This document shows, in pieces, positions 1 through 64,000 of a stretch of 64,000 bases of DNA; the first letter of the stretch is position 1, and each line of letters starts with the position of its first letter. Source of the DNA: a virus (Duplodnaviria; Caudoviricetes); the IMG/VR virus record IMGVR_UViG_3300032770_000022, positions 1,142-65,141 of that record. One strand, written 5' to 3'. The notes under the pieces are model-generated. The model was not told where the DNA came from. It searched no databases and worked only from the letters and a program-made list of their open reading frames with translations. The position numbers and the translations under genes are program-made.

Positions 1-1
1 G

Positions 2-1621
2 CTGTGGCCCCCTGACGCCTTCTCTGGTGGCGGAGGCGACTGGCATGTCTTCTTCCCCTACGGCATCGCCTCGGCGACCTGGACCGGGGGCACGCTGACC
101 GTCACCACGAAAGACCCGACGATAGGGGTCAATGTCGGCTCGGTCTTCATGATCACCATCTATGGTGCAGACCAGGCAGGCTACAACGCGGCGAACGTTG
201 TCATGACGCTGACCGGCGCGAACACCATGACCGCTCCGCTCGCCGATCCCGGCGCCGCAACGGCAACTTCGACGATGAAGGTGACGTTCGGCGGGACGAC
301 GATCAACGTTTCATCGATCACCTGGTCATCTGGAATCGCGACGCTGACGACCGCGACGCCGCATGGGCAGGCAGGGACCGTGACGGGCACGGTGGCGAAC
401 GCATGGCCCTATAAGTACAACGGCGCCCAGACCATGACGGTCACCGGCTCCAGCACGCTGACCTATCCGCTGGCGACCACCAACTTCTTCACCGGCCAGG
501 CGGCAAGCGCTTCACTGTTCTACAATCCCGCAATGGCTCCCGGATATTCCCCGGTCTACAACTCCTTCACCAACTACTGGACATACTGCATCAGCCGCGC
601 CTATTTCGAGACCGGCACGCCGAACGGTCCAACTTTGACCGACGCGTGCGACCCGACGCTTCCGGGCGCGAACTTCGACTATTACACGCTGTTGGAACAG
701 GCGCTCTTCGGCTTCATCCAGAACGGAGCATCCGATCCCTCGGGATGGGCGCCGCAGATGAGAACGGCGATCAATGCCGGTATCCTCAAAGGGGGTTCAA
801 GACCATGGAAGCGGTGCATCGCGGGTCCCAGCTCCTACGTCGGCCCCGGCGATGTGGTTCCCGGAGCCTCATGGTGGGGCGGCCTTCGGGCCTACAATGC
901 TGCGGCGGCAGCGGCCGGTATGACGGCGATCACACTGCTGCGCGCGAGTGACAGCGCGACGATGGACATCCATGTGCTCTCCGACGGCTCTCTCGACGTG
1001 GCGACCGCCGCGACATTCCTCGCCAGCACGACCGGCGTCGTCACGACGATCTGGGACCAGACCGGGCACGGGAACAACGTCCAGTCGATCGTGGCGAACG
1101 ATCAGCCGTTCCCGTTCGTCCTCAACGCCAAGGGAAGCCTGCCGGCCATGCAGGGTGACGGCGTGCATTACGTCGGCGCCACGGCGACCAATGCGGTGAC
1201 GGTAGGGACCGGCTATCCGTCGATGGCGATGGTTGCGCAGCCCGCCGGCTCCAACGTCGGCGCGCTGCTCGAGATACGGGACCAATTGTTCAACTTCAGT
1301 TTCAGCGACGTGGGCGGCACGCAGGCGCACATGTATGGGGGCAGTTTCCTCCAGGCGAACTGCGCGGATGGCGTCTGGCACTCGGCTCTCGGCGTGTTCG
1401 GCCCGAGCGCCATCGCGACCATCGATGGCGTGGACACGACCGGCAGCACCGGCTCGACGCCTTCGAGCGGCGTCGCCACCGTTGGCGTGGGCTGGAACGG
1501 CGGCGTCGAACCGTTCGATGGGCTGTTCGGCGAGGTGGGCGTCTGGGGCAGCTACGCCTTCACTCCCACGGACCGGGCGAATCTCTACGCCAACCAGAAG
1601 GCGTACTGGGGCACGGCGTGA
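2..1621 (+). CDS. Virion fibre/decoration-like protein (5'-truncated); T/A/G-rich beta modules plus a C-terminal LamG/concanavalin-like region
   Basis: Frame is open from position 2. Repeated S/A-x-TWxxG..T.TT modules; C-terminal 'VTTIWDQTGHGN...FDGLFGEVGVW...NQKAYWG' resembles LamG-like fibre ends. Confidence 0.55.
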   Translation: MWPPDAFSGGGGDWHVFFPYGIASATWTGGTLTVTTKDPTIGVNVGSVFMITIYGADQAGYNAANVVMTLTGANTMTAPLADPGAATATSTMKVTFGGTTINVSSITWSSGIATLTTATPHGQAGTVTGTVANAWPYKYNGAQTMTVTGSSTLTYPLATTNFFTGQAASASLFYNPAMAPGYSPVYNSFTNYWTYCISRAYFETGTPNGPTLTDACDPTLPGANFDYYTLLEQALFGFIQNGASDPSGWAPQMRTAINAGILKGGSRPWKRCIAGPSSYVGPGDVVPGASWWGGLRAYNAAAAAAGMTAITLLRASDSATMDIHVLSDGSLDVATAATFLASTTGVVTTIWDQTGHGNNVQSIVANDQPFPFVLNAKGSLPAMQGDGVHYVGATATNAVTVGTGYPSMAMVAQPAGSNVGALLEIRDQLFNFSFSDVGGTQAHMYGGSFLQANCADGVWHSALGVFGPSAIATIDGVDTTGSTGSTPSSGVATVGVGWNGGVEPFDGLFGEVGVWGSYAFTPTDRANLYANQKAYWGTA

Positions 1622-1625
1622 AGCA

Positions 1626-1642
1626 TTGACAAACGGAACAGG
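1626..1642 (+). promoter_or_regulatory. TTGACAAACGGAACAGG promoter/operator motif, copy 1
   Basis: Perfect -35 TTGACA; the identical 17-mer occurs at 31941-31957. Confidence 0.55.
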
Positions 1643-1660
1643 CTAGTCCATGGGCGGAAC

Positions 1661-1870
1661 ATGGCCAGTGAATATGAGTTCGATCCCATCAGGTTCGGCA
1701 GCCGCCTGAGAGAGGCCGTGGCCAAGCGGGAATTGACGATCCGCGGTGCCGCCGAGGCGATCGGCGTGTCGCAGACCACGCTCCACCGCACAATGCACGG
1801 CGGCGTCCCGAACGCACGCAACTACGCGAAGATGAATGCCTGGATTGAACGACCGAAAGGGAAATCGTGA
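1661..1870 (+). CDS. XRE-family HTH transcriptional regulator
   Basis: 'LTIRGAAEAIGVSQTTLHR' HTH motif, 69 aa. Confidence 0.75.
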   Translation: MASEYEFDPIRFGSRLREAVAKRELTIRGAAEAIGVSQTTLHRTMHGGVPNARNYAKMNAWIERPKGKS

Positions 1871-2922
1871 TGCCGCACAGCTATATCAAGTTCCCCCGAG
1901 CGCACCACGACATCGAGCCGTGGTATTACCTGACCGATCTCTATGCCGCATACGGTTTCCCGCGCAATCTGCCGGGCGGCGGCATCATCGGCATCGGCGA
2001 GCTTGGCGGCGGCTGGGTTCAGTCCGACATGGATGACTTCTTCAGGCGCAACAGATTGCCATGGCCGTCGATTACCGATGTATCGGTGCGGGGCGCGATC
2101 AACAACCGTGATCCATCTGACGACGCCTCTGGCGAGGTGACGCTGGATGTCCAGATCGCATCCAGCGTCTACAGCTATTGCACCGGCAAGGCCGCGATGG
2201 TGCGCATGTACTGGGCACCGAACGACGACACCGCTATCCCCGACGCGACGAAGATGGCGGCAGCGGACGGCTGCGATGTCATGTCGTGGTCCTGGGGCGA
2301 GGACGAGGCACGTGCAGGCGCAGGGTGCCAAGCGATGGAGACCGTCGCAGAGGCGGCGACCGCAGGCGGCATGACGATCACGGCGGCGGCGGGCGACAAC
2401 GACTCCTCGGACGGCGGCCCGACGCCGGCCAACGTGGACTCCCCGGCCTCTTGCCCTCACGTCCTGGCCTGCGGCGGCACGCGCATGCCGCGCAACGGCC
2501 CGGAGACGGTCTGGAACAACGCCCCCGGCAACTCGGACGGCGATGGCACCGGGGGCGGCTTTTCCAGCGTGTTCCCGATACCGGCGTGGCAGGCTCCCTA
2601 CTTTTCCGGCAAGACCGGCCGCGTTGTGCCGGATGTGGCGGCGAACGCCGATCCGGCGACGGGCTATGCGATCGTGAGAAGGAACCGTGTGGAGATCATG
2701 GGGGGCACCTCGGCGGTGGCGCCATTGTGGGCCGGGTTTATTGCTGCCTGCGGTCCCAAGCGTGGCTTCATCAATCCCAAGATCTGGGCCAATCCCGCCG
2801 CGTTCATGCAGGCGATCGCTGGGGACAACGGCCTGTATTCGCAGCCACCGGTCCCTGGTCCCTGCTCCGGCATGGGACGGCCGATCGGCGACCAGTTCGC
2901 AGCGTTGCTGCTAGGAGCCTGA
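1867..2922 (+). CDS. S53 (sedolisin/kumamolisin-like) serine-carboxyl peptidase lacking the prodomain
   Basis: ExxLD (EVTLD), SWSWG, AAAGDND, PDVAANADP and GGTSAVAPLWAG motifs. Confidence 0.9.
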   Translation: MMPHSYIKFPRAHHDIEPWYYLTDLYAAYGFPRNLPGGGIIGIGELGGGWVQSDMDDFFRRNRLPWPSITDVSVRGAINNRDPSDDASGEVTLDVQIASSVYSYCTGKAAMVRMYWAPNDDTAIPDATKMAAADGCDVMSWSWGEDEARAGAGCQAMETVAEAATAGGMTITAAAGDNDSSDGGPTPANVDSPASCPHVLACGGTRMPRNGPETVWNNAPGNSDGDGTGGGFSSVFPIPAWQAPYFSGKTGRVVPDVAANADPATGYAIVRRNRVEIMGGTSAVAPLWAGFIAACGPKRGFINPKIWANPAAFMQAIAGDNGLYSQPPVPGPCSGMGRPIGDQFAALLLGA

Positions 2923-2923
2923 C

Positions 2924-3154
2924 ATGAGCGGAACCACTACGCCTGCACCACTGATCTCCAGCAGCCCTGCCAATCAGGCCACGGCTGCTGCCAGCAATGT
3001 GGCGGCTGCGGCGGTCATGACCATCTTGATCTGGGTCACCACCGCATTTTTTCATGTGGACATACCGTCCCAGGTGGCGGTGGCGATGGGGTCTTTGGTC
3101 GGCATGGGCGTCCACTGGGCGGTGCTGAAATACGGGATACCGACACCGCCATGA
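2924..3154 (+). CDS. Putative holin (two TM helices)
   Basis: 76 aa with two hydrophobic segments; lies upstream of the endolysin. Confidence 0.5.
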   Translation: MSGTTTPAPLISSSPANQATAAASNVAAAAVMTILIWVTTAFFHVDIPSQVAVAMGSLVGMGVHWAVLKYGIPTPP

Positions 3155-3447
3155 GGCACCTCGCAGCCGTCGTCGCCGCCATGATGGTCTCGACTGCGTC
3201 GGCGCCATCCCACGAGATTGTGGAGGTCATGCCAGGCTGCCTGTCCGCCTGGCGTGAGCTGCCGGTGCCGGAACCCGCCGGCAGATACGTGATGACCTAC
3301 GAGGCAAAGATCGCGGCCCCGGTGGGACTTGTGCGGATTGTTGCGGCAAACGGAAAGCCTGTCGCGACCCTGCAATCCGGCGATGACCGCGTGTGGACCT
3401 GCGACTGGCCGACAAGGCCCTCTCCTGGTTCTCCCCCGGACAGTTGA
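3151..3447 (+). CDS. Hypothetical secreted protein
   Basis: Signal-peptide-like N-terminus; ATGA overlap with upstream gene. Confidence 0.5.
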   Translation: MRHLAAVVAAMMVSTASAPSHEIVEVMPGCLSAWRELPVPEPAGRYVMTYEAKIAAPVGLVRIVAANGKPVATLQSGDDRVWTCDWPTRPSPGSPPDS

Positions 3448-3460
3448 GAGGCAAAGTCCC

Positions 3461-4021
3461 ATGCGCAATATCGTCCTAACTCTTGCCGCCGTTGTCGCGC
3501 TCGCCGGCTGCACCAATCCCCAGCCGATCACGAACCAACCGGGCAGCGCGCTCCTGAACACGGCCGAGAACACGCCGGCCGGCAAGGTGTTCATTCAGGA
3601 TGCGCTCGACACCGGATACAATCTCAATCAGGCGGTGACGATCGGCGTGCTGCCCGCGACCGATCTCGTCGTCGGCTGTGTCAATGACGAGCTGACGAAG
3701 CTTGGCTTCGACCCCGCGACTGGCGCGCCTCTCCCCGGTCCTGCTGTCAAGTCGTTCGTGCCGAAGATCGGCGGTGTCGGGTCGTTTGCCTCCGTCGCCT
3801 ACATCGACATCCATCAATTCCAGCAGGCGGGCGGCCTGTCGATCCCAGACCCGAGTCCTGCCTGCTTGGCGGTAATCGGATGGATACACTTCCAGGCGCT
3901 CAAGGCGGCAGCGCAGGGCGGCATCAGTCTCGTGGCAGGTCCGGGGCTGTCTTCGATCCTGAACGGCCTGGCCGGCGGTGGTCTTGGCGCGGTCATCGGC
4001 CAGTTGCCGAAGTTGCCATGA
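3461..4021 (+). CDS. Lipoprotein (possible spanin-region protein)
   Basis: MRNIVLTLAAVVALAGC lipobox from ATG 3461. Confidence 0.6.
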   Translation: MRNIVLTLAAVVALAGCTNPQPITNQPGSALLNTAENTPAGKVFIQDALDTGYNLNQAVTIGVLPATDLVVGCVNDELTKLGFDPATGAPLPGPAVKSFVPKIGGVGSFASVAYIDIHQFQQAGGLSIPDPSPACLAVIGWIHFQALKAAAQGGISLVAGPGLSSILNGLAGGGLGAVIGQLPKLP

Positions 4022-4203
4022 GTGCTGAGCATCCAGTCGGGGCTTGGCGTCAAGCCGGCTGGTTTCGAATGACCAAGCGCGAGCAGGAGCTGGAGCATGC
4101 AATCTCTTACTGGCTAGATGGCAGTCGTAAATCGGCCGAATTCATGAATTACGTAGCGGCACTAATCCGTGAATTGCACACTTTGCCAAAGAGGGAAGCA
4201 TGA
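4018..4203 (+). CDS. Hypothetical protein
   Basis: ATGA coupling on both sides. Confidence 0.45.
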   Translation: MSAEHPVGAWRQAGWFRMTKREQELEHAISYWLDGSRKSAEFMNYVAALIRELHTLPKREA

Positions 4204-4631
4204 GCGCGCTCGATCCCGAATATGACCACATCTGGGCTGAGTATCAGGAAGCCTCCCGCGCCAAGGGCCGCTACGGCGTGCCGCGCGGTTACTTCGACGA
4301 TCCGGCGCAGGCGATGCAACTAGCGATCGACCTGCTGGCGGCAGTGCCGATGCCGGAGATGATGAACCCGATGCCTCCCCGCGAAGGCTTGGACGTTGGT
4401 ATGGGCGCATACAAAGAGGCTGAGGCCCGGTTTCTTTTGGCGTGCGATGCGTGGATCGCAACTCGCCAGCCTCTCATAGCAAACGCCGCCGCGCACAAGA
4501 AGCGCGAAGCCGAGGAACGTGAAGCGCGGTTCCAGGTTGCCAATGCTGCGATCCATCTGGCGTGGCATATCCGCGCCCGCGCCCGACCTGAACGGTTGCT
4601 GACGCCGGAGATGCCGACCAAGGAGGACTGA
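4200..4631 (+). CDS. Hypothetical protein
   Basis: ORF in operon, ATGA overlap. Confidence 0.55.
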   Translation: MSALDPEYDHIWAEYQEASRAKGRYGVPRGYFDDPAQAMQLAIDLLAAVPMPEMMNPMPPREGLDVGMGAYKEAEARFLLACDAWIATRQPLIANAAAHKKREAEEREARFQVANAAIHLAWHIRARARPERLLTPEMPTKED

Positions 4632-4633
4632 CC

Positions 4634-4984
4634 ATGCCAGCGATCATCAAGGTGGCGGACGGCGTCACCGATGCGCGCATCCGCCGGTTCCTGCCGCCAG
4701 ACCACCGGATTGCTGCCGTGCGGCCCATGGGAGATCGGCGTGAGTTGCTGATCGAAGGACCGATGCTGCCGAAGGATCAGACCGTCGAGGCGGTTCTGCT
4801 GAGCGGCATGACCGCCCTGGACTTCATATCGCGCGACAACTTCCAAGTCATTGCCTCGTGGCTGTTCGACGGCCGGCCAGACCCCGCAGGACGCACATGG
4901 GAGGTCGGCATATGGCCGTCGGCAGAGGCGTTCAGCGACGAGATGGCGAAGTTGGATGAGAACCGGCGTGCTGACCGTCATTGA
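4634..4984 (+). CDS. Hypothetical protein
   Basis: AGGAGG RBS upstream. Confidence 0.55.
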   Translation: MPAIIKVADGVTDARIRRFLPPDHRIAAVRPMGDRRELLIEGPMLPKDQTVEAVLLSGMTALDFISRDNFQVIASWLFDGRPDPAGRTWEVGIWPSAEAFSDEMAKLDENRRADRH

Positions 4985-5555
4985 CCTGAGCCATTGGAAC
5001 CCCGTCACCGATTGGGATGCCGTCGCTGCAAGCGGCGTCGTCGGGGTGCTGCACAAATTCAGCCAGGGTGCGGACGAGCGCGATCCAGCTTACGTCGAAC
5101 ACAAGGCCGAAGCGATGTCGCGCGGTCTGCTCTGGGGTCGCTACCACTTCGGCGACAACAGCAACGTATCGGCGCAGGTGGACAACTTCCTCGGCGGCTG
5201 GACGCCAGGCGAGGCTCTGGCATTGGATTTCGAGCGCGGCAACAGAACGATGCTGCTGACGCAGGCCAGGGCATTCGCAACGATGGTGCTCAACCGCACC
5301 GGCATCTGGCCACTGCTTTACAGTGGCTCGCTGCTCAAGGACGACGAGTATCTTGGCGGCGAGCCTGGCGTTCTTCTGCATTGTCGCCTGTGGCTCGCCG
5401 AATATGGTCCGACCGCTGTTCTGCCTCGGGGCTGGTCGTCCTACTGGCTCTGGCAGGACACCGACACTGGCTCTGTGCCGGGGATCAAAGGCAACGTGGA
5501 CATCGACCGCTTCGACGGCGATCTGGAGACGCTGACGAAGGGATGGGCGGTATGA
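4968..5555 (+). CDS. GH25 muramidase (endolysin)
   Basis: 'IDLSHWN', 'GRYHF', 'ALDFE' (DxE), 'LWLAEY', 'WQ..T..G.VPGI.GNVDID'; start is GTG 4968 or ATG 4956. Confidence 0.9.
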   Translation: MLTVIDLSHWNPVTDWDAVAASGVVGVLHKFSQGADERDPAYVEHKAEAMSRGLLWGRYHFGDNSNVSAQVDNFLGGWTPGEALALDFERGNRTMLLTQARAFATMVLNRTGIWPLLYSGSLLKDDEYLGGEPGVLLHCRLWLAEYGPTAVLPRGWSSYWLWQDTDTGSVPGIKGNVDIDRFDGDLETLTKGWAV

Positions 5556-5740
5556 GCAAAGACGATGACTTTCTTCAAGCGCTAGATAGGATAGTTACGG
5601 AGCTATCCGAACGTCCTATCGAGATCGACGCTCGCCGCGTTCAATGGTGTTTGGATCATGACATCTCGCCATTTTGCTTGGTTGCTGATGGTGGCATTGA
5701 AGCTTGGCAACTTGTGACAGATAGGGAACTCGCGCAATGA
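5552..5740 (+). CDS. Hypothetical protein
   Basis: ATGA-coupled small ORF. Confidence 0.45.
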   Translation: MSKDDDFLQALDRIVTELSERPIEIDARRVQWCLDHDISPFCLVADGGIEAWQLVTDRELAQ

Positions 5741-6618
5741 GCGGCGGCACTGACACCGGCATCGACGGCAGCACCATCGACAGCAACGACTACGACGGCG
5801 GCCCGAGCGCCGATGTGAGCGCGTCAACGTCCACCGACAGCTACCTCGGCTATGCCCTTGGAATGTACGACGCAGGGCCGGGCGTCATCGGCGGCATTGC
5901 CAGCGTGATTGAGCAAGCGGCCCTGGATGTCGCGGCAGTCGCCGCCACGCCGCAGGGCTACGGCATGGGCTATAGCACCGACCCGAACGCTGCGGTTGAT
6001 GTGTCTGCGGACGGAAATGACCTCGGCCCCAACTTCACCGCATTCGCTGAGGGAGACGAAATGGTCTCCGGCGCAATCGTCCTCGGTGCATTGGCCGCCG
6101 GCAACGGTCCACTGTTCATCGGCACTGTCAACGGCGCTCCGGTGATGAGCCTGGAGTGGCAGCCTGGATTGATTCAGTTCACAGTGAACGCGTCGGCCGC
6201 CTATCAGGACGTGGCCAACGGCAATGCCGGCGCGACGCTGGCGACGGAGTACACCGCATCGGGCTGGCAGCTCGTTGACACCCACAGCGGCGTTGTCATC
6301 GGCTCGCCGACTTTCCCCAGCAACACTGATGTTGCAACCGCTGTGTCCGAGGGGGCGATCGTCGCGGCGAATGCTGGCGCCTACCTCTGGTTTTCCGCTA
6401 TCGGCAACACGCCGGTGATGAGCCTGGACGATTTTGCTCCCTATGCGGCGCCGTTCAAGATCGACGCATCTGCGGCAGCGGCAGACATACTCAAGGGCGG
6501 TGGTAGCGGCGCCCTCGTGGCCGTGGATCGTTTTGGCGGCGTGCCAGGAATAAGCCTTGTGGACTCCCACACCGCGATGATCGTGGGAAGCGAGGCAACC
6601 TCAAGCAGTGGCACTTAG
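5737..6618 (+). CDS. Acidic hypothetical protein with an internal ~80-aa duplication
   Basis: Two copies of GAIV...PVMSL...AS(A)A...LVD(T/S)H...(V/I)GS. Confidence 0.6.
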   Translation: MSGGTDTGIDGSTIDSNDYDGGPSADVSASTSTDSYLGYALGMYDAGPGVIGGIASVIEQAALDVAAVAATPQGYGMGYSTDPNAAVDVSADGNDLGPNFTAFAEGDEMVSGAIVLGALAAGNGPLFIGTVNGAPVMSLEWQPGLIQFTVNASAAYQDVANGNAGATLATEYTASGWQLVDTHSGVVIGSPTFPSNTDVATAVSEGAIVAANAGAYLWFSAIGNTPVMSLDDFAPYAAPFKIDASAAAADILKGGGSGALVAVDRFGGVPGISLVDSHTAMIVGSEATSSSGT

Positions 6619-6631
6619 TGGGGGTGGAAGC

Positions 6632-6781
6632 ATGAGCGAGACCCTATTTACGCCCGAGCAACTAGCGGAGTTCGAGCGGCGATTACCAGAAGTCCTGCGC
6701 AAAGTGGAAGAAGACCTCAAGCGATGGCGCGAAGAGATGGCGGTTGATCGCGATCTGCTTGATCTGCCGGTGACGATATGA
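6632..6781 (+). CDS. Small hypothetical protein
   Basis: MSETLFTPEQLAEFERR..., read by hand; coupled to the next ORF. Confidence 0.4.
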   Translation: MSETLFTPEQLAEFERRLPEVLRKVEEDLKRWREEMAVDRDLLDLPVTI

Positions 6782-6921
6782 AAACGCTCCTTATCCTGCT
6801 GCTCTTAGGCGCCTGCACGGCGGCGCCGCTGTCGTCCGACCCATCGGACAGTGTCTGGCTTGGCGGCCCTACGGCGGCGTGCCAGGCGCGCGTCGGTGCG
6901 GATGGGCAGGTCGGGTGCTGA
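6778..6921 (+). CDS. Small lipoprotein
   Basis: MKRSLILLLLGAC lipobox, read by hand. Confidence 0.45.
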   Translation: MKTLLILLLLGACTAAPLSSDPSDSVWLGGPTAACQARVGADGQVGC

Positions 6922-7118
6922 TCCTGGTCGCCGCCTTAGCGACCACGCCATCAATCGCCGACCGCGAGAACTTCGTTCGATGGGCGCGGTGCGAATACGT
7001 GGCCGGCGTGTTCACCTATGCGCAGATGAAGCTCGTGACCGGCGCCGACTGGCCGCATTGGTATGCGCTTCTCACTGAAAATGGCACGGCGGACTGCCCT
7101 TGGGATGCGTTCAGATGA
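6915..7118 (+). CDS. Small hypothetical (secreted?) protein
   Basis: Hydrophobic N-terminus; overlaps neighbours. Confidence 0.35.
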   Translation: MLILVAALATTPSIADRENFVRWARCEYVAGVFTYAQMKLVTGADWPHWYALLTENGTADCPWDAFR

Positions 7119-7726
7119 GAGGGATACCAGTAGACATTTCCGGCAGACGTTATGGACGCCTAGTGGCCATCGAGCGGCTTGGTTTCAGGAAAGGTGAGGC
7201 GCTATGGAAGTGCCTGTGTGATTGCGGGACTTCAAGAATTGTTCCGCTGCGATGTCTAAGAGGAGGCATTTCGTCATCCTGCGGCTGTCATCGGCGAGAC
7301 AGAATGAAGGCGCTTGCCTTTCGTCATGGGGAAACGGGAACGCCAACTCATAGATCGTGGTCTTCAATGAAGCAAAGGTGCACCAATCCAGCAGTTATAT
7401 CGTGGAAGTATTATGGCGCCAAAGGGATTAGGGTATGCAACAGATGGAATGTATTTGCTAATTTTCTTGCCGATATGGGAGAAAGACCGCCGGGGACTTC
7501 TCTAGAGCGTCTAGACAATACCCGTGACTATTGCCCCGAAAACTGCGTGTGGGCTACTCCTCAACAACAATGTAGGAACAAGCGGACCAACCGCTTGGTG
7601 ACCTATGATGGGCAAACCAAGCCATTGGCACAGTGGGCAGATGAGGTCGGGATAAACAGGAAGGCCCTTGCTGCCAGACTAAAACGAGGGTGGACCTTAG
7701 AAAAAGCGTTCACAAGTCCGATCTGA
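7115..7726 (+). CDS. Phage HNH-type homing endonuclease-like protein
   Basis: 'YGRLV..WKCLCDCG..SCGC', 'SMKQRC.NP', 'SLERLDN..DYCPENCVWAT..Q..N'; visibly lower GC than flanks. Confidence 0.8.
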   Translation: MRGIPVDISGRRYGRLVAIERLGFRKGEALWKCLCDCGTSRIVPLRCLRGGISSSCGCHRRDRMKALAFRHGETGTPTHRSWSSMKQRCTNPAVISWKYYGAKGIRVCNRWNVFANFLADMGERPPGTSLERLDNTRDYCPENCVWATPQQQCRNKRTNRLVTYDGQTKPLAQWADEVGINRKALAARLKRGWTLEKAFTSPI

Positions 7727-7733
7727 TCGTTCT

Positions 7734-7889
7734 TTACGGATTGTCGGGGCAACGGCAATCCGCCGTGCGAGTGGGAGGCGTTTCGGTAGTTTTCGGCGGC
7801 TTGTGCCCGTCGCTCCATTCGCAGACGCCATCGGCGTGCCATGTCTTGCACTTGCAGTGCGGGCAGTACTGCACCGTCTCTGTTGCCAT
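7734..7889 (-). CDS. Small Cys-rich protein
   Basis: CPHC...C motif. Confidence 0.35.
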   Translation of the reverse strand: MATETVQYCPHCKCKTWHADGVCEWSDGHKPPKTTETPPTRTADCRCPDNP

Positions 7890-8380
7890 CACTTCCCTCC
7901 CGCCGCCCGCCGGATTACGGCGGCGAAATGGTCGCATCCGTCAGCCCAAGTCCTATCAGCCGAAAACCACGGATTATTCCACTTGTCGGCTTCGCAAATC
8001 TTCGCCGCCTCTTCCATCCCCGCCGCGCGGGCCCGGGTAATTTCGCGGAGACGGCCCTCAGCAATTATGCCCATGGCGTAGGCTTCGTCCATCCATTTTT
8101 TAATCTCCGCCTCGAGCGAGGCGGTGCGATCGAGCGACGCCTTTAGATCAGCAGCCAAGGCGCGATGTTTTTCATACGGCACGAATGTACCGTCAGCGGA
8201 GGACTGATAATGCGGCTCCTCTGCTTCTGCTAATTCTGCGGCTAACTTCGTGCACTCCGCTTCGAGCGCGGCGATGCGGTCGGCGGCTTCTCTGAGCAGC
8301 TTACTGATGGTCAAACCGAGTGGAATGCCATCGTGTTGAACGGTGCGCAGCCGCTGGATCAGGTCATCGGTGTTGTCCAT
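7889..8380 (-). CDS. Coiled-coil hypothetical phage protein
   Basis: 'LIQRLR..LLREAADRIAALEAE' and 'GMEEAAKICE' motifs typical of small early phage genes. Confidence 0.6.
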   Translation of the reverse strand: MDNTDDLIQRLRTVQHDGIPLGLTISKLLREAADRIAALEAECTKLAAELAEAEEPHYQSSADGTFVPYEKHRALAADLKASLDRTASLEAEIKKWMDEAYAMGIIAEGRLREITRARAAGMEEAAKICEADKWNNPWFSADRTWADGCDHFAAVIRRAAGGK

Positions 8381-8381
8381 C

Positions 8382-8630
8382 CTATCCTCCATCCACGCGA
8401 CCGGCCGCTCTCCGCAGCATTCCGACCGTGATTATCCCCGGTGGTTTGTCGTCTTCTGGCGCGCCATCATCATGCAGATCGTCCTCCCACCATATCATCT
8501 CGAAAGCATGACCATCTGGCAGTCCCTCAAGATCACCAGCGGCTTTTAGCACTTGGTCGCGCAGTTCGCGCAGTCTCTTGACCTCCGCACGAAGCACACG
8601 AAGTTCCATCTCGGGACTTATCGCTGTCAT
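8382..8630 (-). CDS. Hypothetical protein between 21-bp direct repeats
   Basis: GGAGGAGG RBS before ATG 8630. Confidence 0.55.
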   Translation of the reverse strand: MTAISPEMELRVLRAEVKRLRELRDQVLKAAGDLEGLPDGHAFEMIWWEDDLHDDGAPEDDKPPGIITVGMLRRAAGRVDGG

Positions 8631-8655
8631 TTCCTCCTCCATCCACGCGACCGGC
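8385..8655. repeat. 21-bp perfect direct repeat TCCTCCATCCACGCGACCGGC (8385-8405, 8635-8655)
   Basis: Seen directly; contains the GGAGGA RBS on the minus strand. Confidence 0.85.
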
Positions 8656-8695
8656 ACGCCGCACAGCCCGGCGATCGTCAGCCAGTGCCAGCGTT

Positions 8696-8893
8696 TCACA
8701 ACAGTCCACGAGCGTCAGCCGTAATATCGTCCCAACTCTTTTCCAGTTCTTCGAACACGCGAAATCGCTGCGGCTCAGAGAGATCGCTTTGTCGGACTTC
8801 TTCAATGAACTCATGAAACTCATCCCACGATAGCGCCGACAGCCGCCCCGCCGTCGCCAGCATCTGCTCGAACAGCTCGTCGAGGATGGTCAT
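8696..8893 (-). CDS. Hypothetical acidic protein
   Basis: ORF in leftward operon. Confidence 0.45.
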   Translation of the reverse strand: MTILDELFEQMLATAGRLSALSWDEFHEFIEEVRQSDLSEPQRFRVFEELEKSWDDITADARGLL

Positions 8894-8981
8894 AGGCGGC
8901 ATACCCTGCATTGAAGCCCCCGGAATAGATCGTGCTGGCGATATACGCACTCGATCCACCAGATCATGCTATCCTCCAGCG

Positions 8982-9257
8982 ATGAAACGAGACGCCGCAC
9001 ATCTCCGCTGGGTCCGGTCCCTGCCGTGCTGCGTGCGCGGATGCCATGGCAGTCCGATCCAGGCACACCATGTCAGGTCGGCGGCGACGGCCGGAATCGG
9101 CCTGAAACCGGACGATCGGTCTGTTGTTGCTATGTGCCATGAACATCACCGGGAAGGGCATCAGAAGGGCTGGAAGTGGTTCGAGGCGACGTACCAGATC
9201 GATCTGGCGAGCGAGGCGGCGTTCCTGTCCAGAGCGTCGCGCATACCGATGCCGTGA
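8982..9257 (+). CDS. DUF968-like putative Zn-binding HNH nuclease
   Basis: 'HLRWVRSLPCCV..C...AHH...G.GLKPDD...MCHEHH..H'. Confidence 0.75.
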   Translation: MKRDAAHLRWVRSLPCCVRGCHGSPIQAHHVRSAATAGIGLKPDDRSVVAMCHEHHREGHQKGWKWFEATYQIDLASEAAFLSRASRIPMP

Positions 9258-9585
9258 CGGCGGGGCATGCCGCTCGAGCGCGGATCAGCGCCTGGACGGT
9301 GCGCAGGGGATGCACGACGGTCTGCTGCCCGAGGAAGCCGTGCCGGAAGCAGGCGAGCCGGTATCCGCCAGAATGCCCCGGCGCGGGCTTCCTACGCATG
9401 CTGGGCGGGTTCTGGGCCTTCCCCCCTGGTGGGGTGCGGGGAAGCCGTCGGCGCCATCCTGCGCGTCCTGGGGCGGTTCTAGGCCCATGCGAGCCTCCAG
9501 AGCATCAGGAACAGTTCGGCGGCGGTCGCTGTGAGCAGGAGCGCGGAGAGGATGCCGCGAGCGGGGGCCAGATCATCGTCGTCGG

Positions 9586-10332
9586 TCACCGGGGGAACTC
9601 CCTAACTATCAGGTCATCCGGCAACGGCCGCACCTTGTCGTACTGCTTGGCGAAGAACGGCACAAATGACCGGGCGCACTGGTCACGCAGAGAGCGCATC
9701 CACGCGAGGTCCATCGGACGGCGATGCGGGCCGCTCTCACCGCCTGCAATGACCCAGTGAATCAGGACGGGCTTTCCTCGCGCCCACTCCGACTCACAGG
9801 CGGCGGGGATATCTATCGGGCCTAGCAGCGGCTCGCATGAGAGAAAACGAACCGCCGCTGGAACTGTATTGAGGATGGGGATGCGGCGGTTTGCTTCCTC
9901 CTGGTTCTCGACGGTGGTGCCGAACCATAAGTTCCCAGGCACATCGCCCTCCCACCAGACCGGCATCATGCCGGCGATATTCTGGGGACGTTTGGTCAAC
10001 AGAAGCCAGTCCAGAGACGGCGTGGCGTCGATCATCGACCAAAGGTCAACGCGCCACTGCGGATCGACCTGATTGTCGAACACGTCCGCGAGGCTGCAAC
10101 AGAACACGCGGCGGCGGACACCCTCGGCCTCGGCCCGCTTGTTCCACTTGAGCGGCTGTTGCCAGTAGGCGGCGGAAGTCCGGCGTCGAGGATGGTTGCC
10201 CCACTGGACTAGACCGCTGCGCTTGGACCATGTCTCGGCATAGCAGTTGTCGCAGGCGGGGCTAACTTTGGTACAGCCCACCCATGCGTTGAACGTGTGA
10301 TCGGTCCACTCGATCTTGCTATTCTCAACCAT
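9586..10332 (-). CDS. Phage Gp37/Gp68 family (DUF5131) radical-SAM-like protein
   Basis: 'SKIEWTDHTFN..GCTKVSPACDNCYAE', 'LLLTKRP', 'FLSCEPLLG', 'WVIAGGESG'. Confidence 0.9.
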   Translation of the reverse strand: MVENSKIEWTDHTFNAWVGCTKVSPACDNCYAETWSKRSGLVQWGNHPRRRTSAAYWQQPLKWNKRAEAEGVRRRVFCCSLADVFDNQVDPQWRVDLWSMIDATPSLDWLLLTKRPQNIAGMMPVWWEGDVPGNLWFGTTVENQEEANRRIPILNTVPAAVRFLSCEPLLGPIDIPAACESEWARGKPVLIHWVIAGGESGPHRRPMDLAWMRSLRDQCARSFVPFFAKQYDKVRPLPDDLIVREFPR

Positions 10333-10546
10333 CGCATGATCCTGACGCGTGCCTCGGCGGCTTTTCCATCGGGTTCTGCCTCAGCCACTCGACGATCGTC
10401 TCCACGATGGCGATCTGGCGGTCGGCGCGGGCCTTGCTCAGCGTGCCCCGGTCGATGAACTTCGGATAGACAGACCGACGCAGCTTCAACTCGCGCTCAA
10501 GCTCGGCGATGGCTTCCTTCGTGGTGACGGGGAACAGGTCGCTCAT
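10325..10546 (-). CDS. Hypothetical phage protein
   Basis: 'ELERELKLRRSVYPKFI..G.LS...AD.QIA', a recurrent phage motif. Confidence 0.6.
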   Translation of the reverse strand: MSDLFPVTTKEAIAELERELKLRRSVYPKFIDRGTLSKARADRQIAIVETIVEWLRQNPMEKPPRHASGSCDG

Positions 10547-10890
10547 GTCGCCCTGTCCTCTGCATGCGCGCTGCGCCGGCCGCGTCTCATCCCGCCGATG
10601 CGGCCTATCTGTTCTCCCAGCGCAAGTCCTGCTTTGGTCGCGCGCACGAGCGGGATGCGCCTGTCCTCGTGGTTGGTCGCCAATTCGAGCAGATCGCGGC
10701 TGGTCAATTCCCGGATGTAACGCCAAGCCGTCCCGTGGTCCCGCTGGATGGCATCCGCGATCTGCGCCGTGCTGACCGGCTTGTTGCATGCCTCCCGCAG
10801 CACGAGCAGGTGGATCGTGCGCAGGTCGCGCAGCCTCGGGTCGCTCTCGATCAGCGCGCCGAGCGCGTCCAGGTTGCCGTTGCGTGGCAT
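10543..10890 (-). CDS. MarR-like winged-helix regulator
   Basis: 'STAQIADAI....TAWRYIRELTSRDLL...EDRR..LVRAT.AG'. Confidence 0.7.
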   Translation of the reverse strand: MPRNGNLDALGALIESDPRLRDLRTIHLLVLREACNKPVSTAQIADAIQRDHGTAWRYIRELTSRDLLELATNHEDRRIPLVRATKAGLALGEQIGRIGGMRRGRRSAHAEDRAT

Positions 10891-10893
10891 GTG

Positions 10894-12675
10894 TCATCCT
10901 CTCCTGTAGACGCTCAGGCGCGCGTGCTTCTGGTCGAACGCGACCTTCGCCTTGGCGAACAACTCCGGCTTCTCGACCTTCAACCGCTGCATCGTCTTCA
11001 TCGCGCCCTTCACGGCTGTATCAAATATCGCCGCGCCCTGGGCGTTGAGCGGGATCGCTTCAAGGTCCCGCAACTGCGTCTCGACCCATGCCTCGTCGTC
11101 ATCGGCCTGCGACTCCTGCTTCGCGGCCTTCGCTTTGGGCTTGAGCGCGATGAGCCAGTCAGGAGCAAACAATCCGTTCTTGCGCAGGAATTGCTCTATC
11201 GCCTCCAGCAGCAACGGACGCTGACCCGCTGGCATGCCTTCGATCGTCTGACGCTGCGCTTCCCACCACGCGTCGGTAATCATGGCCGTAGCCATAACGC
11301 GCATGAACTCATGACGGTATGCGGGCCAGTCCAATTTGTCGCCTTTCATCGGCACAGACACAGCGAGAATTATAGGGTCGTCTGCTGGCATCTTCTCGCC
11401 ATCGCCGTCGTCGCCGGGCAGCGGCGGTTCCTCGTCCAGCACGGCGAGAATACGCGCGGCCTCCGGAAACGCTCGCGCCGCGCCGATCGCATCCTCGTTG
11501 TTCTCTGTGATCGTCGCCATCCAGTCGGTATTGTCATTCACCCCGTTCCACAACGCGACCAGATCGCGCGCAAACGCCACCGGATTGCGGTACGGCTCAT
11601 TCATGACATCGCCATACTGATCGATCAGCACCGCCTCGAATTCGGGCGTGGACTCTGGTGGCGGCGGTTCCGGCTGACGCTGCGCCGTAGGCGGTTCCTC
11701 GCGCCGCCTGTCCGTGTGCGCCGCACCGGGATCGCGCCCCTGCCGGACCGGCTCGCGCGGATCGGGCTGCTCGTCCTCCGGCACGTCTGGTATGCCGTCC
11801 ATCGGCGTCGCGGTGCCGTCGATCACCGTGCCGAAATCAAGCCGGTGTCCGCCTTCCTGCGCGTCCTCGATGCCGATGCCGGCGCGAAGCTCCGGGCACT
11901 TCGGCAGCAGCTTCGCGAGACGGCGCAGCACCGTCTTGCGTCCCATCTCCGGCGCATCGCGCACCCACGCGGCTTCGAGCCATGTGTTCGGGAGGCGTTC
12001 GCTTTTGTCCTCCGCGCGTTCCTTCGCCGCGAGCGCGGTGCGGTAGCTCTGGCTGCGGTTGCGGATGCCGAGGATTTCGGTCCACGACATGATCTCGAAT
12101 TCCTCGCCCTCGTTGAGGAACTGCGCGATCGCGTAGCAGCCGCGCGGCGTCAGGCTGCTCGTGTCGAGGTCGATGTTCGGCTTGTGGCGGATGAACCGCT
12201 CCGATCCCTTCTCGTAGTCGAATACCTCGCCGGGGAACACGACGCCGGTCGCGATGTCCTTGATGAACCCGGAACGGAAGGCGAGCTCGACGTAGCCTGG
12301 ATAGCCGATGATCAGGTTCAGGTCGTACCCCGCATCGACCCACTCACCCTTGACCTTCTTGCGGCGGGCGAACGGTATCAGATGGCTTTGCTGCAACACG
12401 GTGCCGGGCACCAGCCCGAGATAGGTCAGCGACATGAACGCGCCGAGGGACTGGCGCAGGTCGCACTTGTAGATCAGCGGCGTCTTGCTCGCCGCCTGGA
12501 TGAACGCGCGCAGCATCGTCTCCGCGTTCAGGTGCTTCGGGATCGCGGCGTTCATAATATCTTTCAGTTCCTTCGTGTCGAACGCCTCGGCCAGACTGGT
12601 GCAGTCCTTCAGCTTCTTGAACCCGGCCTTCGTCGGCATCGTCGCCACGTTGTCGGCCTTTGCTGTCTCGCTCAT
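10894..12675 (-). CDS. recT: RecT-family single-strand annealing recombinase with long C-terminal extension
   Basis: 'AIPKHL..E.MLR', 'LGLVP', 'HLIPF', 'IIGYPGYVELAFRSG', 'EMGRKTVLRRLAKLLP'. Confidence 0.85.
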   Translation of the reverse strand: MSETAKADNVATMPTKAGFKKLKDCTSLAEAFDTKELKDIMNAAIPKHLNAETMLRAFIQAASKTPLIYKCDLRQSLGAFMSLTYLGLVPGTVLQQSHLIPFARRKKVKGEWVDAGYDLNLIIGYPGYVELAFRSGFIKDIATGVVFPGEVFDYEKGSERFIRHKPNIDLDTSSLTPRGCYAIAQFLNEGEEFEIMSWTEILGIRNRSQSYRTALAAKERAEDKSERLPNTWLEAAWVRDAPEMGRKTVLRRLAKLLPKCPELRAGIGIEDAQEGGHRLDFGTVIDGTATPMDGIPDVPEDEQPDPREPVRQGRDPGAAHTDRRREEPPTAQRQPEPPPPESTPEFEAVLIDQYGDVMNEPYRNPVAFARDLVALWNGVNDNTDWMATITENNEDAIGAARAFPEAARILAVLDEEPPLPGDDGDGEKMPADDPIILAVSVPMKGDKLDWPAYRHEFMRVMATAMITDAWWEAQRQTIEGMPAGQRPLLLEAIEQFLRKNGLFAPDWLIALKPKAKAAKQESQADDDEAWVETQLRDLEAIPLNAQGAAIFDTAVKGAMKTMQRLKVEKPELFAKAKVAFDQKHARLSVYRRG

Positions 12676-12842
12676 TGTGAGTTCCTTTGGATTTCATTGA
12701 TGATGGCGCGCTCAATCCAGGCTGACCTGGGTAGGCGACCGCGTAGTTTATCGATCTCCATCTTCAAGCTCGGGAGAAGGAAGATGATCTGTTGCTTCCG
12801 TTTTTCCTTTTCCGGCTTCGGATCGTCGAATGACAATTTCAT
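12672..12842 (-). CDS. Small ribbon-helix-helix-like protein
   Basis: 'IIFLLPSLKMEIDKLRGRLPRSAWIERAI'. Confidence 0.5.
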   Translation of the reverse strand: MKLSFDDPKPEKEKRKQQIIFLLPSLKMEIDKLRGRLPRSAWIERAIINEIQRNSQ

Positions 12843-13651
12843 CGCTTCATGCCCGGCAAGGTCTGCTCGGCGACCCACTCGATGCCCTGTATGGGAAGCG
12901 GCTTGCCGGTCTCGTCTCGCATCTTCCGTGCCTCGCTTATCTTGTCGGGATCAACCATCAGATAGGCGCGCGGCACTTTCTTGATGTCCACCACGCGCCA
13001 TTTCCACGTCTGCCGGATGGATGCGACCGCGCCCATGATGCCGCGCACCCGACTGGTCTCTGCCGGGCGCGCCGCTGCCTCCCGCTCGGCCCGCGCGGCG
13101 ATCTCGGCCTGCGCCTGGGCCAGCCGCTCGCGGTCCATCGCCTCGTCGGAGAACAGCCCGGCGGCTTCCTCCGCTTCCTTGGCGGCCTTCGCTGCGGCTT
13201 CCGCAGCTTCACGCTGCGCCTTGGCGATGTCCGCGAGCCGCTTTTCCTCGATCGCCCGTTTGCGCTGCATGAAATCGAACAGCACGGCCTGCACCGGGGT
13301 CAGCGCGGCGACAAGCACGGCATCGAACGCCTGATACCAGCCGTCCACCGCCGTGCCCATCTCGCGGATCGGCCGCTTGTGCTCGTCGTGCTTGCGCTTG
13401 GCGATGGAGGTCGTCTTGCCGGACAGCGACCGGGCCGTCTCGATATCGTCGGTGAACTTCTGCGCCGTTTCCTCGTCGCCGTCCTCGATGCGCGGATGCA
13501 GCGCCAGCGCATTCCTGAGCGACGGGATGATGATGTTGTCGCGCTGCTCGACGATCGGCTCGTTCTCGTAGTCGAGCCATTCCTTGACCTGTTCCCTGGT
13601 CAGCGGCGCGGGCGGCTCCGGCGCGTTGCTGCGTGCCATGTCATCCATCAC
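12839..13651 (-). CDS. Coiled-coil phage protein commonly linked to recombinases
   Basis: Long helix; C-terminal 'WKWRVVDIKKVPRAYL.VD...I...IQGIE'. Confidence 0.6.
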   Translation of the reverse strand: MMDDMARSNAPEPPAPLTREQVKEWLDYENEPIVEQRDNIIIPSLRNALALHPRIEDGDEETAQKFTDDIETARSLSGKTTSIAKRKHDEHKRPIREMGTAVDGWYQAFDAVLVAALTPVQAVLFDFMQRKRAIEEKRLADIAKAQREAAEAAAKAAKEAEEAAGLFSDEAMDRERLAQAQAEIAARAEREAAARPAETSRVRGIMGAVASIRQTWKWRVVDIKKVPRAYLMVDPDKISEARKMRDETGKPLPIQGIEWVAEQTLPGMKR

Positions 13652-14103
13652 GGTTTGCCCTCCAGGTATTGGAGGAACTCGCCCCACTGGCTCAGGACCT
13701 CCGTCTGCGGTTCGGTCGCGCCCTTCGGCATCGACGTGATCGTCATGGCCGCGCCGCTCTGCCTGCCGCGAAACCAGTCCAGCGCCTCGTCCACGGTCAG
13801 CCATTCGATCTCGGCCTGTAGTTCCTCGATCGTCATCGTCGGCGGGAGCGTGTCGTCCACCGTGTCCGCACCGGTCAGGATGCCGTTGGACATCATCGGC
13901 TGACCGTCTCGGCGGCGTCGGATGCGGAATGCCATCTCGGCCTTGTGCAGCAGCCCCTTGTCATCCACGAATAGCACGTCGCCGTTCTCGAAGGTCGCGC
14001 CGATGCACAGCCCGCCGGGCAGGTATTTGGTCATCCCTGTATAGTCCAGATATTCGATCTCGGTGATCTGCCGAGCCTTTGCGTCGATCAGATATGCTTT
14101 CAT
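13648..14103 (-). CDS. Hypothetical protein (DUF3846-like)
   Basis: 'AYLID..ARQITEI...VLFVDDKGL...SNGILTG'. Confidence 0.55.
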   Translation of the reverse strand: MKAYLIDAKARQITEIEYLDYTGMTKYLPGGLCIGATFENGDVLFVDDKGLLHKAEMAFRIRRRRDGQPMMSNGILTGADTVDDTLPPTMTIEELQAEIEWLTVDEALDWFRGRQSGAAMTITSMPKGATEPQTEVLSQWGEFLQYLEGKP

Positions 14104-14462
14104 GTTGTCCTCTGTGGTGCGAAGTGTGGGATCAGTCGCCGATGCGAGATCGGCTTGGTCGGACTGAGGCATGGGTGATCCGGTTCATGCTGCCGCGCCC
14201 ATGCCTTGACCGCGAGCAGCCAGTCGTACGTCGCCTCGTCGATGATGGTGCCCGTCCAGATGTCGGACACTCGCGGCGCGTGTGCGGGATCGTCATGCGG
14301 CGCGAACTGCTCGCCGTCCAGCACGGCCCACCAACCGATCTGATCGTGGTGGCAGATCATGGCCGGCACCTGCCAACCGCCGCGCACGAGGCGCAGCTTG
14401 AACCAGCCGGGCGACGGCGGCCAAATCAAGCGCCGCTGCGAGGGGGCATGCCGGTCGGTCAT
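14100..14462 (-). CDS. Hypothetical protein
   Basis: 'PGWFKLRLVRGGWQVPA.I' recurrent phage motif. Confidence 0.55.
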   Translation of the reverse strand: MTDRHAPSQRRLIWPPSPGWFKLRLVRGGWQVPAMICHHDQIGWWAVLDGEQFAPHDDPAHAPRVSDIWTGTIIDEATYDWLLAVKAWARQHEPDHPCLSPTKPISHRRLIPHFAPQRTT

Positions 14463-14812
14463 ACCATGCGCCTCTCGATGAACAGTTCGTCTCTCAGATT
14501 GGGATTGGCATAGCTGTGATCGGTGAGGTACTTCTGCTTCCTCCACAGGTGCGAATAATTGGCGTCCATCAGGCTAGGCGGACAGGCAACGATGCCGAAT
14601 AGAAAGTCGTCGCTATCCCGATCCAAGACGCGAGACTCCCACCAAGGAATACGGCGTCCTCTACCCGGATGCTCCCAGGGGCCGGTCATCGCGGCGGCTC
14701 CGGCAAAGGCATCCAGTGCGTCAGGTGCCAATCGACCGTCACAAGGCCACCATAGTCGCCATGTCCCAGGCGTATCCATCGCCTGCGGCCCACACAAACC
14801 GGCCGTTGGCAA
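14459..14812 (-). CDS. Hypothetical protein
   Basis: First ORF after the leftward promoter; start uncertain. Confidence 0.45.
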   Translation of the reverse strand: MPTAGLCGPQAMDTPGTWRLWWPCDGRLAPDALDAFAGAAAMTGPWEHPGRGRRIPWWESRVLDRDSDDFLFGIVACPPSLMDANYSHLWRKQKYLTDHSYANPNLRDELFIERRMV

Positions 14813-14919
14813 ATGCTGCTGATCCTACCCTCTTGCCGTCCGTGACAAGTATGGGAGCGACATCATCCTCAATCTGCGGCGCTGTCTCTATTGGCTGCCA
14901 CACAACCTATCTCCCTTCC

Positions 14920-15010
14920 TTCGCAAATCCATTGCATGACATCCCGCGATTGTCAAATCCACGTTTTTGCGCGGTTGACACGGTTGTGCATCGCGGAGCA
15001 TGATTCCGCC
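14920..15010. promoter_or_regulatory. Divergent sigma70-type promoter region
   Basis: TGTCAA (leftward -35) near 14951 and TTGACA..CATGAT (rightward) at about 14976-15005, between divergent operons. Confidence 0.55.
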
Positions 15011-15262
15011 GTGGGAACGCCCCGCATATCCGCCGCCCGCCGCCGCGTCCGCGCCGTGTTCGCGGCCTGGGGCACATGCGCCGATGTCTGCCGCGACCTG
15101 GGCCTCTCCTACTGGACATGCGCGTCTTGGGAGCGGCGCGAGAAAATCCCGCAGAGATGGTGGCCGGAAATCGTGGCAAGGGCCAGACTGCGCGGCATCG
15201 ACGACCGGCCGGCCCTGAGACACATCGTCAACGCCGTCATGAACCAAAGGACCAACACATGA
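15011..15262 (+). CDS. Cro-like HTH protein
   Basis: 'VFAAWGTCADVCRDLGLSYWTCASWERREKIPQRWWPEIV'; first rightward gene, possibly leaderless. Confidence 0.6.
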   Translation: MGTPRISAARRRVRAVFAAWGTCADVCRDLGLSYWTCASWERREKIPQRWWPEIVARARLRGIDDRPALRHIVNAVMNQRTNT

Positions 15263-15939
15263 GCGAATCGCAGCCTAAGCGCGTCGTGCGCGACCCGAAC
15301 GCGTCCCTCGACTGGATGCGGCAGATACAGACCCAGCAGCGCGCGGGGGAGCACGAGAACTCCACGCTCCGGCAAATCTACAAGCGGGCGAAGAACTCCG
15401 GCGAGAACGTGGGCGCGATGCGCAAGGTCATCCGCATGCTGCGTTCGCAATCCCCCGAGGAGATCATCACCGAACTCCGGGACCAGATCGCCTACCTCCA
15501 GATGCGCCGGGTGGACATCATCCCCACCGACCTGTTCGACGGTTCCAACATGCCGATCACCGAGAAGACGGCGAGGGCCGACGACATGTGGGACGCGGGC
15601 GAGAAGGGCTACGGCGCGGGACGGCTCGGGGCGAAGATCGAGGATTGCCCCTACGATCCGGGCACCGAGCTGCACGTCGAGTGGATCAAGAACTGGCAGG
15701 CCGGGCAGGCGGCGATCGCCCGCGAGATGGGACCGGACGCCAAGGTGGCATCCGCGAGCCGGGGGCGGCCGAGGCGCGGCGACCAGGGCCGCATTCCCGG
15801 CACGGAGACGAAGCTACAGGCCCCCCGGAAGGCTGGACGGCCCAAGGGCGCGGCGAAGAAGGGCAAGGCCCCCAGCAAGGCCGGGAAGGGCGGCAGACGG
15901 GCATTGCCGGAGCCGGAAGTCCCGTCCGTCTTCAACTGA
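15259..15939 (+). CDS. GapR/DUF2312-like N-terminus fused to an RMF-like domain and a basic tail
   Basis: 'LRQIYKRAKNSG.NVGAMRKVIRM' plus 'GYGAGRLG....CPY......WIKNWQAG'. Confidence 0.6.
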   Translation: MSESQPKRVVRDPNASLDWMRQIQTQQRAGEHENSTLRQIYKRAKNSGENVGAMRKVIRMLRSQSPEEIITELRDQIAYLQMRRVDIIPTDLFDGSNMPITEKTARADDMWDAGEKGYGAGRLGAKIEDCPYDPGTELHVEWIKNWQAGQAAIAREMGPDAKVASASRGRPRRGDQGRIPGTETKLQAPRKAGRPKGAAKKGKAPSKAGKGGRRALPEPEVPSVFN

Positions 15940-15946
15940 GGCGGCG

Positions 15947-16147
15947 ATGCGCGGCCAGTGGCTCTGTGGCGAGTGCGGCAAATGGGTGTCGGACGAGCAT
16001 GTAGATCACGTGCACCTACACTTTACGCCCAATCCGATCGAGTGGCAGATCAATCCTGCCAAGCTGCCACAGGAAGCCGGCATGCTGACGTTCACTGTTT
16101 ATCGTCGCAAGCTGGACGATCCGTGGAGACCGCCAGATGCCGCTTGA
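15947..16147 (+). CDS. Small Zn-ribbon hypothetical protein
   Basis: CGECG motif; GAGG RBS. Confidence 0.45.
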   Translation: MRGQWLCGECGKWVSDEHVDHVHLHFTPNPIEWQINPAKLPQEAGMLTFTVYRRKLDDPWRPPDAA

Positions 16148-16694
16148 CCAGTCCTTGCCGGCGCTCCGCCTGCCTGAGGGCGGGACCTTGGCCCTCGATC
16201 TCGCCTCGATTACCGGAGTCGCCTACGGGCGCGAGGGCATCGACCGCAAGCCGTGGTTCTGCGAATGGCACCTGCCACGTATCGGCGGCGAGGGTGCGCG
16301 GTATGCGTCGTTCGAAAATGAGTTGGCGACCGAGATAGACCGGCTGAAACCGAGCGCGCTCCTGCTGGAATCCACGCTGCCGCTGCCTGCCATGAACAAC
16401 TACCACGCGGCGGCGCAGCAGTTCGGTCTACGGGCCATCGCCTACAGCGAGGCGTGGCGCGCGTCGTGCTTGCTGTCGGAGGTGGACGTACACACCGTCC
16501 GGCAGGAAGTGCTCGGTGCCGGGCGGCTGATGAAGCGCGAGGAAGCGAAAAAGCTGGTCGTCGCCTGGTGCCACAAGCGCGGCATGAAGGTGCCCAGCCA
16601 CAACGCCGGAGACGCCGTGGTGCTCTGGTATTGGCGGATGATGCGCATGACCGGCGCGCAGCCTGTGGCCGGTCCTCTGTGGAGGGACGCATGA
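16137..16694 (+). CDS. RuvC-like Holliday junction resolvase
   Basis: 'LALDLASITGVA', 'LLLE', 'HNAGDAVVL'. Confidence 0.75.
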   Translation: MPLDQSLPALRLPEGGTLALDLASITGVAYGREGIDRKPWFCEWHLPRIGGEGARYASFENELATEIDRLKPSALLLESTLPLPAMNNYHAAAQQFGLRAIAYSEAWRASCLLSEVDVHTVRQEVLGAGRLMKREEAKKLVVAWCHKRGMKVPSHNAGDAVVLWYWRMMRMTGAQPVAGPLWRDA

Positions 16695-16978
16695 CGAAGG
16701 ATGATAAGATCGTCACTATGACTTTAACCATCCGCGCCAACTGCGGAGGAGAATGGGAGGATGGGACGCCATGTGGTGCGTGTGCGCATTGTATCGATAC
16801 GGCCCCACGGGGAGCCAAGATGCTTGGCGCGCTCATATCAAGTGCTAGCTATGAAGCCAAATCACGCAACATTGCCGAGGCATTTTCCAAGAAGCATCCG
16901 ACCATCATGATGTCGTATCACCAGTGGCTCGACCTGATCGAGATGATCGAGCGAGCCGACAGTGATCTTGATCTGTGA
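16691..16978 (+). CDS. Hypothetical protein
   Basis: GGAGG RBS, ATGA overlap; CGACAHC. Confidence 0.45.
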   Translation: MTKDDKIVTMTLTIRANCGGEWEDGTPCGACAHCIDTAPRGAKMLGALISSASYEAKSRNIAEAFSKKHPTIMMSYHQWLDLIEMIERADSDLDL

Positions 16979-17175
16979 CCGCCTTCGCCGCCCTGGTGTG
17001 CGCCGATTGCGGCGACGCGGAGATCGTCAGCGTCCGGCCCGGCAAGAACGGGATGCGGTTCGAGCAGATGGTCGTCACGCGGGAGGTGCCGGATGTCGCA
17101 TGGTGCCTCGCGTGCTGCGTGCGCCATGGCTGGCTGCTGCCATTTGTTCCTATGGAGGTTCCACATGCCGTTTGA
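16975..17175 (+). CDS. Small Zn-finger protein
   Basis: Two CxxC pairs. Confidence 0.45.
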   Translation: MTAFAALVCADCGDAEIVSVRPGKNGMRFEQMVVTREVPDVAWCLACCVRHGWLLPFVPMEVPHAV

Positions 17176-17503
17176 CCCGTATCCGCCGCTCCGCACAGAT
17201 GACCCCGCGACGCTGATCGAGCTCGGCATCGAGCGCATCGCGACGCCCGACAGGTGGTGCAAGCGCATGTGGCGGTCGATCGATTCGACGCAGTGGTGCG
17301 GCGTCGGAGCGGTCATGGCGGTCGGTGAGGCTGATGTCATGATACCGCACAATGCCGCCGACCTGGCGGGTTTCTGGATGGCGGAAGCGGCCATTCGACG
17401 CGGCTTCGGCGGCTTCGTCCAGTTCAACGACGCGCCCGAGACGACGCACGCCGACGTGCTGGCCTGCATGCGCGAGGCGGCCGAGATGGCGAGGGCCAAA
17501 TGA
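17165..17503 (+). CDS. Hypothetical protein (DUF6197-like)
   Basis: 'WCK....WCGVGAV...FNDAPETTHADVL'. Confidence 0.55.
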   Translation: MPFDPYPPLRTDDPATLIELGIERIATPDRWCKRMWRSIDSTQWCGVGAVMAVGEADVMIPHNAADLAGFWMAEAAIRRGFGGFVQFNDAPETTHADVLACMREAAEMARAK

Positions 17504-17679
17504 CCCGTTTGCCTTCCGCGCGGGACGGGATTATGAGTCAAAACGCCCCCAGGCGGTGAACCTGAGGGCGTTTCGTAACTTCGCGCTGGAGAGAGCGCGC
17601 CAGATGTGTCGTATGCCGGTGAGCAACGACACGGCACAAATGGCACGCTTCCCCCAGCAATGCAATAGGGGACGCATCC

Positions 17680-18024
17680 GTGCCAGAACAGGATTCACAG
17701 AACTTTGACACAACCCCCGATCCAGACTGGACGCCGCGCGAGTCGATAGCGGCTTTCCTCCGGTGGGGCCGAGATGCCTTCCCGACCTCGGACCAGGCGG
17801 CGGATGCGCTGCTCAAACGGTTGGAATACGACGGGTTCGAGATTGTCCGAAAACGCCGCAGTATCAGCGCCTTACACATCGACTTTGACGCCAAACGCCG
17901 CCAGTTTCTAGCCGTGTTCCGCGCCATTCTCGCCGCCGATCCTGGCCTCGCCGCCGAGGAACGCGCCGCCACAGTCAACGCCATGCGGCAAATGATCGAG
18001 ATCGGGGGGCGGAGCAATGGCTGA
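17680..18024 (+). CDS. Hypothetical protein
   Basis: ORF overlapping the next gene. Confidence 0.45.
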   Translation: MPEQDSQNFDTTPDPDWTPRESIAAFLRWGRDAFPTSDQAADALLKRLEYDGFEIVRKRRSISALHIDFDAKRRQFLAVFRAILAADPGLAAEERAATVNAMRQMIEIGGRSNG

Positions 18025-18721
18025 AACGTCAGCATGGATGCCGATCTATATCGGTGATTATCTGGCTGACACCATGCATCTAACCGGCGCGGAGCATGGA
18101 GCTTACTTTCTCCTGATCCTGCATTATTGGCGATCTGGCCCTCTGCCGGATGATGACCGCGCCCTCGCCGCCATAGCCCGATTTGAACGCCAGGAATGGG
18201 AGACAATCGGGCCAGTGGTGCGGCGGTTCTTCAAAGCCTCAGACGGGCTTTTGCATCACAAGCGCATAGATTTTGAACTTGCAAAATCTGTCCGTGTGCA
18301 ATCCACCCGCAGGGCTGCTGCAAATGCAAGATGGATGCAAAGTGGAAGCAGACGCAATGCACATGCATCCATTTTGCATGAAAGCGATGCAAATGCATCC
18401 TCCCCGCATTCCATACGCAATGACCTTAACATTAACAGTACCTCTCCTACGGAGAGGACGCGGCAAGCCGCGCCAAGCAATGGTCACGAACTTCGAGACC
18501 GACTGTGGCAGGAAGGATTACCGATCTTGCGGACCCTCACCGGGTTGCCAGAAAATCGTGCTCGCGGTGTTCTGGGCAAATTGGTCAAACAGGGTGGAGA
18601 CGATTGTTCGTTGGTCCTGGCCGCATTGCAGGAAGCGGTGGATACCAAACCCATCGATCCGGTGCCCTGGTTGATGAAACGTGTCGAGCCTGAGAAACTC
18701 GATACCTGGAACAGTTTCTGA
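18017..18721 (+). CDS. DUF1376/YdaU-family replication initiator-like protein
   Basis: 'WMPIYIGDYLADTMHLTGAEHGAYFLLILHYW..GPLPDDDR.LA.IAR'. Confidence 0.85.
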   Translation: MAETSAWMPIYIGDYLADTMHLTGAEHGAYFLLILHYWRSGPLPDDDRALAAIARFERQEWETIGPVVRRFFKASDGLLHHKRIDFELAKSVRVQSTRRAAANARWMQSGSRRNAHASILHESDANASSPHSIRNDLNINSTSPTERTRQAAPSNGHELRDRLWQEGLPILRTLTGLPENRARGVLGKLVKQGGDDCSLVLAALQEAVDTKPIDPVPWLMKRVEPEKLDTWNSF

Positions 18722-20526
18722 TGGTCAGCGATCTTCCCGGCCTATTGGCCGACGCGGGCATCGGTGGGATCAAGTCCCTCCGCCCCGGTCACAGCGAAAA
18801 GTTGATCTGTCCTAGATGCGCCGGTGGCCGCACCAAGGAACATTCGCTTTACATCACGATCGACGAAGATGGCAAAGGAGCCGTGTGGAAATGCTACCGC
18901 TCCAAATGCCAATGGCAGGCAAACGGACGCATCGACGAGTCGCGACCGATGGAACGGGGGCAGCGCCCTATGAAGCGCCCCGCCGATCATTCGGCCTCTG
19001 TTCAGATAAGGCCGGACGCCCTCTACGAATGGTTCGCCGCTCGGAAAATAGGCGCCAGGACGGTGAACGAGCTTGGCATCTACGCGATCGCCGCCAGAAA
19101 CTTTCCGAAGGCCGGCAAGGTAGCGTCTATTGTGTTTCCCTATCGCTGGCGCGGTGAATTGGTGAATAGGAAATACCGGGCCTTGTCTGACGTGAAGGAC
19201 ATGGCGCAGGAGACCGATGCGCAGCACACGCTTTTCAATGTCGATCAGCTAGGAGAGGAACCGGAGGAAATCATCTGGGTGGAGGGGGAACCAGATGTCG
19301 CAGCGCTTTACGAATGCGGCATCAAGCATGCCGTGACGTTGAAGGACGGCGCTCCAGCGGAGGCAAAATTCAACGATGACGATCGCAGGTTCGGTGCTCT
19401 TAGGACCCATTCTGAAATGCTCGCCAAAGCGAAGCGGATTATCCTCGCTGGTGATATGGATGTGCCGGGTTTGGCGCTTCGGGAGGAATTGGCCAGGCGT
19501 CTTGGGCGGCATCGATGTTTCGTGGTTGACTGGCCGGCGGGCTGTAAGGATGCATGTGACACTCTACTCGAGCATGGCCTTGACGCAGTCCAAGAAGCCG
19601 TGCGAGCTGCCGAACCATATCCGATCGAAGGGCTGAATAGCGCGTACAGCGGCAAATTAGGTCCGCTGCTGGCCAGTCCTCCACCTCCAGTTATGACCAC
19701 TGGCACGGTGGCCACGGACGATGTGCTGAATCTTCCAGCGGATGGAAGGCTGATCGTCGTGACCGGCTACCCATCTTCTGGCAAAACAGCGTGGGTCCGT
19801 TTCGTAATGATGCACACAGTCGCGGAACACGACAGAAAATGGCTGGTGTTTAGCCCTGAAATGCAGCCGTGGGAGGAGTTCATCGTTCAGTGCGCCGAGG
19901 TCCTGATCGGTAAGCCGTTCTGGCCATCGCCCTATCGCGATCGGATGAACGTCGCCGAAGTCGCCAAGGCTGAACGATGGATGACGAACAAGGTGATCAT
20001 GATGGTCAACGATGCACTGGATAAGCCGCCGACACTGGATTGGATATTCGACCATGCGAGGACGGCGGTTCTTCGTGATGGCGTGACAGACTTGATGATC
20101 GACCCCTGGAATGAGATCGATCATGATCGAGGCATGATGTCGGAGACCGATTACATCGGTCGCAGTCTGCAACGCTTCAAGGCGTTCGGCCAGCGTTACG
20201 GATGCAACGTCTGGATGATAGCGCATCCGTCAAAACCTCCCCCAACACGACCAGGAGAGAAGCGCGGGCCTCCAGGACCATACGACATCAGCGGCAGCGC
20301 GAATTGGTTCAATCGCGCAGACATCGGTCTGACCGTTCATTCGCCGGAGGCGGCGGTAGCGCAAGTGATCGTCTGGAAGGCGAGGTTTCGGCGCTGGGCA
20401 AAGCGTGGTGCGCAAGCGGTCTTGGAATTCGATGACATTTGCGGCCGTTACTCTACACCGCCGAAATATGTGCCTAAGAGCGGGATACCGCCGGCGAATT
20501 GGGAACCTTGGGATGATGACCCATGA
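18721..20526 (+). CDS. Bifunctional primase-helicase (T7 gp4/Twinkle-like)
   Basis: Zn ribbon CPRC..C; TOPRIM 'VEGEPD..AGDMD..KDACD'; Walker A 'TGYPSSGKT'; 'IDPWNE', 'IAHP', 'ISGSANW'. Confidence 0.9.
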   Translation: MVSDLPGLLADAGIGGIKSLRPGHSEKLICPRCAGGRTKEHSLYITIDEDGKGAVWKCYRSKCQWQANGRIDESRPMERGQRPMKRPADHSASVQIRPDALYEWFAARKIGARTVNELGIYAIAARNFPKAGKVASIVFPYRWRGELVNRKYRALSDVKDMAQETDAQHTLFNVDQLGEEPEEIIWVEGEPDVAALYECGIKHAVTLKDGAPAEAKFNDDDRRFGALRTHSEMLAKAKRIILAGDMDVPGLALREELARRLGRHRCFVVDWPAGCKDACDTLLEHGLDAVQEAVRAAEPYPIEGLNSAYSGKLGPLLASPPPPVMTTGTVATDDVLNLPADGRLIVVTGYPSSGKTAWVRFVMMHTVAEHDRKWLVFSPEMQPWEEFIVQCAEVLIGKPFWPSPYRDRMNVAEVAKAERWMTNKVIMMVNDALDKPPTLDWIFDHARTAVLRDGVTDLMIDPWNEIDHDRGMMSETDYIGRSLQRFKAFGQRYGCNVWMIAHPSKPPPTRPGEKRGPPGPYDISGSANWFNRADIGLTVHSPEAAVAQVIVWKARFRRWAKRGAQAVLEFDDICGRYSTPPKYVPKSGIPPANWEPWDDDP

Positions 20527-20687
20527 CCTTCGCTGCTGACGACTTTGCCGCGATAGCGGTGCGCATCCGCGAGATCGCCAACGAGGAAACGCCGTGCGAG
20601 CACGAGTTCCAGGACCTGCCCGAGGGCGCCGGCCGCTACTGCGTCAAGTGCTCGCGAATCGAAGCCAAGGAGGAACCTGCGACATGA
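20523..20687 (+). CDS. Small hypothetical protein
   Basis: MTFAADDFAAI...CEH...CVKC, read by hand; ATGA coupled. Confidence 0.45.
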   Translation: MTFAADDFAAIAVRIREIANEETPCEHEFQDLPEGAGRYCVKCSRIEAKEEPAT

Positions 20688-21010
20688 AGATCAGGCTGGA
20701 GATAGAACTCGAGTACGACGACGATCTGATGACCGGCGGTGAACCCGAGAGCCGGGCATGGTTCCTCGGTCATATCCTGACGGGCACGAGCGGTAAACTG
20801 ATCCTGCACTCCAACGAAATCGGAGATGAATTGGGACCTGTCACCGTTATCCGCCAGATCGAGCCTGGAATGGTCGTAACCGGTGAAGGCGTTGCGCCAG
20901 CGGTGCATGATGGCGCGCTTGTGGACGCGCGAATCACCACGGAGAACAGAGATACGCGGGAAGTGACGATGACCGTTACAGCCTATCCGACAACCAAGGG
21001 GGAAGCATGA
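20684..21010 (+). CDS. Hypothetical protein
   Basis: AGGAGG RBS. Confidence 0.5.
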   Translation: MKIRLEIELEYDDDLMTGGEPESRAWFLGHILTGTSGKLILHSNEIGDELGPVTVIRQIEPGMVVTGEGVAPAVHDGALVDARITTENRDTREVTMTVTAYPTTKGEA

Positions 21011-21207
21011 CGGACCGATGGAAAGACGCGCGACGAGGCGACGGGCTGGTGGTGCGGGAGACGCTGGACCAGACATGGCTGATCCTGCCCGCCGACGATC
21101 GGCCGGCGATCTCGATCTGCCCATGCTGCGACAAGCCGTTCGCGAGCCAGAGGGCGGCGATGCTGGTAGCGGACGAGGTCTATCCGATGCAGGGAGGGAC
21201 GGCGTGA
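21007..21207 (+). CDS. Small hypothetical protein
   Basis: CPCC motif; coupled ORF. Confidence 0.45.
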   Translation: MTDRWKDARRGDGLVVRETLDQTWLILPADDRPAISICPCCDKPFASQRAAMLVADEVYPMQGGTA

Positions 21208-22580
21208 GACCAGAATATCAAGATTTCCTCGCGAGCAAGGCGCCGCGTCAGATGGCGGTCGGCATTGAGCCATCGCCTATGCCCTCGCATTTGTTCGATT
21301 ATCAGGCCGCATGCACCGAGTTCTGCATCCGCCAGGGACGCGCGGCATTATTCCTGGATACAGGACTCGGCAAGACTGTCTGCGAATTGGAATTCGGCCG
21401 CCAAGCTGCAGTTGCGACAAATGGCCGCGCATTGATCCTGACGCCGCTCGCCGTCGCACGGCAGATCGAAACTGAAGGGAAACGCTTCGGCTACCATGTG
21501 CGTGTTATCCGCGAACAGAGCGACGCTGCAGATGGGATCAACATCTGCAACTACGATCGTCTTGATAAGCTGGATACTACCTCATTCGGCGGCGTCATCC
21601 TCGATGAGTCGAGCATTCTCAAATCCTTCACCGGCGCGACGACGCGGGCATTGATCGAAGCGTTTGCCGGCACGCGGTTCAAATTGTGCGCGACGGCCAC
21701 GCCGGCTCCGAATGACCACATGGAACTCGGCCAGCATGCGGAATTCCTGGAAGTGATGCCGAGTAACGAAATGCTAGCACGTTGGTTTGTATCCGATCAG
21801 ACGGAGATGGGTCGGTATCGTTTGAAGAAGCATGGCGAGCAGGCGTTCTGGGACTGGATGGCGAGCTGGGCGCGCATGGCGGAAAGCCCGGCCGACCTCG
21901 GGTTCGATGCTTCGCGTTTCGGTCTGCCTCCGCTCCATGTCGTGCGCCACCGTGCAATCGGCATAGCGAGGCCGCACAAGGGCTCACTGTTCATCGAGGA
22001 CGTGTCCGCGACGAACATCCACACCATCAAACGCCAGACATCCAAGGCCCGTGCTGTCGCGCTTACCGAAGCCGTTCGCAAAGAAGCGGATCAGCCGTGG
22101 GTTGTCTGGTGCGATACCGATTACGAAGCGGATGCGTTGATTCAATCCCTCGGCGATTTTGCGATCGAGATACGTGGGTCGATGACCGCTGAGAGAAAGG
22201 AGGATTTGCATGCTGCATGGATGCGTGGCGATCGTCCTGCGCTGATCACCAAAAGCTCGATATTCGGCTATGGCATGAACTGGCAGTATTGCGCCCGGAT
22301 GGCCTTTGTCGGTCGCAGTTTCAGCTACGAGGCGTGGTATCAGGCGGTCCGGCGTTGCTGGCGCTTTGGGCAGACCGAGCCGGTGCATGTCCATCTGATT
22401 GTGGCCGACGGCGAGGATCAGATCGGCCGCGTGATCGATCGCAAGGCCGAAGGTCATGCGGCAATGAAACGCGCGATGGCTGATGCTATGCGCAGGGACC
22501 GCGCGATTGGTTCTGAATTGAAAGTGCCTTACGATCCACAGCACAAAGCGGAGTTCGTGCAATGGCTTTTCGCTGCCTGA
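21204..22580 (+). CDS. SNF2-like (SF2) helicase
   Basis: 'LFDYQ', 'DTGLGKT', 'ILDESS', 'ATATPAPND', 'QAVRRCWRFGQ'. Confidence 0.88.
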   Translation: MRPEYQDFLASKAPRQMAVGIEPSPMPSHLFDYQAACTEFCIRQGRAALFLDTGLGKTVCELEFGRQAAVATNGRALILTPLAVARQIETEGKRFGYHVRVIREQSDAADGINICNYDRLDKLDTTSFGGVILDESSILKSFTGATTRALIEAFAGTRFKLCATATPAPNDHMELGQHAEFLEVMPSNEMLARWFVSDQTEMGRYRLKKHGEQAFWDWMASWARMAESPADLGFDASRFGLPPLHVVRHRAIGIARPHKGSLFIEDVSATNIHTIKRQTSKARAVALTEAVRKEADQPWVVWCDTDYEADALIQSLGDFAIEIRGSMTAERKEDLHAAWMRGDRPALITKSSIFGYGMNWQYCARMAFVGRSFSYEAWYQAVRRCWRFGQTEPVHVHLIVADGEDQIGRVIDRKAEGHAAMKRAMADAMRRDRAIGSELKVPYDPQHKAEFVQWLFAA

Positions 22581-23455
22581 ACGAGAAACATGGCGACGCA
22601 TGGCAGGCGATCCAGGGGGATTGCGTGGATGTGACGGCGCAGATGCCGGATCGGTCGGTCGACTTCGCGGTCTATTCGCCGCCGTTTTCTGGATTATATA
22701 TCTACAACGAATCCGCCGCTGACATGGGCAACAGCGCGGACGATGCGGAATTCCTGCGCCACTATTCCTACTTCGCGACGGAATTGTATCGAGTGATGCG
22801 GCCTGGCCGCATCGTGGCCGTTCATTGCAAAGACCTGGTGTTCTATCGCAACCAGCGAGGGACCGCTGGATTGCGCGATCTTCCCGGCATGCTGATTCGA
22901 GCGCATGAAGAAGCCGGATTTACTTTCCATTCCAGGGTGACGATATGGCGCTGCCCGGTGCGCGAGATGACCAAGACGAAAGCTCACGGCCTGTTATACA
23001 AGCAACTCCGCGCCGACTCGTCATTCTCGCGCCAGGGACTGCCGGAATACATCCTTGCCTTTCGCAAGTGGGCGTCCGAGGAAGACGCCGACGATGTCCT
23101 GCCTGTGACCAAGACTCGCGATGACTTTCCGCTGTCATGGTGGCAGGAAACGGCCTCGCCCGTATGGATGGATACCCGCGAAACCGATGTTCTCAATGCG
23201 CAGCGTGATCCGCTGGACGAAAAGCACATTTGCCCGATGCCGCTCGATCTCACGACGCGAGCGGCCGCGCTCTGGAGCAATCCGAGCGACGTGGTGTTCT
23301 CCCCTTTCATGGGGATCGGCAGCGAAGGTGTCGTTGCGCTGAAACTCCGGCGCAAGTTCATCGGTGTCGAACTGAAGGAGAGCTATTTCAAGCAGGCATG
23401 CCGTCACCTAGGCGCCGCCGAGGCTGGAGCGGTCGATCTGTTTGAGGCGGCCTGA
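22562..23455 (+). CDS. N4/N6 DNA methyltransferase (beta class)
   Basis: Catalytic 'SPPF' precedes the SAM motif 'FSPFMGIGSEG'; 'KHICPM'. Confidence 0.88.
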   Translation: MAFRCLNEKHGDAWQAIQGDCVDVTAQMPDRSVDFAVYSPPFSGLYIYNESAADMGNSADDAEFLRHYSYFATELYRVMRPGRIVAVHCKDLVFYRNQRGTAGLRDLPGMLIRAHEEAGFTFHSRVTIWRCPVREMTKTKAHGLLYKQLRADSSFSRQGLPEYILAFRKWASEEDADDVLPVTKTRDDFPLSWWQETASPVWMDTRETDVLNAQRDPLDEKHICPMPLDLTTRAAALWSNPSDVVFSPFMGIGSEGVVALKLRRKFIGVELKESYFKQACRHLGAAEAGAVDLFEAA

Positions 23456-24231
23456 TGTCGCGCAAGCGGGTGCCCTGGGACGGGCCCTATCCGTCGCCGG
23501 GCGAGTACCTCCAGACGCGCACGGCCGAGACCGCGCTGCTGATCCGCTCCGTCGAGCCTCTGGCCCGGCAGGACATATCCGGCGCCCGGCTGGTACTCGA
23601 GCTCGTCTCCGTCGCCCGCGACGCGATCCCGTTCGGCTCGGTTATCCACCCCTGGCCGCGTTTCCAGACGCACGAACTGGAAGGCCCGGCGCGCGTGCGC
23701 CAGGTCGTAAGCGGCTCGGCGGCGGTCATGCGCGCGACATGGAGGGACCCGGACGACATCAGGCCCACGGCGGCGCGCAGGGCGCGGGAGATCACCGGCT
23801 GGCGCGCGTTCTGTCCGCTGCGACGGATGGCGGCGAACCGTGGCAGCGACATCACGGAGCGCCAGATACTCGCCGCCGACCATCTGCGCTGCCTCGCTGA
23901 GCAGGCCCTGGTCGGGTTCTCCGGCCGGTCGATGGAGGCGGTCACGATCGGGTTCGGGCCGCGCGATGGTCCCACGGCGGCGGCGCTCGCCCAGGCCTAT
24001 GCGTGCCTGGACTTCGCCCGGGCGATGCGGCGATTCGACGGGCGGCAGCGCGCGCTGATCACCCACGTGGTGCTGCTGTGCCGCCCGCTGGCGGCGTGGT
24101 GCGCCCAGGCGGGACAATCCCTGCCCGGAGAGACGAGGCGGCTCCTGGACGCTCTGGCGCGGCTGGAGGGGCACTTCGCGAGCGAAGTCGATCGGGCAAT
24201 AGCGGGCGAGAGGTTGGTAAGGGCCGCGTGA
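23455..24231 (+). CDS. Putative late transcriptional regulator (DUF6456-like)
   Basis: Last gene of the replication operon; 'ITERQILAADHLR' and a C-terminal HTH-like segment. Confidence 0.45.
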   Translation: MSRKRVPWDGPYPSPGEYLQTRTAETALLIRSVEPLARQDISGARLVLELVSVARDAIPFGSVIHPWPRFQTHELEGPARVRQVVSGSAAVMRATWRDPDDIRPTAARRAREITGWRAFCPLRRMAANRGSDITERQILAADHLRCLAEQALVGFSGRSMEAVTIGFGPRDGPTAAALAQAYACLDFARAMRRFDGRQRALITHVVLLCRPLAAWCAQAGQSLPGETRRLLDALARLEGHFASEVDRAIAGERLVRAA

Positions 24232-24511
24232 TCGTGGTATGGTGCGCCCGGCCATCAAGAACGCTCGTGCGTGAGGTGTCCTCTGTGAATGAGGCCCGGC
24301 AGGGTCCAATCTCCCTTGGTTCCCATCCCTGCCGGCGCTTCACGCGAATCGCTCCCGCGAAGTTGTGCATCTGGACGGATCGGCGCCGTGCGCAGGAAAT
24401 CTCTGTGCCATCGGCGCTTTCCCCCCGCGTCGCTCGCGGATACTTGACAACGGAACTGAGATTCGGGCAGGCTTTCTGACAGATTGGCGAAATTGCTGCC
24501 CGATGGGCACG

Positions 24512-24548
24512 AAAAAAGGCGGCCAGGAATCTCTCCCCGGCCGCCTTG
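24512..24548 (-). terminator. Intrinsic terminator between convergent operons
   Basis: AAAAAAGGCGGCC...GGCCGCCTT hairpin. Confidence 0.6.
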
Positions 24549-24562
24549 TCAGGCGAAATCAG

Positions 24563-24703
24563 CTACTGGCAGGCGACGTTAGTCGCGATCTTGTAAGCAG
24601 CCAGAAACAGCAGCGTGGCTAAACTCAGCCCCACCAACGACACAGCGATCATTGCAAAATTCATTACTGCATCCAGCAGGGTAAACTGTTCTTTGGTTCT
24701 CAT
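24563..24703 (-). CDS. Small membrane protein
   Basis: Single hydrophobic helix. Confidence 0.4.
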   Translation of the reverse strand: MRTKEQFTLLDAVMNFAMIAVSLVGLSLATLLFLAAYKIATNVACQ

Positions 24704-24924
24704 GCCCTGATCCTCCGTTGTATCAGCTTCAATTCCACGCGCTCGGCGCGGCAGTTCGAGCATAGCCGGGCGATCTCGCCCTCGGGCGACAGCCCGCACA
24801 CCCATTGTCCGCAGTTGCAGCAGTCGAAGCCGGTCGGATCGGTCGGCGACGGCGGATGGCGGTTGCGCGTCAGTTTCTCCCTGGCACCCTGCTCGCGGGT
24901 GCTGTAGCGCACGATGGCGTCCAT
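24700..24924 (-). CDS. Small Zn-finger protein
   Basis: CCNCG...CSNC. Confidence 0.45.
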   Translation of the reverse strand: MDAIVRYSTREQGAREKLTRNRHPPSPTDPTGFDCCNCGQWVCGLSPEGEIARLCSNCRAERVELKLIQRRIRA

Positions 24925-25142
24925 CAGCCGCCTCCCTGGTTGATGACGTTCGTGGCCCAGATCGACGCGTCGAGCAGTTCCTCCCAGACGCGCTCGGGGA
25001 TGGGCTGGCGCTGGATGTTGCGATTGATGACCATCGCCGCCGCGTCGCGCAGACGGCGCAGCGCGTCGAGCTTGATGTCGTCCTCGATCACGGAGATCGC
25101 GTCGGCGATCAGTCCGCGCGAAACCGGAAACTTGTCGCTCAT
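24924..25142 (-). CDS. Hypothetical protein
   Basis: CAGAGGAC RBS-like leader. Confidence 0.5.
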   Translation of the reverse strand: MSDKFPVSRGLIADAISVIEDDIKLDALRRLRDAAAMVINRNIQRQPIPERVWEELLDASIWATNVINQGGG

Positions 25143-25207
25143 TGTCGGTTGTCCTCTGTGGTTCCCTGGCTGGTCCAGGCAGATGCAGCGGACGTTCCGC
25201 TGCATCT

Positions 25208-25788
25208 GTCGCGGATCAGGCTGTGATGCGGGGACATGCTCCATCGTTCTTGATGACCCGTTGGACGCGGTCGATGACATCGCCCGGCGTGATCTTCCAC
25301 GATCTGTTCGGATACGAATCCGGGTCGAACAGGTACGCCGCGGCGCTCTTGGTGATGTCGTAGAATTCGGCCGCCGCCTCATAGTCCATGCTTCCTGCGA
25401 AGCAGGGCGTGCAACGCAGTCCGGTGTTTCCTTTCAGCCTTTCGTTGTATTCCTCGATGGTGTGGATGGTGTTGCCTAGGACGTCTCCGCCGAGGTAGAC
25501 GCGCAGGCTAAGACCTGCGGCCTGCATCAGCGGATCGAGCGCGGCGTAGCCGAAGGCACACGCGACCGTGCCGCATGCCTCTCGTTCGATCCACGAACCC
25601 ATGTTGAACGCGAGATGCTGTTCCTCGACGCGGCGCAGGATCGCGATCTGGTGCTGTAGTCTGTCTAGGTTCATTTCGGTTGGTCCTCTGCTCGGGTTGT
25701 CCTGGACTGGTCCAGGCGGAAGGGGCAACGCACCCTTTCGGATGCGTGCCCCTGCCGTCGCGGATCAGGCTGCGATGCGGCGACGTGC
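25208..25788. repeat. 32-bp near-perfect direct repeat (25208-25239, 25757-25788) spanning two stop codons
   Basis: 29/32 identical, GTCGCGGATCAGGCTGyGATGCGGsGACrTGC. Confidence 0.8.
25216..25674 (-). CDS. Hypothetical protein
   Basis: 'FNMGSW....CGTVACAFGYA' recurrent phage motif. Confidence 0.6.
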   Translation of the reverse strand: MNLDRLQHQIAILRRVEEQHLAFNMGSWIEREACGTVACAFGYAALDPLMQAAGLSLRVYLGGDVLGNTIHTIEEYNERLKGNTGLRCTPCFAGSMDYEAAAEFYDITKSAAAYLFDPDSYPNRSWKITPGDVIDRVQRVIKNDGACPRITA

Positions 25789-26895
25789 CGGCGCGTTGTC
25801 CTGCGCCGTCGCGATCTGCTTCCACTCTCCCGGACCCAGATCAATTATCTCGCCGCCGATGCGTTCGAATTCACTCGCACGGTCGTAATTCTCCAGGTCC
25901 TCGGCGGCGCGCGTGATGCTGTTGAACAAGCCATAGCGGGTTAACGATCCGCCCTCGATCAGATGCCGCAGCACCCCGCCCTGCTCCGTCTCGGTCATGC
26001 CGAAGCGGCGCGCGGCGAACTCCACCACCTTGACCGGATCGCCCTCGATCTTCTGGGCGACGGTTTCGGTGATCTTGGCGATGCGCGCCTGGAAACGCGC
26101 CTCGTCGAACGCGGCCCGCGCGACGTCGCGGACCTGCATCCACAGCGCCTTGTCGGTCTGCGCCCTGGTCTCGTCCGACAGCAGTTCCATCACCCCGTCG
26201 CCGGCGGCGATCTCGTGCCGCGCGCCGACGTGGCGCCGCTTCATGCTCTCGGTCTTGAACACGGCGAGATTGGTGCAGGCCCGCGTCCACACGGCGGTCT
26301 CCACGCTGATCGCGCCAGCGCCCACCTCCGAGTTGGAGATGACGATGGCGGGGACGCAGGTGTCGAAGATCGTGTGGCTGCCGTCGCCCATGCGCCCGCG
26401 CGGGATGTCCGCGTTGATGCTCTGGTCGACCGCCTTGAGGTAGAGCCGCCGCTCCGTAAGCTCGCAGGAGATGACCTCCAGCCTGAGGTCGGCGAACACG
26501 GGCAGCACCGCCTCCGCCAGATCGACGTTCTCCAGCGGGCGGTACTTGTCGGACAGCAGCGCTCGCACGTTGCCGTCCATCGCCCTGACCAGCCTATTCT
26601 CGTGCTTGAGGTCGAACCAGGTGTTGACGTTCTGCACGAGCAGGTGCGGCGCCTCGGCGAGCATGCGGTCGTAGTACTTGCCGGGGATTTCCGTGTAGGT
26701 GCCGATCTGGTCGTGGGCGAGCGAGTTGATCCCGAACACGTCGCGGTCGCCGACGCCGAGCAGCACGCCTGACGGCCTGTCCGGGTTCTTGACGAGCATC
26801 GCGATGTCCTGGGTGGACGCCACGAGGTCGCGCTTGGCGTTCTGCTGCCGATCGATCTCGATCGCGAGGTCGGTCAGTGATTTGCCGGTCTTCAT
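25765..26895 (-). CDS. DUF932-family protein
   Basis: 'MKTGKSLTDLA.EI.RQ..AKRD', 'RALLSDKY..LEN', 'ISNSEVGAG', 'CTNL'. Confidence 0.75.
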   Translation of the reverse strand: MKTGKSLTDLAIEIDRQQNAKRDLVASTQDIAMLVKNPDRPSGVLLGVGDRDVFGINSLAHDQIGTYTEIPGKYYDRMLAEAPHLLVQNVNTWFDLKHENRLVRAMDGNVRALLSDKYRPLENVDLAEAVLPVFADLRLEVISCELTERRLYLKAVDQSINADIPRGRMGDGSHTIFDTCVPAIVISNSEVGAGAISVETAVWTRACTNLAVFKTESMKRRHVGARHEIAAGDGVMELLSDETRAQTDKALWMQVRDVARAAFDEARFQARIAKITETVAQKIEGDPVKVVEFAARRFGMTETEQGGVLRHLIEGGSLTRYGLFNSITRAAEDLENYDRASEFERIGGEIIDLGPGEWKQIATAQDNAPARRRIAA

Positions 26896-26978
26896 TGTGT
26901 TTGTGTCCTCTGTTGGTGTCCTTGCTCCTGGCAAGGCGGTAGCAGCGCCACCTCGCGATGCGCGCTGCTGCCGTCACG

Positions 26979-27176
26979 TCAGGATGAAAGCAGCCACTCA
27001 CGGCATTCTGGCGACCGCTCAGCCAGCACCAGCAGTCGCCGCGTCGGCTCAGGTATCCTCATCGTGCCGGCGAGGTAGCGTTCGGCTGTTCTGGTATCGA
27101 CGCCCACCAGCCGCGCGAGAGCGCCCACGGTGAGGCCCAGGCGCTCCCGGTAGGCGCGCAGTTCCTCGGCGGTCAC
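26979..27176 (-). CDS. HTH DNA-binding protein
   Basis: 'MTAEELRAYRERLGLTVGALARLVGVDTRTAERY..G...IP'. Confidence 0.75.
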   Translation of the reverse strand: MTAEELRAYRERLGLTVGALARLVGVDTRTAERYLAGTMRIPEPTRRLLVLAERSPECREWLLSS

Positions 27177-27466
27177 AGCGACCCGCCGTCCGCGTCGCCC
27201 TCGGCCTCGGCCTTGGCTGGCGAGGTATCTGCCTTCCTGGGCCTACCCGGCCGTTTCCGACCGTCTCCGTTGAGCCGGGCAATCAAGTCGCGCACCTCGT
27301 CCAGCCGCGCCTGGGTCATCGCCAGTTGCATGCCGTGTTTCGCCTCATCGGCGACAAGCTGGCGTTCCCGCTCCAGCAACGCGGCCAGAGCGGGTGACAC
27401 AGAGGTCTCGTCCATCGGTATCCTCCGGTTGTTGCGGGTCGGTCGGTAGGCGGTGACGATCGTCAT
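27173..27466 (-). CDS. Coiled-coil protein with AT-hook-like RPGRPRK
   Basis: Translation of ORF. Confidence 0.5.
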   Translation of the reverse strand: MTIVTAYRPTRNNRRIPMDETSVSPALAALLERERQLVADEAKHGMQLAMTQARLDEVRDLIARLNGDGRKRPGRPRKADTSPAKAEAEGDADGGSL

Positions 27467-27702
27467 GACTGCTTGCTCCTGGAGTAGGCCAGAACTTCCT
27501 CCATCTCGGTCTCCAGCGCCTCGATCTGCTGGACGAGCCAAGCGGCATCTTCAGCGTGGAAATCCTGCGGATTGCGGATGAGCGCCTGCCAGGCATTGTG
27601 CTTGATGCTCGCCAGTCGTTCCTCGCGGGTGAAAGGGCGTTCTTTCCAGGCCCGGTCCTGGCGATCGTGGATCGCATCCATGCGGGCTGCGTAGTTGGTC
27701 AT
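27463..27702 (-). CDS. Hypothetical protein
   Basis: AAGGAG RBS; first gene of the leftward operon. Confidence 0.55.
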   Translation of the reverse strand: MTNYAARMDAIHDRQDRAWKERPFTREERLASIKHNAWQALIRNPQDFHAEDAAWLVQQIEALETEMEEVLAYSRSKQS

Positions 27703-28449
27703 CTTGCTTGCTCCTTTGGTCCGGCATGAACGCCGCGACAGGAAGCAATATACCCGACGATCCGCCGGTGTGCAATAGGCTTGAAATGGAAAAGGCCCGA
27801 AAACAGAGCGGGAGCCGCATCAGTTGACACGACTCCCGCTCCGGCGTTCAGATGGAGGGGTCAGACAGCGTTTCCAGCGCTCCTGACCACGGACCCGATG
27901 CGTGCAGGCGCTATCGTTCCGCTGGCCTCTCTCCCGGTCATATGCCGGTTTTGGGCCGCCGAAACAAGCCCCGCCAACGCGACGTTCCCGTGAAAGGGTC
28001 AATGGAGTTGCGTTGCGGGATCAGCCACCGGACAACCCGGCATGTCGCTCCCCGCCGCCCGGCGGCTTCGCATGAAAAGCTGGCGCGCACGCGTCGGCAG
28101 TGGGGATCGCCGCAAACTGCCGTCCCCTGAGAGGCCCCGGTAGCTCGCCTCGCTGGGAATGCCTCGATCGACGGCCGCAAGGCCAAAGGAGCGCGGAACG
28201 CCGCAAGGCACGGGTCATGGTCGAACGCCCCGATCCGCATGGCGAGTGTCTGGGACCAGACTGCGGGACGGTCGGGCGTATCCAGATCACATCTTCCCAT
28301 GAGGGAAGGTGTGTCCAGAAGCCGCCAGCGAACAATCAGGCGTAAGCCACTGACAAGGAGGCAATCATGCAGGCCGCGCGCACCTTTGCTGAGATCGCTG
28401 CCGAGCGGATTTGGGCGCTCGCTGCGGCTTAGGCTGCAGGGTTCTTCGT

Positions 28450-28947
28450 ATGTCTATTGGTCCTGACGACAAACCAGAGGAACAAAAGCCGCCGGAAAGG
28501 AACAAGGGCGGCCGGCCTCGTTACCAGCCGAAACCGCAGGACAGGCAACTCGTTCATGCCCTCCATGCCCACGGTTTCAGCCTTCGGTTTATCGCCAAGA
28601 AAGTCGGCATCGATGTGACCACGCTGCGCAAGGCGTTCCGCGAGGACCTCCGCCAGGCGCATGAAGAGATCAAAGCGGCGATGGTCGCCTCGCTCCTGCG
28701 GTCAGCCAACGGCGGAGCCTGGGGTGCAGCGAAGTACTGGCTCATGTGCTTCGGCGGGCCTGAATGGAAGCCGCCCAGGGAAGCTGAGGACGTACTGCCG
28801 CCAGGCGCGAACGCCGGGAACACCACCATCGTCATCCGGGGCGGGCTGCCGCCGCAGGTTTACACCGACGCCGGGCCGGACATCGAGGGCGTGCCCCCGA
28901 AGATGAACGGCAGGGGCAATGGTGCAGACCCAGACCATCCAGCTTGA
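28450..28947 (+). CDS. terS: Terminase small subunit
   Basis: 'GGRP', HTH 'IAKKVGIDVTTLRK.F..DL', 'AAKYWL'; directly upstream of TerL. Confidence 0.75.
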   Translation: MSIGPDDKPEEQKPPERNKGGRPRYQPKPQDRQLVHALHAHGFSLRFIAKKVGIDVTTLRKAFREDLRQAHEEIKAAMVASLLRSANGGAWGAAKYWLMCFGGPEWKPPREAEDVLPPGANAGNTTIVIRGGLPPQVYTDAGPDIEGVPPKMNGRGNGADPDHPA

Positions 28948-30271
28948 CGCCCATCGCTCGAAGGGCTGGCGCGCATCGCAGAAGCGGCGGGACGGAGGGC
29001 TGGAGCTAGAGCTCGACCTGCCCACGCTGCACGAGGACCAGGCGCGGGCCTACAACATGCCGGCGCGGTTCAAGGCGATCCGGGCGGGCAGGCGCTGGGG
29101 CAAGACGAGTCTTGCAGAGCTGGTCGCGATCGACGCGGCGGTGCGCGGCGAGTACGTGGGCTGGTTCGCCCCTGAGTACAAGTTCCTGTCGGAAGCCTAT
29201 ACCGACATCGCCGGGCAGATGGCGCCGCTGATCTGGTCATCGTCCAAGGTCGAGGGCGTGATGCGCACTACGACAGGCGGGCGCATCGACTTCTGGTCGC
29301 TGGACAATGAGCGCGCGGGCCGGTCGAGGCGCTACCACAAGGTCATTATCGACGAGGGCGCGTTCACCAAGCCGAACATGATGGACATCTGGGACAAGTC
29401 CATCCGGCCCACGCTGGTCGACTACCGAGGCTCCGCGCTGGTCACGTCCAACACGAACGGCATCGACGCGACCAACTTCTTCTACTCGATCTGCAACGAC
29501 CCGAAGCACCAGTTCAAGCAGTACCACGCGCCGACGCACCGCAATCCGTACATGCCGGCGGACGAGCTCGCGGAGATCGAGGCGAAGACGCACCCGCTGG
29601 TCTATCAGCAGGAATACCTCGCCGAGTTCGTGGACTGGTCGGGGCAGGCGTTCTTCAGCCAGATGTCGCTGCTCGACAAGGACGGCCACGCCTATCCCTA
29701 TCCGGTCGTGTGCGACGCGGTGTTCGCGGTGGCCGACACCGCGATCAAGGACAAGAGTGAGAACGACGGAACTGCGGTGACGTTTTACGGCCGCAACCGC
29801 GCGGTGCCCGGCGTGCCGCTGCTGATCCTGGACTGGGACATCATCCAGGTGCAGGGATCGCTGCTCGAGGTCTGGCTCGCCAAGGTGTTCGAGCGCCTGG
29901 AGCAATTGGCGAAGATGTGCCGGGCGCGGCACGGCTCGGTAGGTGCATGGATCGAGGACAAGGGATCGGGTACGATCCTGCTACAGCAGGCACGCAGGCG
30001 GGGCTGGGACGCGCACCCGATCGACAACGACCTGACGAAGCTCGGCAAAGACGCCAGGGCGATCAACGTCTCGGGCTACGTGCATCGCGGCATGGTCAAG
30101 TTCACGCAGCCCGCTTACGACCGCGTGGTGACCTACAAGGGCGTAACGCGCAACCATCTGCTCGCCCAGGTCGTCGGCTACCGTGTGGGCATCGACAGCG
30201 GCGCGGACGACGCGCTGGACACGTTCACCTACGGCGTGGCTATCGCGCTCGGTGATGCCAAGGGGTTCTGA
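28919..30271 (+). CDS. terL: Terminase large subunit
   Basis: 'AGRRWGKT' Walker A, 'IIDEG' Walker B, 'YQQEYLAEF', nuclease 'ADTA', 'IEDKGSG', 'DDALD'. Confidence 0.93.
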   Translation: MVQTQTIQLDAHRSKGWRASQKRRDGGLELELDLPTLHEDQARAYNMPARFKAIRAGRRWGKTSLAELVAIDAAVRGEYVGWFAPEYKFLSEAYTDIAGQMAPLIWSSSKVEGVMRTTTGGRIDFWSLDNERAGRSRRYHKVIIDEGAFTKPNMMDIWDKSIRPTLVDYRGSALVTSNTNGIDATNFFYSICNDPKHQFKQYHAPTHRNPYMPADELAEIEAKTHPLVYQQEYLAEFVDWSGQAFFSQMSLLDKDGHAYPYPVVCDAVFAVADTAIKDKSENDGTAVTFYGRNRAVPGVPLLILDWDIIQVQGSLLEVWLAKVFERLEQLAKMCRARHGSVGAWIEDKGSGTILLQQARRRGWDAHPIDNDLTKLGKDARAINVSGYVHRGMVKFTQPAYDRVVTYKGVTRNHLLAQVVGYRVGIDSGADDALDTFTYGVAIALGDAKGF

Positions 30272-31752
30272 TGTCCGACAGCTTCAACTCCCCTCCGTCA
30301 TCGACGCTGAACGCGGGCGGCTCGCAGCTCGGCACGGAGTTGATGTCGCTGCTGATCGCCAACGACATCCAGCCCGGTGACTCGCCGTCCTACCAGATAT
30401 GCAAGACGATCTATCTCTATCACCCGCTCGGCGCGAAGATGGTCGAGGCGCCGCTGAACATCGCGCAGTCCCAGGCGCGCGAGATCGACGTGCCGGGCCA
30501 TCCCGAGCGCGTGGCGCGCGCCTTCCTCGACGAATGGAAGCGCCTGCACACGGACGTGCTGATCTTTAACACCGCGAGGACCGCGCGCATCTACGGCATC
30601 TCGTCGGTGGTCGTGGGCGCGGTGGACAAGCCCACGAACGCGCCGCTGACGCCCAAGGAGCTCGCCGGCGAGCAGCTTTTCTTCAACGTGCTGGACCCGC
30701 TGAACACGGCGGGCAGCCTGGTGCTGAACCAGAACCCGAACTCGCCCGACTTCCAGGCGGCGACGACCGTGGTGACCGGCGGGCAGACGTACCACCGCTC
30801 CCGCGTCTGCATCATCATGAACGAACAGCCGATCTACATCGCCTACACAAGCTCGTCCTTCGGCTTCGTCGGCCGCTCGGTCTACCAGCGCGCGCTGTTC
30901 CCGCTCAAGTCCTTCATCAACACGATGATCGCGGACGACATGATCGCGCGGAAGCTCGGGCTGCTGATCGCCAAGATGGAGGCGCCGTCGTCCGTCATCG
31001 ACAAGATGATGACCGGCCTGCTCGGCATGAAGCGCGCGCTGCTCCAGCAGGCGCAGACGGACAACGTGCTGGGCATCGGCAAAGAGGAAGACATCGCCAC
31101 GCTGAACATGATGAACGTGGACGGCGCGGGCACATATTCGCGTAACGATATTCTGAAAAATTGCGCAACCGCAGCGGATATGCCGGCGGTGCTGTTGGAG
31201 AATGAGACGTTAGTGCAAGGCTTCGGCGAGGGGAGGGAAGACGCAAAACGCATTGCTGAATATGCCGACCGCGTGCGCGAATGGATGCAGCCGCTATACG
31301 ACTTCTTCGACGGCATCGTGCAGCAGCGTGCATGGAACCGAGACTTCTTCGCCTCGATGCAGCAGGATGATCCCGAGACTTATGGCAATATGCGTTATGA
31401 GGCGGCGCTGTCCAAGTGGCGCGCAGCGTTCACCGCGACTTGGCCATCGTTACTGCGAGAACCTGAATCGGAACGAGTCAAAGTTGATGATACTAGGCTC
31501 AGGGCAACCATCGCACTGATGCAAGTCATGGTGCCGATGCTCGATCCGACCAATAAGGCGACGTTCTTCTCGTTCGTCGAGGATGCGATCAACTCCGCTG
31601 AAATGTTGTTCCCTGGTAAGTTGACGTTGGATGTCGAGGCTCTGGCTGATTTTACCCCGCCGACACCAGGCATGAATGGCGAAAGCGGGGATCAGGGAGG
31701 TGGCTTGGCTCAGCCAAAACCACCAGCATTCAGAATGAAGGCTGCCGCCTGA
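30271..31752 (+). CDS. Portal protein (DUF1073-like)
   Basis: Position after TerL; 'ARIYG', 'YHRSR', 'GRSVY', 'AADMP..LL'. Confidence 0.85.
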   Translation: MSDSFNSPPSSTLNAGGSQLGTELMSLLIANDIQPGDSPSYQICKTIYLYHPLGAKMVEAPLNIAQSQAREIDVPGHPERVARAFLDEWKRLHTDVLIFNTARTARIYGISSVVVGAVDKPTNAPLTPKELAGEQLFFNVLDPLNTAGSLVLNQNPNSPDFQAATTVVTGGQTYHRSRVCIIMNEQPIYIAYTSSSFGFVGRSVYQRALFPLKSFINTMIADDMIARKLGLLIAKMEAPSSVIDKMMTGLLGMKRALLQQAQTDNVLGIGKEEDIATLNMMNVDGAGTYSRNDILKNCATAADMPAVLLENETLVQGFGEGREDAKRIAEYADRVREWMQPLYDFFDGIVQQRAWNRDFFASMQQDDPETYGNMRYEAALSKWRAAFTATWPSLLREPESERVKVDDTRLRATIALMQVMVPMLDPTNKATFFSFVEDAINSAEMLFPGKLTLDVEALADFTPPTPGMNGESGDQGGGLAQPKPPAFRMKAAA

Positions 31753-31753
31753 T

Positions 31754-31782
31754 TTGCTTTGGTGCGTTGGTCTGCATACAAT
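31754..31782 (+). promoter_or_regulatory. Sigma70-type promoter of guide array A
   Basis: TTGCTT (31754-59), 17-nt spacer, TACAAT (31777-82). Confidence 0.7.
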
Positions 31783-31789
31783 CGGCCTC

Positions 31790-31929
31790 GGCTCGGCAAG
31801 GCATGGATTGCCAAGGCAACGCTGGGTGCGGCACGACGCGTCGCGGCAGGCATGGCACGACCCGGCGCGGCTCGGTATGTCAAGGCTCGGTATGGCGTGG
31901 TGAAAGAGGCGGCTTCGGTCGCCTCTTTC
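31790..31929 (+). ncRNA. GGY-NN pentamer guide array A (two units separated by GGCA) with 3' hairpin
   Basis: 11 + 10 in-register pentamers (ggc-tc ggc-aa ggc-at gga-tt ...), then GAAAGAGGCGGC-TTCG-GTCGCCTCTTTC. Confidence 0.8.
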
Positions 31930-31940
31930 TTTGCCCGCAT

Positions 31941-32095
31941 TTGACAAACGGAACAGGGACGGCTTAGGGTCGCATCGCGTTGCCATCACAGCGCAAGCGC
32001 GATGCTGATCCAGGACTTCCAATGGCCCCGGTGATGCTTCGCATCCCCTGTGTTCGCGCCGGGCGTGATGGGCCGGGCGCCATTGGAGGGCTAAC
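31941..32095 (+). promoter_or_regulatory. Promoter and structured 5' leader of the RAMP-like gene
   Basis: TTGACAAACGGAACAGG; CTTCCAATGGC (32016-26) pairs with GCCATTGGAGG (32079-89), covering the RBS. Confidence 0.55.
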
Positions 32096-32812
32096 ATGCC
32101 ACTAGACCAAGCAACTGCCGGGCGGCGTTCCCGCACGGAGAAGATCACCATCCCGTCGCTGTCTGCGGCGGAAATCGAAGCAGCCAAGGCAGCCGGACAG
32201 CCAGAGATCATCCGGATCGAAAAGCCGAAGCTGCGCACGGCCTCCATCCCGATCGTTGGTATCTCGCCATACGTGCAGCATGCGTTCAGCGAGAAGCAGC
32301 GGAAGAAGATGGAGGAGACGCAGCGGGCCGGACAGCAGGCGCGCGGCAAGAAGAACCGCCAGCCCAAGGACTTCGAGGAGGTCTACGAGGCCGCGAAGCA
32401 CATCAGCAAGGACGGCTGGTGCGGCATTCCGGCTCCCGCATTCCGCAACGCGATGATCGACGCGTGCCGGCTCGTGGGCTTCAAGATGACGCACGCCAAG
32501 CTGTCGGTATTCGTCGAGGCTGACGGGTTCGATCGCAACGACGGGACACCGCTAGTCAAGATCGTCGGCGAGCCGCACATCCACGAGGCGGCGGTGCGCA
32601 ACGACAGCGGCGTGGCGGACATCCGCTGGCGGCCGATGTGGGACGAGTGGTCCGCGCTCGTGCGTGTCACCTGGGACGAGGACCAGTTCTCGGCAACGGA
32701 CGTAATGAATCTGATGCTCCGCGCCGGCTTGCAGGTGGGCATCGGGGAGGGACGGCCCAACAGCCCGAAGTCGAACGGGCTGGGCTGGGGCCGGTTCGAG
32801 GTGAAGTCATGA
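32096..32812 (+). CDS. Stand-alone RAMP/Cas7-like RNA-binding protein, candidate guide effector
   Basis: 'IPIVGISPY' (beta1), 'GIPAPAFRNAM' (RAMP IPxSxLKG-type motif) and C-terminal Gly-rich loop 'GIGEGRP...GLGWGRFEV'. Confidence 0.75.
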   Translation: MPLDQATAGRRSRTEKITIPSLSAAEIEAAKAAGQPEIIRIEKPKLRTASIPIVGISPYVQHAFSEKQRKKMEETQRAGQQARGKKNRQPKDFEEVYEAAKHISKDGWCGIPAPAFRNAMIDACRLVGFKMTHAKLSVFVEADGFDRNDGTPLVKIVGEPHIHEAAVRNDSGVADIRWRPMWDEWSALVRVTWDEDQFSATDVMNLMLRAGLQVGIGEGRPNSPKSNGLGWGRFEVKS

Positions 32813-33249
32813 GCGCGCGCATCCAAGCTGAATTGCTCACTCTGCGCGACAGCAACGGCATCATCGACGCCCGCCGTGCCGTCGATTGGGCGAAGCAGCA
32901 CCAGGACAGCGCCTTGTATCAGGCGCTCGAATGGGACGATGCGACGGCGGCGATCGAATACCGCATCAGTCAGGTGCGGCGCTTGATCGCGGTGCATATC
33001 GTGGACGCAGAAGGCCATCGGCAGGTCGTGTCGCTGTCGGTCGATCGCCAACAGGGCGGCGGCTATCGCAGCGTCCAGGACGTGCTGTCGGTCGATGACC
33101 TGCGTGCGGTGATGCTGTCCGACGCGCTCGAAGAATTGCAGCGAGTTCAGCGGAAATATGAGTATCTACAAGAACTGGCGAAAGTCTGGGAAGCCGCTCA
33201 GCAGGTCGAGCAGGAGACGCGACCGAGGCGCCGCCGCCGCGCGGCGTGA
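32809..33249 (+). CDS. Helical partner protein of the RAMP-like gene
   Basis: ATGA-coupled; 'LEWDDATAAIEYRISQVRRLI' motif; 146 aa. Confidence 0.7.
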   Translation: MSARIQAELLTLRDSNGIIDARRAVDWAKQHQDSALYQALEWDDATAAIEYRISQVRRLIAVHIVDAEGHRQVVSLSVDRQQGGGYRSVQDVLSVDDLRAVMLSDALEELQRVQRKYEYLQELAKVWEAAQQVEQETRPRRRRRAA

Positions 33250-33258
33250 TCACGATCA

Positions 33259-33590
33259 GGCAGGGCAGGCGGAGCATGGACCGTTCCGTCCTGGCATGGC
33301 GTGGCACGCTAGGGCTCAGCAGGCGGAGCATGGAGGGCAGGGTCGGGCGCGTCGCGTTAAGGCTGTGCTTGGCGCGGTTCGGGATGGCTCGGCAGGCTCG
33401 GCAAGGTTCGGCGCGATCAGGCCTGTCCAGGTCAGACTCGGCATTGCGGGGTAGGGCAGGCATGGCCCGGCAGGCGGAGCTTCGCTTGGCGCGGTCAGGC
33501 ATAGACCGGACCGGATCGGCAGGCTCGGTTAGGCGCGGCGCGAAGCGGCATGTCGCTGCTCGGCTGGTCCTGGAACGGCAGGCATGGAGG
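33259..33590 (+). ncRNA. GGY-NN pentamer guide array B (about five long units plus short ones, delimited by GGCA/AGCA)
   Basis: About 60 in-register pentamers; 4-nt delimiters at 33264, 33318, 33391, 33455, 33469, 33518, 33577. Confidence 0.8.
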
Positions 33591-33596
33591 TAGCCG

Positions 33597-34421
33597 GTGG
33601 CAACTTCTTTCTTCCAAGTTGTCACCGACGCCATCAATGACGTTGCCGAATTCGGATACGAATCAGAGGAACGGCTAGCGTATTGGCTAACGGAGATACG
33701 CCAGGCAGCCGAGCGCGATCTGATCTCCGAGGGCGGGCTACAGGCGCAACTCGATCGCGTGCTGGTCGCGACGTACCAGCGGCTGGTGGATCGCGGTCGC
33801 GTGTTGCAGCGCCATTCCGGGATCGCGAGATATACGCTCGAACAACTGCGGCCGCAGCTCCGTGCTGAACTGGATCGCAGAATCGCGGCATCCGCGAACC
33901 TGATCCGGCTCAATCGCGCGACGGCGATCAACGAAACGTTGCAACGGTTCTCTGGATGGGCGTCGTCCGTTCCCGCCGGCGGGACCGACATTACGAACCG
34001 ACGAGAGGTCAAAGCTAACGTCCGCAAGTCACTGGCAGGACTGCCGTTTGAGACCCGGCGTGTACTCGTGGACCAATCACATAAACTCTCGGCTGCGATC
34101 TCCGACATCGTTGCGATGGACCAAGATGCGATCGGCGCCGAGTGGCACTCGCACTGGCGCCAGCAAAACTATCAATATCGACCGGAACACAAAGCCAGAG
34201 ACGGGATCGTGTATCCGGTCAAGGACAGTTGGGCCGCGCAGCGCAGGTTCGTCAAAGCGGACGAGCATGGATTTTACGAAGATCACGAACGCGCAGGCGA
34301 AATGATTTTCTGCCGCTGCTGGATTCGCTGGATTTACGCGCTCAGGGATATGCCGAAGGAACTGCTGACGGACGCGGGGCGCAGGGCACTCGCGGACGCG
34401 CGGGCGAAGGTGATGGCCTGA
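33597..34421 (+). CDS. Head morphogenesis / minor head protein (Mu F, SPP1 gp7-like)
   Basis: 'WHSH...YRPEH..RDG', 'FCRC'; position after portal; GTG start with GGAGG. Confidence 0.8.
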   Translation: MATSFFQVVTDAINDVAEFGYESEERLAYWLTEIRQAAERDLISEGGLQAQLDRVLVATYQRLVDRGRVLQRHSGIARYTLEQLRPQLRAELDRRIAASANLIRLNRATAINETLQRFSGWASSVPAGGTDITNRREVKANVRKSLAGLPFETRRVLVDQSHKLSAAISDIVAMDQDAIGAEWHSHWRQQNYQYRPEHKARDGIVYPVKDSWAAQRRFVKADEHGFYEDHERAGEMIFCRCWIRWIYALRDMPKELLTDAGRRALADARAKVMA

Positions 34422-34568
34422 TCCGAGATGCGCGCGACGGTCGCGCTCATGCCTGGCCGGGAGGCGGTTCCCGGTGTCGTTAGTGGACGTTTCCTCCCAA
34501 CCTTGAGCGGCGCGCGTCTCTCTGACCCCTTCCTTGGTGCGCCGCTTTCTTTTCCCCCCGGAGACGCG

Positions 34569-36518
34569 ATGCCCGGCTTCGAGCTGATGTCGGGCGTGGG
34601 GGAGGACGACGCTGCGGCGGCCGAGCGCATCATCGACGCGCGGCTGGCAGAGCTAGGAGCGAGGTATCCGCGCCTGATCGCGCTGCTGGGCGGCACGCAC
34701 ATACGGCTCGCGCCTGGGGCGTTGCTTGAGGATAGCTGGCACGGCCAGAGCGACCCGGGCCGCATCACGCTGCCGGTGGAGCTGAAACAGGACCGATCGC
34801 CCGCGTCGCCCGGCGGCAGGCGCGTCGAGTTCGAACCGTCCCTGCTCGGTGTGCTGGACCACGAGATCGGCCATGAGATCGAGGCCGGGTTCGCTAAGGC
34901 AGCGGGCCTGGATATCGGCGAGTTGTTCGCGCGCCAGGACAGGGCGGCGATCGAGACCGGTCTCTCGCCCTACGCGGCGCAGGACGAGCACGAGTGGTTC
35001 GCGGAAAGTCTCGCCGCATGGCTGCATCCCGAGCGCCCGGCGGTGCACTTCGACCTGGACCCCGATCTCGCGCAGGCGTTCCAGCGCATCCTGACGACGC
35101 GCGGCGCGCACGACGCATCGTGGTGGACGTATCAAGCATCATCGCCGACTCCATCGTGGGAAGAAGCAATCGCCGCCGGAGCGTTCAAAGGCAGCAAGTC
35201 TGAATGGGAAAGCCTGTCTCCCGGCATGCGCCGCGAGATATTGCGGACCTGGAAACGGAAAGCCGACAGCGCCGGCCTGATCACGGTGGACGACGGCGAG
35301 ATCACGCCTCACGTCGAGAAGCACGAGGCGGACTACACGAACACGGGCGACGTGGAGCATTGCCGGCTGTGCGAGTTCTGGCGGCCGCCCGATGCGTGCG
35401 CGCTGGTGATCGGCACGATCAGCCCGGTCGGCTGGTGCAAGTTTTTCCAATGGCCCGACGGGCGGGCCGACACCGCAGGCGAGGCAGGCGACGATCCGGC
35501 GCAGCCGCTGGTCCGTGGCGCGGGCATGCTGCTGATCCATCACGGCGACGGCGGCGACCGCGTGCTGTTTGTGCTCAACAGGGAGCGCGGCACCTGGGAA
35601 TTTCCCGGCGGCGCCATCGAGGGCGACGAGACCGCCGAGGAAGCGGCCAAGCGGGAGACGCTGGAGGAAGTCGGCGAGATACCCTACGGCAGCGTGTCGC
35701 TGATGCTGCGCGACCGCATGACCGGCGTGGACTACTCGACGTTCATGGCGCAGGCGACGGGCACGCCCGAGCCGACGCTGAGCGACGAGCACACGGCCTG
35801 GAAGTGGGCCGCGCCGGGAGAACCGCCCGAGCCGCTGCATCCCGGCGTGCGCCTCGCCCTGGCCCGCCTGGGCATGAACGAACTAGACCTCGCGCGGGCG
35901 ATCGCGTCGGGCGAGTACTCGAGTCCGCAGCAGTTCGAGAACATCTGGCTCTATGCGCTGCGCATCACCGGCACCGGGATCAGCTACCGGCCCGAGTTGA
36001 GTGAATTCGTCTGGCGCGATCCAAAGCTCTATCTCAATGCGGACTTCCTCGCACGCTGCAACGGCCTGGCCGTCATCTGGCAGCATCCGCCGGGGGAAAG
36101 CCTGACGCAGGACGAGTACGAGAACCGCGTGCTGGGCGCGATCATGCTGCCCTACGTCGCTGGCGACGAGGTGTGGGGCATCGCGAAGATTTACGACCAG
36201 GACGCGGCGCTGATGATGCTCAACCAGCAGCTATCGACCTCGCCAGCTGTCGTGTTCCGTGATCCTGGCGCGAATAAAATCCGCAAATTAACTGGCGGCA
36301 AGCATTTACTAATCGAGGCGGAGCCGTCACTCTTGGACCATCTCGCGATCTGTGGCTTGGGCGTATGGGACAAGGGCGGCAGCCCGACCGGCGTCGCTGT
36401 GGGCGAAGCAGAGATGGCAGATGGCCATATCGAGGTTCCAGATCGAGCGGACGCAATTGCCGAACTGAACCGTGCAATTGCTTGGATGGACCTCACAAGG
36501 GTCACGTCCGCGCTCTGA
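34569..36518 (+). CDS. Multidomain prohead protease-like protein: zincin HExxH + HiPIP-like Cys cluster + NUDIX + DUF2213
   Basis: 'HEIGH..YA...EWFAE'; 'CRLC..C..ISPVGWC'; Nudix box 'GGAIEGDETAEEAAKRETLEEVG'; 'RITGTG..YR..RDP..HP..LSTSP..DHLAIC..GVWD'. Confidence 0.8.
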   Translation: MPGFELMSGVGEDDAAAAERIIDARLAELGARYPRLIALLGGTHIRLAPGALLEDSWHGQSDPGRITLPVELKQDRSPASPGGRRVEFEPSLLGVLDHEIGHEIEAGFAKAAGLDIGELFARQDRAAIETGLSPYAAQDEHEWFAESLAAWLHPERPAVHFDLDPDLAQAFQRILTTRGAHDASWWTYQASSPTPSWEEAIAAGAFKGSKSEWESLSPGMRREILRTWKRKADSAGLITVDDGEITPHVEKHEADYTNTGDVEHCRLCEFWRPPDACALVIGTISPVGWCKFFQWPDGRADTAGEAGDDPAQPLVRGAGMLLIHHGDGGDRVLFVLNRERGTWEFPGGAIEGDETAEEAAKRETLEEVGEIPYGSVSLMLRDRMTGVDYSTFMAQATGTPEPTLSDEHTAWKWAAPGEPPEPLHPGVRLALARLGMNELDLARAIASGEYSSPQQFENIWLYALRITGTGISYRPELSEFVWRDPKLYLNADFLARCNGLAVIWQHPPGESLTQDEYENRVLGAIMLPYVAGDEVWGIAKIYDQDAALMMLNQQLSTSPAVVFRDPGANKIRKLTGGKHLLIEAEPSLLDHLAICGLGVWDKGGSPTGVAVGEAEMADGHIEVPDRADAIAELNRAIAWMDLTRVTSAL

Positions 36519-36521
36519 AAA

Positions 36522-36607
36522 GGAAAAGGCGGCCGAAGCCGCCCTTTCCACCATGCCATGCCGGGCCTCGCTCGTCCCAGCCACGCCTATCCTCGCCTTG
36601 ACGCACT
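36522..36607 (-). ncRNA. GGY-NN pentamer guide array C (one unit) with 3' hairpin
   Basis: Minus strand: gtc-aa ggc-ga gga-ta ggc-gt ggc-tg gga-cg agc-ga ggc-cc ggc-at ggc-at ggt, then GGAAAGGGCGGC-TTCG-GCCGCCTTTTCC. Confidence 0.8.
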
Positions 36608-36608
36608 G

Positions 36609-36637
36609 ATATTACCCGACCGCATAGCGGACGGCAA
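36609..36637 (-). promoter_or_regulatory. Sigma70-type promoter of guide array C
   Basis: TTGCCG, 17-nt spacer, TAATAT on the minus strand. Confidence 0.7.
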
Positions 36638-36736
36638 ACCCAACCCGATCAGGGATCGCCCCGGCCTGATCGGCTCTTTCTCGTGGGCAACACGATGCGC
36701 ACCGCCGATATGGCGTCGCAGCAGGAGACAACTGAA

Positions 36737-37876
36737 ATGGCTGACAATTCGTCTTCGCTTGAGGCGAAGCTCGATGTGCTTGTCGCCGCGACGACGAAGA
36801 TCGGCGAGGCGGTGACCGCTCAGAACGCACGAATGGACTCGATCGAACAGCGGATCGGCGCCCGCAAGGACGACGATGACAAGCGCGATGATGACCGGAA
36901 GCGGGACGACGACGACGACCGCAAGGATCGCCGTCGCGATGACGATGACCGTCGCCGGGATGATGCGCGCCGCCGCGCCGATGCCTTCAAGTTCAGCCCA
37001 CGCAAGGACGACGATGACGACGACGCGTTCAAGAAGCGTCGCGATGCGGAACAGGGCGAGCTTGAGAAGGAGTTGAAGGAAGGCGGCGAGGACGAGGGCA
37101 AGGCGAAGGAGACCGCTGCCGACCGCCGCAAGAAGGCGGACGACGACGACGACAAAGCGCGCAAGGATGCGATGGACAAGAAGCGCGACGATGCGCGCAA
37201 GCGGGCGGACGCGTTCAAGTTCTCGCCCAGGCACGACGACGACGACGACGACAAGGCGAAGTCGCGCAGGGACGCCGAGGAGGAAGAACTCGCGAAGGCG
37301 CACGAGGAAGGCGGCGACGACAAGGACGACGCCCGCCGCAAGGCCAAAGATGCGCGCAAGAAGGCCGACGACGACGACGACAAGAAGCGGGACGACGCGC
37401 GCCGCGACAGCACGTTCGACCGCCGGCTGCGCGATCTGGAGCGCGCCCGCAGCATGTCCGACGAGGAAGTCAACAAGCTCGCGGAGATGCAGCAGTCGTG
37501 GGCCGAGGTCGCTCAGGCGCACGGCCTGACGGTGCACCGCACGGTCGACGGCGACACGCCGGAGAGCTTCAACCGCAGGCAGGCCAAGCGCTTCCAGAAG
37601 TTCTCCAAGAAGTGGAAGGACGAGGACCTCGGCGGGCTGCCGACCACGACGATGACCAACATCGCCGGGCCGGAAATCCGCACGGATTCGATCAAAGCCG
37701 CTTACCAGGGCGTCGGTGCCGAACCTGGAGTTTTACGGGAGATCAAGCGCTACGATCGAGTGGGCCGGCCGATAAGCGAGTTCAGCGGCCCGATCAGCGC
37801 GATGCTGGACCAGTTCAGCCTGCCGAACATGAAGGTCGTCGGCGGCATCAACCCGCAGCGCGCCGCCGGCTTCTGA
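36737..37876 (+). CDS. Capsid scaffold-like protein, D/K/R-rich with internal duplication
   Basis: Between protease and capsid genes; duplicated 'RADAFKFSPR..DDDDD..RRDAE' block. Confidence 0.7.
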   Translation: MADNSSSLEAKLDVLVAATTKIGEAVTAQNARMDSIEQRIGARKDDDDKRDDDRKRDDDDDRKDRRRDDDDRRRDDARRRADAFKFSPRKDDDDDDAFKKRRDAEQGELEKELKEGGEDEGKAKETAADRRKKADDDDDKARKDAMDKKRDDARKRADAFKFSPRHDDDDDDKAKSRRDAEEEELAKAHEEGGDDKDDARRKAKDARKKADDDDDKKRDDARRDSTFDRRLRDLERARSMSDEEVNKLAEMQQSWAEVAQAHGLTVHRTVDGDTPESFNRRQAKRFQKFSKKWKDEDLGGLPTTTMTNIAGPEIRTDSIKAAYQGVGAEPGVLREIKRYDRVGRPISEFSGPISAMLDQFSLPNMKVVGGINPQRAAGF

Positions 37877-37895
37877 GCATAGAAAGGGAAATCCA

Positions 37896-38777
37896 ATGGC
37901 TTCGAACATCTCCTTCAACCCTGTGCTCACCACGGTCGCGGCGGGCACGTTCACCGTCCAGACGGACGGATTCATGCAGGGCGTCTTCCTCGACGATCCC
38001 GCGATCAGGAACGAGCTGGTCCAGGGCATCTTGGCAACGACCGAGACGCTGCCGATGTGGGGCGGCATCGCGATCTATGAGAATATCCCCGGCGTCTCCG
38101 GCGGCCCGGCGGACAATCTCGGCTCGGTCATCGGCCGCGCCACGAGCAATGCGGCTATCGCTGGCTTCTCGACCTTCAACCAGGCGTCGAACTTCATCAC
38201 GACGCCGCAGAGCGAGGCGCCATCCGCTGGCCAGAGCATGTCGGTGCCGTACTTCCGGCTCGGCTCCGGCGCGCGCATCGCCGTGCAGTGCGATCCGGGC
38301 CTCGCCGCGCTTGAGGGCGCGACGACCAGCCCGCAGGTGTCCTGGGATATCAACAACCAGGTCTTGCAGGAGTACGTCGCCTCCGGCGCGACCGAGGCGG
38401 TTACGTCGATGACCTGGAGCGCCACCAACGGCGGGCAGATTGCCGTGGTGATGACTGGCGCATCGGTCTTCGGGCTGGGCGATCAGGTCTACGTGTCGGG
38501 CGCGACGAACACTGGCACCGGTGGCGCGTCTGCCGTCAACGGCAGGTTCGTGATCAACACCTGGACGGACACGACGCACTTCACGCTGCTCGCTCCCGCC
38601 GCCTCGGGCGTGATCGGCACGATCGGCGGCACGATCGTCCTGAACGTCGGCATCGGCGCTTTGGCTGTCAAAGTGCTGAGCCTACACCTCGGGAACAGCC
38701 GCACGATCCTGTACGATCCGGTGCAGAATTTCGTCCACTGGCAGAACGGCGGGAACGTCGCGATCATCCAACTCTGA
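37896..38777 (+). CDS. Capsid cement/decoration protein
   Basis: 'G..QG..LDDPAIR..L..G......PMWGGI.I.E', 'RLGSGARI.V'; precedes the MCP. Confidence 0.65.
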   Translation: MASNISFNPVLTTVAAGTFTVQTDGFMQGVFLDDPAIRNELVQGILATTETLPMWGGIAIYENIPGVSGGPADNLGSVIGRATSNAAIAGFSTFNQASNFITTPQSEAPSAGQSMSVPYFRLGSGARIAVQCDPGLAALEGATTSPQVSWDINNQVLQEYVASGATEAVTSMTWSATNGGQIAVVMTGASVFGLGDQVYVSGATNTGTGGASAVNGRFVINTWTDTTHFTLLAPAASGVIGTIGGTIVLNVGIGALAVKVLSLHLGNSRTILYDPVQNFVHWQNGGNVAIIQL

Positions 38778-38780
38778 AAC

Positions 38781-38898
38781 AAAACGGCTGGCTCCGAAGA
38801 ACCAGCCGTTTTTCCACTCCATGTCTCGCCCCGCCTCGGCTGGCCGTTTCCAGACGTGCCCAGCCCCGCCTCGCCTCCATGCCAACCCGGCTCGCGCC
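38781..38898 (-). ncRNA. GGY-NN pentamer guide array D with 3' hairpin
   Basis: Minus strand: 12 in-register pentamers (38875 to 38816) plus about 4 upstream, then AAAAACGGCTGGTTC-TTCG-GAGCCAGCCGTTTT. Confidence 0.8.
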
Positions 38899-38931
38899 AG
38901 GCGCGCTAGCCTTTAGCACAAGGATACCGAA

Positions 38932-39945
38932 ATGGCCACAATCAGCCCGAGCTGGACGCAGGTGCATCCGAGTTTCATCGAGCCGGACATCCTGCTTCAG
39001 TACAACCAGGCGTCCGGTTTCCGCTATCTCCTCGCCGGTTCGGAGCCTCGTACGAAAATCGGCAGCGAGGACCTCTACGTTTACATTAAGCGGATGGATA
39101 TACGCACGCGCGTCTCGTCCGCGCAGGCGGCGGGCAACCAGCTTCCGTCTGTCTCGGTGTCGATGAACATGATATCGACGCCGACCTATCTCGATCGGGT
39201 GCGCGCGGAGTACGACCACCACGACACGGCTGCGACCGCCGAGTGGGGCGCGTCCATCGTCGAGGTGCAGCGTCTTGGCATGCGGCAGGGATGCAACCAG
39301 CTCCTCCGCAACAAGACGCTGTATGGCCTCAATCCTGGCGAGGGGATCGTCAATACGCCCAGCGCGACCACCGTCTCGCTGCCGGCGGATACCAACGGCA
39401 ACACGACGTTCTCGACCTACGACAACGGGCAACTTGCGCTGTTCCTGTTGACGCAGATCACCGCGCTCAAGTCGCGCACGATGCAGTTCGGCATGCCCAA
39501 CCGGTTCCAGTTCCTCGGGCCGCAGCGCATCTTGGGCGGCATGGCGACGCAGAACATCGTGCAGCTTGTCCAGTACCAGCGGCCCGGCGCGGGCACCGAC
39601 ACGACGCGCGGGCTTGTCACGAAGGTCGAGGAGGAACAGGGCGACGAAATCCTGTGGACCTACGACGATACGCTGATCGGGAGGGGATCGGGCGGCACGG
39701 ACCTGATCATCCTGGCCATGCCAGAGGTGAGAAAGCCCACGGCATCGCCATTCAACACCAACGAGTTCGCCAATCTCGCGCCCGGGCTGGACGCGTGCCT
39801 GCTCCAGTACATCGACATGCCTGCGCCTCGGGAGATTCCAACGCCGCTGCCGGGCGGGGCGATTGATGTGGTGTCTGAATGGCGTTCGACATGCGGCTGG
39901 GCACCGAGGCCAGAAGCGGTTACACTGATCAGCATGGGCTTCTGA
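38932..39945 (+). CDS. Major capsid protein
   Basis: 337 aa, position after the cement gene, followed by a hairpin. Confidence 0.75.
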   Translation: MATISPSWTQVHPSFIEPDILLQYNQASGFRYLLAGSEPRTKIGSEDLYVYIKRMDIRTRVSSAQAAGNQLPSVSVSMNMISTPTYLDRVRAEYDHHDTAATAEWGASIVEVQRLGMRQGCNQLLRNKTLYGLNPGEGIVNTPSATTVSLPADTNGNTTFSTYDNGQLALFLLTQITALKSRTMQFGMPNRFQFLGPQRILGGMATQNIVQLVQYQRPGAGTDTTRGLVTKVEEEQGDEILWTYDDTLIGRGSGGTDLIILAMPEVRKPTASPFNTNEFANLAPGLDACLLQYIDMPAPREIPTPLPGGAIDVVSEWRSTCGWAPRPEAVTLISMGF

Positions 39946-39954
39946 ACAGGCGGG

Positions 39955-39972
39955 CGGCGGCTTCGGCCGCCT
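39955..39972 (+). terminator. GC hairpin after the MCP
   Basis: GGCGGC-TTCG-GCCGCC. Confidence 0.5.
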
Positions 39973-39988
39973 CCCCGAAAGGACCACC

Positions 39989-40546
39989 ATGCAGCTATAC
40001 ATCGCAAACCTCACCAGTCAGGATCACGACTTCACGTATCGTGTGCCGGCAGAGACCGGCTTCACGAAGCGTTTGCATATACAGAAGCTGCGAGCGGGCA
40101 TGCAGCAACTGATCCATACGGACGCGCCGCCGCAGGTGTTGGAGGCGATTGTAGACCAGCACCGGATATACGGTCTGGTGCCGGTAGCCGAAGCGACGAA
40201 GCGCAAGGGTTTCGTCGGGTTTTGCTACTCGTTCGACAAGCCGGTCAGCCTGGACGTGATGAAGTACTCGATCGATCACAACAAGGGCGTGCAGGACGAA
40301 AAGGCGCGGGAGAATCGCGAGATCGCTGCGATCGCCGTGGACCAGACGCTCCAGAGCGCGACGGTCGAGGCGCAGCGCCACGGCGTGCCGCTTCCTGCGC
40401 TGACCGGCATCGATGTGGAGTTCCTGGAGGACGAAGCCAACCCTACGTTCGCCGAGGCCATCCGCGTCGATCATGGAACGCAGCGCGCCGATGGGAAGCA
40501 GTTGCCGACCAGATCAGGTCGCTCAGGAAGGCGTGACCGCGCCTGA
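39989..40546 (+). CDS. Virion-module hypothetical protein
   Basis: AAAGGA RBS; 'LYIAN.T.Q.HDF.YR'. Confidence 0.6.
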   Translation: MQLYIANLTSQDHDFTYRVPAETGFTKRLHIQKLRAGMQQLIHTDAPPQVLEAIVDQHRIYGLVPVAEATKRKGFVGFCYSFDKPVSLDVMKYSIDHNKGVQDEKARENREIAAIAVDQTLQSATVEAQRHGVPLPALTGIDVEFLEDEANPTFAEAIRVDHGTQRADGKQLPTRSGRSGRRDRA

Positions 40547-40549
40547 TCC

Positions 40550-41014
40550 ATGTCCGGCTTCCTGACGCCGACGACGCCGAACCAGACGGACTACACCACG
40601 TTCCTGCGCGGGCACGTGGGCATCGGGCCGGACCCGCTGCCCGACGACAGCATGTGGATCACCACGACGCTCGCCATCGCTCAGGATGTGGTGAACGACC
40701 AACTCAATCAGGTACAGCCGATCATCTACACGCTGGCGGTCTACAACTACGCGGCCGACCGGCTGATCAACTTCGCGATCGACGTGGGCGGCCTGACCTA
40801 TTTCCGCGATCTGCGGTCGCAGTTGGGCATCAACGTATTCGCGGCCGGCGTCGTCGCCAGTTCGTCCGACCAGGGCACGTCGCAGTCGCTCGAAGTGCTT
40901 CGGTCGATGAAGGGCCTGACGATCGGCCAGATGCAGATGATGAAGACGATCTACGGGCGCCAGTATCTCGACTTCGCGCAGGCGTACGGGCCCAGTCCGT
41001 GGGGGCTAACGTGA
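40550..41014 (+). CDS. Head-tail adaptor (DUF4054-like)
   Basis: 'AGVVASSSDQGTS', 'T.YGRQYL'. Confidence 0.65.
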   Translation: MSGFLTPTTPNQTDYTTFLRGHVGIGPDPLPDDSMWITTTLAIAQDVVNDQLNQVQPIIYTLAVYNYAADRLINFAIDVGGLTYFRDLRSQLGINVFAAGVVASSSDQGTSQSLEVLRSMKGLTIGQMQMMKTIYGRQYLDFAQAYGPSPWGLT

Positions 41015-41211
41015 CCCGACGAAAAGGGCGATTGGGCCGAGCGGTGACTGTTTACTTGAGTGAGGATGCGATCGAGCGTCTCCGGGTTTTGGCCTTCGGT
41101 TTCCAGAAGCCTAGCCGAAGCGCCACCGTCGAGCACTTGGTCCAGATTATGCCGAAGCCGCCAATTCCTCGCGCGGACACGACCGGACCGACCAGATCGG
41201 GCCTGACCTGA
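41011..41211 (+). CDS. Ribbon-helix-helix-like small protein
   Basis: 'VTVYLSEDAIERLR.LA.....SRSATVEHLV'. Confidence 0.5.
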   Translation: MTRRKGRLGRAVTVYLSEDAIERLRVLAFGFQKPSRSATVEHLVQIMPKPPIPRADTTGPTRSGLT

Positions 41212-41549
41212 TGGCGGGATTCCAATGGCCATGGGCTACGCCGGCCCAACTAGCGGCGCTACAATCGCAAGTCACAACCCTAGCAGCACAGGTGAAAGCC
41301 ATGTCCGACACATTCGCCAACGAACTCGCCACCCTCGGGACCGACGTGACCGCCCTGACCGCAGCCGTGACGGCCGCGACCAATGAGATGAACGCGCTCG
41401 TGCAGCAGATCGCCGCAGGGGGCGGGGCGCCCACAGCGGACCAGCTCGCCCAGATGGCGACGCTCAACAGCAACATCGCCGCCGCCACCTCCGCGCTCAA
41501 TGCGGCCGTCGCCGCCGCCACCACACCGGCGGCACCGCCTGCCGCTTGA
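41211..41549 (+). CDS. Ala-rich coiled-coil protein
   Basis: Heptad pattern. Confidence 0.55.
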   Translation: MAGFQWPWATPAQLAALQSQVTTLAAQVKAMSDTFANELATLGTDVTALTAAVTAATNEMNALVQQIAAGGGAPTADQLAQMATLNSNIAAATSALNAAVAAATTPAAPPAA

Positions 41550-41555
41550 AACGGC

Positions 41556-41966
41556 GTGGGCATCCTTACCCCACACCTGATCTACAACGGCGTCGCCAGC
41601 TATCCGCTGAACGGCCAACTCAACCCGGCCGTCAGCACGCCGTTTCCATCCTCGCAGGTGGTGCGTGCCCGGCTGTCCGTCGTCGCGTTCGGCGTGGCCC
41701 AGGTCGATGTCATGGTCATCAGCAAGACGGGCGTTGACCTCGGCACCTACGGCGCGCTGATCGAGGCACACGATTTCCACCCGCACGGGTTCTCGCCGGG
41801 GCAGTACGCGAACCCAGCATGGGGACCGGGTTTCAGCGGCATGTGGATCAGCGAGCAGACGGTGGACTTCGGCGTCAACGCGGTGATGGCGGACACGTTC
41901 GACGTGTATGCCTACGGGGCTTCCGGCTCGTTCAACATCGGGCTGGTCGTCTGGACCTCGCCATGA
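41556..41966 (+). CDS. Hypothetical beta-rich protein
   Basis: High-GC3 ORF. Confidence 0.55.
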   Translation: MGILTPHLIYNGVASYPLNGQLNPAVSTPFPSSQVVRARLSVVAFGVAQVDVMVISKTGVDLGTYGALIEAHDFHPHGFSPGQYANPAWGPGFSGMWISEQTVDFGVNAVMADTFDVYAYGASGSFNIGLVVWTSP

Positions 41967-42205
41967 CGACGCTCCGCAGGCGTGGCTTCTTGTCTGGCCT
42001 GACAGCATTGGCCGCGCCGGCTATCATCCGCACACCTGGACTGCTGATGCCTGTTTCCAGCGGTCCGTTCTTGTCCTTCAATCAGGAAATGGGCCTGTTG
42101 TCCTTCGATGAAATAGTCGCGTGGCTTGAACGGATGGCGCAGCAATCGCTCATGGAAGCGCTGTCGAGCAGTTCGCAGATACCTGTCCGGTATCTGATGC
42201 CATGA
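41963..42205 (+). CDS. Small protein with twin-Arg-like N-terminus
   Basis: 'LRRRGFLSGL.ALAAPAIIRTPGLLMPV'. Confidence 0.5.
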   Translation: MTTLRRRGFLSGLTALAAPAIIRTPGLLMPVSSGPFLSFNQEMGLLSFDEIVAWLERMAQQSLMEALSSSSQIPVRYLMP

Positions 42206-42636
42206 CCGTGCTTCACCTAGGCGTCGTGGACATGCCCTATGCGGGCAAGGGCTCGACCACGACCGGGGACGTCGCCGAAATCCTGGAGGCGAAATACGCG
42301 CTGTTCCAGGTGTTCTGGGACATCCATCAGGCGGTGATCCAGCACGACATCGAAAACTCGCTGGGCGGTGCGTTGGAGACGATGATCCAGAATCCCGGAG
42401 GCACGCACTCCGTCGCCAGGGCGCTCGCGTCGGCCACCAGCGACATCGAGACGCTGTTCAGGGACGCGATCGACAAGCAGACCTACGACCACCGCATCCG
42501 CGGCGTGCCGACGCAGGCGGCGTTGAACGGCGTCAAGCACAGCCTCAAGCATCCGTATGCCAAGCGCGGACCCAGGCCCAGCTTCTATGACACAGGACTC
42601 CTGGCATCCTCGATGAGGGCTTGGGTGGAAGACTGA
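42202..42636 (+). CDS. Neck/tail completion protein
   Basis: 'LHLGVVDMPY', 'RPSFYDTGLL..SMRAWVE'. Confidence 0.6.
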   Translation: MTVLHLGVVDMPYAGKGSTTTGDVAEILEAKYALFQVFWDIHQAVIQHDIENSLGGALETMIQNPGGTHSVARALASATSDIETLFRDAIDKQTYDHRIRGVPTQAALNGVKHSLKHPYAKRGPRPSFYDTGLLASSMRAWVED

Positions 42637-42715
42637 GGTGCTGTAAAATGACGGGGCCTGATCGGTGCGCCACACCGACCCGGCCCCTGACCCGACGACC
42701 TGATGGAGCAGATCG

Positions 42716-43306
42716 GTGGCTGACAGCACGTTACATCATTTCTACGTCTACGTCTTGTTCCGCCCGAATGGCATCCCTTGCTATGTCGGGAAAGGATCCG
42801 GCAACCGTTGGCAGCGGCAAAGTCGATATCCGCACAGTTCGCATCTCCGCCATATCGTTAGACAGGCCGGGGGTGAATTGCCTGTCGTTCTTGTTCGCGA
42901 AGGAGTGTCGGAACGTGAAGCCTATCTGACCGAGACCGCTTTGATAGCGGTCCTTGGTTTGGAGCGGGATGGCGGTCTACTGGTCAATCATGGCTTGGGT
43001 GGAGAAGGTGGCCCCCATGGTGTCCGCCACTCTGATGAGCAGAAGGCGAAGCGTTCCGCTGATGCGAAGGCGATGTGGGCGGACCCAGAGAAACGGGCGC
43101 AGATCATCGCGAAACAACAGGGGAACCGGAACAGCAAGAAGCCGCACACTCTGACGCCGGAATGGCGACAGAAGCTAACCGAAAAGATGAAAGGAAATAC
43201 TGCGACTCTCGGGATGCGTTTCCCTGGGAAAGCGCTTTTCTCAGAGCACCGAGCCAAGTTATCAGCTTCAAGGCGTGCCAAGGCGAGGCAACTATGGTTG
43301 TTTTGA
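42716..43306 (+). CDS. GIY-YIG homing endonuclease 1
   Basis: 'FYVYVLFR..G.PCYVGKG...R', 'EAY..E..LI', 'LVNHGLGGEG', NUMOD3-like tails. Confidence 0.85.
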   Translation: MADSTLHHFYVYVLFRPNGIPCYVGKGSGNRWQRQSRYPHSSHLRHIVRQAGGELPVVLVREGVSEREAYLTETALIAVLGLERDGGLLVNHGLGGEGGPHGVRHSDEQKAKRSADAKAMWADPEKRAQIIAKQQGNRNSKKPHTLTPEWRQKLTEKMKGNTATLGMRFPGKALFSEHRAKLSASRRAKARQLWLF

Positions 43307-43334
43307 GCTTCCGCGCCTGGGTGGAGGACTGACC

Positions 43335-43616
43335 ATGGCCATCAAGAAAGGTTCCAGCGGACCGCAATGGCCCGACGAGACGATCGCGCGGTTGCGTGCG
43401 CTGTGGGAGGAAGGGCTGTCGGAGAACGAAATCGGCCGCAGGCTTGGCAAATCGAAGAACGCTGTCGTCGGCAAGGTCCATCGGCTCGATCCTCCGGTCA
43501 CGCCGCGACCGTCGCCGATCAAGCGAAGCAAACCGTATCCCGAGGCACGCCAAGCCAAGGTCCAGCCGGTGCGCGTCGGCAAGGTGTCGCTTCCGCCGCT
43601 GCCGTCGGTCGCGTAG
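43335..43616 (+). CDS. GcrA-family cell-cycle regulator (N-terminal HTH domain)
   Basis: 'WPDETIARLRALWEEGLS..EIGRRLGKSKNAVVGKVHRL'. Confidence 0.8.
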   Translation: MAIKKGSSGPQWPDETIARLRALWEEGLSENEIGRRLGKSKNAVVGKVHRLDPPVTPRPSPIKRSKPYPEARQAKVQPVRVGKVSLPPLPSVA

Positions 43617-43667
43617 TCCCGCCAGACATAGTCAGGGCGGCCCGTAGACGATCCTGGAGGCCGCTCC

Positions 43668-44942
43668 ATGCCGACACTGGACGAACTGTCCGGCCTGCCG
43701 CCGGAGGACCTGTACGCGGCCCTGGCGGCCGGCCTCGACGATCTATCCAAGCACAAGCGCGTCCACTTCGGCGTCTACACGCGCACGGTCCTTCCCCTGG
43801 ACGGCTACGTGTTCTGGCTGCGCTCCGGTTCCTACAGCGCGACCGGCGTCGTCCACCACACGGCAGAGCGGTCGCAGGACGAGGACGAGACCTACGCGCA
43901 GGACAGTATCGTCTTCACGACCAAGCAGCCGCTCGTCGAACTGAACGCGTCGAACACGCAGACGCTGCTGGTGGGAGAGGTCGAGGGCGTCAAATACGCG
44001 TTCCGCACGCACGGGTGGTTCTTCGCGCAGGCGGGCATCTGGCACTACACCGGCATGTCGGTGCGCGCGGCGAAGGCGATCCAACTGATCGACAATCCAG
44101 CGCAGTTCGACGCGAACGCGCTGATCGTCTCCAACAGCCTGCCGTCCTGGCTGGCGCTCGCCACCTACAGCCCGGAGTGGCTGATCCCGCCGAATCCCGG
44201 CATCCCGCTGTTCCCGTCCTTCCTGGTGCCGGACAACCTATCGCCGCCCTACGGGGCCATCCACATCGAGGAAGCGGAGACCAGGGCCATCCAGGGCGTG
44301 CCGTGGCTGCGCGCCGTGGGCACGCCTGGGACCGCGCCGACGCAGCACACGCAGCTAGCGTCCGACCGTGTGCGCGTGACGCTCTGGGGCTGCGACAACC
44401 CGACCGCGCTCGCGTTCCTCGATCTGGTGCTGAGCTACTCGCGAGACACCGACGCGATCGGCCTGATGAACACGCCCATCGTGCGCGACGGCAAGCGGAC
44501 GTGGCCGGAGGGCATGATCCTCGGCCAGCACAAGACGATCGAATTCGAGGTCAGCTACCTACAGGCGGCGCAGTATGCCGTGGCCGACCAGCTCGTGTTG
44601 CAGGCCGCAGCGACCGTGCAGGCGTTCGACACGACGGGTCCAGGCCCGTCGCTGACGGGATCGTTCGTGATCCCGAGCCAGTTCCCGCAGGCGCTGCCTT
44701 CGGGCGCGCGGATCACCGGAGCGATGTTCCAGACGGTGATTGGCACCGCCACGGTGGAGGTCGGCACCACACCAGGCGGCAATGATGTGCTCGCCGGCGT
44801 CGTGCTCGACGGGACGCCGATTACCCTGCCGCAGTCGTCGTTCCTTCAAACGACGTTCCCGACCGAGCAGGAGTTGTTCGTCTCGGCGATCGACGGCTTC
44901 GGCAACGCGCTGGTCGAGGCGACGATCTTCTACAACCCATAG
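43668..44942 (+). CDS. Head-closure/tail-terminator-like virion protein
   Basis: Position before sheath; 'VLPLDGYVFW', 'IVSNSLP.WL'. Confidence 0.55.
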   Translation: MPTLDELSGLPPEDLYAALAAGLDDLSKHKRVHFGVYTRTVLPLDGYVFWLRSGSYSATGVVHHTAERSQDEDETYAQDSIVFTTKQPLVELNASNTQTLLVGEVEGVKYAFRTHGWFFAQAGIWHYTGMSVRAAKAIQLIDNPAQFDANALIVSNSLPSWLALATYSPEWLIPPNPGIPLFPSFLVPDNLSPPYGAIHIEEAETRAIQGVPWLRAVGTPGTAPTQHTQLASDRVRVTLWGCDNPTALAFLDLVLSYSRDTDAIGLMNTPIVRDGKRTWPEGMILGQHKTIEFEVSYLQAAQYAVADQLVLQAAATVQAFDTTGPGPSLTGSFVIPSQFPQALPSGARITGAMFQTVIGTATVEVGTTPGGNDVLAGVVLDGTPITLPQSSFLQTTFPTEQELFVSAIDGFGNALVEATIFYNP

Positions 44943-44960
44943 ACCACAAGGAGACTACCG

Positions 44961-45287
44961 ATGCCCCAAAGCCCGATCCCCGTTCAGGCTGTCATCACCG
45001 ATGGCACGCGCAGCACACTCAACGTCAACGCCGCCGGAGTGATCAAGGCGTCGCCCGGCCGGCTGGCGAAGATCACGGTCGGCGGCACGGTGGGAACCGG
45101 CGGCTCGTACACGTTCAACGATTGCACGACCACGGCTGCGGCTGCGGCGGCGAACCAGATATTCACCACGGCCGGGACGCTCGCGGTGGGATCGGTGATC
45201 GACCTCAACGTGCCGTGTCTGTCCGGCATCACGCTGTCGGCATTCGCGACCGGCGGCGCGCCCACGCTCGCGATCTTCTGGGAATAA
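44961..45287 (+). CDS. Small virion protein
   Basis: AAGGAG RBS; beta-rich. Confidence 0.55.
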   Translation: MPQSPIPVQAVITDGTRSTLNVNAAGVIKASPGRLAKITVGGTVGTGGSYTFNDCTTTAAAAAANQIFTTAGTLAVGSVIDLNVPCLSGITLSAFATGGAPTLAIFWE

Positions 45288-45324
45288 CGCGCGCATCCTG
45301 GCCCTCTGACGGGGAGACATCGAC

Positions 45325-46701
45325 ATGCCGTCGATCGTGACATTGAACGTCTCGCTGTTGCAGGCGCCGACGCCCAACACCTTGCAGCAGACCGGCGCCC
45401 TGATCAGCCAGGGCGCGACGACCAAGGCGCAGAACACGCTGACGCTGCTGACCCAGGTGTCGGACCTGACCGCGATCCTCGCCGGCACCAAGGCGCTGTC
45501 GAACCTGACATGGGCGACAAACACGGTGACCGCGACGACGACCGCGCCGCACGGATACACCAACGGCGATACGGTGGAACTGACGATCGCGGGCGCGGCC
45601 CCGGCCGGATACAACGGCTCGTTCCTCTGCACGATAACCGGGGCGTCCACCTTCACCTATCCGCTGGCGGTCAACCCTGGCACGATGACGACTCCCGGCA
45701 CCTACACGCCGGAGGATGTGGCCGAGCTCCTGGCGATGGCGACGACCTACTTCGCGCAGGGCACGCAGGCGCCGGTTTACGTGCTGGAGTTGGGCCAGGG
45801 CGGCGCGAACGACGGCGTGGCGACGCTGACGACCTATCTCCAGACCAATCCGCTGACGATCTACGCGGTGTGCGTGCCGCGCACCTGGGACGCCAACGCC
45901 AACTTCCTCTCGCTGATCGCGAGTTACGAGGCGCCCACCGGCAAGTTCTACTTCTTCGTCACGACCACGACGACGAACTATACCAGCTACACCGCGCTGA
46001 TGAAGGACGTGTTCGCGCTGATCGAGGCGCCCGGCATCCCGGCGCTGGAGTTCAGCGTGGCGGGTGCGATGCAGGCGCTGCTGCGGCGCAACCCGTCGAA
46101 CACCAACCGTGCCACGCCGTTCGCGTTCACCGAACTGTTCGGCGTCACGCCCTATCCCACGATGGGCAACGGCGCGCTGCTGACGGCGCTCAAGGCGGCG
46201 GGCGTCAACGTGATCGGCACCGGGGCCGAGGGCGGAGAGAGCAACACGATCCTGCTCTGGGGCACGACGATGGACGTGCGCGACTTCGCCTACTGGTATT
46301 CGCTCGACTGGGTGCAGATACAGACGCAGCTGAACATCGCCAACGAGGTGATCAACGGCTCGAACAACAACATCAACCCGCTCGACTACGACCAGGATGG
46401 CATCAACCGCCTGGAGGGGCGGCTCGTCCAGGTGATGAAGAACGCCGTCACCTTCGGCCTCGCGGTCGGCACGGTGACGCAGCTTCAACTCGACGGACCC
46501 ACGCTCGCGCAGCAGATCGACGCCAATGCGTTCAGCGCCCAGGCGGTGGTCAACGCGGTGCCGTTCGTCACCTACACGACGGCGAACCCAGGGGACTACA
46601 AGATCGGCCGCTACAACGGGCTGTCGATCATCTACATCCCGCAGCGAGGGTTCATCTCGATCCTCATAAACATTTTGGCGTCGGATTTCGTAACGTTCTG
46701 A
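45325..46701 (+). CDS. Tail sheath protein (DUF3383-like)
   Basis: 458 aa; 'YWYSLDW.Q', 'YDQDGINRL', 'YNGLS'; precedes a 147-aa tube gene. Confidence 0.8.
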   Translation: MPSIVTLNVSLLQAPTPNTLQQTGALISQGATTKAQNTLTLLTQVSDLTAILAGTKALSNLTWATNTVTATTTAPHGYTNGDTVELTIAGAAPAGYNGSFLCTITGASTFTYPLAVNPGTMTTPGTYTPEDVAELLAMATTYFAQGTQAPVYVLELGQGGANDGVATLTTYLQTNPLTIYAVCVPRTWDANANFLSLIASYEAPTGKFYFFVTTTTTNYTSYTALMKDVFALIEAPGIPALEFSVAGAMQALLRRNPSNTNRATPFAFTELFGVTPYPTMGNGALLTALKAAGVNVIGTGAEGGESNTILLWGTTMDVRDFAYWYSLDWVQIQTQLNIANEVINGSNNNINPLDYDQDGINRLEGRLVQVMKNAVTFGLAVGTVTQLQLDGPTLAQQIDANAFSAQAVVNAVPFVTYTTANPGDYKIGRYNGLSIIYIPQRGFISILINILASDFVTF

Positions 46702-46721
46702 CGCCGAAGGAGTGATGTGGC

Positions 46722-47165
46722 ATGCCGATCACGAACCCCATAATCCCCCAGGGAAACCTCAACAGGCTCCGGGCTTCGATCGTGTTCCCGTCGAACGCGT
46801 CGTTGAACGTGACCGCGCCTTTCCTGACGCGGATGGGGATCAGGCTGGCGCTGGACGGCGATACGACGCTCTATATCCCGACGATGACGGGAGCGATCAC
46901 GTCGCCTGAGCCGTTCCAGATGGCGACGATCACGGTGCACCTGAACAAGGCGAACCAGTTGTCGGCGCTCTACAAGGCTCAGATGGAGCTCCAATCGACG
47001 ATCGGGGACTGCACGATCTTCCCGGACAACAACTCGCTGACGGTCTACAGCATCAACAACGTCTCGATCCAGAGCCTGCGGGAGTTGGACTTCTCCGGCC
47101 AGGAAGGCGATTTCGCGATCGCGCTCCGTGGATATTACTTTCTTAATGCTTCGTTGTGGGCCTGA
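46722..47165 (+). CDS. Tail tube protein
   Basis: Size and position after the sheath. Confidence 0.7.
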   Translation: MPITNPIIPQGNLNRLRASIVFPSNASLNVTAPFLTRMGIRLALDGDTTLYIPTMTGAITSPEPFQMATITVHLNKANQLSALYKAQMELQSTIGDCTIFPDNNSLTVYSINNVSIQSLRELDFSGQEGDFAIALRGYYFLNASLWA

Positions 47166-47258
47166 TGCGGCTCTACCGATCTGCCTCTGGCGGCTTCGTC
47201 GTTGTCCTGTTCCGTTGGTGGTGGCATATTGACCGCACCGGGATCAGGAGGTGCTGAG

Positions 47259-47762
47259 ATGGATACGGAATTCATCGAGTTGGACCTGCGCCGTCCGATG
47301 CGTGTCGGAGGCGCGGCACAGGTGTCACCGACCAAGCTGCTGCTCACCGTAACCACCGGATCAGAGCAGCCGGGATATACTGGCGCTTTGCAGGTATCGC
47401 TGGATGGCACGAGGTTTGTGCCTGGCTCATCGCTTGTGACCGACCGCGCCTCGACCGATCCGACGATCTGGGCAGCACTCGAAGCCGAGAACGCCAGTCT
47501 GCGCGCGGAGGTGCGCGAGATCGCTGTCAAGCTCGCGGACGCGGAGAACCGCATATCGGCGATCGAGCAGGGCGCGGTCGTCGAGGGCGAGAAGACCGAA
47601 AGAAGCCCCGTCGATACCGTCGTGGAAAGCCTGACGAGGGGCGAGGTCAGCAGACCCGACAAGCAGAGGCTTCGCGGCGCGCTCGACAAGGCGGACGCAC
47701 CCGCGACCGGCCGCGCGGCCTCGGATCAGGCGCTCGGGCGCATAGCCGGAAAATCGTGGTGA
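47259..47762 (+). CDS. Hypothetical protein
   Basis: AGGAGG RBS before ATG 47259. Confidence 0.5.
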   Translation: MDTEFIELDLRRPMRVGGAAQVSPTKLLLTVTTGSEQPGYTGALQVSLDGTRFVPGSSLVTDRASTDPTIWAALEAENASLRAEVREIAVKLADAENRISAIEQGAVVEGEKTERSPVDTVVESLTRGEVSRPDKQRLRGALDKADAPATGRAASDQALGRIAGKSW

Positions 47763-48424
47763 CCATCCGCATCGACGAGCAGCTCAACCTCGTGTTGCCG
47801 ATCGACCGCTCGGACGGCGCGGTGATCTGGCTCCATGCGGCGCCCATCTCGCGCGAGGTATTCCAGCAGCACTGGCTCGTGCTGAGCAAGACGTTCATGG
47901 GCATGGTCGCGCACGAATTGACGGGACTGCCGCAACTGTGCGGCAACATGCTGCGGCAGATGGCCGAGAGTCTGAACGTGTGGGACGGGCCGGCGGGCGT
48001 GTCGATGACGCTGCTGCCAGAGATCAGGCGGCTCGCGAACGTCGTGGTGCCGGGAGGGACGAACGGAGCGTCAGGCTGGCAGCCTATGCCGCTGGACGAA
48101 GCGGTGCGGCGCAAGATGGTGGACCCCGAGGACGCGGACCAGATCGAGGGCGTGTTGATTTTTTTTTCGGCCGCATGGCGGTTGCTGCCTCGGAAGGACC
48201 GGGCGACGCGGACGGCTGGCGCTGTGAGTGTTCTGGATGCTTCGATCAGATCGCAACCCTTGTCGGACTTCGTCGCTTCTTTGCCGACCTTGACCGAGAC
48301 CGCCAGTACTGGCGCGACGCCCCCGGCTCCGTCGTCGCCACCGTCCTGGATTGGGGTGCCGGGCCCGGTTTCGAGCAGTGCTTCTGGGAGCGCGACACCA
48401 GCTTTCCCTGGCGTTCCGCACTAG
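47756..48424 (+). CDS. Tail assembly chaperone-like protein
   Basis: Position before the tape measure; T9 run at 48159-48167. Confidence 0.55.
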   Translation: MVTIRIDEQLNLVLPIDRSDGAVIWLHAAPISREVFQQHWLVLSKTFMGMVAHELTGLPQLCGNMLRQMAESLNVWDGPAGVSMTLLPEIRRLANVVVPGGTNGASGWQPMPLDEAVRRKMVDPEDADQIEGVLIFFSAAWRLLPRKDRATRTAGAVSVLDASIRSQPLSDFVASLPTLTETASTGATPPAPSSPPSWIGVPGPVSSSASGSATPAFPGVPH

Positions 48425-48477
48425 AGTTCCGCCAGCGCAATCAGCAGCCTCGCGCTCTATAACGACAGGAGGCCGCC

Positions 48478-50418
48478 ATCGCACTTAGGTCGATCCTCAA
48501 CATTGATGTGAATAGCGCCGGCTTCGACGCGTTCGTCCGCAAGTTCCAGGAGTTCCAGAAGGCAGGGCGGACGGTCATGCCGACCGGCCCTGGCGGCATC
48601 GGCGGCGGGGCTATGGGCCAGTCCAAGACGGCGATGCAGGAGCAGTTGACGTTCGCCGATCGGCTGAACCGGGCGAACAGGCAACTGCTGCGTGACTGGC
48701 AGGGCATCCGAGACGCGTCCGCGCTAGTCGTGCGGCACGTCAAGGAGATCGGCAGCACGCTGCTGCACATGGGCGCGCTGTCGGGGCTGATAGGCGGCCT
48801 CGCGACCGGCTTTGGGTTCCTCGGCATGGATATGCTGGGGCGCGGGACGGCGGGCTACAGGCGCAGCGCGCTGGGCCTCGGCACGTCCATAGGCGGCATG
48901 CGGGCGTTCGGCCTCGACTTCGGCCGGTTCGTCGATACAGGTTCCGTGCTGGGCGGCGTGTCGGCGGCGATGCGCGATCCGATGAAGCGCACGGCGCTGC
49001 TGTCGCTCGGCATCAACCCAGCCGAGGGAGAGGATGCCGCTTCGGTGGCGGTGCGCACGCTGGAGCGCACGCAGCAACTCGCCAAGCAGACGCCGGAGTC
49101 GATGCTGGGCACACTGCTGCAATCGCGGCGGCTCGGCGAACTCGGCATCTCGCTGCAAGACCTGACGCGGCTGCGCAACATGTCGCCGGAGGAACTGCGA
49201 CAGCAAGGCGCGCAATTCCGGACGGACGTCACCAATCGCGGCCTCAACCTGACCGACGATCAAGCGAAGAAGTGGCAGCAGTTCATCACGACGATCGACC
49301 GGGCGAGGATGACGGTCGAGACCTCGTTCATCCGTGGCCTGACGCCGCTCGCGCCCGCGTTGGAGAAATTGTCGCAGGCGTTCAGTAAGACGATCCAGGC
49401 GCTGCTGTCCAAGCCGGAACTCCAGCAATGGATCGACAACCTCGCGGAAGGCATCAAGCGGTTCGGCGACTACGTGGCGACGCCGGCCTTCCAGAAGGAC
49501 GTGGAAGATTTCGCGACCGCCGTCGGCCGCATGGCGAAGGCGCTTGTCAGCGGCGTCGAGTGGATCGCCGAGAAGCTGGGAGCGCTGGGCATCGGCGTCG
49601 GCGGGAATGCGGGCAGCAAGACTGGACCAGCCGCTCCTGCCGCACCTTTGGGGCGCGGCGTGCAGCCCGGCGCGGTGCCGATCCCAGGCACCGGATCGAT
49701 CTTCGGCAATCAGCAGGATACGCTGATGCGCAACCCGGACGGGACGATCGTCAACCCGTCCACCGGCGCGCTCTACCGGCAGCTTCCGGGCGGCGAGTTC
49801 CAGTGGCTCGGCACCTATGCTCCGGCGCAGAGGTCGTCGTTCATGTCGCCCGGCCTGCGCGGCGGCATCCAGCCGGCATCGTTCGCGGTGCCGATGACGG
49901 ACCGGACGAAAGAGGCGCACGATTATTTCACGAGGCTCGGCTACAGTGAGATCGCGACGGCGGGGCTGCTCGCGAACATCAAGGGCGAGAGCGGATTCAA
50001 TCCGGCGGCGTTCAATCCCGAGGGCGGCGGCCAGGGCGCGCAGGGCATCATGCAGTGGCGCGGCCCGCGCATCGACCAGTTCCGCCGCATGTTCGGCCAC
50101 GATCCCAGCCAGGGCACGTTCGAGGAGCAGCTTGCGTTCACGCAGTGGGAACTGACGCACACGGAGAAGGGCACGGCCTACGCGCTGTTCGGCGCGCGCA
50201 CGGCGGCCGAGGCGGCGAAGGAAGTGCTGCGGCTCTACAGCCGGCCGGACCCGATGGGACAGCAGCCGCTGGGCGCACAGCGCGGCGGATGGGCGGACCA
50301 GTACTACCGCAACTTCACCGGCGTTCCCTCTGGCCCGCAGAAGGCGACGAACGTCATCATCACGGTCAGGAACGAGACGGGCGGCAACGCGATAACCTCC
50401 ATTGCCCAGGTCGCGTGA
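48478..50418 (+). CDS. Tape measure protein with C-terminal phage tail lysozyme domain
   Basis: Helical body; 'AGLLANI.GES.FNP.A...GAQGIMQW...R...EQL.F...EL'; start ATC 48478 (after AGGAGG) or GTG 48508. Confidence 0.8.
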   Translation: MALRSILNIDVNSAGFDAFVRKFQEFQKAGRTVMPTGPGGIGGGAMGQSKTAMQEQLTFADRLNRANRQLLRDWQGIRDASALVVRHVKEIGSTLLHMGALSGLIGGLATGFGFLGMDMLGRGTAGYRRSALGLGTSIGGMRAFGLDFGRFVDTGSVLGGVSAAMRDPMKRTALLSLGINPAEGEDAASVAVRTLERTQQLAKQTPESMLGTLLQSRRLGELGISLQDLTRLRNMSPEELRQQGAQFRTDVTNRGLNLTDDQAKKWQQFITTIDRARMTVETSFIRGLTPLAPALEKLSQAFSKTIQALLSKPELQQWIDNLAEGIKRFGDYVATPAFQKDVEDFATAVGRMAKALVSGVEWIAEKLGALGIGVGGNAGSKTGPAAPAAPLGRGVQPGAVPIPGTGSIFGNQQDTLMRNPDGTIVNPSTGALYRQLPGGEFQWLGTYAPAQRSSFMSPGLRGGIQPASFAVPMTDRTKEAHDYFTRLGYSEIATAGLLANIKGESGFNPAAFNPEGGGQGAQGIMQWRGPRIDQFRRMFGHDPSQGTFEEQLAFTQWELTHTEKGTAYALFGARTAAEAAKEVLRLYSRPDPMGQQPLGAQRGGWADQYYRNFTGVPSGPQKATNVIITVRNETGGNAITSIAQVA

Positions 50419-50438
50419 GATAGGATACAGTCGTCATA

Positions 50439-50507
50439 GACCGGTTCGAAGCCCGTCCGTGAGGACCGGCGGAGACTTGCGGGTTCGAATCCCGTCGCCT
50501 TGCACCA
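50439..50507 (+). other. tRNA-like 3' fragment(s)
   Basis: GCGGG-TTCGAAT-CCCGT-CGCCTTGC-A-CCA (50479-50507) and a second GGTTCGAAGCC upstream; no D or anticodon arm recognisable. Confidence 0.35.
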
Positions 50508-50870
50508 AAAAGCCTCGGCTGGATGATGCAGTGAGGAAGCGGGGCGCGGCTGCGTGAGGGACCAGCGCCGGTTGCGAAATTCCTCGGGGCCGGGATACGC
50601 GCCCCACATCGAGCGGGCCGGGGCGATCTCCATCGACAGGGAGCAACGACCCCGGCCACCCTTCCCAGAATCCCCCTACGATCGCCGTACACGGCGTCCA
50701 GCTTTTCCCGGTAGGGTAACAGCGGCCAGACCGCGCATCGGCGCCAGCGCTCGTTCTATCGCGGCGCCGGGCCTGTTTGGGAGCCAAGGGCACTTGCTGT
50801 ATGATACGGGACCGGACGGCGCTTCCAACGCCGATCCGATCCCTGACCTGATCGCTACTGAGGGGCGACC

Positions 50871-51662
50871 ATGGCTGCCGTCAAAGATATACTCCGCCGG
50901 TTCTATGTCTACATCATCTTCCGATGGGACGGCTCACCATGCTACGTCGGCAAGGGCAGAGGCGATCGGTGGCTGAGACATGCCAAGAATAGCACCAATC
51001 GCCACCTCGGGCGCATATATGCTCAAGCTGGCGGAACCCTTCCGATCATCAAAGTGCGCGAAGGGCTGACGCACGCCGAAGCATGCGAAACCGAGATTGC
51101 TTTGATTATCGCGATTGGACGTGCCGACTTGGGACGTGGCCCTCTGGTGAATTTCACCGATGGAGGAGAGGGTATGCTTGGCCATCGTCCATCCCCGGAG
51201 ACATGCGAGAAGATTGCGTCGAGCCATAGAGGCCGACCGCTTTCCGCAGAACACAAAGCGCAGATCGGCGAGACCCAGCGGGGTAAGCCAAAACCTGACG
51301 GACACGGCGCCAAAGTAGCTGCTGCGCTTATCGGCCATGTCATATCAGAAGCGACTCGGGCCAAGATCGGTGCGGCAAATCGTGGCCAGAAGCGATCTCC
51401 TGAACAGGTCGAGCGGATGCGTATCGTCGCATCATCACCTGACGTAGTTGCAAGACTGCGTGCTGCCAATCTCGGGAAGAGAGCAACGCCCGAAGCGCGT
51501 GCCAAAATGATCGCATCGCGGAAAGGCAAGCCAAGCCCGAAACCACCTGGGTTCGGAGCCACAGTCAGCGCAGCAATACGCAGAAGGAAGTTATTAGCGC
51601 AGTGCCGCGAGGGGGCCGGCGCTGGACCATTGTTCGACTATCGACCGGAATCTGATCAATGA
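50871..51662 (+). CDS. GIY-YIG homing endonuclease 2
   Basis: 'FYVYIIFR..G.PCYVGKG..DR', 'GPLVNFTDGGEG', NUMOD3-like repeats. Confidence 0.85.
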   Translation: MAAVKDILRRFYVYIIFRWDGSPCYVGKGRGDRWLRHAKNSTNRHLGRIYAQAGGTLPIIKVREGLTHAEACETEIALIIAIGRADLGRGPLVNFTDGGEGMLGHRPSPETCEKIASSHRGRPLSAEHKAQIGETQRGKPKPDGHGAKVAAALIGHVISEATRAKIGAANRGQKRSPEQVERMRIVASSPDVVARLRAANLGKRATPEARAKMIASRKGKPSPKPPGFGATVSAAIRRRKLLAQCREGAGAGPLFDYRPESDQ

Positions 51663-52399
51663 GTGGCTATTCGCCTGGGCTTTTTGCCTATCGTATGGGA
51701 TTTCAATTGTGTCCAATTTTGTTGACAGGCGGCATCGCTGATTTCGTCCCCGGTAACATCCTGCCGATCACGCTGTTCACCGAGGCGCTGAACCTCGCCT
51801 TCACCGGCGGCTCGATCGGGCCGGATGACTTCTTCGCCAATTACCAGCCGCAGCCGGGCTCGACCATCATCGACAACCAGGTGGCGGTCTACCCCTTCGC
51901 CAACCAGGCGGTCGCGGCCAACGCGCAGATCGCCCAGCCGCTCCAGATCAGCCTGCGCATGATATGCCCGGTGCGCGATCCCGGAGGCTACGCGGCGAAG
52001 CTGGTGACGATGATCGCGCTGCAATCCACGCTCGACCAGCACAACCGAAGCGCTGGCACCTACACGATCGCGACGCCGAGCTTCTTCTACACCGACTGCA
52101 TCATGACCGGGATGCGCGACATCTCCGGGGCCGAGAGCCATCAGGCGCAGTGGGTGTGGCAACTGGATTTCCTCAAGCCGCTGCTGACGCTCGAGCAGGC
52201 GCAGCAGGCGCAGAACTCGCTGATGGCCAAGCTGACCTCCGGGCAGCAGACTTCGGACAACCCTTCGTGGTCGGGCGCCGACGCGCAGGTCGGATCGATC
52301 TCGCCGCTCGCGCCCACGCAGCCCGCCGCCTCGGCGGCCGGTTCATCCATCGTCGGGCCGCAGAACGCATTCACGCCATTTGGCGGCGCGTCGCCTTGA
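51659..52399 (+). CDS. Baseplate/tail-tube initiator-like protein
   Basis: Position after the tape measure; 'YPFANQ..AANA.I.QPL'. Confidence 0.6.
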   Translation: MSGYSPGLFAYRMGFQLCPILLTGGIADFVPGNILPITLFTEALNLAFTGGSIGPDDFFANYQPQPGSTIIDNQVAVYPFANQAVAANAQIAQPLQISLRMICPVRDPGGYAAKLVTMIALQSTLDQHNRSAGTYTIATPSFFYTDCIMTGMRDISGAESHQAQWVWQLDFLKPLLTLEQAQQAQNSLMAKLTSGQQTSDNPSWSGADAQVGSISPLAPTQPAASAAGSSIVGPQNAFTPFGGASP

Positions 52400-52677
52400 C
52401 CACCTTCATCCCGTTCGTCCCGCAACCCTCGCCGCGCCGCCCGCCGTTCGCCTTCACGGCGACGCTGGACGGGCAGACCTATCAGATCAACGCTCGTTGG
52501 AATGCGTTCGGGCTGCGCTGGTATCTTGTCTGCAATGACTCGTCGGGCAACCTGCTGTTCAACCTGCCCATGATCGGCTCGCCGGACACGGGTGACATCA
52601 ACATCGTCAAGGGCTACTTTCTGGTGAGCACGCTCGTGTTTCGCGTGTCCACACAGACTTTTGAAATAAACCCCTAG
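52396..52677 (+). CDS. Small baseplate protein
   Basis: TTG start; 'F.ATLDGQTY....WN..G.RWYL'. Confidence 0.6.
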   Translation: MTTFIPFVPQPSPRRPPFAFTATLDGQTYQINARWNAFGLRWYLVCNDSSGNLLFNLPMIGSPDTGDINIVKGYFLVSTLVFRVSTQTFEINP

Positions 52678-52693
52678 TCATAGGGAGGTTAAT

Positions 52694-53773
52694 ATAAGGT
52701 TTTACCGCATCGAGATGAAATGGCACGACAGCGGCCAGCCGGTGATCTTCCCGTCGCTGAATGGTTCCGGCATGCCGCCGGGCGTGATCACGTCGCTGCT
52801 GCCTGACGGCACGACGAACCCCGCCGCGCTGAACATCGAACTAGACCTGCCGCAGTACTGGGGCCATACCGGGGGCGGCGACATATCAAGCTATCTGCGC
52901 ATCTGGGGCCTGTCGCTCCTGGAACTCGGGCAGGCGTTCAATCTCGCAATCCCCACGAGGGCGGTGGACATCAAGATATTCGGCGGCATGGCTCAGGGCT
53001 ACCCGCTCGCCGACCCGACGCAGCAGGGCATCATCACCCAAGGTCAGATCAACCAGGCGTTCGGCAACTGGCTGGGGACGGACATGACGCTGGACATGTA
53101 CATCCGCCCGCCCGCGTCCGGCTCGGCGTACAACCCGGACAACCCGCTGAACTTCACCTTCACGTGGTCCACCGGCCAGACGTTGAAGGACGCGATCGCT
53201 GCGACGCTCTCCAAGGCGATGCCCGGCGTGCAGCAGAACATCAACGTCAATGCGAACCGCGTGCCGAACGCGACGAAGACGGGCTACTATGCCTCGTTCA
53301 GCCAGTTCGCCACGATGATCCAGGAGATGACGGCCGGCGAACTCGGGTCGGACGACATGGGCGTGGTGATGGCGCACACAGGATCGGCGGTGAACGTTTA
53401 CGAGGGCACGCCTGGGCCGCCGCCGACGACCGGCATCACGCAGATCAAGTTCCAGGACCTGCTCGGGCAGGTGACGTGGGCAGCGCCGAACCAACTGACC
53501 GCGAAGCTGGTGATGCGCGGCGACCTCAACATCTCGGACTGGATACAGTTCCCGCAGGGTCTCGTGGCCACCACGACAGCGAGCGCGCTGCCGGCCTTCG
53601 GTGGGACCGGCGCCAATCCGTCGAACAACCTGACGTTCAGCGGCAAGTTCCAGATCGCGCAGATTCAGCATTGGGGGAATTTTCGCAATCCAGACGCACT
53701 TTCGTGGAATACTACCATATGGGCGAATCTACAGCCTCAACAGGGCAGCGGCGCGACTTCTACGTCTATGTAG
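52694..53773 (+). CDS. Baseplate hub protein
   Basis: 'LRIWGLS', 'GQINQAFGNW', 'G.F.I..I.HWGNFR'; start ATA 52694 (after GGAGG) or ATG 52715. Confidence 0.65.
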   Translation: MRFYRIEMKWHDSGQPVIFPSLNGSGMPPGVITSLLPDGTTNPAALNIELDLPQYWGHTGGGDISSYLRIWGLSLLELGQAFNLAIPTRAVDIKIFGGMAQGYPLADPTQQGIITQGQINQAFGNWLGTDMTLDMYIRPPASGSAYNPDNPLNFTFTWSTGQTLKDAIAATLSKAMPGVQQNINVNANRVPNATKTGYYASFSQFATMIQEMTAGELGSDDMGVVMAHTGSAVNVYEGTPGPPPTTGITQIKFQDLLGQVTWAAPNQLTAKLVMRGDLNISDWIQFPQGLVATTTASALPAFGGTGANPSNNLTFSGKFQIAQIQHWGNFRNPDALSWNTTIWANLQPQQGSGATSTSM

Positions 53774-54468
53774 TGTTCCGCTTGTCCACCGGCATCCCAT
53801 GCTATGTCGGCAAGGGATCGGGCGGTCGTGCGAAGGAGTCGGTGACGAAATCGCACAATAAAGTCCTGCGCGGAATTCGGCGCAAAGAAGGGGACCTGCC
53901 GGTTGTGATAATCCGCGATGGTCTGCTTGAACCACAGGCATTCGAGATTGAGCGCATCATGATCGCGCTGATCGGCCGTCGTGATCTCGGAACCGGACCG
54001 CTGGTGAACCTGACGGATGGCGGCGAAGGTGTCAGCAATTTCGGACCGGAAACGCGATTGCGTAAATCGATCGCCGGAAAAAGTCGTAAACATTCTCCCG
54101 AAACGCTAGCGAAGATCGCCGAGGCCAGGAAACGATGGGCAGGACACTCAGAAGAAACCAAGGAATTCCTGCGAGCACTTTGGACGGGCCGCCGACATAC
54201 TGAAGAAACTCGTGCCAAGATGTCTATATCGCAGAAAAGACGCCCTCTACCCGGCCCGATGCCCTTTGCCCAACGCGAAAAAATACGAACGAGCAATCTT
54301 GGAGTTCCCCGATCCATAGCGGCGCGGGAGAACATGACAGATGCAAAGCGACAATCTTGGGCACGTAATCCGGCGCAAGGCATGACCGGCAAACATCATT
54401 CCGAGGAGACGCTTGCAAAGATGCGCAAGGCTTGGGAGCGGCGCCGCGAACGTATGGCCACCTCCTGA
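53719..54468 (+). CDS. GIY-YIG homing endonuclease 3
   Basis: 'FYVYVVFR...IPCYVGKG', 'GPLVNLTDGGEG', repeated 'H(S/T)EET..KM' NUMOD3 motifs. Confidence 0.85.
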   Translation: MGESTASTGQRRDFYVYVVFRLSTGIPCYVGKGSGGRAKESVTKSHNKVLRGIRRKEGDLPVVIIRDGLLEPQAFEIERIMIALIGRRDLGTGPLVNLTDGGEGVSNFGPETRLRKSIAGKSRKHSPETLAKIAEARKRWAGHSEETKEFLRALWTGRRHTEETRAKMSISQKRRPLPGPMPFAQREKIRTSNLGVPRSIAARENMTDAKRQSWARNPAQGMTGKHHSEETLAKMRKAWERRRERMATS

Positions 54469-55136
54469 TGGCAGCTTCAAACGCCCAAAAGACTCCGCTC
54501 ACCCGCGCGCTGCACGACCACACGCGGGGACGGGTCAAGAACGGCATCCAGCTTATCGGCAAGGCGCTCGCGTGCAGCGTCACGCACATCGTCTCCAGCA
54601 AGATCGTCACGGTCAAATGGGAGATCAACGATCCCGACTGGCCTGTGACGCTGCCTCCGGTGACGATGGCGGTGATGGGCACCGAGTACGTCCGCGAGCC
54701 GATCCAGGTCGGCTGCAAGGGGATGGCGGTGCCGGCCGACGTATTCATGGGCGCGATGACGGGCCTCGGCTCGGGCGTGGCGACGTTCAACACGCAGCCC
54801 AACCTCTCCACCCATGTCTTCATGCCGACCGGCAACACTGGCTTCGCTGCGGTCGATTTCAACACGCTCTGGCTGTACGGCGCGTCCTCCGGCACGCTGA
54901 TCAGCGACAGCGCGGCGAACCATGTGACCGTGGCGATCACGTCGACCGGCATCACGATCAACCTGAACGGGCATACGATGCTGATCGAGAACGGCGACCT
55001 GCATGTGACCGGATCGATCATCGGCGGCTTCGGCGGCGGCGATCAGATCGGACTGCTCACGCACACGCACACGCAGCCGGCGGACAGCCACGGCGATACC
55101 GAGGCGGCGGTCAATCCTCCGACAGCGGGCACATAG
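54468..55136 (+). CDS. Baseplate central spike protein
   Basis: OB-like N-terminus 'REPIQVGCKG', beta-rich C-terminus with metal-binding 'HTHT'. Confidence 0.75.
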   Translation: MAASNAQKTPLTRALHDHTRGRVKNGIQLIGKALACSVTHIVSSKIVTVKWEINDPDWPVTLPPVTMAVMGTEYVREPIQVGCKGMAVPADVFMGAMTGLGSGVATFNTQPNLSTHVFMPTGNTGFAAVDFNTLWLYGASSGTLISDSAANHVTVAITSTGITINLNGHTMLIENGDLHVTGSIIGGFGGGDQIGLLTHTHTQPADSHGDTEAAVNPPTAGT

Positions 55137-55148
55137 GGGAGATAGACC

Positions 55149-55601
55149 ATTCGTACTTATGGGCGCGTCACGGACCCGCAGACCGGCGCGCGGTGGTGGG
55201 TCCAGGTCGATCCCGACGCGAACGGCTTTGCTGATTCGGTGTATCTGACCGCGCTCTGCCAGACGCTCAAGCTGAACCTCGGCGAAAGCCCGTTCTATGG
55301 CGATTGGGGCATCCCGGCCAAGGAGAGCGTGCTGACGCAAATCCAGCCGGACTACTATGTGATGCGCACGCAGCAGCGATATGCGCCGTATTTCTTGTTC
55401 CTCGGCGTGCAGAAGCTTCCCGGCACGTTTCCGCCGCTGCCGACGTACGACGTGACGGTCATCTTCCATACCGGAGCGCAGGACTCGGTGACCGTGATAC
55501 CCGTCGCTCAGGTGGACGGATTCGGCATCGTGCAGGTGGACGGCCACGGCAACGCCCTATCGACGGGCCAGACGAAGACGGGACGATATGTGGCGCAATA
55601 G
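55149..55601 (+). CDS. Baseplate wedge / sheath initiator
   Basis: 'LKLNLGESPFY..WGIP'; probable ATT start 55149 after GGGGAG. Confidence 0.65.
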   Translation: MRTYGRVTDPQTGARWWVQVDPDANGFADSVYLTALCQTLKLNLGESPFYGDWGIPAKESVLTQIQPDYYVMRTQQRYAPYFLFLGVQKLPGTFPPLPTYDVTVIFHTGAQDSVTVIPVAQVDGFGIVQVDGHGNALSTGQTKTGRYVAQ

Positions 55602-56982
55602 GCTGCTCCTGCTCGCTGTGGTGCTGCTGGCATCCCTGCCGGCGATGGCGCAGAACAACTGCAATCCGCCGCAATCGCCGTTGGGATCAATGGGGTGCCA
55701 GCCAGCCATCCCGCAACCGTTCCAAGGCGGCGACCTGATCCAGGTTTGGCGGCCGACCTCGTTTCCGAACTCCCTGGGGACGGGCACGCTGACGAACCTG
55801 TCCTCATACATCAACCAGCAGTTCGGCCTGGTGCCCACCACGTTCACTTCGCTCCAGACATTCACCGCCTCGCCCACGGGCATCGCGGTGACGCACAACG
55901 AGACGATCGGCGGCGCGCTGGTAATGACCGGCAACCAGTCGGCGATCGGCGCGAACCAGTCGATCCTGACGGAGACATTCGACCAGACTCTGTCGAACTC
56001 AACCACTAACCAGACCGTAACCCAGGCTTATCTGACTCACAGCATCAACGGTCAGCAGCTTTGGAACAACTTCGATGTGATGTATTACAATGTCCCAGGC
56101 GGAGACAGCGTTGCCTTCCCAGGCGGGGATATCGTCACCCGGTACGTCTCGGCCATCCACCAGACCAATGCACCGAATGTCTCCCAGGAGACATTCATCG
56201 CGGCGATGAACGACTTCACATTGCAGCCGTCGTCGGTATCGGGGTCGCTGCTGACCGAAGAACTCGACATGGCTGTGGCCGGCGCGGACGACAGCCCGCA
56301 CTATGGCAGGCAAGTGCTCCTGGTATCCGGGGCGAGGGCGCCGGGATACGCAGGAACCGATACTGTCATCACGCAAGGCATCAACCTGATCAGCGACGCC
56401 AACACGACATTCAAGAACGGTTTCGCGATCAACGCCGCTTTCAATCACGCAGGAATCGACTTCACGGCGGCGAGGCCCGTATCGAATGCACCGGCCATAC
56501 AATTGGCGACGGGCCAGATCATCGGCCTGGACAACGCTGGCAGCGGTGGCATTCCTGTCGTCAGCATCAAGAGCGACGGCGCAGGCGTCATCAGCAGCAC
56601 AGGTTTTGGAACCACGGGGGCGGGGCAAATTTCGTTCGCTTCTGGCGCAGGAGGCATAGGCTACGATTCCGGGACAAACTCGATCGTCACCTACTTCGGT
56701 GGAACCAAATACTTCTTCGTCAACTCGGCCAACATAACGGCGACGCCGCTTTTCACCGCCAGTGCAGGAATGATCTCGGGCGCGAGCATCCTCACGACGG
56801 CGGCTGGGGACATTGCGTTGTCCAAGTCCGCCGCATCGAATACGGCGCCTGGGGCTGGCGGCATGAGGCTGCGAGCGGTGTGCGGGACTTCGGGAACGCT
56901 CACTCTTGAGGCGTTCGCCGGCACGTCTTCGACGCCAGTGGCAATCGTCAGCAATGTCGGAACCGGAGTAACGGGATGCTAG
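55588..56982 (+). CDS. Fibre-like beta-rich protein with signal-peptide-like N-terminus
   Basis: [22 protein letters not shown]; S/T/G-rich. Confidence 0.55.
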
Positions 56983-57197
56983 GTCGTCTTCTGCTGATCG
57001 TCGCGCTCCTGGCGCCATCCGTCGCGTTCGCACAGGCACCGGCACCGACTCCGCAGGACCAGCAGCAGGCGGAGGCAGCGACGCTCGCGGACCTCGGGGC
57101 GCAGATCGTGTCGCTGCGTGCTCAATACCTCGCGGACCAGCGGCGCATCGCGGACCTCGAAAAGCAGATACCGAAGCCGCCGGACAAACCGAAGTAG
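56976..57197 (+). CDS. Small secreted/coiled-coil protein
   Basis: Signal-like N-terminus AFA-Q followed by a coiled coil. Confidence 0.5.
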
Positions 57198-57206
57198 GAG
57201 CATCGC

Positions 57207-57473
57207 ATGGCAACGACTGGCTTCACGCCTCCGAACTCTCCTGTCGGCGACGGCCCTGTGGTGCGGGGCTTCTCGATCACCAAGAGCGACACGACGGTAT
57301 TCGCCCCCACGCGCTACATCTTCGTGGGCGGCACCGGAGCGCTCGCGGTCGTGCTTGCTGGGGACGATACAGTGCTGACGCTGAGCGCGATCCCGGCCGG
57401 CACGATGCTGCCGCTCTGCGCGATCAAGGTGATGGCGGCGACGACCGCCACGCTGCTCGTCGGGCTGTACTGA
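57207..57473 (+). CDS. Head-spike base protein-like (RcGTA Rcc01079 family)
   Basis: 'IT.SD......[11 protein letters not shown]......AG..LP....V.A..TA..LVGLY'. Confidence 0.65.
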
Positions 57474-57484
57474 GGGAGGCTGAC

Positions 57485-57715
57485 ATGCCGCTGCTCGGGG
57501 GTTCATCGCGCGAAGTCGTGTCCAAGAACATCGAGACCGAGATGAATGCCGGCAAGCCGCAGCCTCAAGCGGTCGCGATCGCCATGTCCAAGGCCGGGCT
57601 GTCGAAGAAGGACGATTGCCCGCAGACGAGCTACATGGACGCGTGCCGACGCGGCGACGGTGCCGCGATGGCCTCACACTCGGCGGCGATGCTGCGCGGT
57701 CGCGTGGTGCGGTAA
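57485..57715 (+). CDS. Small conserved phage protein
   Basis: 'MPL..GSS..VVSKNI..EM.AGKP..QAVAIA.SKAG'. Confidence 0.6.
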
Positions 57716-59209
57716 ATGAGCGGCTTCTACTTCGGGGACCCGCTGCCGCCCCCGAACCCGCTGATCTACCCGATCGTGATGACGCAGGCCGGGGTTCTCC
57801 CGCAGAACCCGCAGGACCTGCTCACGGCGCTCATCAACCTCGTCACGTACGGCACCGACCAGACCGGGGCCTCGGTGATGACGCCGGACCCCGGCTACAC
57901 CGCGTCCCTGCCCGGCAGCCTGATCGAGGACATATCTTCAACCGACATAGGCGCCTGCGTGCTGATGGATCAGGCGCGCGTCGAGCTGATCAACTCGCTG
58001 ACGCCATACGGGGCGAACGCGTTCATCCTGGCGCAGTTGGGCAGCCTGCTCGGCGTGCCAATCGGGCTCCAGTCGAACATGAGCGTGTCGGTCATCTTCT
58101 CCGGCACGCCCGGCTTCCTGATCCAGTCCGGGTTCCAGGTGTCGGACGGCAACCACACATACGTGACGCAGCAGCCCACGGTGATCGCGGGCAGCGGATC
58201 GTCGCTGCCGGTGACCGCCGTCGCGGAGATCGCGGGCGTCTGGCAAGTGCCGCTGAACTCGGTGACGACGATCGTCACTTCGGTTCCGACCGGCGTGACG
58301 CTGACGGTAGACAACCCGTTCGCCGTGGGCATGCCGGGGACGATCCAGGAGAGCGAGCAAGCCTACCGACTGCGCGTGCTCCAGGCCGAGACGGTAGCCT
58401 GCCAGGGCACTGCGCCGTTCCTTAAGACGCTGCTGTCGCAGGTTCCGGGCGTGGTGCCGAACCAGATCGCGGTGCAATCCGTATCCGGCGGCGGCTGGAA
58501 GGTGATCTGCGGAGGGTCGAGTCCTGACACTAACCAGATCGCGGCGGCGATCTACCTCGCGGTGCCGGACATCGGCATGCTTGTCACGTCCACCCTGGCG
58601 GTGACGGCGATCACGCAGGCGAATCCAGGCGTGGTGACGACGGACCTCAACCATCTGCTGGTCAACGGTCAGACCGCGACGATCAGCGGATCAAACCCGA
58701 CGAACTACAACGGGTCCGGCACGGTGACGGTGATCGACGAGAAGAACTTCTCCATCGCGATCAACACGACCGGCTTCCCGTCCTACGTGGGCAGCGCGAT
58801 CGTCACGCCGAACATCCGCAACAATCTCGCCACGATCGACGACTACCCGGACAGTTACGTGATCCCCTTCATCACGCCGCCCTCGCAGACGGCGACGGTG
58901 GTGCTGACCTGGAACACGCCCAACCCGTTCGCCGCCGCGATCGTATTCAATCAGGCGGCGCAGACGGCGATCATCCAGTATATCAACGCGATCCCGGTAG
59001 GCGCGCCGATCAACCTGTTCGCGATGCAGGAAGCGGTGCAGGCGGCCACGTCGAGCATTCTGCTTCTGTCGCAACTCACGCGCATGGTCTGGTCGGTAGC
59101 GATCAACGGCGTGACGACGCCGCCCATCTCCGGGACTGGCGAGATCGTGGGCGATCCTGAATCATATTTCACCAGCTCGCCCGCGACGGTCACCGTTACG
59201 CAAGGATAG
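57716..59209 (+). CDS. Baseplate J-like protein
   Basis: 'P..AN...L.QLG.L.G', 'ESEQAYRLRV', 'L.QVPGV'. Confidence 0.8.
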   Translation: MSGFYFGDPLPPPNPLIYPIVMTQAGVLPQNPQDLLTALINLVTYGTDQTGASVMTPDPGYTASLPGSLIEDISSTDIGACVLMDQARVELINSLTPYGANAFILAQLGSLLGVPIGLQSNMSVSVIFSGTPGFLIQSGFQVSDGNHTYVTQQPTVIAGSGSSLPVTAVAEIAGVWQVPLNSVTTIVTSVPTGVTLTVDNPFAVGMPGTIQESEQAYRLRVLQAETVACQGTAPFLKTLLSQVPGVVPNQIAVQSVSGGGWKVICGGSSPDTNQIAAAIYLAVPDIGMLVTSTLAVTAITQANPGVVTTDLNHLLVNGQTATISGSNPTNYNGSGTVTVIDEKNFSIAINTTGFPSYVGSAIVTPNIRNNLATIDDYPDSYVIPFITPPSQTATVVLTWNTPNPFAAAIVFNQAAQTAIIQYINAIPVGAPINLFAMQEAVQAATSSILLLSQLTRMVWSVAINGVTTPPISGTGEIVGDPESYFTSSPATVTVTQG

Positions 59210-59213
59210 ATCG

Positions 59214-60884
59214 ATGATCCGCAAGCTGCTCGCCGGCCTGCTGCTGATGTTGCTGCCCGCCTACGCGCAGGCGCAGCGCGTGATCTCGGACTATTCCCCC
59301 GCGCCGTCAATCAACCTCGGCGACAAGCTGCTGCTGCAACAGGGACCGCGCACGACGCCGTACACCTACGGAACGCCGGCGCAGTTGCAGACGCTGTTCC
59401 AGGCGCAGCCGTGGACATTCGGTGCGACAGGCACCGGCCTCGCCGTCACCAACAACGAGACGGTCGGCGGAACTCTCACTGTGGGCGGCACGATCGCTAC
59501 GGTTCCTCCCGCCACCGGGGTTGCTTCGACAGACACCACGAATCTCCAGACTGCGGCGACGGCAGCGGCAGGAGGAATGATGATAATCCCGGCCGGGACG
59601 TATGCGCAGAACACACCGGTCACCATCTTTTCCGGCACCCACGTCCTTTGCGCCAGGGGCGCGATCCTTCAGGCATCAGCGACCTGGGTCGGATCGGTGT
59701 TCTTCCTTCTCACCAACCAGCACAACACGGATGGGCAGGGGGTACTCACCGACCACGACATCACCATCCAGGGATGCACGCTGGATGTCGGAACCAACCG
59801 GCCGACATCGTTCCAGTTCCATGCGATTCACATGGAATGGGCGTCCAGGATCAGGGTGCGCGATGTCTACTGCTTCGGCGGCGGCGATTGCACAGCGATG
59901 GTCGCGGACCAGGATACAGTCGTTGAAGCCAGCACATCCGTAGGGACAGGGAACGCCTGCTGGGATCATTGGTTCCATCCCGCAGACGGAGTCGTGGTCA
60001 ATTCCTATTGTCAGCCGAACGCGACGCAGGGCGGATGCGTTCTTTACAACGGGCCGGAGAATGGCGGCGACAACAGCAGCACAACCGGAGGGTATTTCTC
60101 GGGACTGACCTGTACAGGGCTATCTGCTGGACAGGCGGGAATCTGGATAGGCTCCATCGCCGGAGTGCCGTCCGGATCAGGTGGACACGGGGCAGTGGTC
60201 ACGCACAATTACATCGATGGCGGGAGCAATGCCGTCAATGCGTGCATAAAGAACGAGGGTGCGGAGGTCGGGACCATCATCGATGGAAACACCTGCATCA
60301 ATGCCTCGGCGACCGCGACTTCGGGTATCGCTGACATTACGGACACGGGAGGCACGCCGACCGATACCGTGATCTCGAACAACGTGATGACCAACTGGGG
60401 CAGCGCCGGGTCGGTGTTCTGGACGGACGGTGCGCGGACGAAGATAAGAAGCAACCGGGTTGGGACAGCCACGTTTGCCTTCGATGTCCGGCTGAACGGC
60501 AATCAGGACTCCTCTGTGGATAATTACTGGCCGGCCGGAGGCAGCGGGACATACAATCTGAGCAGCGGAACGAATTACGTCATCAAGGACCTGTTCCAGT
60601 CGGCGCCGCAGACTCCGTCATCATGCGGCACAAGCCCGACCTTTTCCACTTCATCGAATGACCGTGCCTGGACGCTCAATGTCGGCAGCGGCGGTCCGGT
60701 GACTGCCTGCAATTTTTCGTTCCGGGTTGCCTTCGCCCTGACGCCGACATGCGTCGTCACGAGTGATCTTGCTGGGGCCAATCCAAGCATATCGGCAATC
60801 ACCACAACCTCAATCACAATCGCCACGGCATCGGACGTGACAGGCAAACATCTCTACGGCGTCTGCCAGCAACCAGGATCATGA
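59214..60884 (+). CDS. Tailspike-like parallel beta-helix (pectin-lyase fold) protein
   Basis: 'DTTNLQ.A......IIPAGTY' plus beta-helix repeats; signal-like N-terminus. Confidence 0.65.
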   Translation: MIRKLLAGLLLMLLPAYAQAQRVISDYSPAPSINLGDKLLLQQGPRTTPYTYGTPAQLQTLFQAQPWTFGATGTGLAVTNNETVGGTLTVGGTIATVPPATGVASTDTTNLQTAATAAAGGMMIIPAGTYAQNTPVTIFSGTHVLCARGAILQASATWVGSVFFLLTNQHNTDGQGVLTDHDITIQGCTLDVGTNRPTSFQFHAIHMEWASRIRVRDVYCFGGGDCTAMVADQDTVVEASTSVGTGNACWDHWFHPADGVVVNSYCQPNATQGGCVLYNGPENGGDNSSTTGGYFSGLTCTGLSAGQAGIWIGSIAGVPSGSGGHGAVVTHNYIDGGSNAVNACIKNEGAEVGTIIDGNTCINASATATSGIADITDTGGTPTDTVISNNVMTNWGSAGSVFWTDGARTKIRSNRVGTATFAFDVRLNGNQDSSVDNYWPAGGSGTYNLSSGTNYVIKDLFQSAPQTPSSCGTSPTFSTSSNDRAWTLNVGSGGPVTACNFSFRVAFALTPTCVVTSDLAGANPSISAITTTSITIATASDVTGKHLYGVCQQPGS

Positions 60885-60885
60885 G

Positions 60886-61605
60886 ATGAGCGGCGCCTAC
60901 GTCGGCGATCCGTCCGGCGGTTATCTCGGCGATCCGTCCGGCGGCTACGTCGCGGACCCTGGGGGCGTCGTGCCGCAGGGGCCGCCGTTTCCGCCATCTG
61001 GCCCGGTATCCGTGACGCGGGTCCTGCCATCGTATCTCTATCAGCAGTACACCGACGACGACGCGCTCCAGACCTTCGTCGCTGCGTACAACGTGATGGC
61101 GCAGCAATGGCTGGACAACATCAACGCGCTCAACCTGCCGGTCTGGTCGAACCTCTCTGGCATGCTGCTCGATTGGGTCGGCGCCGGGTTGTATGGCATC
61201 CCGAGGCCGACGCTGTCCTACGTGCAGACGACGTTCGTCGCGGGCTACGGCGTCGCGCCCTACGGCTTCCTGCCATACGCCATGCCGTTCGGCACCGCGC
61301 ACGTATCGGTGCTGCCGGTCAACGACGACATCTACAAGCGGGTGATCACCTGGCACCGCTACAAGGGCGACGGCTACCAGTACTCGGCGCGGTGGCTCAA
61401 GCAGCGCGTGCATCGCTTCCTGAACGGATCGAACGGAGTGCTCACGGTGAATGACAACACGTACGACGTGAGCGTGAGCTACGCGGGCGCTGTGGTGACG
61501 ATCACCGTGGCGAATACGCCGATCGGCACGATCCTCAAGTTCGCCATCGCCGATGGCATCTTGGCGCTTCCGTTCCAGTATTCCTTCTCGGTGACATTGG
61601 TCTGA
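60886..61605 (+). CDS. Baseplate wedge subunit
   Basis: 'LLDWVG..LYGI.R', 'DDIYKRVI.W'; N-terminal 3x YxGDPSGG repeat. Confidence 0.7.
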   Translation: MSGAYVGDPSGGYLGDPSGGYVADPGGVVPQGPPFPPSGPVSVTRVLPSYLYQQYTDDDALQTFVAAYNVMAQQWLDNINALNLPVWSNLSGMLLDWVGAGLYGIPRPTLSYVQTTFVAGYGVAPYGFLPYAMPFGTAHVSVLPVNDDIYKRVITWHRYKGDGYQYSARWLKQRVHRFLNGSNGVLTVNDNTYDVSVSYAGAVVTITVANTPIGTILKFAIADGILALPFQYSFSVTLV

Positions 61606-61606
61606 C

Positions 61607-62365
61607 ATGGCCCTGTTCGTCTTCTCCGACTTCGCGACGACATCGCTCGCGGCGGCGGCGTCCGCCGGCTCGACCTCGCTGACGCTGGCACCCGGTACGG
61701 GGGCGCTGTTCCCCAGCCCGCCGGCCGGCCAGGAATTCGCGCTGGTGCTGAACGACCTCGCCACGCGGCTGAAGTTCGAGATCGTCTACTGCACCGCGCG
61801 CACGCTCGACGTGCTGACCGTCGTGCGCGGCCAGGAAGGCACGACGGCCCAGGCGTGGTCGATCGGAGACCTTTGCTGGAACGGCCCCACGGCGGGGCAG
61901 ATCGCCAACGCGGTGCAATCCCCGCACATGCTGGACGGCTCGATCAGCCCGACGTTCGGCAACATCACATCCAACGGAACCATCGTCGGAAACGGGCCTG
62001 GGTTACTTGCAATCGGCGCTGCCGGTTCCGGCAACAATTCGCGCATGGTCAATCTGGGAGATTTTACGGCTGGCGGTTCTGCTATACCGGGGTCAGGCTA
62101 TTTGGTTTTGCCGAATAGCTGGATATTTCAATGGGGCGTCGGTACTACATCGTCCGGAGGCACAGCAACAGTCACATATCCCCTTCCATTCCCAACGGGA
62201 GTATTCGGACTGGCCGCTGTCGTATTTGGTGATCTCTCCGACTCGCAACCAGGAATCAGTATAACGTGGAATCCGCTCGATGCCGCGCATTTCCAGCTTA
62301 TCAGCTACAACACTACCAGTTTAACGGGGCCGGTCTCCGCTAGTTATTTCTGCATAGGCCGGTAA
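61607..62365 (+). CDS. Tail fibre protein with gp53-like C-terminal domain
   Basis: 'EIVYCTAR..D.LTVVRGQEGT.A..W', 'GYLVLPN..IFQWG..V.YPLPFP'. Confidence 0.7.
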   Translation: MALFVFSDFATTSLAAAASAGSTSLTLAPGTGALFPSPPAGQEFALVLNDLATRLKFEIVYCTARTLDVLTVVRGQEGTTAQAWSIGDLCWNGPTAGQIANAVQSPHMLDGSISPTFGNITSNGTIVGNGPGLLAIGAAGSGNNSRMVNLGDFTAGGSAIPGSGYLVLPNSWIFQWGVGTTSSGGTATVTYPLPFPTGVFGLAAVVFGDLSDSQPGISITWNPLDAAHFQLISYNTTSLTGPVSASYFCIGR

Positions 62366-62770
62366 ATGTTGATCCCTCAGATCGACTTCGCGCTGGAGCC
62401 GCCGCCGATCCCATTAGGAGCGATGGCGCCCAACTCGGATCAGGACGGATCGTTCCTGATCGACGCGACCGCCAACATGACGCTGCGCGCGACGACGATC
62501 GCGAGCATCGGCTCTACGCCCATCGTCAAACGGCTGGACACGCATCCGATCACGTCGAGCGACATCGTGGTGTCCAACGTCGCTGTGCTCACGGTGCCGC
62601 AGCCGTTCGGCACGTCGGGCCAACTGATCCAGCCCGGCTACGGCTGGACGTTCACCGTCACGACCAATGGCAACGTCGGTTTCTATCTGATCGGCTTCCA
62701 GCTATCGCTCGCGAGCGGCAGCATGATCACGCGATGGGCAGGGCTTCCGGTGATCCCGTATCCCGGCTGA
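62366..62770 (+). CDS. Hypothetical virion protein
   Basis: ORF in tail operon. Confidence 0.5.
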   Translation: MLIPQIDFALEPPPIPLGAMAPNSDQDGSFLIDATANMTLRATTIASIGSTPIVKRLDTHPITSSDIVVSNVAVLTVPQPFGTSGQLIQPGYGWTFTVTTNGNVGFYLIGFQLSLASGSMITRWAGLPVIPYPG

Positions 62771-62795
62771 CGGCAAACTCAGGAAAGGAACTTCG

Positions 62796-63665
62796 ATGGC
62801 TCAGACGGGTTATCTCGCACGGAATGTCGAGAACTTCGTGGGCGGCAGCGTCGCGATGCCGGCGCTGGCGTCGCGGTATCTCGCCCTGTTCACCACGGCC
62901 CCGGCCGACAACGACAGCGGCTCGGTGGAGGTGAGCGGCGGCAGCTATGCGCGCGTCCAGATCGCGGGCACGGCGACGACGAATGCGACGACCGCCTCCG
63001 GCAACAACACGCTGCACTTCGCATCCACGCCCGCATGGATTCAGCCCGGCATGCAGGTGTTCGACAGCACGGCGCCATCGGTCATCCCCGGCAGCACCAC
63101 CGTCTCCAGCGTCACCGCGACGACCGTGGTCATGAGCCAGAACGCGACCGGCGCGGGCGTGGGCAGCGGCGACACGATCCTGTTCTCCGCGTTCGGGGCG
63201 GCGACCGGCCAGGGACCGGCGACGGCGACCTCGGTCTCGACGGTGACGTTCGCGCAGGCGACCGCATCCTGGGGCACGGCGGTCGCGTGGGGCGTCTACG
63301 ATGCGCTGACCTCCGGCAACCTGCTCGAATGGGACTGGCTCGGGAACGACCCCTGGTATCCGTGCTCGATCACCAACGCGTCTCCAGGCGTGATCACGGC
63401 GATCGGGATCACGGCTGGGTCCACCCCCGCGCTGGCGAACGGCGCGACCGTGGCGCTGACCGCGCGCTTCGGCGGCAGCATCGCGACGGGCCTCACGGCG
63501 GAGACGGTATACACGGTCGCGGGCCTGTCTTCCGACACGTTCAACGTCTCCACCAACACGACGAGCACCGGCTCGGCGATGGTGCGGCAGATCACGCAGC
63601 AGCCCATCGCGATCAACGTGACGGCCTCCTTCTCCACCGGCAACCTGATCCTCGCGGCGGCATAG
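62796..63665 (+). CDS. Tail fibre-associated protein
   Basis: 'YLALFT.AP.D...EVSGGSYARV', 'F..AT.SWGT...WG.YDA.TSGNLL'. Confidence 0.7.
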   Translation: MAQTGYLARNVENFVGGSVAMPALASRYLALFTTAPADNDSGSVEVSGGSYARVQIAGTATTNATTASGNNTLHFASTPAWIQPGMQVFDSTAPSVIPGSTTVSSVTATTVVMSQNATGAGVGSGDTILFSAFGAATGQGPATATSVSTVTFAQATASWGTAVAWGVYDALTSGNLLEWDWLGNDPWYPCSITNASPGVITAIGITAGSTPALANGATVALTARFGGSIATGLTAETVYTVAGLSSDTFNVSTNTTSTGSAMVRQITQQPIAINVTASFSTGNLILAAA

Positions 63666-63671
63666 TCCGCC

Positions 63672-64000
63672 GTGACGCACCGATGGGCCGACAGAGCCGC
63701 CGAGTACGTTGCCGCCCCCAGCGGCAGCGCGGCCTTTGCCGTGTCCTCGACGGCGCAGTGGCAGGCGAGCGTGACGGGCCTCGCCGGCAACTGGATCACT
63801 TTCGCCAATATCCCCTCGATCGCGACCGGCGACACACTGTTCTATTTCGCATACGACGCGAGCGGGAACACCGAGATCGGCCTGGGGACCTACAGTTCGT
63901 CCGCGCACACGCTGACCAGGACGACCATTCTGGAAAGCACCAACAGCAACGCAGCGTGCTCGTTCGTGGGCAACGTGCTGGTGGTCAACACCGTACCGGC
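63672..64000 (+). CDS. Virion protein (3'-truncated)
   Basis: GTG start; 'WADRAAE...EIGLGTY....TLTRTTILESTN' read by hand; open to the window end. Confidence 0.55.
   Translation, partial: MTHRWADRAAEYVAAPSGSAAFAVSSTAQWQASVTGLAGNWITFANIPSIATGDTLFYFAYDASGNTEIGLGTYSSSAHTLTRTTILESTNSNAACSFVGNVLVVNTVP

What the first reader, a model, noticed from the sequence alone, without database searches (positions are those of the whole stretch)
35997..36637. Guide C decodes to the adjacent DUF2213 protease domain (E-Y/F-V-W-R-D-P)
Array C read 5'-3' on the minus strand gives AA GA TA GT TG CG GA CC AT AT, i.e. N/K-D/E-Y-V-W/C-R-D/E-P-I/M-I/M. The upstream gene at 36000-36029 (agt gaa ttc gtc tgg cgc gat cca aag ctc) gives AG GA TT GT TG CG GA CC AA CT. 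That is 6/10 dinucleotides (five consecutive) and 16/20 nt, with a conservative Y>F difference, in a locally AT-rich recoded patch. The match is weaker on its own, but it is the third array whose best match I found lies in the neighbouring essential gene and in codon register.
Basis: partly seen in the sequence, partly recalled or inferred. Interest (0 to 1): 0.82.

Follow-up and report, generated by a model that had tools for sequence, protein, structure and literature searches.

The report
VIPR guide RNA targeting rival phages' head gene
A short five-base-repeat RNA gene in this phage is a guide of the recently described CRISPR-like VIPR system, and it spells a conserved site in a head-assembly gene as related phages carry it, while the phage's own neighbouring copy differs at four of the twenty letters that are read.

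Summary
On the minus strand, 36600-36551 holds ten YNNGG pentamers whose NN letters read AA GA TA GT TG CG GA CC AT AT. A 12-bp UUCG hairpin and a U-run follow.

Read by the published VIPR rule (two bases read, one skipped), the best match in the whole window on both strands is 36000-36028(+). It scores 16/20, in codon register, 523 nt from the array. The next best site scores 14/20, and 1.5-2.3% of shuffled guides reach 16.

The homologous site in related phages matches better:
- 19/20 in one viral and one metagenome contig (KEYVWRDPSI).
- 18/20 in five further distinct viral site sequences.
- 0 of 300 shuffled guides reach 18.
- No 20/20 target was found.

A Vipr RAMP protein (profile hit to SUSP1 Vipr, Csm3/Cas7-like fold) and its partner gene lie 3.7 kb upstream. 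The five match-bearing relative records searched have no vipr.

Best reading: a vrRNA aimed at relatives' alleles, with the owner's copy partly mismatched. VIPR was published in 2026, and this scan has already noted the same guide-beside-own-allele layout on this genome and on other genomes, so this is a new member of a known kind. The "DUF2213" label rests on look-alike searches only, and the "recoded patch" is weak.

The parts
36551..36600 (-). Guide part of vrRNA C: ten YNNGG pentamers, NN = AA GA TA GT TG CG GA CC AT AT
   Evidence: Nine of ten units end in GG. This is one of only two places in the window at >=7 of 8 period-5 GG/CC.
36517..36549 (-). 3' tail of vrRNA C: 12-bp hairpin with a UUCG loop, then UUUUC (intrinsic-terminator-like). 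Its last two bases overlap the stop codon of the + strand gene.
   Evidence: Fold, coordinates. The last ~50 nt match element A at 82% (E 5e-9; alignment). Guide D has the same layout with different stem letters.
36609..36637 (-). Possible promoter of vrRNA C: TTGCCG, 17 nt, TAATAT, ending 8 nt before the first unit
   Evidence: Read by eye, coordinates. The consensus scan found no promoter at its 9-of-12 threshold, so this part is inferred.
36000..36028 (+). Owner's copy of the site the guide spells (S-E-F-V-W-R-D-P-K-L): 16/20 NN letters, skip bases on codon position 3
   Evidence: unique best site of the window. (homologous to the better-matching sites in relatives).
34428..36518 (+). 696-aa head-module gene holding the site: NUDIX domain (residues 363-475) plus a C-terminal DUF2213-like domain (about 485-661)
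   Evidence: Pfam NUDIX E 1e-14. phrog_6216 E 1.7e-100. Atlas look-alikes with DUF2213, score 0.95 and TM 0.79-0.81. The Pfam DUF2213 model itself gives no match.
32096..32812 (+). vipr: RAMP protein of the VIPR system (238 aa)
   Evidence: The only significant PDB sequence hit is 'SUSP1 Vipr protein' 36pp_D, E 0.0076 for the single sequence and 8.7e-5 for the profile. The AF2 model has pLDDT 80.8. Top folds are Csm3/Cmr4/type VII Cas7 RAMPs, E 1e-4. 78 of 80 homologue loci carry period-5 GG arrays in the fetched locus, nearly all of these with at least one array within about 1.5 kb of the gene.
32809..33249 (+). vap-like partner gene (146 aa, ATGA overlap with vipr, basic tail); function unknown
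   Evidence: overlap, translation. A homologue is present in 64 of 80 vipr loci and starts within 300 nt after vipr in 52. No Pfam, NCBIfam or PDB sequence match.
31786..31935 (+). vrRNA element A (two guide tracts plus the same kind of hairpin tail), just after the portal gene
   Evidence: Its 5' tract matches the owner's portal gene at 31150-31176 with 17/18 letters, and 0 of 500 shuffles reach that.
33250..33596 (+). Long multi-guide pentamer array B, downstream of vap
   Evidence: GG spacings mostly 5, 10 or 15 nt. Not decoded here.
38776..38905 (-). vrRNA element D with the same tail layout, between the 293-aa gene and the major capsid gene
   Evidence: Its target was not tested here.

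Best explanation
Array C is a self-contained gene for a VIPR guide RNA (vrRNA). It has a possible promoter, ten GGY/NN pentamers and a hairpin tail, and is transcribed antisense to the head operon.

The phage's Vipr protein, encoded 3.7 kb upstream, would coat the GGY motifs. It would present the ten NN pairs to double-stranded DNA, reading two bases and skipping one. This step is inferred from the published mechanism.

The guide spells a conserved motif (K/N-E-Y-V-W-R-D/E-P-x-I/M) of the NUDIX/DUF2213-like head gene as related, vipr-less phages carry it. In a shared host it would therefore silence a rival's head operon. The owner's own copy, 523 nt away, differs at four read letters in four units (Ser for Lys/Asn, Phe for Tyr, Lys, Leu) and is presumably bound less well.

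Keeping the guide next to the mismatched allele means recombination cannot easily separate the weapon from the immunity.

Shown here: the array, the tail, the Vipr family membership, and the match statistics in self and relatives.

Inferred: expression, binding, silencing, and that four mismatches protect the owner.
For: Array and tail.

The system is present:
- Vipr profile hit to SUSP1 Vipr, E 8.7e-5.
- RAMP fold.
- 78 of 80 Vipr-homologue loci in IMG/VR carry period-5 GG arrays in the fetched locus, mostly next to the gene.
- The partner gene is conserved in 64 of 80.

The cassette is an insertion. In relative L004 the portal and next head gene are 1 nt apart. The L004 gap corresponding to array C is 95 nt and has no array.

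Target:
- The owner's site is the unique best of the window at 16/20, and 15-23 of 1000 shuffled guides reach that.
- At the homologous site of 82 relatives' loci (69 distinct DNAs), scores run from 10 to 19. There is one at 19, five at 18 and none at 17.
- 0 of 300 shuffled guides reach 18 on the same 1.24 Mb.
- Only the 1-nt skip rule gives this. Skips of 0, 2 and 3 and reversed guides give 14-16, once the array's own DNA is set aside for skip 3.
- A whole-IMG/VR pattern scan (units 1-8 and 10 exact) returned 8 places, and 7 are this same homologous site.
- The metagenome scan returned 1 place, also homologous, at 19/20.
- At three of the four letters where guide and owner differ, L090 has the guide's letter.
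- The owner's first unit AG (Ser) occurs in 1 of 69 distinct sites, while the guide's AA occurs in 40 of 69.

The relatives that match lack vipr. 0 of 5 records have it, two of them 95-100% complete, and a positive control on three vipr-bearing records worked.

Published background, in the sections I read: natural targets are called at >=80% NN match with skip bases on wobble positions. VIPR acts in inter-phage conflict. Self-match lower than rival match is reported for vrRNA-targeting vrRNAs.
Against: - No 20/20 target was found in IMG/VR, the metagenome contigs or the genome collection. Unit 9 (AT) matches none of the 69 distinct homologous sites.
- The owner's site scores exactly 80%. That is the cut-off the papers use to call a target, and the level at which they report no self-hits. 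Self-sparing is therefore not assured, and I found no mismatch-tolerance data in the sections read.
- Eight of the 82 loci, including the one at 19/20, were fetched because they matched the guide pattern, so that set is enriched by design. Among the 80 loci fetched by capsid similarity alone, the best is 18/20 (L004).
- The sister guide A1 matches the owner's portal gene better (17/18) than any sampled relative (16/18 at most). That fits self-regulation as well as unsampled close siblings.
- Hosts of the window phage and of the matching relatives are unknown, so co-infection is assumed.
- The first unit (AA) is preceded by GTC, not GGY, so it may not be presented by Vipr.
- In the other Vipr-homologue loci, hairpin-terminator tails after arrays are rare (2 of 80 loci).
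Confidence: 0.65

Rival explanations
1. Self-regulation. Guide C, like guide A1, is meant to bind the phage's own head operon despite mismatches. It might keep late genes quiet in lysogeny or time their expression. Matches in relatives would then simply follow from homology.
For: The owner's site reaches the published 80% threshold. Guide A1 matches the owner's portal gene at 17/18, better than any of the 89 relatives' loci scanned (max 16/18). VIPR of the studied type silences transcription rather than cutting.
Against: The guide fits relatives better than self: 19/20 and 18/20 against 16/20. At three of the four differing letters it agrees with the L090 allele. A regulator of its own gene would be expected to match it best. 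Across 1385 nine-unit guide windows from 80 Vipr-homologue loci plus this window, none matched its own locus at >=17/18. Only 2 did at >=16/18, against 1 for shuffled guides. The papers report no self-targets.
Confidence: 0.15
2. Relic guide. Array C is a decaying or orphaned vrRNA gene that once matched an allele now lost or unsampled, and it no longer does anything.
For: One of ten units has lost its GG (aCGag). The first NN lacks a preceding GGY. No perfect target was found in three collections. No RNA evidence is available.
Against: Nine of ten GG pairs, the full 12-bp tail hairpin and a plausible promoter are intact. Matches of 90-95% exist in seven viral contigs and one metagenome contig, well above the published 80% target threshold.
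Confidence: 0.12
3. Chance. The pentamer run is only a G-rich stretch beside a bidirectional terminator, and the 16/20 match is a coincidence.
For: About 2% of shuffled guides reach 16/20 somewhere in the window. The hairpin can also serve the + strand gene that ends at 36518.
Against: The hit lies 523 nt from the array and in codon register. 0 of 300 shuffled guides reach the 18-19/20 seen at the homologous site of relatives. 7 of 8 whole-collection pattern hits fall on that same site. Sister elements with the same build sit beside a Vipr gene. 0 of 80 capsid-related loci without vipr have such arrays.
Confidence: 0.03

Closest known systems
VIPR systems (Vipr + vap + vrRNA), studied in Escherichia phage SUSP1 and a Pseudomonas fulva prophage. 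Sources: bioRxiv 10.64898/2026.04.26.720920 and 10.64898/2026.04.26.720927; PDB 36pp.
   Same: - A RAMP protein with sequence similarity to SUSP1 Vipr and a small partner gene.
- A guide of ten YNNGG pentamers with variable NN followed by a structured 3' tail.
- Target matches only under the two-read, one-skipped rule, with skip bases on codon wobble positions.
- Carried by a phage, and matching other phages.
   Different: - Vipr is only distantly related: E 8.7e-5 over about 50 residues, and 238 aa against 202.
- The tail is a simple UUCG hairpin plus U-run, not the pseudoknot described for the SUSP1 clade. I did not compare it with SUSP1 RNA sequence.
- The guide gene lies 3.7 kb from vipr, on the opposite strand, inside the head operon.
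- The matched gene is a head-assembly gene of relatives, not a satellite recombinase or a prophage regulator.
- The owner's homologous copy sits 523 nt away and scores 80%.
Solo vrRNAs of SUSP1-family phages and F5 satellites (bioRxiv 10.64898/2026.10.15.759431; sections 8, 17 and 26 read)
   Same: Single vrRNA genes standing apart from vipr. Their self-match scores are lower than their scores on rival phages, which the authors read as avoiding autoimmunity.
   Different: Those solos sit where vipr-vap1 was deleted or in satellites. They target vipr, other vrRNAs, satellites or host REP elements. Here the phage keeps vipr, and the guide sits beside the owner's version of its target gene. The words 'protease' and 'capsid gene' do not occur in that paper's main text.
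Class 1 CRISPR Cas7/Csm3 backbone with crRNA
   Same: The RAMP fold of the protein. A protein filament on a guide RNA interrupts pairing periodically (mechanism taken from the papers).
   Different: There is no CRISPR array, no repeat-spacer structure and no other cas genes. The guide is read 2 of 5 letters against 2 of 3 target letters.

Membership tests
VIPR system | A Vipr RAMP protein encoded in the same element | tested here: met
   For 32096-32812 the only significant PDB sequence hit is SUSP1 Vipr (36pp_D), E 0.0076 single and 8.7e-5 with a 45-sequence profile. The AF2 model has pLDDT 80.8. The top Foldseek hits are Csm3/Cmr4/type VII Cas7, E 1e-4 to 1e-3, TM 0.34-0.46.
VIPR system | vrRNA with 9-16 tandem YNNGG (GGY/NN) units with variable NN | tested here: met
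   There are ten in-register units at 36600-36551. Nine end in GG, and the base before NN is a pyrimidine in eight. 78 of 80 homologue loci show arrays of the same periodicity in the fetched locus, mostly next to vipr.
VIPR system | Conserved structured 3' tail after the repeat tract | tested here: inconclusive
   Guides A, C and D of this phage share 'ATGG..GG-AAA', a 12-13-bp UUCG hairpin and a U-run, with different stem letters in D. It is not the pseudoknot described for the SUSP1 clade. Such hairpins follow arrays in only 2 of 80 homologue loci.
VIPR system | NN letters match a natural target at >=80% under the 1-nt skip rule, with skip bases on codon wobble positions | tested here: met
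   19/20 in L090 and L172 and 18/20 in five further distinct site sequences, all in frame. Other skip rules and reversed guides give 14-16. 0 of 300 shuffles reach 18.
VIPR system | Accessory vap gene next to vipr | tested here: met
   The 146-aa ORF overlaps the vipr stop (ATGA). Homologues are present in 64 of 80 vipr loci, 52 of them within 300 nt downstream. Its function and which vap class it belongs to were not determined.
VIPR system | No self-target at >=80% NN match (reported for the surveyed systems) | tested here: not met
   The owner's site 36000-36028 scores 16/20, exactly 80%. Guide A1 scores 17/18 on the owner's portal gene.
VIPR system | vrRNA is expressed and binds Vipr; the complex silences matching DNA | not testable with these tools
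   This needs RNA sequencing, pull-down and reporter assays.
Pfam DUF2213 (PF09979), the label given to the target domain | Match to the Pfam model at its cut-off | tested here: not met
   There was no match at E <= 10 for residues 485-696 or in the six-frame search of the whole record. ESM Atlas look-alikes do point to DUF2213 clusters, with feature score 0.95 and TM 0.79-0.81, so a distant relationship is likely.

The most novel reading that the evidence does not exclude
Guide C and the mismatched allele beside it form a selfish, homing-like module. In a co-infected cell, Vipr-vrRNA C would bind the rival's head gene about 0.5 kb from the spot where the guide gene is inserted. That would block the rival's transcription or replication there. 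Recombinational rescue from the VIPR-bearing genome would then copy the guide and the immune allele into the rival. This would be RNA-programmed gene drive among phages without a recognisable nuclease. The same layout holds for guide A1 next to the portal gene, and earlier notes of this scan report it in other phages.
Probability: 0.15. Interest if true: 0.8.

Novelty: new member of a known kind. Interest (0 to 1): 0.45.

Why it matters
VIPR was described only in 2026 and studied in two enterobacterial and pseudomonad systems. This locus is a distant Vipr family with thousands of metagenomic relatives (4240 at E <= 0.001).

It shows a guide aimed at a conserved motif of a head-assembly gene of related, vipr-less phages. 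The guide gene is parked beside the owner's partly mismatched copy.

If the mismatches protect the owner, this is a compact weapon-plus-immunity pair. It offers a natural series of alleles at 16, 18 and 19 of 20 letters for measuring how many mismatches VIPR tolerates. The sections of the papers I read do not give that figure.

Tried and rejected
Known RNA families and close relatives:
- Rfam gave 0 matches at gathering scores and only chance-level weak ones.
- Megablast of 30000-39000 against deposited phages found no match.
- A tail-consensus pattern in IMG/VR gave 0 hits.
- The 696-aa protein as a query for related loci gave 1 weak locus. I used the capsid protein instead.

Early ideas dropped once the VIPR papers were read and tested: a sponge RNA for a TRAP-like ring protein, a G-quadruplex, a REP/MITE-like insertion, a pac site.

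Structure prediction: the single-sequence run of Vipr failed with pLDDT 35.7. It was repeated with an alignment.

Generality of self-matches: 1385 nine-unit guide windows from 80 Vipr-homologue loci plus this window gave none at >=17/18 on their own locus. There were 2 at >=16/18 against 1 for shuffles. That test cannot see 80%-level matches like this one.

Tails: a terminator-hairpin search after arrays in the other vipr loci found it in 2 of 80 loci. I built no covariance model because the three-tail alignment was poor.

My simple run caller decoded only guide C to a strong own-window match. It also called runs inside coding regions that are probably not guides. Guide D and array B were not decoded.

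Expression: no RNA holder was listed for 35900-36900, and read laying was not used.

Data S3 and the supplementary tables on targets and self-match scores could bear on whether head-gene targets or guide-target adjacency are already reported. The statement that they are not in print rests only on these checks: 'capsid' occurs 0 times in the first paper, 'protease' and 'capsid gene' occur 0 times in the third paper, and one library search found 0 papers holding both 'vrRNA' and 'prohead protease'.

Full report
**What is in the sequence**

The window is nearly all of a 65,141-base IMG/VR virus record that CheckV rates complete. The finding lies in the head module:
- terminase, 28919-30271
- portal, 30271-31752
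- a MuF-like head gene, 33597-34421
- a 696-aa NUDIX-containing gene, 34428-36518
- a very acidic/basic 397-aa scaffold-like gene, 36683-37876
- a 293-aa gene, 37896-38777
- the major capsid gene, 38932-39945

The gap after the 696-aa gene, read on the minus strand, holds ten in-register pentamers at 36600-36551: cAAgg cGAgg aTAgg cGTgg cTGgg aCGag cGAgg cCCgg cATgg cATgg. A 12-bp hairpin with a UUCG loop and UUUUC follows directly at 36549-36517.

A period-5 GG/CC scan finds such periodicity at only three places in the window: this one, 31786-31903 (+) and 33250-33600 (+). The last ~50 nt of the first of those align to array C at 82%. A fourth element with the same tail layout lies at 38905-38776 on the minus strand. 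Rfam has no family for any of them.

**How I came to VIPR**

My first ideas were a protein-sponge RNA or a mobile repeat. I then read the papers' results and methods myself.

They describe phage-borne systems made of a RAMP protein (Vipr), an accessory gene (vap) and vrRNAs. A vrRNA has 9-16 YNNGG units and a conserved 3' tail. The NN pairs read double-stranded DNA with one base skipped between pairs, usually the codon wobble base. Natural targets are called at >=80% NN identity, and no self-hits at that level were seen in their surveys.

**Is the system here?**

Yes.
- The 238-aa ORF at 32096-32812 has SUSP1 Vipr (PDB 36pp) as its only significant PDB sequence match. E is 0.0076 for the single sequence and 8.7e-5 with a 45-sequence profile.
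- An alignment-based AF2 model (pLDDT 80.8) is most similar to the Csm3/Cmr4/type VII Cas7 backbone subunits.
- The family is large: 4240 proteins at E <= 0.001.
- In 78 of 80 IMG/VR loci fetched with it, period-5 GG arrays are present in the locus, mostly next to the gene.
- 64 of 80 also carry a homologue of the 146-aa ORF that overlaps the vipr stop codon here. In 52 of them it starts within 300 nt downstream.

By contrast, 0 of 80 loci fetched by capsid similarity have such arrays, and 0 of 89 have vipr or the partner gene. In the closest of them, L004, the portal and next head gene are 1 nt apart, and the gap corresponding to array C is 95 nt with no array. The cassette at 31753-33596 and the separate guide genes therefore look like insertions into a conserved head module.

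**The match itself**

I scored the ten NN pairs as NN?NN?... against every position of both strands.
- Next are one site at 14/20 and seven at 13/20.
- 23 of 1000 guides with shuffled unit order, and 15 of 1000 with shuffled letters, reach 16 anywhere in the window.
- The site is in codon register and 523 nt from the array. I did not fold these two facts into a formal probability, but they make chance less likely still.

I located the homologous ten codons in 82 relatives' loci, which gave 69 distinct DNAs.
- Scores run from 10 to 19.
- L090 (KEYVWRDPSI) scores 19/20, differing only in the second letter of unit 9.
- Five distinct site sequences score 18/20 (the L004/L085, L084, L086/L088, L087 and L091 sites).
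- The owner scores 16.
- At three of the four letters where guide and owner differ, L090 carries the guide's letter.
- The owner's first unit (AG, Ser) is seen in 1 of 69 sites, and the guide's AA in 40 of 69.

Eight of these 82 loci, including L090, were fetched by a pattern built from the guide, so that set is enriched by design. Within the 80 loci fetched by capsid similarity alone, the best is L004 at 18/20.

The pattern scan is informative in itself. Of 8 places in all of IMG/VR that match units 1-8 and 10 exactly, 7 are this homologous site and 1 is a non-coding chance hit.

A metagenome scan (unit 9 = AN) gave one place, again homologous and 19/20. The same kind of pattern in 596 Gb of prokaryote genomes gave 3 places, none homologous, which is about what chance predicts. 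No 20/20 site was found. A scan requiring units 2-10 gave nothing.

Controls:
- 0 of 300 shuffled guides reach 18 on the relatives' 1.24 Mb.
- Skip rules 0, 2 and 3 and reversed guides give 14-16. For skip 3, the array's own DNA is set aside.

**Who carries the matching sites**

Five match-bearing records were searched for Vipr and none has it. Two of them are 95-100% complete. The same search finds Vipr in the owner and in two other vipr-bearing records. Hosts are unknown for all of them.

**Interpretation**

I conclude with high confidence that array C is a vrRNA gene and that its cognate sequence is this conserved motif of the NUDIX/DUF2213-like head gene.

The function I think most likely is silencing the head operon of related, vipr-less phages that meet this one in a cell. 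The owner's copy would be partly protected by four mismatches spread over four units. The guide is kept beside that copy so that weapon and immunity stay linked. The linkage argument is inference.

What weakens this reading:
- The owner's site is exactly at the 80% level the papers use to call targets.
- Unit 9 fits no sampled allele.
- The sister guide A1 matches the owner's portal gene at 17/18 (0 of 500 shuffles reach that), better than any sampled relative, which reach 16/18 at most.

Self-regulation therefore remains a live rival. So does the possibility that the true targets are close siblings that the collections do not show, or that the tools leave out.

A broader test on 1385 guide windows from other vipr loci found no near-perfect self-matches. 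This agrees with the papers but is blind to 80%-level matches.

**Labels**

The Pfam DUF2213 model does not match this protein. ESM Atlas look-alikes by features (0.95) and by structure (TM 0.79-0.81) are DUF2213 and NUDIX+DUF2213 clusters from viruses, so a distant relationship is likely. Protease activity is not shown by anything I ran.

The 'AT-rich recoded patch' is mild: GC3 is 0.57 against 0.81, and 13% of equal windows are as low. It also concerns third positions, which VIPR does not read.

**Novelty**

The machinery and its code are published. Targeting a rival's homologous sequence with a lower self-match is published for vrRNA-targeting vrRNAs.

I did not find head-gene targets or guide-beside-own-allele layouts in the main texts searched. 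The supplements were closed.

Earlier notes of this scan report the same layout for other guides of this genome and for several other phages. I treated those as leads only. This finding is therefore one more, somewhat weaker, instance: a new member of a known kind, with a useful natural mismatch series.

Noticed in passing
31150-31176 (+) and 31802-31846 (+): Guide tract A1 (NN = AT TT AA AA TG GC AC GC GC; four of its nine units have lost GG) matches the owner's portal gene (ILKNCATAA) at 17/18, and 0 of 500 shuffles reach that. The only mismatch is a Leu TTR/CTG first-position difference. The sampled relatives have Ile where the owner has Cys and score 16/18 at most.
   Followed up: partly
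34428-36518 and 36683-37876: PHROG family 6216 (545 positions) matches the C-terminal half of the 696-aa protein at positions 11-292, and the 397-aa scaffold-like protein at positions 325-541. The two are therefore one protein in members of that family. They are separate ORFs here, with guide C in the gap, and also in relative L004.
   Followed up: partly
33262-33340 and 33455-33480: Array B contains a recurring motif (CAGGCGGAGCATGGA or close variants) that may mark guide boundaries, in place of the hairpin tail seen in A, C and D.
   Followed up: no
33593-33626 (+): An 11-bp hairpin (GGTGGCAACTT ... AAGTTGTCACC) spans the GTG start of the MuF-like head gene, directly after array B.
   Followed up: no
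36860-37400 (+): The 397-aa protein is built of repeated Asp/Arg/Lys blocks, with several short (GAC)n runs in the tandem-repeat scan. This is typical of a scaffold-like or low-complexity head protein.
   Followed up: no
35319-35447 (residues 298-340 of the 696-aa protein): A weak NCBIfam match to the iron oxidase Iro / HiPIP-like model (E 3.2e-5, far below the cut-off) lies between the N-terminal part and the NUDIX domain.
   Followed up: no
L137 and L154: These are the only 2 of 80 Vipr-homologue loci with no period-5 GG array at the 6-of-8 threshold. I did not check whether the contig ends cut the arrays off.
   Followed up: no

What the first reader, a model, noticed from the sequence alone, without database searches (positions are those of the whole stretch)
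38816..38972. Guide D decodes to the N-terminus of the adjacent major capsid gene; the phage's own copy escapes via three Ser TCN>AGY switches
On the + strand the 12 variable dinucleotides of array D (38816-38875) read AC AT TC CC TC TG GT CA GT CA CC TC. Taken as codon positions 1-2 with the third base skipped, they can be read T-I-S-P-S-W-V-Q-V-H-P-S. The MCP about 60 bp away (38938-38973) reads T-I-S-P-S-W-T-Q-V-H-P-S, with dinucleotides AC AT AG CC AG TG AC CA GT CA CC AG. That is 8/12 identical dinucleotides and 11/12 compatible residues. Three of the four mismatches are serines encoded AGC/AGC/AGT instead of TCN, the rare kind of synonymous change that defeats a wobble-skipping guide. 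Hand estimate with uniform bases: about 1e-7 per position for at least 8/12, before counting adjacency or the Ser pattern. Inference: the code is NN-skip-NN, the real target is the MCP gene of related phages, and this allele is self-immune.
Basis: partly seen in the sequence, partly recalled or inferred. Interest (0 to 1): 0.96.

Follow-up and report, generated by a model that had tools for sequence, protein, structure and literature searches.

The report
Phage VIPR guide aimed at capsid gene
This is a small guide RNA gene of a recently described phage weapon (VIPR) that reads two of every three bases of a target gene; here it appears to be aimed at the capsid gene of sibling phages, while the phage's own capsid gene is spelled with different serine codons.

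Summary
38816-38875 is 12 pentamers (NN+GCC on +, GGY-NN on -), and its 12 dinucleotides match MCP codons 3-14 (38938-38973) at 8/12, the best match in the window.

It is not a new code. It is a solo vrRNA of a VIPR system, described in three 2026 bioRxiv preprints: a Vipr RAMP protein plus GGY/NN repeat RNAs that bind dsDNA and skip every third (wobble) base.

- **Vipr gene:** the window carries it at 32096-32812. Its fold matches Cas7/Csm3.
- **Arrays go with the gene:** 53 of 71 homologous loci have GGY-NN arrays, against 0 of 80 MCP-relative loci.
- **Targets:** guide D matches related phages better than itself. L001 scores 11/12, three others 10/12, self 8/12. None of 1000 permutations reached 10. 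L001's complete genome has no Vipr and no arrays.
- **Serine codons:** the three own AGY serines are unusual. Relatives use TCN in 102 of 113 serine codons at these sites.

Self-immunity is consistent with this but untested. No perfect target was found. Expression, promoter and binding are not shown.

The parts
38816..38875 (-). vrRNA D guide tract. Twelve pentamers read on the minus strand as GGC-GA GGC-GG GGC-TG GGC-AC GTC-TG GAA-AC GGC-CA GCC-GA GGC-GG GGC-GA GAC-AT GGA-GT. Seven units are exact GGY and five are degenerate.
38777..38815 (-). 3' tail of vrRNA D: GG, an A-run, a hairpin with a UUCG loop, then a U-tract. On the + strand the same hairpin followed by TTTTT sits just after the stop codon of gene 37896-38777, so it looks like a bidirectional terminator.
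   Evidence: Fold (14-pair stem in the centroid). Alignment with the tails of A2 and C. The simple terminator scan did not call it.
38876..38931 (-). 5' flank of vrRNA D, between the MCP start codon and the guide. It contains GGCATGGA directly before unit 1. The promoter and true 5' end were not identified.
   Evidence: promoter scan found 0 sites
38938..38973 (+). Own MCP codons 3-14 (T I S P S W T Q V H P S). Partial match to guide D: 8/12 NN, with skipped bases at wobble positions. Mismatches are at Ser5 AGC, Ser7 AGC, Thr9 ACG and Ser14 AGT.
38932..39945 (+). Major capsid protein gene (337 aa).
   Evidence: phrog_6671 E 1.5e-135 and phrog_264 major head protein; PF09950 weak, below cut-off
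32096..32812 (+). vipr: 238-aa RAMP (Cas7/Csm3-like) protein, P0001, with a glycine-rich conserved C-terminal loop.
   Evidence: phrog_4652; model pLDDT 78.7; Foldseek and VIA-align top hits are all CRISPR RAMPs; invariant G211 G215 G217 E218 G219 R220 P221
32809..33249 (+). Candidate vap (accessory) gene, 146 aa, P0002. Its start overlaps the vipr stop by 4 nt.
   Evidence: phrog_15946; no Pfam family; Atlas neighbours are unnamed viral clusters
31790..31935 (+). vrRNAs A1 (12 units, 31790-31849) and A2 (11 units, 31849-31903), followed by a tail hairpin and T-tract. They lie upstream of vipr on the same strand.
33259..33596 (+). Array B: several GGY-NN tracts downstream of the vap candidate.
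36519..36597 (-). Solo vrRNA C (10 units, 36548-36597) plus a tail hairpin (36519-36547) just after the stop of gene 34428-36518.
31144..31179 (+). Own portal codons (N D I L K N C A T A A D) matched 8/12 by guide A1 in codon register. One mismatch is Leu CTG against TT.
36002..36031 (+). Own site in the 696-aa head-module gene (E F V W R D P K L Y) matched 6/10 by guide C. The homologous site in L001 matches 8/10.

Best explanation
38777-38875 (minus strand) is a solo vrRNA gene of a VIPR system. The Vipr RAMP protein encoded at 32096-32812 is expected to polymerise on the twelve GGY-NN repeats. It would bury each GGY and present each NN. The resulting filament would bind double-stranded DNA whose target strand reads NNx twelve times, with x at the wobble position.

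The site specified is the first codons (3-14) of the major capsid gene of closely related phages that spell the three serines TCN. Binding there would block capsid-gene transcription of a co-infecting or resident sibling phage.

The phage's own capsid gene, 63 nt from the guide, keeps the same peptide. It differs at 4 of 12 dinucleotides (three Ser AGY, one Thr for Val), which puts it below the match level taken as targeting.

Shown here: anatomy, RAMP fold, association of protein and arrays, the match statistics, and the codon pattern. Taken from the preprints: filament formation, dsDNA binding, and repression. Inferred: that 8/12 spares self, and that the serine switches were selected for this.
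For: Anatomy:
- D, A2 and C share GGY-NN units, a common 3' end and a hairpin plus U-tract.

Protein:
- P0001, modelled with a 40-sequence alignment, has pLDDT 78.7.
- Foldseek gave 42 hits at E <= 0.001, and every listed hit is a CRISPR RAMP chain or complex.
- In VIA-align, ranks 1-28 are all CRISPR RAMPs, best Z 10.7.

Association:
- 53 of 71 loci encoding P0001 homologues carry GGY period-5 arrays, mostly just downstream on the same strand. 0 of 80 MCP-relative loci do.

Literature:
- The VIPR preprints describe exactly this: Vipr + vap + 9-16 YNNGG repeats + tail, 1-nt skip at wobble, either strand, no PAM, inter-phage targets, solo vrRNAs.

Target:
- At MCP codons 3-14 of 79 relatives, NN matches are 11 (1 locus), 10 (3), 9 (12), 8 (21) and lower (42).
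- The whole-dataset maximum for shuffled guides never reached 10 in 1000 trials.
- G001 (100% complete, terminal repeats) has no Vipr and no array.

Self versus non-self:
- Own best match is 8/12.
- Own Ser5/7/14 are all AGY. AGY is 123 of 423 Ser codons in 17 long ORFs, and 3 of the other 19 Ser codons of the MCP.
- Relatives at these sites use TCN 102 times and AGY 11 times.

Parallel cases:
- Guide C: 8/10 in L001 against 6/10 own (0 of 300 shuffles reach 8).
- Guide A1: 9/12 in three relatives against 8/12 own.
- Both are wobble-aligned and both lie beside the own homologue.
Against: - No perfect target was found. The best is 11/12. The exact 10-unit pattern found only one low-GC viral contig, off register with the only overlapping long ORF that I checked (which lies on the opposite strand), and a repeated Fibrobacter-type sequence, neither at an MCP start.
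- Guide position 9 (GT, Val) fits distant relatives but not the close clade (AC, Thr).
- Two of the 12 positions coincide with units conserved among this phage's vrRNAs.
- No promoter for D was recognised.
- Ser family switching is common at this divergence. Among the five closest MCPs, 6 of 9 all-Ser columns are mixed, including 3 of the 6 outside the target. The serine signal is therefore modest. My hand calculation gives p = 0.013 within the gene, and about 0.05 using only conserved Ser columns.
- Twenty-one relatives also score 8/12, so 8/12 is not specially low.
- P0001 did not hit the published SUSP1 phage by tblastn.
- The tail here is a plain hairpin, not the pseudoknot described for the SUSP1 clade.
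Confidence: 0.85

Rival explanations
1. Autoregulation. Guide D acts on the phage's own capsid gene through the partial 8/12 match, for example to hold late genes down. Its position next to the gene reflects cis-regulatory logic rather than warfare.
For: The guide is 63 nt from the own site, and the site covers the first codons, where a roadblock works best. The own 8/12 is the best match in the window. Guides A1 and C also lie next to the own homologue.
Against: Relatives match better than self for D (11/12), C (8/10 against 6/10) and A1 (9/12 against 8/12). The preprints found no self hits at >=80% NN, and lower self than non-self scores. Within its close clade the own allele is the worst match: 8 against 9-11.
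Confidence: 0.06
2. Decoy or hijack guide. D is made to load a competitor's Vipr, or to titrate it, rather than to arm the phage's own Vipr. This would resemble the satellite solo vrRNAs described in the third preprint.
For: Solo vrRNAs that redirect another element's Vipr are reported (abstract and section 8 of 10.64898/2026.10.15.759431). D is a stand-alone unit outside the vipr-vap cassette.
Against: This phage has its own vipr. D's tail is the same type as that of A2 next to vipr. D's best matches are an essential gene of relatives, not a multi-copy decoy. The best-matched relative has no Vipr to hijack.
Confidence: 0.04
3. Plus-strand cis element. The NN-GCC tract is part of the capsid mRNA leader and binds a ring-shaped or multimeric RNA-binding protein. 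My first idea was a TRAP-like site of triplets with 2-nt spacers. On this reading, the codon match is incidental.
For: The tract lies between a terminator and the MCP start on the coding strand. No minus-strand promoter was found.
Against: The same repeat type occurs with the opposite orientation next to vipr and in 53 of 71 homologous loci, always reading GGY-NN on the gene's strand. The tail hairpin follows the tract only on the minus strand. 11/12 to L001 is far beyond the permutations.
Confidence: 0.03
4. Chance. D is a real vrRNA, but its resemblance to the capsid N-terminus is coincidence and its true target is elsewhere.
For: 8/12 somewhere in the window arises in 29 of 1500 shuffles. 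Two matched positions may be constant. The relatives' N-termini are homologous, so their matches are not independent of the own one.
Against: The four own mismatches are each filled by the allele common in relatives: TC at three serines (102 of 113) and GT = Val at position 9. No shuffle reached 10 in 1000. The match is in codon register at the adjacent gene.
Confidence: 0.02

Closest known systems
VIPR systems (Vipr + vap + vrRNA), characterised in Escherichia phage SUSP1 and a Pseudomonas fulva prophage; bioRxiv 10.64898/2026.04.26.720920 and 10.64898/2026.04.26.720927
   Same: - A small RAMP protein with an adjacent small gene.
- Flanking non-coding tracts of GGY/NN pentamers (12 units here; twelve protomers in the cryo-EM class), followed by a conserved 3' tail.
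- NN pairs with target NN and the third base is skipped, aligned to wobble.
- Targets occur on either strand.
- Targets lie in competing phages and not in self at >=80% NN.
   Different: - No detectable sequence match to SUSP1 in the phage collection.
- The tail is a plain UUCG hairpin with a U-tract, used as a bidirectional terminator, rather than a pseudoknot.
- Guides C and D sit on the opposite strand inside the head-gene module.
- Predicted targets are head genes (portal, 696-aa protein, MCP) of sibling phages, rather than a satellite recombinase or prophage regulators.
- I could not assign the VIPR type (I-VII). Figures and supplements were not visible.
Solo (orphan) vrRNAs of satellites and VIPR-null phages; bioRxiv 10.64898/2026.10.15.759431 (abstract, section 8 and passages read)
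   Same: Stand-alone vrRNA genes away from vipr. Self-match is lower than non-self match, which avoids autoimmunity. Guides are wobble-aligned.
   Different: Here the carrier phage keeps vipr and vap. The solo guides lie beside the carrier's own, differently spelled copy of the target gene. Self-avoidance is largely by synonymous switches between the two serine codon families. I did not find that described in the passages searched ('serine' 0 and 1 occurrences, 'six-fold' 0).
Class 1 CRISPR-Cas backbone (Cas7/Csm3/Cmr4 on crRNA)
   Same: P0001 has the same fold. A protein filament on a guide RNA periodically interrupts base pairing.
   Different: There is no repeat-spacer array and no other cas gene among the 10 neighbouring proteins scanned. 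Pairing is 2 of 5 guide bases to 2 of 3 target bases, instead of 5 of 6. The guide is hard-wired, with no adaptation module seen.
Marker exclusion by free-standing homing endonucleases of T-even phages (recalled from general knowledge, no call)
   Same: A weapon gene sits next to the carrier's own resistant allele of the sequence that it attacks in sibling phages. Linkage lets weapon and resistance travel together.
   Different: The published VIPR action is repression by binding, not cleavage. No recombination outcome has been shown here. This is an analogy only.

Membership tests
VIPR system | Vipr: a small RAMP protein (RRM core, glycine-rich loop, thumb) | tested here: met
   Model pLDDT 78.7, pTM 0.70. 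Foldseek gave 42 hits at E <= 0.001, and all listed hits are Csm3/Cmr/Cas7 chains or complexes. VIA-align best Z 10.7, ranks 1-28 are CRISPR RAMPs. There is an invariant G-rich stretch at 211-232. The thumb was not examined separately.
VIPR system | vrRNA: 9-16 YNNGG (GGY/NN) tandem repeats followed by a conserved 3' tail | tested here: met
   D has 12 units, 7 of them exact GGY. The preprint notes frequent internal degeneracy. D's tail aligns with those of A2 and C and folds as a hairpin.
VIPR system | Arrays flank the vipr gene; protein and arrays co-occur | tested here: met
   Arrays A and B flank vipr-vap. 53 of 71 homologous loci have arrays, against 0 of 80 MCP-relative loci.
VIPR system | Adjacent vap accessory gene (vap1-6) | tested here: inconclusive
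   A 146-aa gene overlaps the vipr stop and is phrog_15946. It has no Pfam family. Its Atlas neighbours are unnamed. It could not be compared with the published vap families.
VIPR system | 1-nt skip rule: a foreign target with >=80% NN match, with skipped bases at codon wobble positions | tested here: met
   L001 11/12 (92%). L002, L003 and L079 10/12 (83%). All are in codon register at MCP codons 3-14. 0 of 1000 shuffles reach 10.
VIPR system | No self-target at >=80% NN | tested here: met
   The best match of D in the whole window, both strands, is 8/12 = 67%.
VIPR system | vrRNA is expressed and co-purifies with Vipr; the RNP binds dsDNA and represses transcription | not testable with these tools
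   This needs RNA sequencing, pull-down and reporter assays.
VIPR system | Sequence relatedness to a published Vipr (SUSP1, P. fulva) | tested here: inconclusive
   tblastn of P0001 against 50,697 phage records hit 33 records: 27 Mycobacterium, 5 Gordonia and 1 cyanophage. None is named SUSP1. The preprint states that RAMPs share little sequence similarity.
VIPR system, SUSP1 clade | Pseudoknotted 3' tail | tested here: inconclusive
   The fold shows a simple 14-pair hairpin. The folding tool does not predict pseudoknots. This feature is clade-specific and not defining for VIPR.
CRISPR-Cas (class 1) | Repeat-spacer array and a set of cas genes | tested here: not met
   Tandem Repeats Finder lists no array with a period above 15 in the window. 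None of the 10 neighbouring proteins has a Cas Pfam family. Only the Cas7-like fold is shared.
TRAP-type RNA site (recalled: about 11 G/UAG triplets with 2-3 nt spacers bound by a ring protein) | Triplet repeats in an mRNA leader on the coding strand, with a TRAP-family protein | tested here: not met
   The constant triplet is GGY on the strand opposite to the MCP mRNA. The associated protein has a RAMP fold.

The most novel reading that the evidence does not exclude
The solo guides and the phage's own recoded alleles form linked poison-antidote pairs. Each guide (A1, C, D) sits within about 60-650 nt of the carrier's own copy of the gene it attacks in siblings. As a result, recombination in mixed infections rarely separates the weapon from the resistance, and it can carry both into the sibling genome (an allele-drive-like spread). 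Switching between the two codon families of six-fold degenerate amino acids (Ser TCN/AGY in the MCP, Leu CTN/TTR in the portal) would be the selected synonymous escape route from a guide that ignores wobble positions. That is a loophole in the 'no synonymous escape' logic stated in the preprints.
Probability: 0.3. Interest if true: 0.7.

Novelty: new member of a known kind. Interest (0 to 1): 0.5.

Why it matters
VIPR was described only in 2026, and its natural targets known so far are a satellite, prophage regulators and other VIPR loci.

This phage, an uncultured high-GC phage seen in wetland metagenome runs, adds a case in which the guides appear to be aimed at essential head genes of sibling phages. 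Each guide is placed next to the carrier's own mismatched allele.

It also shows, in natural sequence, how a gene can keep its protein and still drop out of a wobble-skipping guide's reach: through serine (and possibly leucine) codon-family switches. That matters for judging how escape-proof VIPR targeting is, both in phage ecology and in any engineered use.

Tried and rejected
- **TRAP-like or other plus-strand protein-binding leader.** This was my first idea. I dropped it once the arrays proved to go with a RAMP gene and to read GGY-NN on that gene's strand.
- **Rfam.** No family at gathering score in the window. Only weak sub-threshold rows in 31500-39100.
- **Exact 7-unit index search.** 1039 guide windows gave no clear enrichment: 38 hits real, 30 reversed order, 19 fully reversed.
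- **12-unit windows.** Too few (149) and they missed D: >=9/12 was 5 against 2.
- **Single-sequence fold of P0001.** Useless, pLDDT 35.7. Repeated with an alignment.
- **Exact 10-unit NNx pattern.**
  - Viral contigs: 1 hit, in a low-GC contig, off register with the only overlapping long ORF that I checked (on the opposite strand).
  - Genome contigs: 2 hits.
  - Metagenome contigs: 7 hits.
  - Eight of these last nine are one repeated Fibrobacter-type sequence, and none is at an MCP start. By my estimate these numbers are near chance for databases of this size.
- **Promoter/terminator scan of 38650-39150.** 0 and 0.
- **RNA evidence.** No RNA holder listed.
- **Contigs of four wetland runs laid on 37800-39600.** Only short, mostly <90% pieces, and no cover of the array or MCP start. 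Nothing can be concluded.
- **Guide A2.** Best 7/11, no better than shuffles. The array B windows that met my run-calling threshold gave no real-order hit of 8/10 or better in the data held. B was not fully parsed.
- **P0001-bearing loci L081-L151 and L153.** None has an MCP of this family within the flanks held, so no second guide-beside-allele case could be examined.
- **CGC-NN arrays of L153.** No targets above controls: 3 against 4 and 2 at 8/10.
- **Atlas search for the vap candidate.** Only unnamed viral clusters.
- **Supplements and figures of the three preprints.** Not visible. VIPR type definitions, tail logos and target tables (data S3, figs S16-S22) may bear on the type assignment. 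They may also show whether capsid targets, guide-allele linkage or serine switches are already reported.
Full report
**Observation.**
The stretch 38816-38875 consists of twelve pentamers. On the + strand each is a variable dinucleotide followed by GCC or a near variant.

The MCP ORF starts at 38932 (phrog_6671 E 1.5e-135). Codons 3-14 (38938-38973) share 8 of 12 first-two-base pairs with the array, in order and without gaps. Three of the four differences are Ser AGC/AGC/AGT against TC.

A scan of all positions of both strands at period 3 shows this is the best match in the window. The runners-up are two 7/12 and six 6/12. Shuffling the order of the twelve dinucleotides gives an 8/12 somewhere in the window in 29 of 1500 trials. 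The count alone is therefore only about p = 0.02. Adjacency, codon register and the serine pattern add to it.

**What the array is.**
Period-5 tracts of the same kind lie at four places:
- 31790-31903, arrays A1 and A2, on +.
- 33259-33596, array B, on +.
- 36548-36597, array C, reads GGY-NN on -.
- 38816-38875, array D, reads GGY-NN on -.

A2, C and D end alike. They share two units with NN = AT and GT/AT, then GG, an A-run, a hairpin with a UUCG-type loop and a U-tract. For C and D the hairpin sits directly after the stop codon of the preceding + strand gene and is followed by T's on that strand too. It therefore looks like a two-way terminator.

A and B flank two overlapping genes, 32096-32812 (P0001, phrog_4652) and 32809-33249 (P0002, phrog_15946), inserted between the portal and head-morphogenesis genes. 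No Rfam family matches.

**The protein.**
P0001 has 71 relatives in IMG/VR. Of these 71 loci, 53 carry GGY period-5 arrays (at least 7 of 12 units), mostly just downstream on the gene's strand. Some reach 12/12 over 100-400 nt. None of the 80 loci fetched with the MCP does.

Folded with 39 of the 70 available homologues, P0001 gives pLDDT 78.7. Foldseek returns 42 PDB matches at E <= 0.001, and all listed are Csm3, Cmr, type VII Cas7 or Cas7-11. A Foldseek-independent search puts CRISPR RAMPs at ranks 1-28, best Z 10.7 with rmsd 3.5 over 147 residues. The C-terminal stretch is glycine-rich and invariant.

**Identification.**
A full-text search led to bioRxiv 10.64898/2026.04.26.720920. I read its abstract, Results, Discussion and three Methods sections. 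It describes VIPR systems as follows:
- a small RAMP (Vipr), an accessory gene (vap), and vrRNAs of 9-16 YNNGG repeats with a conserved 3' tail;
- the NN pairs with dsDNA, skipping one base;
- the skipped base mostly falls at codon wobble positions;
- targets occur on either strand, with no PAM;
- the system represses competing phages.

Natural targets are called there at >=80% NN match, and no self hit reached that level.

A companion paper reports a filament of twelve protomers on a twelve-repeat vrRNA, with guide N4-N5 paired to target N1-N2 (abstract and one section read). A third reports solo vrRNAs and lower self than non-self match scores (abstract, section 8 and passages).

The window's locus fits this description feature by feature (see Membership tests).

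**Target of guide D.**
Read as the strand that pairs with the minus-strand RNA, guide D specifies AC AT TC CC TC TG GT CA GT CA CC TC. That is T I S P S W V Q V H P S with wobble ignored.

At the MCP start of 79 of 80 relatives (one dropped), the NN match is 11 in 1 locus (L001), 10 in 3 (L002, L003, L079), 9 in 12, 8 in 21 and lower in 42. L001 has the same peptide as the window but TCC, TCC and TCG at the three serines. Val (GT) at the ninth position is the common residue in more distant relatives.

Against all 4.04 Mb held (window plus 151 loci, both strands), shuffled versions of the guide reached at most 9, in 6 of 1000 trials, and never 10.

More generally, 411 distinct 10-unit windows from all arrays gave 71 hits of >=8/10 in real order, against 21 (reversed) and 35 (shuffled). 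They gave 5 hits of 9/10 against 0 and 0.

The record holding L001 is complete (terminal repeats) and has neither a P0001 relative nor a GGY array. The same holds for four other matched records, apart from one weak protein hit in G003.

The exact 10-unit pattern occurs in the three collections only at sites that are not MCP starts.

**Self against non-self.**
Own MCP scores 8/12 (67%). That is the lowest in its 75%-identity clade, where the others score 9-11.
- The three own serines in the site are all AGY.
- AGY makes up 123 of 423 serine codons in 17 long ORFs of this phage, and 3 of the other 19 serines of the MCP.
- By hand, the chance that the three site serines are all among the six AGY of 22 is 0.013.
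- In relatives, serine codons at these three sites are TCN 102 times and AGY 11 times. In the rest of the gene, AGY is 382 of 1148 (63 loci).
- TCN therefore looks ancestral and AGY derived. This is an inference from majority, not from a tree.

Against over-reading this: among the five closest MCPs, 6 of 9 all-serine columns mix both families, including 3 of the 6 outside the site. Family switching is common at this distance. I also do not know how many mismatches a 12-unit guide tolerates. Two matched positions (Thr, Ile) coincide with units that are conserved among this phage's vrRNAs. On the other ten, own is 6/10 and L001 is 9/10.

**The other guides.**
Guide C matches the homologue of the 696-aa head-module gene in L001 at 8/10 (motif E Y V W R E P G I Y, inside the tblastn match). 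Its own copy at 36002-36031 matches 6/10. None of 300 shuffles reached 8.

Guide A1 matches a conserved portal motif at 9/12 in three relatives and 8/12 in the own portal at 31144, in codon register. One own mismatch is Leu CTG against TT. Here 5 of 300 shuffles reached 9, so this one is weaker.

D pairs with the coding strand, and A1 and C with the template strand. This fits DNA targeting rather than mRNA targeting.

All three guides lie 63 to about 650 nt from the carrier's own copy of the matched site. That linkage, and the reading of it as a poison-antidote arrangement, is inference.

**Not shown.**
- Transcription of D.
- D's promoter: none was found.
- Its loading on P0001.
- DNA binding.
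- The effect of the serine switches.

No RNA run holds the region, and the laid contigs did not cover it.

**Verdict.**
The mechanism it points to was published in 2026. The locus is therefore a new member of a known kind. It brings three details I did not find in the text I could read: head genes of sibling phages as targets, guides placed beside the carrier's own mismatched alleles, and serine codon-family switching as the way the own gene stays out of reach.

Noticed in passing
L153 400-2500 (minus strand), in the record that holds L003: Directly after the portal gene, the same position as vipr in the window, lies a 195-aa ORF with a weak match to P0001 (E 4e-5, 33% over 58 residues). It is flanked by four period-5 arrays whose constant triplet is CGC, not GGY (52, 44, 19 and 11 units). 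This may be a VIPR variant with another repeat consensus. With NN taken at unit positions 4-5 and the 1-nt skip rule, no targets stood out above controls.
   Followed up: partly
window 36519-36547 and 38777-38815: The tail hairpins of solo vrRNAs C and D sit right after the stop codons of the + strand genes 34428-36518 and 37896-38777, with T-runs on both strands. One hairpin seems to end transcripts in both directions.
   Followed up: partly
window 31844-31852, 33270-33600, 38876-38883: The motif GGCATGG, often after a 4-nt GGCA unit that shifts the pentamer phase by one, recurs at the borders between guide units in arrays A and B and just 5' of guide D. It may mark vrRNA starts or processing sites.
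   Followed up: no
L085 about 11402-11451 and L088 7246-7275: A 10-unit guide window in the array of one P0001-bearing phage matches the vap-like gene of another at 9/10 in codon register (peptide R Q L I A I H V V D; the window's P0002 has R R L I A V H I V D). This looks like a VIPR aimed at another VIPR locus, as the preprints report for other clades.
   Followed up: no
phage records hit: P0001 relatives (30-58% identity, E down to 5e-64) are annotated only as hypothetical proteins in 27 Mycobacterium phage records, 5 Gordonia phage records and Cyanophage Cy-LDV1. I did not check whether GGY-NN arrays flank them.
   Followed up: no
window 34428-36518: The 696-aa head-module protein carries a NUDIX domain (PF00293, E 1e-14, residues 363-475) and matches phrog_6216. 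The next gene, 36683-37876, matches the C-terminal part of the same phrog. That is an unusual domain for a head gene cluster.
   Followed up: no
L154, L156-L162: A conserved sequence of about 75 nt, found in a Fibrobacter MAG and seven metagenome contigs, contains an exact 10/10 NNx match to guide D. It is not at an MCP start. It is probably chance given the database size, but the sequence itself was not identified.
   Followed up: no
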